Source of the DNA: Podarcis cretensis
Lineage: Eukaryota
Assembly (NCBI GenBank): GCA_951804945.1
Contig: OX638153.1
Coordinates: 29,884,001 to 29,948,000 of the forward strand
Direction of reading: 5' to 3'
Length of the DNA: 64,000 bases
The notes below the pieces were generated by a model, which searched no databases, was not told the origin of the DNA, and saw nothing but the letters and a program-made list of their open reading frames with translations. The translations under genes and the position numbers were made by a program. Below are positions 1-64,000 of this stretch, in pieces. Each line of letters starts with the position of its first letter. Within the stretch, counting starts at the first letter, position 1.

Positions 1-2345
1 AAGAAAGTGTGGAAGATCAGTGTTTTTGTTCAATAGACCCTTGTTCGATAGAACCACAAGGTCTTTTCTGCAGTCTATATCTGACTGGTCTCTTAAATGT
101 CATCTTGGTGTGATAAGGATTATAGTGCATTGAAGAAGCTACAGGGTACAATTAAGAGAGAAAACAAAGCTGCAGTTAGGATCTTTTTTAAAAGCTGAAG
201 TGCTCAGCACTTTCCTGCATTCTAGACAGTGGTCTCATTTTCACATCCTTTAAACCGTAGTTAAACTAAACTATGGTTTCAAGAGTAACACGCAGGATGC
301 GGCTGCACCTTACTGAAACCATGGCCATTTTGCTTGTTTTCCACCCCTGTTGGGAGCTAAGGTTGTTTGGAGGAAATGAATCACAAGCTCAAGTTCAGAG
401 GTAACACTTAGCCAGACCATGGCTGCCTAGCTCCTGCCAGCAATAAGAGCAGGGTAGAAGAGACATGTATGCTTCATGTTCACCTTAAAACCACAGTTTT
501 GTGTAATTGTGGTTTAAAGCGTTGTGCATATCAGACCAGTAGAGACTTGACTTTGCATATCTGCACTGTGCCATTTCATTTAGAGCTTACTGTTCTCACC
601 TGTGTTATATCTTCATGTCACAATATTCCAGTAGTGATTGGACTAGACATCCAGAAAATTTAAATCCATGGTAGTATCTTTGGTGATGGAAGAATAATAG
701 GTTAGAGATCTTGCTACATGAAGGTTTGAGCAATGTGTCAGAGTTCAAATAAATTGCCACAATTTACATTCTTCCCCTGGGGCTGGTTAATGCATACCTC
801 AATTCCTATTTAGTTTTTGCCGCATTGTTGCTTTTTATACTGGCGGAAGTGACACACTTGGTGTATTTGCACATAATGCTAAGCCATGACTTGTTTCTCC
901 CAACCTTGGCTTGCTTCCTCTTGCCTTGTCCCTTTGAGTATCTGGGTTGGGGTGCCAAGCATTCCATGGTTGTGTTCAAGCATAATGCTAAAACCAGACA
1001 TGATGTTTAAGCCAATAACAAGCCACAGCTTCATATTGTGGTTTGCTGGCCGAAAGCAAACCATGGTTAGACTGCTGGGCTGAGTCCAGATATTCAAACA
1101 AACTGTGGCTTAATGTTTTGTGCGAACCAGGCTGTTATAAACTGATATGATTTCAAGTGTTTTATTGACTGGAGTCTTTTTTCTGGGTTCCATTTGTCTT
1201 GCATGCATTGTAAGCCACTGCTCTGCAGTCTTTCTTAGAGTTGCTGTCTGTCACTGCAGGCAGATGGAATCTTGTCTGCAGGATTTTCCATTTTGGAATT
1301 AACTGCCCTAATCTATACTGCCATAGAGAGAAGCTATTTTACCTTATGTTTGGATTCCACATTAGTGCAATTCATTCTATCATTTATATGTGTGTGAACC
1401 CATGCACGTTCATATTAGTTAGTTGGCTGATGTTGAAGGGACAATCTACATCAAGTAATATTTATTCACAGAGAACTTATTCCTTATTCCAGAGCTCCTG
1501 CCAAGGGTTGAGACAGTTGCTTCAGCAATCTAAAAGAGATATTTCAAGTAAGTAGAACCCAAGCAGTTAAAACTGCTGCAGGAAGTATGCTTGCCCATGG
1601 CATTAACTTTTATAAGTGCATTCTAGACATTGGGGTATGTGGTTTTGTAAAAACGGATATTTTTAATAATTTATTTAAGGAATAGTCTTTTACATATACA
1701 AGTCAATAACATTGGAAGATTTAAGTATCTCTAGAATATTTGATCATGCAAGATCCTAAAAGTACTCCTGCATAATGACTGCTGATTATATGCCATTATG
1801 AAACACCAACATAGTGGGAAGGTATTTCAAATTTGAAGTATGTTGAAATGCCATCTATTACCTGCTCATTTCATATTCAGGAGTTCCCAGTGTGTAGGAA
1901 AAGGAGAACATCCTTGAGATAAATTCAGGCTACAGCAGGTTCTCTAGCATGTAATTTAGCAGAAAAGCAGACAATCTAAAAAGCCAATTAAAAAATGCAG
2001 AAGTAGCACATGGTTCAGTGCTTCCTGTACTGTACCATTTCAAACTTTAGTTGAGGGGGAGATCGTATACTTTCATGATCCTCTGCATTTGATGTTTTTA
2101 AGAATGAGAAAGATAGTGCTTTGAATGTCTTCAGTTATTCTGTTGTTTGTGGTTCCAAATAAAAATTCTCATTTGCTTGAAGATGTTGAAGATGTAAGTG
2201 GATTTGTTCAACATCATGATTTGAAACAATTAAGTTACCAAGAATGATTCCTAAGAATGGGACGTACGTTTCACTTTTTGCATGAGTCTGTGAGTAACTG
2301 TATGTCTGTAAAGGTGAGCAGTATAGGCATGTTGCATATAGAGAC

Positions 2346-2452
2346 AGTCTGAAGCTAAACTGATCTCAGTTTGGCTGGTGCTTGGATGGTACACTGCTTG
2401 GGAATTTTGTAGGTAACCTTGAGTCCCATGGAAGAAAGGCAGGATATAAACT
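2346..2452 (+). mobile_element. 5S rRNA-derived SINE (SINE3-like), degenerate
   Basis: gaagctaaactgatctcagtttggctggtgcttggatgg...tgggaa resembles the 5S internal control region; tail gaaaggcaggatataaa. Confidence 0.55.
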
Positions 2453-2641
2453 TTTTTTAAAAAAGGATGAATAACCTAATCTGCAGTCACATGTTGAAGT
2501 TTGAACATTGTTGATTTACAGTAGGGTGAAATTCAAAAATAAAAACCTTATGTCAATACAGCTCCACAACTGTTCTACCCAGGAAGTTTGCAGAACATTG
2601 TGGTTACTGGGATAGTAGGCAGTACTGCGAATTCCAGTATA

Positions 2642-2882
2642 TAGCGGTACCTCAGTTTACGAACTTAATCCATTCCAGAAGTCTGTTCTTAAACCAAAAC
2701 CGTTATTAAACTGAGGCACACTTTCCCTAATGAGGTCTCCTGCCGCTGGTGCCCTTCCACCCTTCGGATTCCATTCTTAAACCAAGGTAAAGTTCTCATA
2801 CCGGGACACTATTTCCGGTTTTGCGGAGTTCGTAAACTGAATCGTTCTTAAACAGATCTGTTCTTAAACTGAGGTACCACTG
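2642..2882. mobile_element. Tc1/mariner (pogo/Tigger-like) MITE
   Basis: TIR (C)AG(T)GGTACCTCAGTTTA...TAAACTGAGGTACCACTG flanked by TA. Confidence 0.8.
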
Positions 2883-5234
2883 TAATGTGATGGTGATAAT
2901 AGAAATTCTGAGAAATTAGTTTAATTTCACTGCACACAGTTGGTGTGGTGACAATAAAGGTTTATTCTTCTTCTTATTGTTGTTGTTATCATTGAAATTT
3001 ACAAGAATAATCAATCATACCACTATTTTTATAGACTTAGTGATATTATGAAAATCAGCACTGGTTTCATTTTAAGTATTGAAGGACGTATAATATTGAG
3101 AGACCACTTTAAGAGAACTTTGAGGGTAAATTCATTTTGATTTCATTACTGAAGATGTGAAGTTACAATTCTGGCATGCCTTCTGTAAAATTCAGTAAAA
3201 AAAAGAGTAGTAGACTTGGTAGACCTGCTTTAATACTTTTTCATTCCCAATCATAGCATCAAGCAAAAAATAAAATTCTTTTAGCAAAGCCATAAATACA
3301 TAAATAAATGCACTTATAACTCATAGTTCTACTAACAGCTAAGCTACAGCTGGCTCAATCCAACATTTAAACCAATTAAAAGGTACAGCCCTACAAGTAA
3401 GCAATCCACAGTGAATTATAGTTGTTTGTTCTCCAATAGGCCTTAGATTTTCACTCTGCCCAGAAAGGAACATAAGTGTCTTTAAAAGTGTGACTCAGAA
3501 TTGCCCCAGGTGGTTTGGGAATCTTGGGTATTTGGAAACGTCAAATGTTTTAACAAAAATACTTTAAGTAGAATGATATGTATTTGGAGGAGACATGTTG
3601 AATTTAGGGGTGCCTCCTTCCCCGACAGAACCTACAACAGTTGCATGGCATGCAGAAATTTCATTGCTATGCCTTTTTGCTGTCAAATATGTGCAATGAT
3701 TTGAAAACCTGCTCACATTGAATTTCTGCAGCTATTAAAATACAGAGTCTGTGTTGGTCAAAAAAATGGCATTGTGGAATACAACTCAGTGAGAGACTGG
3801 ATCGTAAGGCTTCTGGTGTATTTTAGCAGTTTAAATCTGATATCTTACATTGAATAATCGCTACGTAACTTGCTGCTAGTAGAGTTGAATACAGAACCTG
3901 CTACTTTGCTAAAATTGGTTGTGAATCTATTTGTGCTGACCATCTCTGTTTAGTACTTCAACGTTGTACTTTTACAAAGGAATAAATAGCATAGGAGGTT
4001 TTTTCTAAGACAAATGAGCTGGTGATGCCTTTGTTCCAGGATCATAAGTAACTGCTAAAATGTGTGGGTGTAGATCACATTTGGGAAATTGGTGAGTCAC
4101 TTTGGGCCCTTAGCTGACTTTCATGTGTGGCCTGTAGGCCCACTGCCCAGCTGATTAGCTAGAAACAGTTTGGAGCCTACCACTGGGGATGCACCACAGC
4201 TGTTCTCAATGGCACTCAGCTGGGTGGGAGGGGAGGTATAGGCAGCAGAAGCCCTCTTTTGACATCCTTCTGTTTCATCTGCTTCATTTCATTCACATTT
4301 GTGACATAATATGCCTGTGAGTAGGTATCTCTGCATTTTATGGTCTGTAACTTCCTAAGATCCAGACTTGCATATGCTTTGCGTGCTCTTCCATTACTGG
4401 TACTGTTATCAAAGAAGAACTGAGTAAGTGTGTAAATTGAATGTTACCATCAAGCGTTTTTTTTTATAGGCCAAAGTGCCAATGTTACATGTCTAATCAC
4501 TGAACAAGGAATGGGTTTCTGTGCTCTTTTCTCTCCTTTCTCCACTTGGTTGCAAATTCTGACTTGTCGTTCCCGCTTTAGTGGTGGCTCAGCAATAACT
4601 GCTGTATTGACACTAACTATGGAGTTTGTTAATCCATCTCCAACTGTGGTTTTGTAACCTGGTTAGAGTTGATGCATTGGGAAGACAACACTGGTGGGTT
4701 TAGATTAGTAATAATTATTTTACTGTTTTGCCTACCAATTTAAAAGAATCTACAAGCTTTCAAACATGTAACACAGTGCAAACCAGTTAATCCCATTATT
4801 CTAACCCATCATCTCTGCAAAATGAACACTGAATTTGAGGCACAATCCTTTTTCCTGTCTGATGCTGTGCTCATGATTGGAGGAAGCTCTGTAGGACCTG
4901 ACTTTACCCTCTTCACTTTAGCACATATGTATCTCTGTACATGAGCCATGAAGAGGAGAAGGAAATGGAGTTCTGGTGTGCCTTGAGGCAGGGATGGGTA
5001 ACAAATAACCCTCTAGATGTGGCTAACTTAGAGAGAGTGGTGAAGACACTAATAAAACAAAATTCTGGTAAATAAGGGTTGGTAGCAATATGCAATCTTT
5101 AGAAGAAATCCAACACAGGTCAGCACAGGATCTTTAGAAGAAATCCGACAGCAGGGTGTCTGCAAACAAATAACTGGCATCAGTGCCTTAGATCCTTTCT
5201 GTTTGATCTACAAACAACTCAACCTGTTTTTCAG

Positions 5235-5443
5235 GTGATACGAAGAAGTAGTGATGAAGAAAAACTGCTCTGCTTGGTTCGACAGCGTGCAGGACATCAC
5301 TGCCAAAATGCCGTCATTGTGATACTTATTTTGGCTTGGGAGGGGATTCCTCATCTTCTGGCTGACACTCTATACAAGGAACTGACCCAGAGCCTCAGAA
5401 AATATGGCTGTCCAACTAGCCGAAGATGTGCACTAAATGAAGA
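5235..5443 (+). CDS. TET1: TET1 exon, Cys-rich region ([23 protein letters not shown]...RRCALNE), 209 nt
   Basis: ttttcag acceptor, gtgagt donor, ends phase 2. Confidence 0.95.
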
Positions 5444-8400
5444 GTGAGTGCACTCCAGAACACTGATATTTTGATGCATGAAAGTTTTAATTCTCCCACA
5501 TAATTTACTTCTGTGACTCATAATTATTCTTTTTAAGATTTCAGATTATAGTCCTAGTACATAAAACTTGAAAAAGTGTTATTTTGTAGTTGAGTAGAAT
5601 GTAGCCAACATTTAATTGCCAATTTGAGTATAGTGTGGGAGGACCAAAATGAGCTTTCTGCTCCTCCTGTTTCCATCTCTGGCAAAAAAAGAAATTACAT
5701 GAAGACAGGTGTTTCCCTTCATTTTAATTTACTTGAGCCACATCTTGTGCTGCTTCTGATGCTGTGAAGGAATGACAACCAAACCTATCAAGCATGATCT
5801 CTTTCTCTAAATAGCTTAAATTATAAACTTAGTATATCCCATTAGAAGGTCAATTGACTAGGAAATCTCTTATACACAGTAATGGAAAAGTAACATTTAT
5901 ACCCAAATTGGTCATTATCAAAAACAGCTGATGAACTATGACACGTGTGTTTTTCCATTGTTCTGTTCAGAGATGTTTGGGGTATGCATTTATAGAAGCT
6001 TGCTGCACTGCTGGCTGATTGCCACTTGTTTAAATCTTCCACAGTCGTACCTGCGCCTGTCAAGGCCTTGATCCAGAGACATGTGGAGCATCCTTCTCAT
6101 TTGGCTGTTCATGGAGTATGTATTATAATGGCTGTAAGTTTGCCAGAAGCAAAGCCCCCAGGAAATTTAGACTTCTCACTGATGATCACAAACAAGTAAG
6201 TGTCCTTCCTGCCTTTCTCAAAATAATTTCTAATTTACTTTTTAGGGACCAAAAGCAAAAAGGGTGCAGGGTTTTTTGCTAATTGGATCACTTGGGCATA
6301 TACATTTATAAGCATTCAAGGCAGCATGATACCTAATGTAATCTCCTCATTTCCCCCTCTCTATCCCTACTACATAGATTCTGTGTGAAGACTGAGCACC
6401 ACGACAGTGCTGTTTGTGCCAAAGCACTCATACATTATTGGTTTACCAAGGTCTTTCTTGACATTTTATTTACCCTTTTGTTTGCAGTTAACTTGCTGGC
6501 TCCTTCACCAATGCCATCCTTTCATGCCTCCAATAGCCCATAGCCGACTGTAGTTTATGTATGTGCCCTCCCAGATAGAAATTGAACATCCTCAAACATA
6601 TTCAAGGTGTCAGTTTAAATAACAGTTATTTCAGCCACTGATTAGTTTTTATTTCCCATAGTCCCAATTTTTAAAAAAGTTGGAATACTTCATGCTTGCA
6701 TAGGGGGCATGCTGATAGTGGTTTTGGTTTATTTTAATTTTTTCCAGAATTTTCCTGTATCTGAGTGCCCCAGAGTGGCACACAGTAAACACTGAAAGCA
6801 TTCAACATTAAAAAACCATTAAAGCCATATTTAGCTATAAACAAACTGAAACCCATTGTAAAATACAATAATGACAGGAAAAAGTTGAAAGTACAGTGAA
6901 AACCTTCTCCTTGTGCTAGTTATTCATCTCTTCCAAAATCATGGGTCTGCAGGTGTGTTTTTGCCAGTCATCTAAATGAAAACCATGTAGGGGAATAATG
7001 CACCTCAGAGAAGAGACTGTTACAAGTTTTGGGGCTATCACAGAGAAAATCCTCCCCTGTGTCCCTGCACTGTGAATCACCTTTGGCAAGAGGGCCACAA
7101 TAGGGACTCCTGTGCAATTCTTAATGAACAAGCAGGCTGGTGTGAGATGAGGCGTTTTCATATACTTATGTGCTGCTGAAGCAAGTGCTAAATCATATAG
7201 TTCTTATGTTAAGGATGAAAAAGATGGATCACTTATCTGTTTTCTGTTTCTGTCACTGTTTTTATTAGGTGTTATTTTAGCTAAATACTGAATATTGATC
7301 ATTTTGCAGATGACATAAATCTAGGAAGTATAGCAATGCAAAAGCAGAAGAAGATAGATTCAAAGTACAGACAGATATGGATCATTTGAGCAACTGGACG
7401 GAGTGAGATGAGGTTTAATGTAAAGAAGTGTAAGATTGTTCTTTTAGGTAAGAATAGCACGTAGCATAGATTTATAAAGCCAGATATCTCTGTCGGCTAG
7501 AATGCAGTCAGAGAGAAATATTGGGTAGATAGCAACATTTTTGTGTGTGGGAGTTCATGGTATTGTGCATGCGTTTAAGAGCGACCAGATTTCTTCAGTC
7601 TGTTTTTTGCTGTAACAACAACAAAAACAGCAAAGAGTCTTGAAGCATTTTTAAACATTAACACCCTTATTATGGCTTGAGCTTTCCTGGATTAGTCTTA
7701 CTTCATCAGATGCCGTCTTAATGCTTGTGCAACATGGGCATCCCCTGGAATCTTTGGGAGATCAGGGAGGGTGTCATGTGCACAAGGAGTGTCATCTGGG
7801 AATAATCCACGGATGCAAAGAGGAATCCCTTGGGGTATATGCGTGGTTTCCCCCCATCTCACAGAAGAGAGTGAGATTGTCATCGCACTGGATCAGAGTG
7901 TCATGCTGAGCGTCTTGCAAATAAGTATGTTGCTTCAACTACTGAGCCACTACAAGACTAGCAAAACCTAAATAAAGTCATAAAAATGTATCAACTTGGG
8001 AGAATGTGATTGCAATGAGTATTCTGTACTGTTCCGTTAAGACCGAGAAGGCACTCGCCATTCATCATCATGCCTTCTGTTTTCAGTGTCCAGGCCATAG
8101 ATTAATGTAGCCAGAATGGCACAACAAGGTTTTGGAGAAGTCTGCAAGTTGAGATTTGCCGAAGTATAAAAATTATAGGGAGGGTAAAAAACTAGGGGAG
8201 GAACGAGGGAGACTCCAGTGAGAGCTAAGCATGCTCAGTGTTCAGGGATTGCTGAATGACTGATGACAGTAGACAAAAAACTTTTGGGGGGTGGGGAAGG
8301 AGAAACTAAAGGATATCCACTATGTGCTCAGAGAAATGTAACAATAGTTGTTTGGTCAAACAGATGTGCTTGCCAAATTAGCATAGGTCTAAGTGAATTT

Positions 8401-11400
8401 TCTTTAAGCAAATGTAATGTTTTAATTTAAAACAAAACGGTTTTTTATTTTGTGTGTTTGCTTTTTCACTTCTCTCCTTTCCCTTTCCCTCCCCCCCCCC
8501 ATAGCCTTGGCTGTGACCCAGAGGGCAGGATTCAGCTAAGTGGTTGCATTAATGGAAAGCAGCACAAGTCCCACTAGCACAACAGGACTGTCTCCTTGTC
8601 TCCCCCCTCCCCCATGCACTCCCATGCCCTCCCCAAATCTGCTTGGGGGTGCTGGGCAAACCCTGAGAACAGGGTGCAGGGAGAGGGGAGGGGAGGGGAG
8701 GGGAGGGGAGATCCTTCCCTCTGGCAAGCATTTCTGCTGCAATGATTGTGTTAAAGCATCACTGAAATCCACCCAGAGAGTTCTCATACTTACCTCCCCT
8801 ATTAACTCAGTAGGCGGCCTAATGTATGCTCCTGTCTCTTAATTTGAATCACTTTGCTCCTATCTGCAACATTAGGATGATTATAATTATGACCTACTTT
8901 ACAGGACAGTTGTAAGTATTACTGAAATAATAGTCTGGTTTGCAAAACCAGACCATGGCTTAAAGTGAAGTCATGGGCTGCTTTGCTCTTCTCAGGTTAT
9001 TTTGCTTATGTGCTTTGTTGAGCTATGTCATAGTTTGGCTTAGCATGAACCTGGGTCCATGGTTTACAAATTGTAAACCAGACAACAAATCTTGGTTACA
9101 GCTTGTTATTAGTCCGAAGAGAGCTAAACAGTGAAGCTGGTTTAGACAACACCCAAAGCCACACTGTGGCTTAGGTCAGTATGGTGCAGCAGCAAAATAA
9201 CTAGGGAGGAATGTAGCCATGGTTTGGCATAATTTGACATGTGAACTAGTCTATTGTGTGTGAAATGCTTGGAACACTCTAAAGCATCATACAAACACTT
9301 TCTTTATTATGAGGCAGGTTTCCAAACATGGTACTTGCTTTGAAGAAGAAATATATGTTTGTATTTTAATGCCAACGTGAACTCCCTTCCAACACCTCCA
9401 TTAGATCTTTCTCTTGGAAATGGAAAGTGAACTTGGGATCTTTTGTGAACTTCTTTTAGTGCCAAGCAATTAATTTGCTGACTGCTTTTCCCTTCCTTTG
9501 AGCAACTCTCAAGAATGTTGCTATGTTTTGCCATTATGATAGCAAACTTACATGTGGGTTAGTAACCAAAACCACAGGAAGCTGACTAAATAGTGTACTG
9601 AATCTACGTTTGATGTTGCTTTCACAGTTTTACTAGTCTGCTTCTCAAGCTATAAAATGATATGATGACTCCTTTCCCTGTCTAGGAAGAACATCTCGAA
9701 AACAATTTGCAAACTTTAGCCACTGATGTTGCTCCACTGTATCAGAAACTAGCCCCTGATGCTTTTCAAAACCAGGTAAAATCAAAGAAACTCCATTATC
9801 TCTATTATGACACATCATCGTTTTAATACTGGTGATGCAGAAAGAAAAGCTGCACAAGTTAGTTGAAGGCCTTTTGTTACCTTAACTGGCCTAGCTGAAA
9901 GAACAGCTAAGCTGCGATCCTATGCACACTTAACTGGGAGTATGTCTCATTAAACACTGTAGGACTTCTAGAAAGAAATGCACTGCTGGTGTTATAGCTT
10001 TCAAATTCCTGCTGCTGTGTCCCCTGCTTACTAACAGGGTCAAAAAACTAATTGTTGTATTCTTCATCCTCATTGCCGATCAGTGTATTGCATGAAGTTG
10101 GTAGATCCTGACAGATGTTGTTTTAATTAGATTGTAGATCTAAGGATTTTTAGCACAATTCTCATCAAATAAGTCAAGCATTTACTTTCATATTTAGCAA
10201 TGCATAACAATGACAGTGTTGGCATGTCATGGTAAACCACTAACAAGTTAGCCATGGTTAATGGTTTACCATGAGTGTGCAAATGGTTCTTACTGTAGTC
10301 CTCTCCTCTAGTGGGTTAGAGCAACAAACCATAATCCTTGGGAGTTATAGTTTGTTCTGCTCCAATCAAACCACGTTGTGAACACAAGGTTCGTTCTTAG
10401 AGTGTGCAAGTTTTGTTTTGTTGGAGCAAAACAAACCACAACCCCTAGTTTGGAAGTAATGCTAAGCCAGGAATTGTGGTTTTTAGTTCCTGATGGCTAA
10501 AGAAAGGGGCAAAAAAGGAGTGATCTCATGCTTATGTGACCTTTGGTATTCCATGGCATGTAAATTGGGTTTATGTGTTCTCAGTCCAGTTGTTCATTTC
10601 AAATGAAAAATTGTCCCTGAAGCTGGTGGTGTTTGGTGAGATACAATGTTATCTCCAGATAAGATTTATTTGTATTTGTAGGAGGGCAGTTATTAATTTG
10701 TTTTTATTTTATTATGTATTTTGTGTTTTCATTTTGCATTTTTATGTTGTGAACCTCCCTGTGATCTTCAGATGAAGGGTGGTATACAAAATTAATGATT
10801 GAATAAATAAATAATTTTTTTTTTTAAGGTGGAAAATGAGCACCTGGGTCCTGACTGTCGACTTGGGATTAAGGATGGCCGACCTTTTTCTGGTGTCACA
10901 GCTTGCATCGATTTTTGTGCTCATGCCCATAAGGATACACACAACATGCACAATGGAAGCACTGTGGTATGCAACATTGTTGGGATTCAGTTTCCCAAGT
11001 GCTTGTTCATTTACAATTTATTTACTTGGCTTCTTTAGGTTGCTACCCTGTAGCTGTGAATGCACCCTTATTTCTAGACTTGCTTTTGTTCTTAATTGTT
11101 TGTGCTCTTCTTTACAAAGTCTTCTTGCAAAAAAGCCACGTTTATAAAATAAAATAAAAAGCAATTCAGAACTGCAACAAATGCAAGACAAAACAAATAA
11201 TCGGCTTCCTGCCCTAAGTAGACCTCTAGTTCTTGGATATGTTGCAATCCCCTTTATAAAGCTGAAGTAATTTGCAAGGGGCGCTTCAAGTTGCCGTGAT
11301 TGAAAGTTAAAAGTTTTTATGGATTGATAGAGGTAAGGGAACCAAATCATTGCATGTGGAGAACAACTTCCACAAGTGCAACAAAACTTCTCTCCTCTGT

Positions 11401-14400
11401 GCTGCCCAAAATCTGCTCCAGGGGTTCCCCACTTGTGAAAGTCAGTAGACAGAAGAACTTTTTAAAGGTGAAAAGCAGCTGAGTAGATATGTGAATGATT
11501 GTGCTGTTAGTGTTTCTAAAATCATGCAATGTTGTTCAAACCATGACATGTGGCTTGATGTTTGAAGGAGAGGGGAATGTCCTTATATTTCACACAAGCA
11601 CCCCAAATATCACCTTTGCTAAAGTTGCTTCACTAACAAATAAGTGATGATTTATTATATCCCCCCCCCCGTTTTTCTGGCTAGGTTTGTACATTAACAA
11701 AAGAAGATAACCGCATGGTTGGGGTGATACCCAATGATGAGCAGCTGCATGTGCTGCCCCTTTACAAAATCTCACAAACAGATGAATTTGGCACAGAGGA
11801 GGGTCTGGAAGCCAAGATAAAAGCTGGGGCAATCCAAGTGCTTACTGCTTTCCCACGAGAAGTAAGAATGCTAGCAGAGCCACGTAGAGCGACGAAAAAG
11901 AAGAAAGCAGACTCAAAGAAGCAAACCTTAGCAGAGAAGAAGCTGTCTACTCCTGCAAAGGGAAAAAACAGAGTGCAGGAAAATACCAATAAAGCTTCAA
12001 AAAGTTTAGGTAGGTACAATAAACCTCGTTTCAAAAGTTACCTGATACTGACAGAAATCTGTTTATCAAAGGTAGGGCTGAATCTCAGAATCTGAAATCA
12101 ACAATCAAGCTCTCAGTGTGTCTAATAAGTTAGGTATTGAGGGTGGGATGAAGCAAAACGTTAGCGCAATCAGAATCTCAAGGGTACATTTAATAAACAG
12201 ACTGAATCATGGCAAGGTTGAGGTGCTATGTGGGTAAGTTGTTCTCAGATCCAGGAATTAGGGAGGCGACCTGTTCTGGGTGGAGGAACAGGTGTCTAAA
12301 GGAACAGGTGTGCAGCTTGAGCACTTCTTCTCGATTCAAAGCTGTTGTTAGAGGCCCAAGTGGCTTCAATGGTGAGGAGTGCCTGTGCCCGGCTATGGCT
12401 GGTTTGCCAGCCATGGATGTTCCTGGATCAGCGACAGCCTGACATCAGTAATTCGTATTCTGACAGTCTCACAATTCTAAAGTTGCAACACCCTCTGCAT
12501 GGGCTACCTTTGAAGATGGTCCAAAAGCTACAGCTGGTGCAGAATGCAGCTGGTAAATTATTAAGTGGGGCACCAAGGTAGGATCACATGTAATTGATCC
12601 TTAAAGGACTGCGCAGCTTGCCTGTGAGCTCCTGGGCCCAATTCAAGGCGCTGGTACTGTCACACAAAACCCTGAATGGCTTTGAGGCCCTGTATTTAAA
12701 GGAGTTCTTATCCCAATACCTTGCAGACCCATGATTTGAGACAGTTGAGGGAGGCCATGCTCATTGTCCTGCCAACAGTATGGCATCTTGTGAAGTAACA
12801 CAAGGCAGGGGCTTCTTGATACTGCAATTGTGCATTTCCCTGCCTGGAAAAGTGTGTCTGACACCTGCATTGGCAACTTCAGGTGTCAACCGAAGACACC
12901 TTCATCTGAACTTTGGGGACACAAATGGAATCCAAGAGTTTCAGTATCACCTGTTGCGCTACCTTTTTTTTAGTATTAAAATGTAATTTTAGAAGCTTTG
13001 TTTTTTGTGGTGGTTGTATTTTAAAATTTTGTGAATCACCTTGGACTCCTACAGGAGGAAGGTTTATATTAATATTTTTATTTTTATTTCTATATTGGTA
13101 GGTTGCTGAAGGCACTCAGCGGAAGGTGACCAATGTTGACTCTGTTAATTTCTTATCCTGAAAAAGTACTGCATTTAGGTTGGGTAGAGCTACTAATAGT
13201 AAATTTTCACATGATATTTAGAGAATGTATACCTGTTGTGCATGTGAGCTGTGTCTGCTGGAGTTTGCAAGCCACTTCATCAGCTGAGATTTTAAAATTT
13301 CAGCCACTTCAGTAGGAAGTCCTTTTTAGTCAAAGGCAGGCTACTTTAACACATTTTGGATACCCATATCCAACCAGTCTCCACATTTCCCCCACCCCTC
13401 CCAAAGACACACATGTGCTATTTCCAGCTCAGCGCTGACTGCTAAAACTCTTACCCAGGATACAGCTGCCTCTTCTCTGCTGGAAACGATAAGCCTCCAT
13501 TGAAGGGAAATTCATATTCTCACAATTAAGTTTGCTTTTTTATTGACCAGATACAGAAAAATGTAGAGCTTTATATTTAAAACATTTTGTTCTTTTCTCC
13601 TTAGGGAGCAAAGCTAATTCATTGCAACCTGGGACAAAAATGGAGAGTGGTGATCACCTTTCTACAATAAAACACAATTCAGACACTACTAAAAATTGCT
13701 CTGTACTAAAGCAATATGCTCCTTCCTCCCCTTTAAAGCTGGATAGTTTACATTCTTGCTCTCCATTAACTCACAAAGCTGGTGGTATAATGCCAGTGAG
13801 TAATAATCAACAAGATTTTTCAACTCCCTACGGGTATTTGCAATGCAGTAGTAACAAACCTCATGTGACACCCAAAGGTAAGATCTTTGATGTGTCCATC
13901 AGCGATCATACTGGAATTTTGCTGGATGAGAAGAGGAATGGGGTGCCCCCATTTCTTCAAGACCTTACTGTTTCAGAATCCACAGCCTTCAGAGATACCT
14001 TGCCCCACACACTTGAACAAGGAGTAGTCAGCAAGCAAAATTGTGAAATAAAGTTAGAAAACTCTCCTGCCTCACAGTTGGCTAGCTCTTGTGATTACTC
14101 AGTGCCGTTAAATTCTCCAGAAGATATAGTCAGAAATGAAATTGGTTCTTCCCAGGAGTGTCCAATGCAAAAAGGTGGTTTCAAGAACCCAAATTGTGAT
14201 TCTGCCACTGTGGATAAACACGCAAGTTGCGAGCTCTTAAAGCGCACAGAGTCCGAAGAAAAAGCAGAGGAAATGTGGTCTGACAGTGAGCATAATTTTT
14301 TGGATAATGACATAGGTGGGGTAGCTGTAGCACCATCACACGGCTCCATCTTAATTGAATGTGCACGCCGTGAGCTACACGCCACAACTCCGATTAAAAA

Positions 14401-27103: not shown

Positions 27104-27399
27104 TTTTATACTTCTATTTTGCACTTGATTGTCTTAATTTTTTATTTTTTATATTTCTTGGGCATTTTCTCTTCTGAAGGATAGTACACACAGCAAAGGA
27201 GCACTTTATCCATTCATACAAATGCATCTTAGTAATAGCTTGAAGCTACAGGTAAGATTGCCCTTTCCCCACTTTTATCTGCTCCTGTGCTTTTAACAGC
27301 AGTTTCATCTGCAGGCATTAGCAGATGCAACTAAATTCCACCTCAGTGTCTGGAGTGGAAGCTACTCCTTGTATTTTCTGCATCTGAAGCTCCTGTTAA

Positions 27400-28060
27400 A
27401 GGCACAATTACTTTAGGAACTTAAAAAACAAAGAATTAAAACATAAGACATAAGAAATAAAGCAAACACAAAATTAGCCTAAAAACAATTTGCAGACTAT
27501 TTAAAACCTTGGGAAAATTAAAAGGGCTTCATCTGGTGCTGAAATGATACACCAGGCAAGTTCTCCTGGGGAAAGCATGCTGCAGTTAAGGTGCCACCAC
27601 ACCTCAGTTGAGTATCTTGGTATACATGCAGACAAATGTGAAAACAAGCAGTGTTAAAGTATCCTGGAACCAAGCTTTTGGAAATCAAAACCAGCACTTA
27701 TGCTTTCCAGGTATAATGTATTATAGCCTAATTGCAGTTTCCAAAGAGTCTTCAAAGGGAGCCCAATATATTATAGCACATTAATCTGTTATTAGCAGGT
27801 AATCAAGTTACTAGGGCATGGATTGCTGAGGTCAGGGTATCTCTGTCCATGTAAGCGGCTACAATAGAGGTGTCCTGATATTGTTATCGTTCCAAACTGT
27901 GCCACAGGGGCAGTGTGTACCTCCAAAAACACAGATGGGTCAAGGAGCACCCCAGACTCTAGTTTGTTTCTTTGAGGGAGTGAAGCCCAGTCTAGTGAAG
28001 TATTACTAGTATTAGTAAAATATTACTCACCCAGGCAGTTTTCTACATTTCTAAATAGAT
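27400..28060 (-). mobile_element. Degenerate L2-type LINE fragment
   Basis: A-rich reversed tail followed by L2-like sequence; approximate. Confidence 0.4.
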
Positions 28061-29049
28061 ATGAGTGTCATCTGTATTTGAAGTCACCTCAAAACATGTT
28101 GGGAGACATGGCAGAACAGTGCAAGGTCCCATAGCAATAGATGGCAATAAGTGGAACTGTACCTCTCTAGCACCATCTTCTTTCCAAACTCTGACCCATC
28201 AAAAGCCAATGCAAAGTTCAGGAGAATCAACAGGATTATTGCATGGTATGCCACTCTTTAAATATTTTAATTTAAATTGTTTTTTAGCTTTGGAAAGATA
28301 AGACAGGATATGGTTTCACTGTTGGAAGTTTGTGATTAACAATGTTCTCTTCTGTCTTAATTGCTTAATTAATTTTCACACTTGCACTATTCTATTGCAC
28401 AGAAGCTAAACACAATTGATCAGTTATTTTGGATTATTTTAGGGGAGGAAACCACAAATTGAAACCTTGTTCATTCCCTAAGGGTGACTTCTTTGACAGA
28501 TGAACCAGCTGCTTGTCCTGAAAAGCTGTACTATTATGCTTTGTGGCATTTATATTGGCTGAGATTTTTTCTTCATCTGGTACAGCTCCTCTGCCGTTAA
28601 AGAGTTAAATAGCTGGCAAAAATAAGCACGTTTCGCAACTAATGCTTGTTTTGGGAAAAGCATGTGTGTCTCTTGTAGCTAAGTGCTTTCAAAATAAAAC
28701 CGTATTCCTGTTGCTGATACAGTAATTAATATTGTGGCAGAAATCAGTGTGGTTTGTTCTTTTGTTGTCGTCTTGTGGCGTTTAGTTCTGTTTATTTAGT
28801 CCACGGAACGCTCAACACTGGATAACCCACCAGCTTTCATTTAAAGTGACATTTCTAACTGTACCTGAAATAATTAAACTACAGTATTGGCGGTTGGAGA
28901 GAAAATGTGAAGTATTCCCGTGGCGTGACACTGCGCATTTGAGCACTGGAAATTTGTAAGATTGGTCCAAACATATAAATATTAAAGCAGTAACATTTCG
29001 TTTTCTATTTTGGGCTCGTGGTTTTTCAACGCTTGGGGTGCATTCTGAG

Positions 29050-30250
29050 CTTCAGGTAGGCAGCGGGCGTCAGGAAGCGTTTCTGTTTGCCTCATGGCAC
29101 CGCAGAATCTGAGGCGCTTCTTTAGGCCCGGACCTTTCAACCTCGACATTCCCTCAAGGTGCCTACTCTACAGTAAGATGGCGCTGCTGTTATGACCCGC
29201 CAAGCAAAGTGGCGACGGAATACGACGTAATGCAAATCGAATGACGGCTTTCCTCATAGGATTCTTCGCTTCTCGATCGTTAGGGAGGGAGGGGCTTCCC
29301 TTGACGCATGCGCGCCGTTACTTCCCTTCCTTGTTTTGGAGACGGCGACCCCATCTTCCCGGAGCACGTGTACGAGGGAGGGGCGGAGAAATCTCACTTC
29401 GAGACGTCACCGAGGTGCGCGGCGCCCGAGTGAATCGCCCCCTCCAACCCGTCCTCGCTCGCGCTCCACTTCGACGCATGCGCCGTACCTCGATTATCCG
29501 TGTGCGCGGGGTGTCGGAGGGGGTGGGGAATGTGCCGGAGGAGTTTGAAATGGCCCCTGTGAGTCCTCATTCGGCCCGCGCCAGGTAAAGGGTCGTCGGG
29601 GTTGAGGCGCGTCAAAGGCGCCGAGGCCGGGTTGGCCGTTTCAGAAGTGACGAGCCTTGAGGTTTCCGACAGCGGCCCTTGGGCGGGCTGGGCAATGCGA
29701 GAGAGGGAGGCTCTTCTCCCCGGCGGCAGGCAGGCAGGCAGGCCTCTGCCCCTCATTGTTGTTGCAGGAGGAGGAGGAGGCGCGTCTCCCGCTCTGCTTT
29801 CTCCTCGCGCCCCTGTCCCTCCACCTGAGGAGGAAGAGCGAGAGAGCTGGCTGGCAGTTTCGCCCTCAAAGGCCTCTTGTCTGTGTCCCCGCCCGCCCGC
29901 CCTCCATCCACCTCTTCTCGCCCCCCACCCCGCGTGCCTCGCATGCATGGGGAGCGCGAGAGCCACCCAATAGTTACTTCTTTGTTTCACTCCGTGAATT
30001 TCCTCCACTCGCATTCTCTCGTTCCTTATTTGTAGGCCTTGTTTGTGTCGCCCCCCCCCCACCAACGTATCCCATTAAATACAATATATCTTCCATCCTG
30101 CCGGTGAGGTTTTCTTTGCAAGTGGTTCACACAGGACAATTGGACGTGTGATTGCTAAGAAGCGAGTCGGACTGAGCTCAGTTAAGCTGGCTGTCAGGTG
30201 CTCGCGACCTCAGTCTGCCTACGTGCAGGTTTCTAGTGGACGTTGCTTTT
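29050..30250 (+). promoter_or_regulatory. CCAR1: CpG-island promoter of CCAR1
   Basis: High GC/CpG. YY1 AAGATGGCG 29175-29183; octamer ATGCAAAT 29230-29237; NRF1-like CGCATGCGC at 29305 and 29475; E-box CACGTG 29365-29370; CRE-like GACGTCA 29403-29409. Confidence 0.85.
29480..29584 (+). other. CCAR1: CCAR1 non-coding exon 1 (start approximate; candidate donors after 29558 GTGAGT and after 29584 GTAAAG)
   Basis: Consensus donors inside the CpG island; the CCAR1 ATG lies in the next exon. Confidence 0.55.
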
Positions 30251-30923
30251 TCTCTCTCCCGCGCTAACTTCTCGGGAAACTTCCGTTTTCAAGAGATTGC
30301 TTTTCATCTTTATTCTCCGAATACATATTGCTTTGGAATGCAGTCTCCGTTTCTGTCTCAGGCCTAAGTGTTTCAGTATACCTGGTATTTTCCCCTGCTC
30401 TTTCGCACAGCAGCTCCAGTCGCTGGACTCCCCTAGGTTCACAATCGCTGATATTTACAGTGCAAAGACCTGTTCTTTAACTGCGGTGCCATTTTAAAGT
30501 CTGCAAGTCAATTAAACTTCTGTGAACAAAGCGATAGCGTTGCTCTTGGTAAGGTGCCATATTATGTTGCAGATGCATCCACACCTTGAAAGATGAGCTT
30601 CTAGAAGTCTTTGTTACAGCTACGTATTGAACTTTTGTCAAAAACCAGGTTTTTTAATGCATTTACTTAGAACATCCAGGTGTTTATTTGCCTATGACTT
30701 TTGTGCAATCCTCCCCAACCAAAGGTTAGTTTAATAATTGTACTATTGTTAATTTACTTTAAAACGTTATTTGCCACATCACGCGTTGAAAACCAGTCTG
30801 TCTAATCTGGAATAGACTTGCATTAAAATAATTTAAGTGTTAGTGTGGTTTTCATAAAGTTATTTATTTTGATAGGTCACAGTTGTAGAAGACTAAAACA
30901 GCAAAAGAATTTTGTCGCTCACC

Positions 30924-30996
30924 ATGGCTCAGTTTGGAGGACAGAAGAATCCCCCTTGGGCTACCCAGTTTACAGCCACTGCAGTATCTCAACCAG
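30924..30996 (+). CDS. CCAR1: CCAR1 exon 2 coding part (exon starts ~30876)
   Basis: accATGG Kozak; MAQFGGQKNPPWATQFTATAVSQP; gtcagc donor. Confidence 0.93.
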
Positions 30997-33900
30997 GTCA
31001 GCGTTTATATTTCTTTTTAACCAGTAACCACTGCCTTAGCTTCAATCTGACATTCTTCAAGGTTTCATACTTTTTGTCAGAGGAAACCAAAATAAAATAA
31101 ATAGTTCAAAGGGTTTTAATTGATAAATTGGATTGATTAAAATGCTTTGTCCAGCCAACAAGGTGATCCTGTTTAATTAGCAGAACTATTTAAAAAAAAA
31201 TGTTTTAATAAGTTCATTAAAAATGCATGCCATCAAACACCTTAAATGAATAATTTATTCTGATGTGACAGATGAGGAATGCTTCTTCTAAGATTTTGCC
31301 ACACACATATGCATTATCATAAAGATGGTGTGCTTTTTTCTTTAGTAGTATTTATTTTTCATATGCATATATATGTGGATTTAATAATTTTATCTAGGTG
31401 ACATCCCTAAAACTCAGCAATTCTTAAATGTAGCATTGTGTTTATATGGAAAGGGCAGGAAATTTGCTTTGAATACATCATGCTTTGAATACATATTGGT
31501 GCCCCTGTTATACAGAGACTGGATTTAGCTTGAAATAGTAAGTAGCATATTTTGCTAGTTGTTGAGCCAACTATGCTTTGCAGTATCCCACATTCAAACA
31601 AGTTATTAAAACAGGAATGCTACATTTCTTCAGAAGCATGGTTTTCTTCCTTGTTCCCAAGGTGGTTTTTTTGCTGCTTAAAAGGGAAGAACCTGATAAT
31701 TTTTACAGACTTGGGCCTTCAGCTGGTATTTTTCCAACTCTGTTTTCAAAGTTTCTGTAAGTGTTTAAGAGTTTGGAACATGAAGTTCAAGGCTAAGAAT
31801 GCTTAGCTGAACATATCAGAATTTGTCTAATATATGGTCACTTTACAAATAATATTTTGCTTTCTGTTAGTGCCCTTAGGTAAAATGGAAATAAAATTGA
31901 ATGAGGTCTAAATTACAGAAGCTTGAAGGACCAGTAAAATTTGAGAATGAGCAGTTTTAACTGTGAGGCCTGAAATGAAATGAAATTGTTAATTGCATAA
32001 TTATTTCTGGGCTTTCCCCTCTAAGCATGTGCAGCACCTCTTCCATGATCATGATGAGGCTTAGATGCTGCTACTAAGCCCAAATAATATACCATGTTAT
32101 TTACCATGTTATAGTTTCTCTTCTTCCCTCTCCCCTGCTGCATCTATTAGCTGGCAGTAGCAGGTGCTTGCATACTCTTATGGTGCATCAGTTGTCAGCT
32201 CCATTTTTATTCTTCATATATTTTGTAACAATTGTTTGAATAAATGCAGAATGATTTATATCATATACTGTTTTGTTAATTGTTAAGTAGCACATTATAT
32301 CTTTAAATGTTTAAGTTACAGTTTGATACATCAGCCAGTATTGCATTTATTTTCCTCAAAATGTTTCTTCCTTGGCTTCAAAAGATCCAGAATTCATCTA
32401 TATTTAGCATCAGATCATTAAGTCTGTAATGTGGTTTGAAAATGGCCTGTGATCTGGCACACCAAGAAGTCTTGGCATAAAGCATACTCCATCCTTAATT
32501 TCCTATAACTGAATATACCTATTAGCTTTAAGGCTAGGTTTTTATTATTGCTCTCAGTTTTATGTTCCAAGTGAAGAGTTGCTGAAGACTCCATTGCTTT
32601 GTTGCTTTGGATCTATCCTGCCAACTGTGTGTGTTAAGCCCCATGTAGTAAACATGAGCTATAATATTCTTTGGCTCTAAACTAAAGTAAAGTTGAACCT
32701 TTTCTGCATTTGAACAGCAGCTCCTATATAAAAAGTGCATGTGCTGTATATTGGGGTGCAAGGAAGAGCCATTTCCCCACAAGCTTTGACTTACAGGAGG
32801 AAATCCTTAGTGCTGTTAAACCCCATGTTTGACCATGATGAGACTGTACTACCCACCGACCCCAAACTAAGATGTCCTAATGCTTAAATCCTACATTTTC
32901 AGCTGCTCTTGGTGTTCAGCAACCATCCTTACTTGGAGCATCTCCTACAATATATACACAACAAACTGCATTAGCAGCAGCAGGCCTCAGTACTCAGACA
33001 CCAACAAACTATCAGCTCAGTCAGACAGCTGCTTTACAACAGCAAGCTGCAGCCGCAGCAGCCGCATTACAGCAGGTAAATGGAACTGCATCTGCTGACT
33101 CCTATTTTTGTGCAGCCAGTGAGTGGCAACTTCAGTAAAACAAGCCGAGGTCCAGATAAACTTTATAATCTGCTTTGAGATTTTTATTTGTAAAATGATT
33201 TTACTATTGTTTAGATACTGAATGCTATATAGTTTTTATGTAGTCTGTCATGTCTAGGGCTTTCTTGTCGTAATTACACTGAGCCTCTGTTTGGTGTTCT
33301 CAAAATATCACATACCCTCAGAAATAGGGAAATCTTTTTAGTAGGGACAAATGTTATTTGTTAGTGTCTTTCTCTAACAATGGGTACCGAAAAAGACGTT
33401 GGAAAAGCTAATAAAACACTAAATCACAATTCTGTAAACTAGAGTAAAAACTAGTGATGCATCAGATTTTAATGCTTAAAACATTTTTGGAGAAAGTTAG
33501 GTTTTCAAGGGATTTGGCAAGTACCTAAACACATTCACATACCCCTTAGTGCCTTTCCCTAGTTCTTAAGTATGTTCGTGGTTATTATTATTATTTGTTA
33601 GTCGCTTTATACAAAACTCTCAAACATATGCTGCTGGTATAGCATAATTTCGTTCCTCACAGTATGATCTTCACTATAGCAACGTGATTGGATTTGGCTA
33701 CGTGATGATGTCACTGAAAGTACCACAGCCCTCACTTTGCTTTTATTCTTGAGGAAAAGAAGAAACATTTGCCTGTTGCGAAAGCAATTAGTCTGTTCCC
33801 AGCCAAACGATGCTGGTGATTTCTTGATGCACAGTACTGGCAAGCAATGACTTGTGTCCTGATCCAGTTCTATTTATATATTAAATTTGTACCCCACCTT

Positions 33901-36900
33901 TCATAGTTATGTGTGACCAGTTGCAACAGAATATAGATGAGAATGTGCATCCTACTGATACTGTAGTGTAGATCAACTGCAGCTGTATGCAGATGTTGTC
34001 CTTGCCACTGTTTTCAATGGGATGTGTTTCCAAATGTGTGGACATTCTCTTATAACTAGCAAACAGCAAATAGATTTGAGTGAAGGAGTGATGGCCTAAT
34101 TCACCTTCACATATTTGCAAAGTGGTTTGAATAATTGCAGAAAAGTAGGGGGCACTCTTCACAGGGAGTGAAAAGTTTCATGCAGGGCTCCTTTTGCTTG
34201 CCACTAATAAAATCATTACAGCATATCTGTCCCCTGTGGTTTAACCCAAATTAGGTCAAACTAGGATGTGTTAATGAACTAGAATATTTAATCTGCAGCT
34301 GGCATAACTGGGTGTTGTGATCTTGCGAAGCTCTTGTTCATTTCATTAAGGCTTGCTTATGGATATTTCATAGCAGATTGTACTCGGCATTTGTTAATTT
34401 AGTTCATGTTGTAATATCTAGACTGATTTTTAAAAAACAATAAATGCTTTTCTGAGAAGATACAATACTGTTTTGTTCAGCTGATGAAATAATAGAAATG
34501 CAAGTATCGTCTTTTTTGTCTTAAACTTTATTTCTACAGTTTGGTTTTGCCATATTTACATTTCTCTGAGATTGTAGTATACAGATATATCTTTTTGGAG
34601 TACTGTCTAGTTATCAATTCTGATTCTGTTTTTCAGCAATATTCACAACCACAGCAGACCCTCTATAGTGTACAACAGCAGGTTTGTTCACCTCTTTGTG
34701 TGCATATTGTCAGTCTCTTATCTGCTCTGTCTGAATTGGTCCATAGTCTTCCAGTTCTGGGTGATAGCCCAAAAATGTATTTGTTTTATGTCGTTAAATA
34801 CAGAAATGATTGAAATGTTCACATTAACTGACATGTAAAACCATTTATCCACCAATATACCTCCCTACTTAACGTAGCCTCACTTTAACATATCCTCCAA
34901 CACTCATAACGTGGTGGAGGATTCAACAATGAAGTCTTATATTCCTCCTCCCAGTGTCACATCAGACTGAGCAATTTCAATATATGCTAACAAACTGNNN
35001 NNNNNNNNNNNNNNNNNNNNNNNNNNNNNNNNNNNNNNNNNNNNNNNNNNNNNNNNNNNNNNNNNNNNNNNNNNNNNNNNNNNNNNNNNNNNNNNNNNNN
35101 NNNNNNNNNNNNNNNNNNNNNNNNNNNNNNNNNNNNNNNNNNNNNNNNNNNNNNNNNATAGCTACCTTATCATAGTGGGTTGTATCCAACCGCAGACTTC
35201 TGCTTGCTCAATGGAACTTTCCCCTCTTATCTCTTTCAGCCTCCCCAGCCCACAACCTCAGAATCTGCTCCAGAGGGTTGAAAGACAATTCAGAGCAGAT
35301 TCTGAGGACATGTGGGGAGACGAAGAGGAAGGGAAAGTCTCACTGTGAGCAGATCTCTGCAAATGCAGTGTGATATGCAACCCTATGTGTGCAAATTGCT
35401 GTGCCCTTATATTTGAATCTCTACAGAACCGTAGTGACTTAACTAAGGAATCTTGGAAACTGTTTTTCTGCTGTGATGAAACTGATCTATATTGTTGTCA
35501 AAAAAGGGTTCATTTGCTGGGTTCTTTGAGAAGAGTAATGAGGAGACAGAAGTTGGTCTGAGTATGGTAATGAGGGAAGTGGATGTACCCCAACCCTCAT
35601 ATATTGTCTTGGATACTAAGAAGGGGGAGGATTGGTCTTGCCTTATCCTTTGTATCACATCTTCCCCCTGAACCTCAGCCACTGGGGCGATTCAGAATGA
35701 GCCACAAAATAGAGGCACATTATAATCTAGAATTAGTGGATGGGATAACTATATTGGTAGTGTTGGAAAATGTGCTTTCAAGGACTCATCTTTGGACAAT
35801 AGACATCTGCTGTTGATACATGGCGATCTTGCCCTGCCATTGCCATTTTTAGTCTTGATTCATCCCGTATTACATAAAAGGGAAAATCCCAAACCCCAGC
35901 CACTGGTCTGTGTGGTTTTATGGAGTTGTGGAGCCACTGCTGTATCCACAGCCCTACCATGCCAGAGCAAAAGTTGTGGGGGTAGGGTGATAGCTGCAGG
36001 AGCCTGAACTTGACGCAGCCTGATGCCATCACACAATGGTAATGATATCTGCTCAGGATCCAACATACCCTGGGCCAGCTCAGCCCACCCCACCTCCAGA
36101 ATACTCCAATTTGGGACCTTCGGCTGGCTCCTGCTGGTGGGGGTCTTGCTAGTAAAAGGTAAAGGTACCCCTAACCGCTAGGTCCAGTCGCGGACGACTC
36201 TGGGGTTGTGCACTCATCTCGCTCTATAGGCCGAGGGAGCTGGCCTTAGTCCGCAGACAGCTTCCAGGTCATGTGGGCAGCATGACTAAGCCGCTTCTGG
36301 CGAACCAGAGCAGCGCACGGAAACACCGTTCCTTCCATACACCCATTCTGGCAGCAAAGTGATGCTTCTGTCCTCCTGGTGGTGGCAGCCGGTGGAAGAC
36401 CAGTATTGCTGAGCAGAGGGGCACCACCTAATTCATCCCCTCTAAGCCTAGCACAAAGGGAGTTTGGACTACTCTGCAAGAGTGGAAAGCTAAGTGTTCG
36501 CCAAAACTGCATAAAGAGCAGCTATTGTATAGAATGCAGGTATAGGCAATCATGAAAACATTTTGCAGCTATTTCTCAAAGCTAAATATGGCTAAAGAGG
36601 AAGCTGGACTTGCACAAAGCATAAAAAGTAATTCATGGTCTTGTATTTTTTAAGTTGCAGCAACCTCAGCAAACTCTTCTAACCCAGGTTAGTTTTATTA
36701 AAGCTTTCATCACTGTATAATAAATTTGCCTGTGCACTTGTCAGCTCTGCTTTTGTTTAAAGTTTTAAACATAATGGTACCTTTATTATGTCTCATGTAA
36801 TACAGACAACTGGTAGTTCAGTCCAATGTGTTCTTTATCCCTTTGATTACCTCCCCCTCCCAAACCAAAATATAAGTGCCTTTGTAGTTCTACTGTTATA

Positions 36901-39900
36901 GAGAGATATTAATTTCATGTCATTAGAAGGGGTATTTCTAATGCATATTTTCTCTTAGACTTCTGTTGATGCTTTTAAGTTTTTTGATATTTACACCAAT
37001 GGTTAAGACTAGAAACTTAGGCTGCCATTCTGTGCACACTTACTAGGAAGTAATCTCTATTGAATATGATGAAATTTACTTCTAAGTAAACCTGCATAGG
37101 ATTGTGCTGTAAGTAGTATACAGATATTTGAAGAGACTTTTCTTAGGACAGGAAAGTAATTATTTTATGTTCATAAAAAGTAGTGGACAAAAGGTACATA
37201 CAGTCTGTCCTCCCCCCCCTCCCCCCCCGGCAAGGCAGCCTATATTGCACTTGAAAATTCTGAAACATTTTGCAGCAATGTAAGATATTCATATTTTTGT
37301 CTGTGCTAGTCTTTCAGAAAACGTTTTAAACATATGTTTCAATGTGCATAACCACTTTAAGGAGGTCAAAATATAGCATAGGAAAGAATAGGTTGCCGAA
37401 AAGATCATTGATACAAACTAAATAATAGAAGCAAAATTCAAAATCTGGAAATGTTCTTGGAAAACATCAATTACATAGCAACTGAAAAACAATCTCTGCT
37501 TCCAGATCATGATTGGTGCTAGTCTGAAGGCATTTCTGTGTTCTGATGTGCATTTACAGTTTTCATGTTTGAGGTTATTTTTATAGAAATACAAATAAGC
37601 CTACAGTTTGAGGAAATGATTTGGAAGAAATGGCCACCATAATAAGCAGGTGGGGTTTTTGATATATTGGTTGAACCAGCTTGTGCAACTGCAGTTTGAT
37701 AGGAGAAAAATCAAGGTTTATCTGTTTTTTCCTCCCCCAATGTAAAAAGGTATAGTTTTTTGCACTTCGTACAATGCAACTTTAGTTCAAAATAATTTTT
37801 CAGAGTGTGTGGCCTTTGACACCTGAGACATGTTTTCAGACCCCACCCTATTCTTGTGGATGTAATTTTTAAAAACATTTTAAATACTGAATTTTAAATT
37901 GTTGGGACCTGATGGTGAAGAATGGGTAATAAACTGAAAAAATACAAATTATTATTATCATTATTTCAGCTATACTATTTAGAAGATTGTCAATGCTTAC
38001 ATAATTTCATGTTTTATTTTGCACGCAGCCAGCTGTGGCACTGCCAACAAGCCTTAGCCTATCTACTCCTCAGCCAGCAGCACAGATAACTGTTTCTTAT
38101 CCAGCACCTCGGTCAAGTCAGCAGCAGAGCCAACCACAGAAGCAGCGTGTCTTTACTGGAGTAGTTACAAAGCTACATGACACGTTTGGTTTTGTGGATG
38201 AAGATGTATTCTTCCAGCTCAGGTAACTTAATTCTACCATACGTGGACAAGTGGTGATACTGATAAAATGCATGAGAAATAATATAGAGAAAGAAGTTTA
38301 TCGAGAATTATGGTAGTGTGATGTCTAATAATGCGACTCTTTTCATTTTGCAGTGCTGTGAAAGGGAAGAGTCCTCAAGTAGGAGACAGAGTTTTGGTAG
38401 AAGCAACATATAACCCTAATATGCCTTTCAAATGGAATGCGCAGAGAATTCAGACACTACCAAATCAGGTATATACAGTCACTCAGTCTGACTCTTGTCG
38501 GCACCTTTAGTGTAAAGCTGATTCACAAGTTGTTCCCTTTTTCCTCCTCGTTAGAACCAGACTCAAACCCAGCCTTTACTTAAGACTCCTCCACCTGTAC
38601 TTCAGCCTATTGCACAGCAGACTGCATTCAGTGTGCAGCCACAGCCGCAGCCACAGTCGCTGCTACAGGCACAGATATCAGCGGCTTCTATTACACCTTT
38701 GCTTCAGACACAACCACAGCCTTTGTTACAACAGCCACAGCAGAAAGGTATTTCTTCAATACTTGACATATATTGGAAGTTTTCTTTTCAAAAAAAATGT
38801 AGAAGAATATAACTGACTGAATAGTATCAAGGCTATATGGTCTTCAGTTTACCTTGTAGCTGAAGTGCAAGAGAGATGCTGCATTCTGAAGTCAGAACAA
38901 ACCATGATTTCTTGTGATGGGAACTTCAGGCTTGCGTATTCCCGCACACGCAGGGTATAGTTGTTAAAGCTTCCAATTGCTGTTTGTAACCACAATTTCC
39001 AATTTTATCCCAGTACAGAAAACTGCTTATACAAACCATGGTTATTTAACCAAGTTCAATTCTCATTTAACTAGCTATGATATGTATAAACCACACATTC
39101 CCATATTCAGATGAAATGGGAAACTGCCTTGTTGCAAACTGCAACAGGAAACCTTGTGTGCAAAAGGTGGGAATGTAGCTTATAAACCTGACAATCACCA
39201 TAGCACATTCTCATAATGTTAAACTGGTTTATTATAGCATTGGAATGTAGAACCCAGCCACACATTTTGTAATCAAGGTTCTCCGTGGATATGCTATGAT
39301 TTTGTTTATAACTATAGTCTAAACTTTGTGTTGCCTGTTAGTATCCATAATATATATGCATTTTAACATCAGCTGTAGAATACCATGCTTCATCCTTCTA
39401 AAGAATAAAAGTGAGCCCCTCCATTAAGAACAAGGTACCTCTAAAAAAACATTGTAGCACCAGAATTCATAATCACTTTGTGGTTACTTCTTGCATAAAA
39501 TAGGTTGGCATTAGGGCTGGTAAATTGACTAGTTCTGTGGTTTCTGAAGAGGTAAATAAAAAATATGGGTGTCATTCATGTAGAGCCTTAACCTTCAAGA
39601 GAACCTGTTTAGTGTCTACATAGAAACTGTTGATGTTTTGGACTTTACTTGAGCAATCTGAACTAAGGGGAAGTTACCTTGTTTGGTTTGGTTTTAAATC
39701 TGTTTTGCCCGCATGTTCTTTCTTAGGCCTCCTTCTGCTCTGTGGACTTTGTATTTGCTTGCACTGTTTCTGAGGCTCATCCTGTTGTGTGACATCTGGC
39801 ACAATTGCTTGCTGTTATATGCTCTGGTAGACATTTTCTTGAGTACTGTTGCTCAGTCTTCTTTCCTACAGCTTGAGTCAAATCTAGACCTCTTTTTCTT

Positions 39901-42900
39901 TGCTGCAGGGAACTGTGGATTGCCCAGTTGATGAGAGTAACCTCTATCTGTTGTTCATGTTGTAGTTTATGGCATTGCCCTCTCACAGTGCTTAATGAGG
40001 CAATCATTGTGGAGTTATAGCAACAGAAATAATAGATTGTTGATGATTTGAGGGCCAGTTCAGACTACTTGGCAATTATTTGTGGCCCTTTCCCCCCATC
40101 TTGTGTGTTCTTCTGAACAACTGTAATGCTTGAGGGCAAGCTGCATGTCTCTGCATGCTTACTGGTTAGCAGTGACTCTCCAGCATGTAGTCACTGCCTG
40201 ATTACGTGCAGTTGCTTCCCTATCAGATATTGAGAAGTGTTAAGCAGGGGGCGTGTGATGGACAAACAGCTTCAAAATGAGGACTGGCCTTCAGAATAAA
40301 CACCAAGAGCAGTATTTTGTTGAAATGGACACTGATTTACACCCCACATTGCTGGAAACTGAATGGTTGAGTCAAAATCTTCCAGCCTGTTAATATTTTC
40401 TGAGTAATGTAGGTTTAAAGCATTCAATCAATATAATGTTCTCTTGAACCATTTTGTTCAGAATTGTGTCCCTCCCCTTGAATTCTGTTAAAGTGAAACT
40501 AGCTGCATATCCCAGTATGATGAGGCTTGCATTGAGGAAGAAAAATTCATCATCTTGCCTATATAATTTGAAGAGTTAAATGAATGCATCCCATTGGATT
40601 AAATATGAGAAACCTTATGTTGCTTATACCTATTGTTATTAGCTGATTGTTGGATTGCGGGGGCCACTAGGGGGCGCATTGGAAGATGGCCGACAATACC
40701 ATCTCTCCGACCCACATGGGGTAATTAAGAGGCTGTTATGGGAGTAGGCAGCCTCCCTTGTTGCCCCAAGGAAATGGGGAACACTGCCCTTGCCTGCTGT
40801 GCCCATAAATCACCCCCTAATTCGAAAGAAGGGGGTGAGGGCCCTAGGCAGAATGTCCCCGTGTGGACCTCGGCTCTCCTGGACGCTGTCTCTGATCGCG
40901 CACTAGTTGCAGCAATTTGGAATAACTAATTACAAAAGAAGCAAATGCACATATTTCAAGTGAAGAAGGTGAGTGAAGTCTGCTAATTTAAGTGACCTCT
41001 GCGAAAGAAGACGACGGGTTGGAGAAACAGGAATATTTTACGATGAAGATACACCAAAGGCTGGATATGTTGACAACGACGGGACTGAATGGGGGGGAGG
41101 AACCTTTTTTACTTTCCTTCTATGTGATTTACAAGAAACCCTCCTCATTAGAATCGTTGGTTGAACTGACCCAAGCAGGATGATTAAGGTCTGTGTGGAG
41201 ATAAACTTTAACCAAAAGTATGCTTTATGAAGATCGAGAAGCAGTAAGAGCATTTGGGAATGGTGCAGCAATTAATTCAGAGTCGCCATCTTGCCAAAGG
41301 ATTTATAGCCGGGAGGAAGAAAGGACTTGTTTTCAGACTGCATTCCTAGTGAATCTCCTCAGAGGTTTTGAGAAAGGATGCAGATTGGTGAAGATTAATG
41401 ACGCTAAGACTGTTTTGATGTATGGAAGTGATGTTATATGGAAAACGTCTGGTTTCACAGCCTCAGCCAGCTACTGGATAAAAAAAAAAATCCACGCAGG
41501 ATTACAAACTGTTCTAACCAGCTTGCGGAGATTATCAGAGGTCACCAAGAGAAAGGAAAAATATATGAAAATAACAACAAGAGATGTGGAAAAACAGTAA
41601 GAAAGGACTGGACAGTACTGTGAACATCATAAGATTAGATTTGTGGACATTAAAACAGCAGTAAGAAGCAAGAAGTTGATTAGATCCCCTTCGAAACTTG
41701 AAATATGGGTACCCCCAACAAAAATTTAAAATTCGGCTGTGTAATTTGGAATTTATGTAATTTGGTTTGATTTGATGTGATTGGTCGGTTAATAAAAAAT
41801 TATTCTTAAAAAAGATTGTTGGATTGCTGCCACATTCATTTCTGCAAAACAAATGAGCAAATGTTCTATGCTATTAAAAAAGCATGAAAACGGATAGTCC
41901 AACAAATAAGCTACATTTTTGTGTTATAATTTGCTTACTGATATGAAATTCTTAAGAACTTGTGGGATTTTTTCCCCCTCCTAGCTGGTTTGCTACAGCC
42001 CCCTGTTCGAATAGTTTCACAGCCTCAGCCAGCACGGAGATTAGATCCACCACCCAGATTTTCCGGGCGAAATGACAGAGGAGACCCCATGGCTAACAGA
42101 AAAGATGACAGAAGGTGTGATACAAAAATTCCTCTCAATTTTCTGTACATATTACAGACAGGAAATAATTTAAGTATTTGAAGTTTGAATGTAAGTACTG
42201 TTCAGTTTTGTTAATGATGATTTCAGAATGGAAGTTTTGTATGTTTTGATGTTTGTTGCTATTGGTTCTAGAGTTATAGGCATGTGAGCTCTGTGTTCAT
42301 AATGGTAGACGCTAAAACAAGACATTTATATTTCACACATGGTTAAGTCGTGAAAGGGAGCGTGAGAGACGTAGGTCACGGGAAAGATCACCCCAGAGAA
42401 AACGCTCTAGAGAAAGATCACCTCGGCGAGAGAGGGAACGATCACCCCGAAGACCCCGACGTGTTGTACCCCGTTACACGGTCCAGTTTTCCAAGTTCTC
42501 ATTAGACTGGTATGTTATCTTGGTGTGAAATTGTGATTTCATATTTTTCTGTGGAAGGTATCTTACTGCTATAAAAGAAGGATGCATTAAATAAACCCAA
42601 GAGATTGAAACATAGCTTCATTTTTGTTGACTTTAAAGTTACTTAATGTAACTCAGTTTTACTTGAATGTTGTTCTTTCTCCACCCACCTCCATCCACTG
42701 TAGACAGAATATTTTGTGTAAATTAAGGAGATGTGCTTTTTAAACTTTCAGCTACACAATGACCCTCTTTGTATTACACATTTTTACAACCGTGTGGGGT
42801 GGCTGTGGACATTGTACAGGAATTTTGGAGCCAGATATGTTTCAAAGTGGAGAGCTGAAACAGTTTACCTGGCAATAAAGCATTAGCTAATCTGTAAGAT

Positions 42901-45900
42901 GTTGCAAGTTGGGTGCAGAATTCAGTGCTTTCAGAATCTCTTTAATTTGAAAGAACATGTTTCTAACCCTTGAAGGGGTGAACAAAGGCTTGAAAATGTG
43001 AATGCAGTATTTTCATGACTGGTATAGACTATAGAATTTTGAGAAATCTATGGTACCTTATTATATGATACATTAAGGGTATACACCTTAATAGTGTACT
43101 TTCAGATTATCATGATAAAACAGGGAGTTTCTGCCCAACCTGTCTGTACCTCGGCTAAAGCCTGATCAGGGCTGGACTGTAGTGATTTCCATTTACTCTG
43201 ACAGTTGCCTAACTGTTCAACAGCTTCTGGAGAAGCAACTTACCCTAAAAACAAAAAATGGTGTTGGTTGGGTTTATTTGTTTGTTTGTTGACTGATTAA
43301 AACATTTTTTTAATATTTCTGATACTTGATAAAAGTTTAATGGCTATGACAAAAAGTACCGTAGCTTCCACAAAGGGCTGAACCAAAGTTTTGTGAGTCT
43401 TGATTTTTGTTTCAAAATTTGCATGTTCTGTTTCAGAGAACGTTTCAACAAGCAAAAATTTTTTTTAAAAAATTGCCCAAAATAACGTTACTGTATTTTT
43501 CTTCCAAGATGATGACACTAATGGCTCTGAGCTGCTTTTCAGTAATGTCAAAAGTAGAAGCAAAACTATAAAAAGAGTGTTTGAGCTCAGTTCTCATTCT
43601 GCATCTTGCTACTAATTTGCTTTTAAGCCCCAGCTCTTTTTATTGTTGTAAAATATATTTTCTTACTGTTTAAAGCCTTAGCTGTGATATGATGGAACTG
43701 AGACGGCGATATCAGAACTTGTACATCCCAAGTGACTTCTTTGATGCTCAGTTTACATGGGTGGATGCATTTCCTATGTCAAGACCATTTCAGCTAGGAA
43801 ACTACTGCAATTTCTATGTAATGCATAGAGAGGTAGATCCTTTGGATAAAAACACTTCTGTACTGGATCCACCAGATGCCGATCATCTTTACAGTGCAAA
43901 GGTATGCCCAACAACCGAAATCATTCCTGCTTGCATAGAAATGTTTGGAAATGCTTCTTTGAAGGGATTCCCATTGTCTTCTGTGCATAGGTTTTCAGTG
44001 ATGTTACCTTTGTCGCAAATCTTGACTGAACAGTAAGTTCAGTTGGATCAGATTCGGTTTCAACTCTTTTATTCCAGAGTGGGTGACATCTTTCCATGGA
44101 TTCTTTAGTTGGGCCCTTGGTTCATGTTGTGTGTGCATAAAAGATTGCAACGAACTGTATGTAGCAATTCAAGAAGCTTTGGATCTGCAGGCTACTTGCT
44201 AATTTAGACAAGTCTTATTTTGTGCTTTGGGCATGTTAGAAATTTAAAATCAAGTGATGATTTCATTGAGATTTTTGGATATTTAACCCTTCAAAACAGG
44301 TGTATCTTTTTTTGACTTTATGCATTATTCTAGACCTATTGAGTTTAGCAGTTAAGTGTAAGATACCAAGCTTTGAATCATAGCTTCGTTACGTTGTCTT
44401 GTCTTGTCTTTTTTTTTTTTTTGTCATATTACTTTAACAGGTGATGCTCATGGCCAGTCCTAGCATGGAAGATCTCTATCACAAATCATGTGCTCTTGCT
44501 GAAGATCCACAAGAGCTCCGGGATGGTTTTCAACATCCCGCTAGACTCATAAAGGTAAAAATATGCATTTCTAGCAAACAAACATAAACTTAGAAATTTT
44601 GCTGGAAAATTGATGCAGGTACAAGCTTTCCACATAGTTTTCTTTATGTTGGGGACATAGAATCCCTATATGGACACAAATAATTACTTTTGAAATGTGT
44701 TTTATATATTATTCTTACAGGAGGCCCCCTGTAGTCTCCCATCCAAATTATTAACATGGTTTGCATGTTTCTTGCTCTCAGCACTGCTGAAGCATGTGGT
44801 CTTGCAAACCATTCACAGGACTAGTTTCATTTTTAAAAATGGGCTTAGATCTGTTGCATTGGAGAAAGCCCTTTCCTTGTGCATGAGCAGGAGGAGAGAA
44901 GGTTCTCGCCAATTCCCCCTGCTCCCAAACTGCTCTGGATCTTCCGTGAGACTTTGTTCACACAACAGAATCTTTAGATCCAAGCTAGTCCGGTGTTTTT
45001 TGCGTCTTGAAAGCAAATAACATCACCTTGCGAGAAATGGGGGGGCGGGTTTCCCATAGACACCATGAAACCATCAGTATAATCCTATGCATATTTACTG
45101 TGAAGCAAGTTCTCCTTTTCTCCATTGGAACCTACTTCCAAGAAAATACCTTCTTATGTTTCTGTCTAAAATACTTTTAAACTCTTAAGGTTATGTCACT
45201 GAACAATTCTATAAGCCCCTGATTTTACAGTACAGAATATTATTTTAATCTGTTGTTTAAAGCATTTTTATATGATGACAGACTGTTCCGAAGTCTTGCA
45301 GAATGAATGAGTAATGATGTTTAAACCTATTCCATTACTGAAATGCAATGTGGAAAAACGAAACTGAACTCATTCTTGAGTAAGACTTAGGCTGCAAAAC
45401 TGTATTCACTTATCTGGGATTATGCCCATGGTAGTCATGTATAGAATTGTGCTGTCATTCTTGCAGATTAGGGATAACTGCTTGTGATGGCATGTAAACT
45501 GACAAACAGGTATGTGTAATTTTAATGGGTTGTATCCAATGCAGAATGGACTTCATCACTCTCCAGGGTTTTGGGAGACTGTAGGGCAGGCTTCCTTAAC
45601 TTCAGCCCTCCGGATGTTTTGAGACTACAGTTCCCATCATCCCTGACCACTGGTCCTTCTAGCTAGGGATGATGGGAGTTGTAGGCCAAAAACATCTGGA
45701 GGGCCAAGGTTGAGAAAGCCTGCTGTAGGGCATTCAGAAGAAGAAAGTGGAATCCAGTCGGAAATCATTGCAGCATAGGATTCTACCCTTTTTTTGCAGT
45801 TTGGATAATCTTTTTTTTCTTGGAAGGAAAGTGCTAAGTAGCCTTTTCTTCTCTAGTTTTTAGTGGGTATGAAAGGTAAAGATGAAGCCATGGCTATTGG

Positions 45901-48900
45901 TGGACACTGGTCTCCTTCACTGGATGGACCTGAGCCGGAGAAGGACCCATCTGTGCTGATTAAAACTGCCATCCGTTGTTGCAGGGCTCTAACAGGGATT
46001 GATTTAAGTGTATGCACACAATGGTAAGTACTACATTCTTAAAAACATTTTGATGAAATAGCAGCATGCTTAAAATCCTCATGGAAATGATTTGGGCAAA
46101 ATCAACCACTTCTTTATCAGCAGCTGGTAGTAGCTGTGCAGGCAAACTACTCAAAGTGATATCCTAGTTGACAACGCAAATGTGATTTTGGTGCCAAAAG
46201 GTTTGAAGAACAATGCACTTTAAATAATGTGTTTGTATTTGTTGTTTGAACTTTGCAATGCTTGTATGTTAAAATATTCTTTCATTTCACGCATAGCTGG
46301 AGGAGATCGCCAAGGAAACTTCATTTCATTATTCTCGTGTTTATAAATAATTAGATGTTTGGGGCAGCCATATTTTCTCTTGGTCAATTTACTACTTGTG
46401 TTAATCAGCTGTCGATCGCTTTGTGAATGAGCACCTTCCAACAATAAATACAAAAAAAGAGTTCAACTTTTATCTTTTATTTCCTCCCGAGTCAGATGAA
46501 ATGGCACATTTTAGTGCCAAGTGCAAAAACAATTGCCTTCAGCTTTTTTAGTATTAAATTTATTCCCTAGCAGATGTCTTATGATGCGTTGTACACAAGT
46601 TTTTCAAAGAGAACATATGGCTTTCATATTTTTTTTCTTTAGAAAAAATTCAGGTTGTCGCAGCAAAGTTGCTTTACTTGATGTGCTACAGTGATCTAGG
46701 CTCTGTAANNNNNNNNNNNNNNNNNNNNNNNNNNNNNNNNNNNNNNNNNNNNNNNNNNNNNNNNNNNNNNNNNNNNNNNNNNNNNNNNNNNNNNNNNNNN
46801 NNNNNNNNNNNNNNNNNNNNNNNNNNNNNNNNNNNNNNNNNNNNNNNNNNNNNNNNNNNNNNNNNNNNNNNNNNNNNNNNNNNNNNNNNNNNNNNNNNNN
46901 NNNNNNNNNNNNNNNNNNNNNNNNNNNNNNNNNNNNNNNNNNNNNNNNNNNNNNNNNNNNNNNNNNNNNNNNNNNNNNNNNNNNNNNNNNNNNNNNNNNN
47001 NNNNNNNNGGCGCAGGAACACAGGCACAAAATGCACACCACATGCTACACCGCAAACATACCTAGGAGGAACATAATTGGTAACAATGACTGGTAAACCA
47101 GCTTTCAGCAGTGTAGAACTTACTTGTGTTTAATTACAGCTAGTGTACCAACTTAAGTGTATACTGATGCAACAAGTGGAATTTAAGCTGTGCGCTCCAT
47201 GCACAAATCTTTGTAATCTTAGAACTAGTTGCTGGAATCTGGGACCAGTTATTGAGTTAAGATTTCAGTTTTAAAAGTTGTGTTAAGCATTTTGCCGTTC
47301 TACCAAAAAACAAAAAACTTTTATTTTTTCTCCCATGTGTTAGCCTTTTAAAAAATAATATTAATAATGGTATTTTGAAATAGGCAAGACATTGAAATAA
47401 CATAGCTGAAAAGAATCTTATCTGGCTGATTGGCAACTTGGTAAATGTAAAAAGGTCTAACAAAATGAGGAGTATTTTGGGTGGTTTGAAAATTGGGGGA
47501 TATCATACACTGTGTGGTTGGTGGTGACCAGCAGTGTCTGTGTGTCCCCGATGATCTTTGTGTTGTTGTTCTTTATCACCCTTTTGTGTTTCACAGAGAT
47601 GGCTCTTATTGGCTGATGAGAGAGGCACTGTTATAAACTAGTAGAATGTGTGTATGTGGCTTTGTTGAAATGGTAACTTTAGGAGAAGACTGTCTGATGA
47701 AACAGTTGTGGCCTTGCCCAGGTCAGCTGCAGAATTTAAGAAAGAATCATATTCATTTTGAAGCTTTCTGAAGGATGATGACTTTATTTCATTTTTTAGG
47801 ATGAAGAGGAGAAGGATGATGGGGAAGCAAAAGAGATTTCTACTCCTACTCATTGGTCCAAACTTGACCCAAAGGCAATGAAGGTAACCATAGCTGAAGA
47901 CTTCAGGATGTTTGTATTACATTACAAAGTCTAGTAAATATTGCAGTATTGTTTCTTTTCTGAAGGTAGTGCAGTTATTGAGAATTTGTGTTGCTTTGAT
48001 CTTTTTAAATGAGTGAAATCTTTGAAAATCACTGATACACATTATATTGGGGCAAATGTATCATGAATTTTAAAAAAATGAAGCTTTGTGATTTTTGCCA
48101 AGTTTTGCTTGCCTTATATTTCAGTAATTTGAGATGTGCTTGTCTCTGAATAGGTTTGATTATATAAATACTAAATTGTGAATTGAATGCTCACTGTAAT
48201 ATTTATCAACTAGGTTAATGACTTGCGCAAAGAATTAGAAAGCCGAACTCTTAGCTCAAAGGGCTTGAAATCCCAGCTGATAGCCCGACTAACAAAGCAA
48301 CTCAAAGTGGAAGAGCAGAAGGAAGAACAGAAAGAATTGGAGAAGTCTGAAAAGGAAGATGAAGAGGAGGAAGAGAGGAAATCTGAAGATGACAAAGAGG
48401 TAGAAGTCTAGTGGATTTACAGTCATACCTCGGGTTGAATGTGCTTCAGGTTGAGCGCTTTCGGGTTGCGCTCCGTGGCAAGCCGGAAGTAATGGAGCGT
48501 GTTATTTCCAGGTTTCGCCACTCACACATGCGCAGATGCTCAAAATGATGTCACACGCATGCGCGGAAGCGGCAAAACGCGACCCATGCACGCGCAGATG
48601 CGCCGTCGCATCATACGTTCCATTCAGGATGTGAATGGGGCTCCGGAATGGATCCCATTCACATCCCGAGGTACCACTGTACTTAGGTAGAAAATGTTCA
48701 CTAGTAAATGTTTAGTTCATTATTAAGCTGAACTTCAGATGTGTTTATGTGTGATAGGAAGATCTTCATAATGAGAGTTAGGACTGATCTTATGCATGCA
48801 TACTGTAGTTGTGGGGGGCTGCTTTCTCATAACTTCTTGCCATACCAATCCAAAAGCTACAGGGTTTTGTCTCCAGTGTTACCTAGCCCCTGAGGAAAGG

Positions 48901-51900
48901 TGGTGGTAGCATGGGAAGGAGCTGCTAAGCCATTTATGTCTTCATCTCTATTTATATGTGCATCTTCCTTGTTGCAATAAACATTGCTAGTGCTAAGAAC
49001 ACAAAATAACAGGGCTTGTTAAGTTACATTAGAGTTAAATAAATTTCCAGCCACAACGTAGTGCTGGTTAGGCCTTTGCTTGGTAGATAAGAAGTATGCT
49101 CTCCTTTTCCTCAAATGCTGGTTACATCATCTCTCATCTCCTTATTCTTAGGTGTCTTAGGGTAAGAGAAATTGACCCGATGATCTTGATCACTGAGTGA
49201 AAATTTGAACCTGGGTCTCGCCAGTCACTCCCACACTAGGCTGACTCTCCAGGTTCTGTCATGGAGTGTCCCAGCTAGCATGCATATAACATTCACATAG
49301 GGGAAGGGAATAGAAGTGTCCAGTAAACAACTGAGTATGTGGCTCTCCCCACTCCCCCTGCCTTTTCACCCTCCTCAAGAAGTAAATATTTGAAGTTCAT
49401 ACTCTGATGTCTCCACTCCAAATTCCTTTTTTCAAATCTTTAGGAAGAAGAAAGGAAACGCTTAGAGGAAGTGGAACGCCAACGTCGAGAGAGGCGATAC
49501 ATCTTGCCTGATGAGCCAGCAATCATTGTGCATCCTAACTGGGCAGCCAAAAGCGGAAAGTTTGACTGCAGTATTATGTCTCTTAGTGTTCTTCTGGATT
49601 ACAGGCTGGAGGATAACAAAGAGCATTCTTTTGAGGTCATCTCTTCACTTAACTTTCTCCCCTCACTATTTCTGAATAACTACTTGCGTGATCACCCTTC
49701 TGATCACACGGCATTGGATACAATGAATTAAGGTGCCCCTGTTCTCTTAAGAGTGCAGCCTTTCTGGCTTCAAGCTTTTGATTTTATGCCCCCATCTTGG
49801 TTCTGCAATGAGACAGGGCCAGCTCAATTACTTACGTCAGATTAAGAAAAAAGGACACTGTTTACCAGCAGTACAGCTGTGAAACCTCCATTCATTTGAA
49901 TTGGATTTGCACCAAGCTAGACTTCTGTGCTCCTGTTACAGTAAATAAATTATGACAATTGTATGCCTCTCTTCTACTGTAGCCTGGCACCATACATGCA
50001 GTGGCTTAGTGATCTTCAAGTGGGGGCCTACTTTATAAGAAAGTTGAACTTTGCCATGGAATCAGGGGATATAGTTGGGCAACTCCATATTTTGTAACTT
50101 CAGCCTGCCTTTCTGTAAAATGAGGATACGGTGAATTTTCTCACTAGAATTTTGTTTAAGCAAAAGAAAAGATTGTAAACCTGCAGAATTTCAAGAACAA
50201 GGTTGATTTTTTATTTCTGCATTCTTTTAATGAACAGGGATTTTGATATTACTGCTTGTATTGAAGTTGAATATTATGTAACTGTTTTCTCAGGTGTTAA
50301 TCACTTCTAGCAAAACCAGCAAAAAGCCTTGTGGCATGTTAAAGATTAATCTATTATGGCATGAGTTTTCATGGACAGTAGTCCATTTTTTCAGATGTAT
50401 AAAGTGTTATCCTGCGTTGTAGGTATATTGAGGGTGGGGCATAGTACAAAGTGAGGTAGAAGGAAATGAAATGTACGAAAGTACAAGCAGAGTTAATTAC
50501 GTTTTAACAAAAATAATGTGAGTGTACTGTTTGTAATTCTGTTTCGGTGCTTTGTTAATTCTAGTTTGTTGCTTCCTGTGCAGGTTTCATTATTTGCTGA
50601 ACTTTTCAATGAAATGCTTCAAAGGGACTTTGGTGTCCGAATATACAGATCCCTCTTGTCGCTTCCAGATAAGGAAGATAAAAAAGATAAAAAGAACAAA
50701 AAAGATGAGAAGAAAGAGAAAAAGGAAGAGCGAGATGATGAAAATGATGACCCAAAGCCTAAAAGAAGAAAATCTGGAGATGAGAGAGAAAGAAAAGATG
50801 AGAGGGATGACAGGAAGGTTAGTGGCCATTAGAAGAAAGAACTAATCAGCTGATAAATTAAGAATGGTTTGTGAAGGATGGGCTTGTTACTACATTTCAT
50901 CAGTTTTAATTTTATTTCTCATGCTGGTTAATTTTATCAGATCTTGCCTGATAGGAATTCTATAACTGATTTCCTCCCCTTACAAGGAGCTCAAATTGTT
51001 ATATAAAAAAAATAAATCCTACCCTACCCCAGACAATGACAACAACTGGAGCACTGCTTCAGCTTAATAATTTTCTGATTGTTGGTTCACTCTTCAGGGC
51101 AAATAGGAAATACAGAAACTTCAGCAATATCATCCGTTTTCACGTCCTCTTGCTAGGGGAGTGGGATTGAATCCCAGATCTCTGTGATTTGTTTTAGAGC
51201 CTTTTGCACCAAGGGTGAGATCCAGTGTTTTATGAATGGACTCCCCCTTCCTCTCCTCTCTGTGCACTCCAGAATCTGCTCCAGAGGGCTGAGACTTCTT
51301 CTAGAGTGGATTTAGAGATATACAAGGGAGAACAGGGTAGAGGAGAAGGGATAGTCACATTACACAAGCAGAAACGGATTACCCAGTCGGGCAGACACAG
51401 TTGGATATCGCCCCCAATTTGTGTGGTTTGAAGGTTTTTAAATTACTGCTGCCAGTTGTTGGATTGTGTTAATATTTATGAACTAATTACAGAGAGAAGA
51501 TAAGAGGAAGGATGATGCTAAAGATGAAGATGAAATGGAAGATGACAATAACCAGGAAGAATACGATCCAATGGAAGCAGAGGATGCTGAAGATGAAGAT
51601 GATGGTATATGGGGATGATTACTCTAATTAAAAGGTGGCAGGTGCAGACAAAGGCAAAACTGTAGAGCCCTCAGTTATGTGTGTTGATTTACACTAGTGA
51701 ATTTGCAGTGAGTAACAGACTGTGTAGGGACGCAGGTGGCGCTGTGGGTTAAAGCCTCAGCGCCTAGGGCTTGCCGATCGAAAGGTCGGCGGTTCGAATC
51801 CCTGCGGCGGGGTGCGCTCCCGCTGCTCGGTCCCAGCGCCTGCCAACCTAGCAGTTCGAAAGCACCTCTGGGTGCAAGTAGATAAATAGGGACCGCTTAC

Positions 51901-54900
51901 CAGCGGGAAGGTAAACGGCGTTTCCGTGTGCGGCTCTGGCTCGCCAGATGCAGCTTTGTCACGCTGGCCACGTGACCCGGAAGTGTCTCCGGACAGCGCT
52001 GGCCCCTGGCCTCTTGAGTGAGATGGGCGCACAACCCCAGAGTCTGTCAAGACTGGCCCGTACGGGCAGGGGTACCTTTACCTTTACCTTTAACAGACTG
52101 TGTACTATACTTCTGTACCTTTTGATGTGAAAATCCAATCTATAAAACTACAATTATTACTTGATTATTGAACCAAAGTGGTCCAGAAGAGAAGTAATAT
52201 CTTTGGCACATGCGTGTTAACAGAACTTCTTCTGTTTCTTTCTATGTTGTAAGATGCCCTTAACATCACGTGAGCTGTGTGCATCTTCATTCTAAGATAT
52301 GTATAATAGCAGTATAAAGCGCTAACGTAATATGAATATGCTATGTTTGTTTCCATAGATAGGGATGATGAGGAAATGAACAGACGAGATGACAGAAGAG
52401 AGGGAAACCGGCATTGCAAAGAGAGAGCTTCTAAAGATAAGGTATTTAGTGCTGTGAGTTTCTAACTGTGAATCGATGAAGACGCTAGAGAACTGGGAAG
52501 GAATAGCCTGTCTGCCAAAACTGTCTTCATCAGTCTTAAGTTCTGAAGTTCTTGAAGGGTTTGTTTACTGGAGATACTGTCAAAAATCAATTGAAGTGAA
52601 AACTCTCTCCATATTATGTAATATACTAGTAGCTCTGACCTGTAATCAGTGTGGGAACTAACTCCTGGAAAAAACTTCTGTCAGATCCTGCTGCTCCTAT
52701 CTCTTGTCCTCATAAATTGTATAACCATCTTTGAAAGTGCTTAGTGTTGAAGCGCTTTAGAAAATTGATATATATGCATATTCCTTTAAGGAAGCTGTAC
52801 TTCACATATTTTCTAATACTGAAATAACTAATGGATAATAAAAAAGGGGGGAAAGCCTTATTGTTACAAAATGTGTTTTTTAGGAAAGAGACAAAACACA
52901 GATGATAACTGTTAACCGCGATCTTCTGATGGCTTTCGTTTATTTTGATCAATGCCATTGTGGATACCTTCTAGAAAAGGATTTGGAAGAGATACTGTAC
53001 ACACTTGGACTGCATCTCTCACGAGCTCAGGTTTGTTGCTAAAGCTGTATGGGAATGAAGCGCTCAGTCTGCATCACTCTGGGGGCGTTTTCTGTGGTTA
53101 ACTGCAGTATAATAAAGAGAAATAAGACTTGTCCAGTCACTTTTTATACATATGTATTTTCTTTGCTAGAGAAAAGGGAGGAAACAAGGGGGTGTTCATG
53201 ACGGAAAAAATGATAAATGATTGAAGTCCACATGCATACAGAAGAATTTTATTGTCAATAATTTACGTAAAATTACTCTCTTGCTGTAAAATATTTCAAG
53301 CTTTGAGATTTTATTTTTTTTATTTTATTTTTTTGCCTTTTTAAGGTATTGTAGAAATGTATTGCTTATATTTTGCATGAGAATCATGCCTTTGTTGAGC
53401 AAACCATTAATGTGAATTTGGTCTCCTGCTATCTTAGGTTAAGAAGCTGCTTAATAAGGTGGTGCTTCGTGAATCTTGCTTTTATAGAAAACTGACAGAT
53501 ACTTCTAAAGATGAAGAAAATCAAGAAGAAATTGAAACTCCACAGGAAGAAATGCTAGGTGACACAATTTTGTTAGCTATGAAGACATGTCTACCATTAT
53601 GTATGGTGAAATATCTTCTACCTGCGTCACTTTAATAGCATGTACTCTTTCTTCAATGTGGTAGGTAGTAAAGGCTGCAGCAGTGAAATTCAGAGAGGGG
53701 ACCATTTTGAATGAGCTGAAGTCCCTGTGTGCTATTTGGATCCTATCCTGTTTTTTCCATATTTTGCCAACATGACGATCTCAACACTATGGACGATCTG
53801 AAAGTTTTCTGAGTGGGAATTTTGCTCCTTATGTTGGGACTGAGGATGTGGGGGAGGGAAACATTTGTTTCACTCTTGGACTATGCGAGTACACTGGAAT
53901 TCTTGAGAAAACGTGGGACTTTGCTAATTTTCTACTGTAGGAGTCTTGAAACTCACCAGTCATGTCTGGTGGTGACGTTGATTTTAATGATATTTCTTAA
54001 CCCCCTATAGGAAACAGGCTGCTGCTACCATCACCTGCTATAAAACAAGAACCAAGAAGCTCAGAAGAAAACGTTGGCCTCATTGTTTACAATGGAGCTA
54101 TGGTGGATGTAGGGAGTCTCTTGCAGAAACTGGAGAAGAGTGAAAAAGCCCGAGCTGAGATGGAACAAAAGCTTCAGTCACTAGAAGAAAAGACAGGTAA
54201 GAGAGTGAGATTTGAATTATTGCTTCACACATTCAGAAAGGTTTATTATTAAAACAGAAAAATACTTTAAAGCCGAACAATTACAATTCCTATGAATTGG
54301 GTGGAGTGTATGAATACTCAGGTCTTCTGGCCTGAATAAAGAGGACACATCTTACCAAATCACATTACTAGCTCTGCTGGGTGATACAGCTGTATAATTA
54401 GTTACATGGCATCTTTAACGCTATTTGTTCTGTAATGCTTGAAGGAATATAGAAAAACCGAGAGTGTTTTAAAATCTTTTTTGGGGGTTTTCAGATGAAG
54501 ATGAAAAGACTATATTGAATTTGGAGAATCTGAATAAAGGTCTGTCTGCAGAACTTAAAGAAGTCAAAAAAGATGCTGGCCAGCTACAAGAGAATTTGAA
54601 GGCATCAGAAGATACAAATTTGCAGTTTGAGGGGCAGCTGAATAAGACAATCAAAAGTTTGGCTACAGTTATGGATGAAATACACAGTGTTCTTAAAAAG
54701 GTAAAGGTTTTTCTAATTCTGGTTGGGATTCAACTAATCTGTTGCATGGGCAAAGCGAGGCCTGCTTCTGCAACCAGACAAACTGCACTTTATTAAACTT
54801 TGCCTAACCATAGAGGTGCTGTGGCCTGGAGGGTGTCATGAAGGCCACACAGAGGCCTGTATTTGGATCCTGGGCATGAGGTTCCCCATCCCTGTGAAAG

Positions 54901-56338
54901 AGGTGCATAAGATTAGGCATTGCATGGAGAAACTGGGTCAGGAGAAGTTTTTTCTCCCCCTGTCATAATATTAGAACTCCTGGGTTCTAACGAAGCCAAA
55001 CGTTGGAACATTCAGGACAAACGCAAACACTTCACACAGTGCATGGAACTCTCTTCCCCTAAGAGGTAGCGATGGCCACCAACTCAGATGACTTTAAACA
55101 AGGATTAGAAAAATGCATGGAAAATAGAGCTGTTGATGGCTTATGTTCCCCTCCACTCTTAAGAGGCAGCTTGCCTCCGAATTCCAGCTGCTGGGAATCA
55201 GAAGCAGAGAGAGTGCTGTTGTACTCAGATCTTGATTTTAGATTTTCCTTAGGCATCTGGTTGGTCACTGTGCAAATAAGATGCAGAACTGTGGCCTGAT
55301 CCAGCAGGGCTCTTCATATGTTTATATGATGAATACCCACTTCCATCAAAAAACAAGCCTTAAAGAGGCACTGACTGTTTACTTGGAGACCCCACTGTGG
55401 TTCTTTAGTCAAGCCACATTGCAAGAGGAACAATATAATCAATATCCTTTAGAGCCAATATCCTTTAGAGTCATGTGGAAGATAACACCCAAAAGAACTT
55501 CAAGAAATTGAAATATTGCTTCAGTTATATTACTTTCTTGCCAGCCCTGGCATTGAAAGTGTGTATGTGGGAGGGAGAGGGGAAGTGAGGAAGAGGGAAA
55601 GAAGAGGGAGAAAAGAGTAGTAGGTTTGGTTTTTGTCTCCTAGCATATTAAAGGTAAAGGTAAAGGTACCCCTGCCCGTACGGGCCAGTCTTGACAGACT
55701 CTGGGGTTGTGCGCCCATCTCACTTAAGAGGCCAGGGGCCAGCGCTGTCCGGAGACACTTCCGGGTCACGTGGCCAGCGTGACATCGCTGCTCTGGCGAG
55801 CCAGAGCCGCACACGGAAACACAGTTTACGGTCCCTATTTATCTACTTGCACCCGGAGGTGCTTTCGAACTGCTAGGTTGGCAGGCGCTGGGACCAAGCA
55901 GCGGGAGCGCACCCCGCCGCAGGGATTCGAACCGCCGACCTTTCGATCGGCAAGTCCTAGGCGCTGAGGCTTTAACCCACAAATATCTGTGATTTCACAT
56001 TATGTAAAAGAGTAGTATTTGAAATTGTATTAGTATTTGCAACTATTGAAATCTGGTTTTCCTAGGTATTCAGGTATTCATTTTAAGTGTATAGTGTCAT
56101 AGTTTGGCACTTCAAGCACAAGACACAAGGATCCATTCTTATTAATCACTAAGTGGCTGATGACAGGTGATTAAAAAATAGTACCTGCTGTTAGCATGGG
56201 AATAATGCTGTATATGAATTTATACATTACTTAGGGCTTCAGTTGATATAACCCTTCATTAGTGTATTTCCTCCTTTTCTACAGGATATTGTGAAGATTG
56301 AAGATCAGAAATCCAAAGAAAATGGAGCAAATGTATGA
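30924..56338 (+). CDS. CCAR1: CCAR1 (cell division cycle and apoptosis regulator 1), ~1150 aa: Q-rich N-terminus, S1-like, RS/ER-rich, DBC1/Nudix-like, SAP, EF-hand-like, coiled coil
   Basis: Start MAQFGGQKNPPWATQFTATAVSQP, end ...KENGANV*. 23 visible coding exons (3230 nt) are phase-consistent except across the N-gap, where one 3n+1 exon (exon 14) is missing. Confidence 0.96.
32903..33075 (+). CDS. CCAR1: CCAR1 exon 3
   Basis: ALGVQQPSLLGASPTIYTQQ...AAAAAALQQ; AG/GT. Confidence 0.93.
34637..34681 (+). CDS. CCAR1: CCAR1 exon 4 (45 nt)
   Basis: QYSQPQQTLYSVQQQ; tttcag/gtttgt. Confidence 0.9.
34998..35157. other. Assembly gap (160 N) in CCAR1 intron 4
   Basis: N run. Confidence 0.99.
36153..36334 (-). 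mobile_element. Sauria SINE, 5'-truncated
   Basis: aaaggtaaaggtaccc...gactctggggttg...cagcatgactaagccgcttctggcgaaccagag. Confidence 0.85.
36655..36687 (+). CDS. CCAR1: CCAR1 exon 5 (33 nt)
   Basis: LQQPQQTLLTQ; tttaag/gttagt. Confidence 0.88.
38029..38222 (+). CDS. CCAR1: CCAR1 exon 6 (start of S1-like domain)
   Basis: PAVALPTSLSLS...KQRVFTGVVTKLHDTFGFVDEDVFFQL. Confidence 0.94.
38354..38468 (+). CDS. CCAR1: CCAR1 exon 7
   Basis: AVKGKSPQVGDRVLVEATYNPNMPFKWNAQRIQTLPNQ. Confidence 0.94.
38555..38747 (+). CDS. CCAR1: CCAR1 exon 8
   Basis: NQTQTQPLLKTPPPVLQP...QQPQQK; ends phase 1. Confidence 0.92.
40659..41813 (+). mobile_element. Non-autonomous L1-like retroelement, 1155 bp
   Basis: Exact 14-bp TSD GATTGTTGGATTGC (40645-40658, 41814-41827). 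G-rich 5' end with AAGATGGCCG; AATAAA at 41791 and a short A tail; no intact ORF. Confidence 0.75.
41985..42114 (+). CDS. CCAR1: CCAR1 exon 9
   Basis: GLLQPPVRIVSQPQPARRLDPPPRFSGRNDRGDPMANRKDDR. Confidence 0.93.
42348..42509 (+). CDS. CCAR1: CCAR1 exon 10 (RE/RS-rich)
   Basis: RERERERRRSRERSPQRKRSRERSPRRERERSPRRPRRVVPRYTVQFSKFSLD. Confidence 0.93.
43676..43901 (+). CDS. CCAR1: CCAR1 exon 11
   Basis: LSCDMMELRRRYQNLYIPSDFFDAQFTWVDAFP...ADHLYSAK. Confidence 0.94.
44441..44554 (+). CDS. CCAR1: CCAR1 exon 12
   Basis: VMLMASPSMEDLYHKSCALAEDPQELRDGFQHPARLIK. Confidence 0.94.
45309..45371 (+). ncRNA. SNORD98: C/D box snoRNA SNORD98 in CCAR1 intron 12
   Basis: C box ATGATG 45314-45319 and D box CTGA 45364-45367, with terminal stem GAATGAGT/ACTCATTC. 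Guide CCTATTCCATTA upstream of the D' box CTGA is complementary to 18S rRNA UAAUGGAAUAGG (human Gm867 site). SNORD98 is known to be hosted by CCAR1. Confidence 0.93.
45587..45722. mobile_element. hAT MITE (136 bp, palindromic)
   Basis: TIR CAGGCTTCCTTAAC/GTTGAGAAAGCCTG; exact 8-bp TSD CTGTAGGG. Confidence 0.88.
45857..46023 (+). CDS. CCAR1: CCAR1 exon 13
   Basis: FLVGMKGKDEAMAIGGHWSPSLDGPEPEKDPSVLIKTAIRCCRALTGIDLSVCTQ; ends phase 2. Confidence 0.94.
46709..47008. other. Assembly gap (300 N), probably hiding CCAR1 exon 14
   Basis: N run; exon 13 (phase 2) cannot join exon 15 (phase 0), and the expected peptide is not found in the flanks. Confidence 0.85.
47800..47883 (+). CDS. CCAR1: CCAR1 exon 15
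   Basis: DEEEKDDGEAKEISTPTHWSKLDPKAMK. Confidence 0.93.
48214..48399 (+). CDS. CCAR1: CCAR1 exon 16 (SAP domain)
   Basis: VNDLRKELESRTLSSKGLKSQLIARLTKQ... Confidence 0.94.
48420..48679. mobile_element. Tc1/pogo-like MITE 20 nt downstream of CCAR1 exon 16
   Basis: TA-CAGTCATACCTCGGG...CCCGAGGTACCACTG-TA; CpG-rich interior. Confidence 0.85.
49444..49635 (+). CDS. CCAR1: CCAR1 exon 17
   Basis: EEERKRLEEVERQRRERRYILPDEPAIIVHPNWAAKSGKFDC...EHSFE. Confidence 0.94.
50310..50400 (-). mobile_element. Penelope-like element pLTR remnant
   Basis: Similar to 7615-7715; degenerate hammerhead core on the minus strand. Confidence 0.5.
50584..50817 (+). CDS. CCAR1: CCAR1 exon 18
   Basis: VSLFAELFNEMLQRDFGVRIY...ERDDRK. 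Confidence 0.93.
51493..51604 (+). CDS. CCAR1: CCAR1 exon 19 (acidic)
   Basis: REDKRKDDAKDEDEMEDDNNQEEYDPMEAEDAEDEDD. Confidence 0.9.
51727..52090 (+). mobile_element. Full-length young Sauria SINE
   Basis: GGGACGC head, pol III B box GGTTCGAATCC, (ACCTTT)n tail; exact 14-bp TSD TAACAGACTGTGTA at 51713-51726 and 52091-52104. Confidence 0.95.
52359..52441 (+). CDS. CCAR1: CCAR1 exon 20
   Basis: RDDEEMNRRDDRREGNRHCKERASKDK. Confidence 0.9.
52884..53030 (+). CDS. CCAR1: CCAR1 exon 21 (EF-hand-like)
   Basis: ERDKTQMITVNRDLLMAFVYFDQCHCGYLLEKDLEEILYTLGLHLSRAQ. Confidence 0.94.
53438..53558 (+). CDS. CCAR1: CCAR1 exon 22
   Basis: VKKLLNKVVLRESCFYRKLTDTSKDEENQEEIETPQEEML. Confidence 0.93.
54011..54196 (+). 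CDS. CCAR1: CCAR1 exon 23
   Basis: NRLLLPSP...GLIVYNGAMVDVGSLLQKLEKSEKARAEMEQKLQSLEEKT. Confidence 0.93.
54495..54700 (+). CDS. CCAR1: CCAR1 exon 24 (coiled coil)
   Basis: EDEKTILNLENLNKGLSAELKEVKKD...EIHSVLKK. Confidence 0.92.
54900..55325 (+). mobile_element. CR1 LINE 3' fragment
   Basis: gatggccaccaactcagatgactttaaacaaggattagaaaaatgcatgg...gatccagcagggctctt. Confidence 0.7.
55649..55981 (-). mobile_element. Sauria SINE, same subfamily as 51727-52090
   Basis: Near reverse complement of the 51.7 kb copy, including diagnostic segments (gactggcccgtacgggcaggggtacc). Confidence 0.93.
56285..56338 (+). CDS. CCAR1: CCAR1 last exon coding part
   Basis: DIVKIEDQKSKENGANV* after a strong polypyrimidine-cag acceptor. 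Confidence 0.9.
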   Translation, partial: DIVKIEDQKSKENGANV

Positions 56339-56606
56339 CAAACTTGCTGCTGCTGTGGGGAATATGGTGTCACATAATGTAATATAAATCATGAAACTGG
56401 AGTGTATGAAAGTGGTGCATGTTTGATTTGAGTAGTATAAATACCTTAGTCCAAGCAAAGGATGTAAAAAGTTTTATACATGTGCGAGCCTGCTTCAAAG
56501 CATTGCTTGTAATTCATAGCTCTCAATTTATTAGACACTCCTTGAGTGAAAATAATTTTGCATTGCAAATATGTTTTAGGGCAAACTTCGTTATAGTTTG
56601 AATGCT

Positions 56607-56612
56607 AATAAA
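56607..56612 (+). terminator. CCAR1 polyadenylation signal
   Basis: AATAAA ~270 nt after the stop, with U-rich sequence downstream. Confidence 0.7.
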
Positions 56613-57329
56613 GTTCATCAATTTAATGGAAAGTAGCAAGTATTTAATTACCAAATGTTTTTCTTTTAAAGTCTAGTGGAGACTCCCCCCCCCCCATTAT
56701 TTATAGAAATGCCATTCTTAGGTTTTTATTTCAGTCTAATTAGCCTTTTTAAATTCAGGTATAAATCATAGCATGCTGCTTAATTTTGCAAGTAAAGGTT
56801 TTTAAAGAAAATTTTGAATTTCTTGTCACAGTTTCTTCCCTTTAAATCAAACCTTCTCACTTGGAAGTTGTTCTTATTACTGTTTTGGTGTCCAGTGATT
56901 AAGAAAAATAATAAGGAACTTAGCAGAATGGTAAATTGGGATTTATATGAAAATACAGATTGGTTTTGTTATACATTTTTTATTATTACTGTGTTAATAT
57001 ACCAGACACTTTAAGTATGAAAATGTACAATTGCATAACTGGCCAGTAGATGTCACTATAATGCTTTATGGGGGTGGGCGTGGGGATTGCTACTACTTTT
57101 TTATGGGCTCTCATTAAACTGGTTGTTTATTTTCCAGTGTTAATTCATTAAGATTTCAAAAAGTCCAAGTGAGTAAAGTATTATGTGCATTTCACACAAC
57201 TTCTTAAAAGATCTAAATTTAAGAAGTGACACAGCACTTTTGTTGTGAAAACAGAAGGTGGTATTTAAGAGACAGTGTGTAGGCACATGAGCTTTACTCA
57301 AGTTAAGCAGGAACATGACCTTGGGGTTT

Positions 57330-57580
57330 TAATTGGCTACTCAGTGAAGATGTTGACCCAAGTGTGTGGCAGCTGTGGAGAAAAAGGCAAATTCTGCACT
57401 AGGGAACCTTGGGGAAAGCACTGAAAATAAAGCTGCACCTGAAATAATAGGTATAGTTCTGGTTGCTGCACCTCAAAAAGGATACCATAGAGCAGGAAAA
57501 GGTTCAGGAAATGGCAACCAAAATGTTAAAGTAGGTGGAGCAACTCCCCGATGAGGAAAAGGTTACAGCAGTTGGGCTTT
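57330..57580 (+). mobile_element. Degenerate CR1 ORF2 fragment
   Basis: Translates like CR1 'AAVEKKANSALG'. Confidence 0.55.
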
Positions 57581-60363
57581 CTACCAGAGCAGTAGCAAGG
57601 TCTACACACTGATCGTTACTCTGTGTACTGTCACTGCTTTCCTAAGCTCTGATCAAACCAAGTTAAGTGTGCAGAATTTAATGGTAATTTAATGCCTTGG
57701 ATTTTGATTTGTAGAATATGGGAGTTTTACTTTATGTGCCCGGTATTTTGAAAGCTGAGAGCACCATGCAGTTAAAACATACACAGAATGGGAAAAACTG
57801 GGGCACCGCAATGCTCAAAGCTTTTGTTGGTCGTTTGTTTAAATACAAGTCTTGTTGCTTAGTTGCTACCTATTTAGTTTCATGGTTCACGGAGACCTGT
57901 TGCAACCTATGAAAAGGAAAACATAAAAAGCAGTCTGATTAGAGCACTCCCCTTTATTATTCATCCCTTTACTGTACAGAATTAACTCTATTCGTTGGCC
58001 TAATTTCTTACCCATAACTCTATCTCAGTACTGTAGTAACGTTGGCAGCTTTTGTGATTGACCTAAATAAAAGGTCTGGTACATCTGCAGCAAACAATAT
58101 GTGATTGGGGGTGGGGGTGGGGGTGGAAGTAAGGAGTCTATAGTCCGCAACATTGCATAATTATTTTGCTGCCTCTGGTCCTCCTTGTTTTTCCTCGGGA
58201 TTAACATTTTTTACATGCAGTTTTAATGTCTGGCTTCTGTAAGCCTGAGCCTATGAAATGTAAATGTCTTTTAGTGAGATTTGGGTTGTTTCTTCCTTCC
58301 TTTCACTCACGTGTTTGCATATTTGCCTTCCTGTTTCCTGTGACATTTAAAAATGGGAAAGCCCCCTTTGTAGCTTGACATTTTGAATTTTAAAGGATTA
58401 TCCGGAGGACAGGGGAGAGAGACTTATGTCAAAGCCTTGAATGCTGCTTCGCATGGACATATGTGATGATTTGTAAGTGTGAAATAACCACTGCAGATCA
58501 AACGCCACAAAGTTAGCGCATTTCCTAAAAAAAGCCCCCAATACACTGCAGTGAAGACTATTCACATCTTGGAGGTGTTGTGTGCTCTGTTCTTAATGTT
58601 GTATTTAATTTGCTTTGATTGTATGCTTTCGTTTCAGATTTACTTTGGGTGACATCGAATGGTATTGGGTGACATCGAATGGTATTTCAGCTTGCACAGT
58701 AGAACTTTCCCTTCTTCCCCCTTGTAGTCCACCAAGGTGGGGAGAGCCTTTGAAGCAAATTTGGGGGTTGTGTGAGAGGCTTGGGGGAGGGAAGTATTGT
58801 CATGTTCATTTGCACAACACTGGATATCATGCATTGCTTTTTACTGTACATTGCCCAGAGATCTTTGTTTTATAGGGTGGCATATAAATGCTGAAAACAA
58901 TGCGTTTGATGCTTATGCTATAGCAGTGCTCCAAATTAGTTGGCTCTGTTATGGAATTCATATCAGAATTGTAAATCCAGGGCTATAGCAAGGTGCATAT
59001 CTGTCTTGTAGCGTGTACCTTCTTTTCCAAGATGCTGCAGCTACCTGCTTCCCTCCTTCCTCCTTTCTGTAACAGCTGCTGCAGTTAGTGTCTTTTTCAG
59101 TATTATAGGTTTATTATGCTAAATTTGTTTTCTAAACTGATGGAAAACCCAGTTCTTAAGTTGTGATTCTATTGCACATGCAAGGAGGTACATCATATCT
59201 TCATATAGTTACCTGTTTTGATAGAGGAAGTTTGTTTTAGGCTTGCTAGCCCACCCACTCTTAGCAATCTCTGTTGAGGATAGGACTGTTAAATTATCAA
59301 ATCAATTCAGATTATTATTAAATTCACAGACCAATAATAGTTGGTGCAAATAGCCTCAGTGGCCAGAAGTGCCTTTTACCAGCTGTACCTGGTGTGATAG
59401 CTATGATCATTCCTGGACCCAGAGAACTTGACCACAGTAGTTCAGGCGACTTCAATATTGTATTACTGTGGAGTTTCTCTTGTGCTTGGCCTGGAAACCG
59501 TAGTTAGTGCAAAATGCTGCAGCACAGTTTCTGACAGGAACGGCACCTCTGCTCGCAGATCTGCACTGGTTGCAGATTTGTTACCAGGCCAAGTCCAAGG
59601 TATAAAAAGACCTTAACTGCTGCTGTTACTGGTGCCACAAAATACTTGCTCAGCAACTGAAAAATATTCAGTCTTTTAGTGTGGCAGCACCTACACTTTG
59701 GAATGCTCAACATCAGGTAGAAACCTTCGCTCTACTCTTTGTTTATGCAGGACTATCCAGACATGTATATGCTGACATACTTTTAATTTTTTTGGGTTAA
59801 TCTTAATTATTTTAAAATGCTTCATTGTTTCAGCTGTTTATTGATACTTTGGGTATTTCTTATAAAGAGTTTAGAAGTTTTCCTACAACAAAGTGTATAT
59901 AAATTTTATTTTAAAAAATACACAATGAAAATAATGATCGTCACAGAGGAGCCAAAGAGTTCCTTACCATCTGTTTCCTAATCTGTGTTCAAAGTTTAAA
60001 ATTGAACTTTTCGTTGGCATAGGAGGGTGATCCCTTAAACAGAAAGATGGCTTTGTAGGTATTCCAGGCTGTGTTCTTAATAAAAGGAAAAGTCAGCTTC
60101 TAAGGCCTCCTTTATACAAATTACAATATAAAAGGACATAACCCATGGATTCTACCTTTCTAGTTCCACATTGACATTCATTAGGTGCAATTGTATTAAA
60201 TCAGCTGGATAGAAAAACAGAGGGTAGACCAGTAAGACAAATAAGCGTAAAGGAAAGAAAGGCACCTACTGATGTCCCAACTTTGAAACTGAATCCAGAT
60301 TACAAGAAAAAGAAAAGTCTTAAAAGGATCACTACTTACTCAATCACTACCAATAGTATAGAG

Positions 60364-60850
60364 CAGGGGTCGGCAACCCGCGGCTCCAGAGCCACATGTG
60401 GCTCTTTTACACCTTTGCCGCGGCTTCGGGGCAGATACTAGCGAGGGGAAGAGGCGCATTGTGCACCCCGACACTCCCCACTGTGGCGGGCGCTGTACTG
60501 GCTGTGACGTCGCATGGGTGCGTGCGTTAGTCACGCACTGTCCCAACGTCACCTTCCCGCCCGCCCGCTACATTGTAAGGGGCATGTACGCTGGTCACTG
60601 CATTGAAAGGGGGCATGTACGCTGGTCACTGTTTTGAAGGGGAGTGAAGAACACACACACAAAAAAGGTAACTTGTTAATTTAACGTTTATTTCTATGAG
60701 GAGGAGTAATTCTGAGGGGGTCAAACAAAGAAATAATAAAAAAGTGACAAAAAAGTTATTTTTATAATGACGAGTTTTGCGGCTCCCAGTTTTTTTTCTT
60801 CGGAAATGGGTCCAAGTGGCTCTTTTTGTCTTAAAGGTTGCAGACCCCTG
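60364..60850. mobile_element. Young hAT (Charlie-like) non-autonomous DNA transposon, 487 bp
   Basis: TIR CAGGGGTCGGCAACC/GGTTGCAGACCCCTG; exact 8-bp TSD GTATAGAG; CpG-rich. Confidence 0.9.
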
Positions 60851-60947
60851 GTATAGAGAGAGAGAAGTCTGGATTTCAGGGAGGAATTGTTTGCTGCATA
60901 TTCTTGTTCTGAGTGCTTTGCTATCATACATAAAGAGCAATGTGAGA

Positions 60948-61130
60948 GACAGTGCTGTTCGACAGTGGAATTTGCTGCCAAGGAGTGTGGTGGAGTCTCC
61001 TTCTTTGGAGGTCTTTAAGCAGAGGCTTGACAACCATATGTCAGGAGTGCTCTGATGGTGTTTCCTGCTTGGCAGGGGGTTGAACTCGATGGCCCTTGTG
61101 GTCTCTTCCAACTCTGATTCTATGATTCTA
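60948..61130 (+). mobile_element. CR1 LINE 3' end
   Basis: AVRQWNLLPRSVVESPSLEVFKQRLDNHMSGVL*, then 3'UTR and an ATTCTATG-type tail. Confidence 0.9.
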
Positions 61131-61547
61131 CTTTAAATTAGAATTAGTTCCCTCTTCGCCTTTCTTTTTTTATTAACTTGACTCCTTTGAGGGGCAAAGC
61201 CAAACACAGAAAAACTACTTTCTAAGAACCTGGTTAGAATAAGTATTAATTTGCAGAATTTTGCCACTTTTCTTTGATAATGAGTGTTTTGAAGTGTTGG
61301 GTCCTTCCTGTGAAGTCCTTTTGGTTTAGCAATATTGGCAGTTAACATTTCAAAATTATCTTATTTTGCTTTTGGATAAGGAAAACTGGCTGGTTTATCA
61401 TACTTTACACATTAGTTTTTCGATTAACTATTTTATTTGATCCAAGCATCATAAAATTATATAAAAAACTCTTGAGTATATTCAGATTGTGTTCCATATG
61501 GCTGGGGTGAAACTTCTGGATTAAAATTAAAGGAAAGAAGTAGAGAA

Positions 61548-61660
61548 CCACCGGAGCATGATTTCTGTTCTCATCCTGAAGCAAAGTTCTTAACCCGAGG
61601 TACTATTTCTGGGTTAGCCGAGTCTGTAACCTGAAGCGTATGTAACCCGAGGTACCACTG
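61548..61660. mobile_element. One end of a Tc1/pogo-like MITE
   Basis: ...aacccgaggtaccactg-TA TIR. Confidence 0.65.
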
Positions 61661-61721
61661 TATTTGGATCCACATGTATATCCAATTTACCTTCAGATTC
61701 TTTAAAGTGCGAGAAGGCATT

Positions 61722-61848
61722 CAGGGTACAGAATTGATGGTCCTCCAGATGTTGCTGGACTGTAACTTCCATTATCTCTGACCACTGGCCAAGGGCTGAT
61801 GAAAGTTGGAGGACAAAAACATACGCAAGACCACAGATTCCTGACCTG
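61722..61848. mobile_element. Degenerate hAT MITE related to 45587-45722
   Basis: ctccagatgttgctggactgtaacttccattatctctgaccactgg core. Confidence 0.55.
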
Positions 61849-62006
61849 TGAAGGAACAGCCCCCCTTACAAGTTAAAGGGTGGCTGGAAGAGGGAAAGTT
61901 GGACTATGAACTCAACTGCTCCTTCATGAGACTCTGGGTGGCATCACTAATATGCGTACATGCTTCTGCACTGCTCTGTCGTAAGTGTTCCCCACAATCC
62001 TAGAGC

Positions 62007-62039
62007 TGTGTGTGTGTGTGTGTGTGTGCGCGCGCGCGC
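62007..62039. repeat. (TG)11(CG)5 microsatellite
   Basis: Direct reading. Confidence 0.95.
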
Positions 62040-62167
62040 CCTTGATCTCTGCCAGGTGGAGGCATCTTTGGGTAGTCAAGGCTTTTCCCCCTGTGCCCCT
62101 TTCATCCCTCAGGTATTTGTATGCATATTCACCACTTCACATTTTGGCACCTAGTACGGTGTTTCCC

Positions 62168-62517
62168 AGGTGGCACTGTGGGTTAAACCACAGAGCCTAG
62201 GACTTGCCGATCAGAAGGTTGGCGGTTCGAATCCCCGTGACAGGGTGAGCTCCTGTTGTTCGGTCCCAGCTCCTGCCGACCTAGCAGTTCTAAAGCACGT
62301 CAAAGTGCAAGTAGATAAATAGGTACCACTCCGGCGGGAAGGTAAACAGCGTTTCCGTGCGCTGCTCTGGTTCGCCAGAAGCAGCTTAGTCATGCTGGCC
62401 ACATGACGCAGAAGCTGTACGCCGGCTCCCTCAGCCAATAAAGTGAGATGAGCGCCGCAACCCCAGAGTCGGCCACGACTGGATCCAATGGTCAGGGGTC
62501 CCTTTACTTTTACCTTT
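62168..62517 (+). mobile_element. Sauria SINE nested in the left TIR of a hAT MITE
   Basis: Sauria SINE body and tail; duplicated target TAC(G/A)GTGTTTCCCA at 62155 and 62518. Confidence 0.9.
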
Positions 62518-62519
62518 TA

Positions 62520-62660
62520 CAGTGTTTCCCAAACTTGGGTCGTCATCTGTTTTTGGACTACAACTCCCATCATTCCTAGTTAACAGGAACAGTGGTCAGG
62601 GATGATGGGAATTGTAGTCCAAAAAAAACAACGACAGAGACCTAAGTTTGGGAAGCACTG
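62520..62660. mobile_element. hAT MITE (true left end at 62157, split by the SINE)
   Basis: CAGTGTTTCCCAAACTTGGGTC...GACCTAAGTTTGGGAAGCACTG; degenerate TSD ACCTAGTA/ATCTAGTG. Confidence 0.8.
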
Positions 62661-63699
62661 ATCTAGTGCATCTGCATGTAGGAGACACCAGTAGAAGGAG
62701 GGATTTTAATAGGCTTTCTTGTCATCTGAAGAACAGAAAAGCCTACAGAATAATTATCCCATTTTCTCAGCTACACTTGAGAAGGAATTGGCTAACAGCC
62801 AGCCATATTTGCATAAAAAAGCCAAATGTGTTGCCACAAATTCAACTTCTATATCATTGGAGACCAAAGTACCAGATAGTGCAAGCTTAGATTATTAAAA
62901 TTATTTTTTAACTAAAGGATTGGAAGACAGGAGGTGACTTGATTGCTATGTTTCAAAAGAAGTATCATTGTATTTAACTATAAGAGGAAAAGAAAACCAA
63001 ACACGTGTATAAAAAAATTACCTTTCTACCATTTTGTGCTAAGTCCTGATTAGAACAAAAATACTTGGGTTGGTCCTTTTTCTTATTCTTCCAATTGTAA
63101 TACTTGGCAAGTATCATTAAATATAGGGACACATCTGACCCATATAAGCATCTATCCATAACAAATGTGGAGTGTGCCATAATTGGAAAGCCTCCCCGTT
63201 CCCTTTGTTGGAAGCTAAAATGTATCTGGATACTTTTACAGAATAGATAAGCTTAGGGCTGAGACTTCAGCTTTTTAGGAGGACATATGACCACCCTCTT
63301 GACAAATGGGGCACAAACACAAGATACTGGCTCAGCGCCCAATGCTGAGTCTTTAACCCTTCAGCAGCAGTATTTATGCCAACTGCTTTATTAGCACAGT
63401 GTGCCATAGGATTGGCCGAACACTTTAAAAACAATTCCCAATTCCAAAAATCACACAGAAATAAAAAAGGAGCTAAGAACATGCAATTATCTCGTCATGA
63501 TGAAGGTACATAAACATTTCTGTTCCCATCATTAGCCCATTCTGCATCACTTGTGTTGTTTTGTGCTTGTCTGATGTGTCAAAGTACTGTGATGAGGACC
63601 CTTTCTACACTAGCAGTACCTTTGGTCTTTGAACAGCTAAAAATTGGCTGATGGTGCTGCATGTTTTTAAAGCATGATATATATACTGGCGCACAAGGT

Positions 63700-64000
63700 C
63701 CTGGATGTTTTTGGGTCCCAAGTGCTCAGAACCTCCCTCAAGAAGCCCTACCAACCCGACCCTGGTGAGGACCTGCCCTTTGGCAGCCTGGCAAGAAAAC
63801 GTGCGCGCGACCTCATTTGCCTACGGCCCTACGAGGATGTTCAACGCAACTTAACGAGCCAAGTGCCCGCCGCGGCTTCGGCGGCGCTTGTTCCCAGGCA
63901 GGCGCGCGCGCGCGCGCTCATCGGGTAGGAAGGAGCCTGACTGAAGGGGAGCAGGACCTGCCATTTCCAGAGGCGGGCAGGGGGGTCGGGCCGCAGCCGC
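63700..64000. promoter_or_regulatory. Start of a CpG island, probably the STOX1 promoter
   Basis: Sharp rise in GC/CpG, (GC)8 at 63902-63917. STOX1 follows CCAR1 in the conserved TET1-CCAR1-STOX1 order; no coding sequence is visible. Confidence 0.55.

Follow-up and report, generated by a model that had tools for sequence, protein, structure and literature searches.

A non-coding, L1-type retroposon family of a Podarcis genome carrying a CTCF core at its presumed start in several lineages

SVA elements of hominids are non-coding, Pol II-type, polyadenylated and L1-mobilised retroposons of more than 1 kb. HAL1 elements are likewise short and L1-dependent, with an L1-like head, a poly(A) tail and target-site duplications (TSDs), and encode ORF1p (PMC5753468). 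ORF-free bipartite LINE derivatives are listed only for RTE, Ingi, Vingi and R2 in the part of a survey that treats them (PMC5786205); Bov-A, RTESINE, WALLSI3 and the Vingi derivatives are non-coding, keep a full 5' end, are likely transcribed by Pol II and are moved by LINEs in trans, with homology to the parent at both ends. Mouse B2, a short tRNA-derived Pol III SINE with ChIP-proven CTCF binding, is a young retroposon that spreads CTCF motifs, including lineage-specific insertions, according to the relevant parts of two studies (PMC8136502, PMC7520972). The human L1 5' UTR begins with a G-run followed by AAGATGGC (PMC5381506) and is bound by CTCF, which one report links to promoter activity (PMC6004460). 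Transposon-borne CTCF sites are thus documented in mammals, and the reason for which an element carries such a site is usually untestable, since it is present in all copies.

Here we describe a retroposon family from the lizard Podarcis cretensis. It resembles SVA in being non-coding and over 1 kb and, probably, Pol II-transcribed, polyadenylated and L1-mobilised, but shows no VNTR, tandem array or Alu- or ERV-derived parts, and consists of many deeply diverged, co-existing lineages. Like Bov-A and its counterparts it has no coding sequence, a full 5' end, likely Pol II transcription and likely LINE-driven movement in trans; whereas those elements are homologous to a parent at both ends, this family has an L1-type signature and no parent was found. 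It shares with HAL1 the short length, probable L1 dependence, L1-like head, poly(A) and TSDs, but HAL1 encodes ORF1p and this family has no ORF, with frameshifting indels between lineages. Like B2 it is a young retroposon spreading CTCF motifs; it differs in that four separated lineages carry the motif, as a putative binding site, where transcription presumably starts. The likeness to human L1 is one of motif; the sampled L1s of the lizard genome are without such a head. Between sister lineages, one G decides whether the CTCF motif is present, and this change has occurred repeatedly; empty orthologous sites are also available. Benefit to the element is therefore separable from benefit to the host and from chance. 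We propose an L1-mobilised, protein-free retroposon whose sources in CTCF register out-copy others, a reading that we consider evenly balanced between right and wrong.

The family was recognised through one copy in a stretch of 64,000 nucleotides (the window; assembly GCA_951804945.1, contig OX638153.1, positions 29,884,001 to 29,948,000); features lie on the forward strand unless stated otherwise. This copy is a 1155-bp insert at 40659-41813 flanked by exact 14-bp direct repeats (40645-40658 and 41814-41827), and its 3' end (41791-41813) comprises AATAAA at 41791-41796 and a tail of six As at 41808-41813. Its head has five Gs, a CTCF core at 40664-40677 and, at +25, the YY1-type motif AAGATGGCCG at 40683-40692, which is present in every aligned lineage and also forms one strand of a predicted hairpin. 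The core matches at 14 of 14 positions the IUPAC CTCF core CCASYAGRKGGCRS; it is the only exact match within the window, and its sole CpG falls at motif position C12. The definition of the YY1 motif was taken from PMC5381506. A second YY1-like motif lies in reverse orientation at 41285-41292 (reverse strand; consensus position 624). The longest stop-free frame of the window copy is 131 aa. The earlier note had described this insert with its exact TSD, AATAAA, A tail and G5-CTCF-YY1 head, and had seen no intact ORF; all of this is borne out.

The element lies in sense within an intron of 3,237 nt (38748-41984, forward strand, GT..AG) and ends 171 nt before the acceptor. The splice joint was present in 4/4 RNA runs, and the neighbouring exons encode S1-like and LAIKA domains of what is presumably, by peptide likeness, a CCAR1-like gene. 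In run X14, from the related organism H, one contig connects 40644 directly with 41814 and has a single TSD, with flanks about 2.5% different from the window; runs X1, X3 and X6 pass from the flank into the element. The earlier note had proposed an empty-site check in sister species, and organism H supplies such a site: the window copy is a genuine insertion that postdates the divergence from organism H. It differs by 2.4% at non-CpG positions from the majority sequence of its subfamily, A, and carries a private stretch of 20 nt at 41452-41471, which replaces a few family bases, is identical to host exon sequence 200 bp downstream (42014-42033), is absent from all other family loci compared and has single-copy depth in run X1. 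It probably arose as an insertion during locally templated repair, with the exon as template. The sense AATAAA and A tail so close upstream of the CCAR1-like splice acceptor could be a candidate for early polyadenylation; the RNA runs all come from organism H, which is without this insertion.

Across the genome, a head pattern recognised 1,427 5' heads, against 4 for its control, and a 3' 23-mer with at most one mismatch gave 1,584 matches, against 0. All 40 scored genome matches are the same element, comprising the window copy and 39 others at 94-96% identity, and 37 of the 40 are essentially full length. The insert is therefore not a single-copy sequence, and the dispersed family with L1-type insertion hallmarks that the earlier note had supposed does exist. 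Exact TSDs of at least 14 bp were found in 23 of 30 fetched copies; among 109 copies, 91 have a TSD of 10 bp or more (median 16 bp). At these 91 insertion targets, a pyrimidine occupies position -1 in 77 and a purine each of positions +1 to +4 in 64-80. An A tail follows AATAAA in the fetched copies, and 3'-anchored copies were full length in 16 of 20 cases and 5'-truncated in 4. Variable TSDs, a Y|RRRR (TT|AAAA-like) target, an A tail and some 5' truncation are hallmarks of L1 mobilisation, and LINE-1 enzymes probably made the copies. Young L1s with intact ORF2 frames of 1,238-1,260 aa are present in the genome and offer a plausible enzyme source.

Lineages of the family diverge to about 67-70% identity yet stay near 1.1 kb. 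Non-CpG divergence from the majority sequence is 0.6% for subfamily N, 1.4% for A and 1.1% for B, the ages of A and B being biased young because both were sampled as best hits. Subfamily N, with mostly 98-99% pairwise identity and 38 of the 100 heads among those listed, is the youngest and may well be active at present and polymorphic for its insertions. The family was found at high depth in 4/4 DNA runs from four organisms. Along the element, change at CpGs runs about 7-8 times faster than at the remaining sites, consistent with germline methylation. This is a real, apparently undescribed variant of the L1-type non-autonomous retroposon; no description was found in the openly searchable literature, and repeat libraries may hold it unnamed. 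Many copies contain nested younger SINE-, LTR- and LINE-like insertions (L031-L034, L040, L043, L046, L050, L131, L139 and L168), which are useful for ordering repeat activity.

The longest stop-free frames in three majority sequences span 94-124 aa. Pfam searches yielded no match above cut-off for 7 frames from the window copy and none for 39 frames from 10 further copies (E<=0.01). Of 120 shared gaps, 25 have lengths divisible by three, and the indels between lineages shift the frame; the family shows no coding constraint, and the ORF1p coding that defines HAL1 is absent. A decayed ORF1, suggested by inspecting translations by eye, was rejected on the lack of ORF1 similarity, the lack of a Pfam match and the gap lengths. 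ARAGORN found no tRNA head, an Rfam search of the element gave a best E of 1.6, and the element has no B box and contains internal T4+ runs; the family does not belong to the Pol III SINEs. Since it has neither a protein nor a Pol III head, we infer Pol II transcription and polyadenylation. In organism H, RNA of the family is predominantly sense (depth 36.1 vs 3.0 at 40704-40847, run X23), a bias that could come from oligo-dT capture. The 5' RNA reads of organism H showed no start-site pile-up and carry upstream flank, and much of the family RNA may therefore be read-through.

The earlier note had taken the element for an internally deleted L1 with an L1-style 5' end and had proposed a comparison with full-length L1s. 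The L1 loci compared included 20 nine-kb loci, 30 RT-centred loci and the 5' parts of 20 loci of one further family that had seemed alike by eye; no clade-2 L1 was recovered. A profile of 51 element copies against 40 L1 loci (blastn, nhmmer) gave a best E of 4.8, and no homology to the element was found in the 20 nine-kb, 30 RT-centred and 20 5'-part loci beyond about 28 A/T-rich terminal bases at the 3' end, which resemble L1 tails (E 0.014). No ORF1 or ORF2 similarity was detected in the element copies. When 34 heads were fetched with 7.7 kb downstream, none ran into an L1 ORF; 31 ended in the family's own 3' end and 3 were interrupted by other sequence. Similarly, 0 of 20 3'-anchored matches led upstream into ORF2 within the TSDs, and of the ORF2 fragments near copies, that at L034 is nested, that at L150 lies beyond the TSD and that at L044 follows the A tail. 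The description as an internally deleted L1 thus finds no support among the L1s compared.

The claim of an L1-style 5' end stands in part. The YY1-bearing head resembles the mammalian L1 start, given as a G-run followed by CAAGATGGC in PMC5381506, but the seven resolved full-length L1 copies and the further family start with (G)ACTTCCGG or GGCTTCCGG. Anole clade-1 L1s also begin with (G)ACTTCCGG, as the same source reports (PMC5381506). A G-run with a YY1 site is therefore not the local L1 style. The element might still be an internally deleted L1, or an ORF1-less half-L1, from an extinct or unsampled family such as a short-UTR clade-2 L1. We regard this origin as possible though rather doubtful: the mammalian-type head, the L1-like last 28 or so nucleotides, and an A-rich sense strand and hairpin-rich 5' part, both as in local L1 5' UTRs, speak for it, whereas the profile search, the missing ORF1 and ORF2 similarity and the long-flank heads speak against it. 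Within one local L1 family, some copies (L232, L234-L235) are without internal 5' UTR blocks relative to L237/L240, and in L232 several hundred bases seem to be skipped from a point that starts with GT, as in spliced L1 insertions.

Among the first 100 heads listed, 27 have five Gs, 45 a GT variant and 27 four Gs, with 1 chance match. In this sample 72 heads are in CTCF register, which for 1,427 heads would amount to roughly 1,000 copies. The CTCF core is matched exactly by 50 of 63 five-G heads, and 30 of 32 four-G heads lie at 3-4 mismatches from it. The motif is present in the source consensus of lineages A, B, C, N and O, including the three youngest (N, A, B), and is not in that of the four-G lineages. 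The CTCF site that the earlier note had attributed to the family accordingly holds for the subfamily A consensus and for about 1,000 copies, but many lineages have four Gs and usually 3-4 mismatches.

On a tree of 51 copies, built with the head excluded, the register changes four times (in O, in C, in A and in B+N together); depending on the root, this corresponds to four gains, or to three gains and one loss. A single clade of five-G heads was rejected (p-AU 3e-37, 39-copy tree). A G-to-T change at the degenerate K position occurred in two separate lineages, and their union in one clade was likewise rejected (p-AU 4e-26, 51-copy tree). The CTCF core was likely gained separately in four lineages, and head changes after a gain stay within the CTCF consensus. 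No lineage with three or six Gs was seen among the sampled copies, and one private change from five to four Gs occurred among 30 A copies. Four-G lineages have terminal branches with a median of 0.028 and a minimum of 0.007, in a tree sample for which many four-G copies were picked for being four-G.

The RNA of the family is predicted to fold. Two full-length majority sequences are more stable than their shuffled versions (z -3.7 and -4.7, with 8 shuffles for each) and reach lower energies in sense than as reverse complements (-334 vs -281 and -335 vs -295 kcal/mol). By alifold, consensus positions 1-7, the G-run (40659-40665), pair with positions 1028-1035 (41707-41716 for the 3' partner). 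The two blocks covary: of 17 copies with an A in the run, 15 have T opposite, as 63 of 71 with a G have C; a further A-T pair marks the 4 copies of one lineage. A wobble-tolerant helix scan did not beat its controls. A Watson-Crick-only column scan, devised after that failure, ranked first the helix 292-302/1025-1035 at 21 bits, in the long-range stem formed by inverted repeat I1 (5' arm 40950-40972, 3' arm 41685-41707), with three further helices nested inside; its three controls gave none at or above 16 bits and no compensated pair. The top helix contains a compensated pair, C-G in 9 copies (lineages O and N) vs T-A in 40, compensations being counted on extant copies and label changes only. 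Fewer pairs were broken than under the null in 8 of 11 comparisons, at <=9/1000, and the fold of subfamily A was not conserved beyond the null against three groups (G, C, E150).

These predictions point to a likely conserved end-to-end RNA fold, a nested rod with its two ends paired. Alternatively, template switching or conversion during copying could keep the arms of an inverted repeat similar, and the long-range complementarity would then reflect no functional fold. Most compensations are indeed transition pairs, one stem position tolerates mismatches, and independent-pair sign tests, which had only 2-3 pairs and hence low power, gave p 0.5-1; the nesting of the helices, the better folding of the sense strand and the persistence of internal loops, which have not been erased, make this explanation improbable. 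As a working guess, the conserved fold would present the A tail to L1 ORF2p and favour full-length copying. The bases of the CTCF core also fall in a predicted stem, whose partner at 40898-40906 closes a 5' hairpin domain, and changes in this partner could explain the Y and K substitutions in the core. In A, folding gains about 1.8 kcal with the long head; in N and in two of three B copies the long head is not favoured.

In the mechanism that we propose, YY1 at +25 would set the transcription start, by analogy with human L1, and the RNA would be polyadenylated at AATAAA. It would then fold into a 5' hairpin domain and a nested rod, so that the 5' end meets the 3' region, and L1 ORF2p would nick at Y|RRRR and prime on the A tail. 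One G added to the head would create the CTCF core, and sources so changed would out-copy others. Since CTCF knock-down lowers human L1 promoter activity, as reported in PMC6004460, a benefit of CTCF to the element is plausible by analogy. On this view, the cores scattered in roughly 1,000 copies would be a by-product, and most inserted copies are likely methylated. The full version of this reading is that of an L1 parasite with an end-to-end-folding RNA, whose start-site CTCF motif evolved three to four times because CTCF keeps sources active, and which in its most recent bursts has scattered about 1,000 bindable, partly lineage-specific sites over lizard genomes; we offer it tentatively, as a possibility that may well prove wrong.

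A neutral explanation would keep the same L1-mobilised family and retain the G-rich head for RNA pairing and for YY1, with four or five Gs arising by slippage; the CTCF match would then be a neutral side effect and CTCF would have no role in copying. The head bases are indeed predicted to pair, both with the 3' partner and with 40898-40906, and one-base changes in G-runs are easy, as the private change in 1 of 30 A copies illustrates. Many four-G lineages have also amplified well (27 of the 100 listed heads), and the core CpG decays like other CpGs (in 13 of 101 inserted copies vs 18.5 expected, P 0.12). Slippage sits less well with four separated lineages in CTCF register, with the absence of three-G and six-G lineages among the sampled copies, with two independent G-to-T changes at a tolerated position, or with the long head of N, which gains nothing in folding. 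We judge the neutral explanation unlikely, though a serious competitor of the proposal that CTCF-register sources out-copy others. If that proposal is true, selection on the element itself, not on the host, would be the engine of CTCF-site spread, and four-G/five-G sister lineages and filled and empty sites would serve as natural controls.

The earlier note had further suggested that such copies could seed loop anchors. In this account, CTCF and YY1 would occupy the copies scattered by the family, and the host would retain these as loop anchors or boundaries; mouse B2 SINEs offer a parallel, and their polymorphic copies bind CTCF (PMC8136502). The number of copies in CTCF register favours it, as does the position of the only CpG: methylation at C2 is described as the dominant block to CTCF binding in vitro in PMC10325916, and with the lone core CpG at C12, methylated copies could still bind. 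The inserted copies tell against it. Non-CpG private changes in the core number 21 vs 10.1 expected, partly from 5'-junction noise, and those in the YY1 motif 8 vs 6.7; changes in the core are not fewer than expected, so that there is no sign of host-level conservation. The fast change of the element's CpGs, consistent with germline methylation, also weighs against retention. Given the CpG decay and the absence of extra motif conservation, loop-anchor function is therefore without support so far, and we consider host exaptation very unlikely. At the level of sequence, the family does seed the motif.

A strict CTCF core had 4,765 matches in the genome vs 90 for its control. By coordinate, family heads are 21 of the first 100 strict-core matches listed (C1, first 31.7 Mb), and another 22 of these 100 share one other 14-mer; a second repeat family gives a similar share of CTCF cores. 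Real bound CTCF sites are far more numerous, and more degenerate, than strict consensus matches. With about one fifth of the strict consensus matches in the stretch sampled, the family would extend CTCF-site seeding to reptiles at scale. Long-lived and without an ORF, marked by an L1-type signature and predicted to fold end to end, it also falls outside the RTE, Ingi, Vingi and R2 list in the cited part of PMC5786205.

All 10 loci fetched for the second 14-mer lie in the same other repeat (L171-L180; G000 C1, 1.1-9.4 Mb). In a frame of this repeat, a CCHC zinc knuckle precedes a protease motif that is presumably Copia-like. The window also holds five related repeat copies of about 350 bp (20738-21088, 36152-36336, 51725-52096, 55648-55981 and 62167-62517) and two palindromic MITE-like stretches (45586-45723 and 62520-62660).
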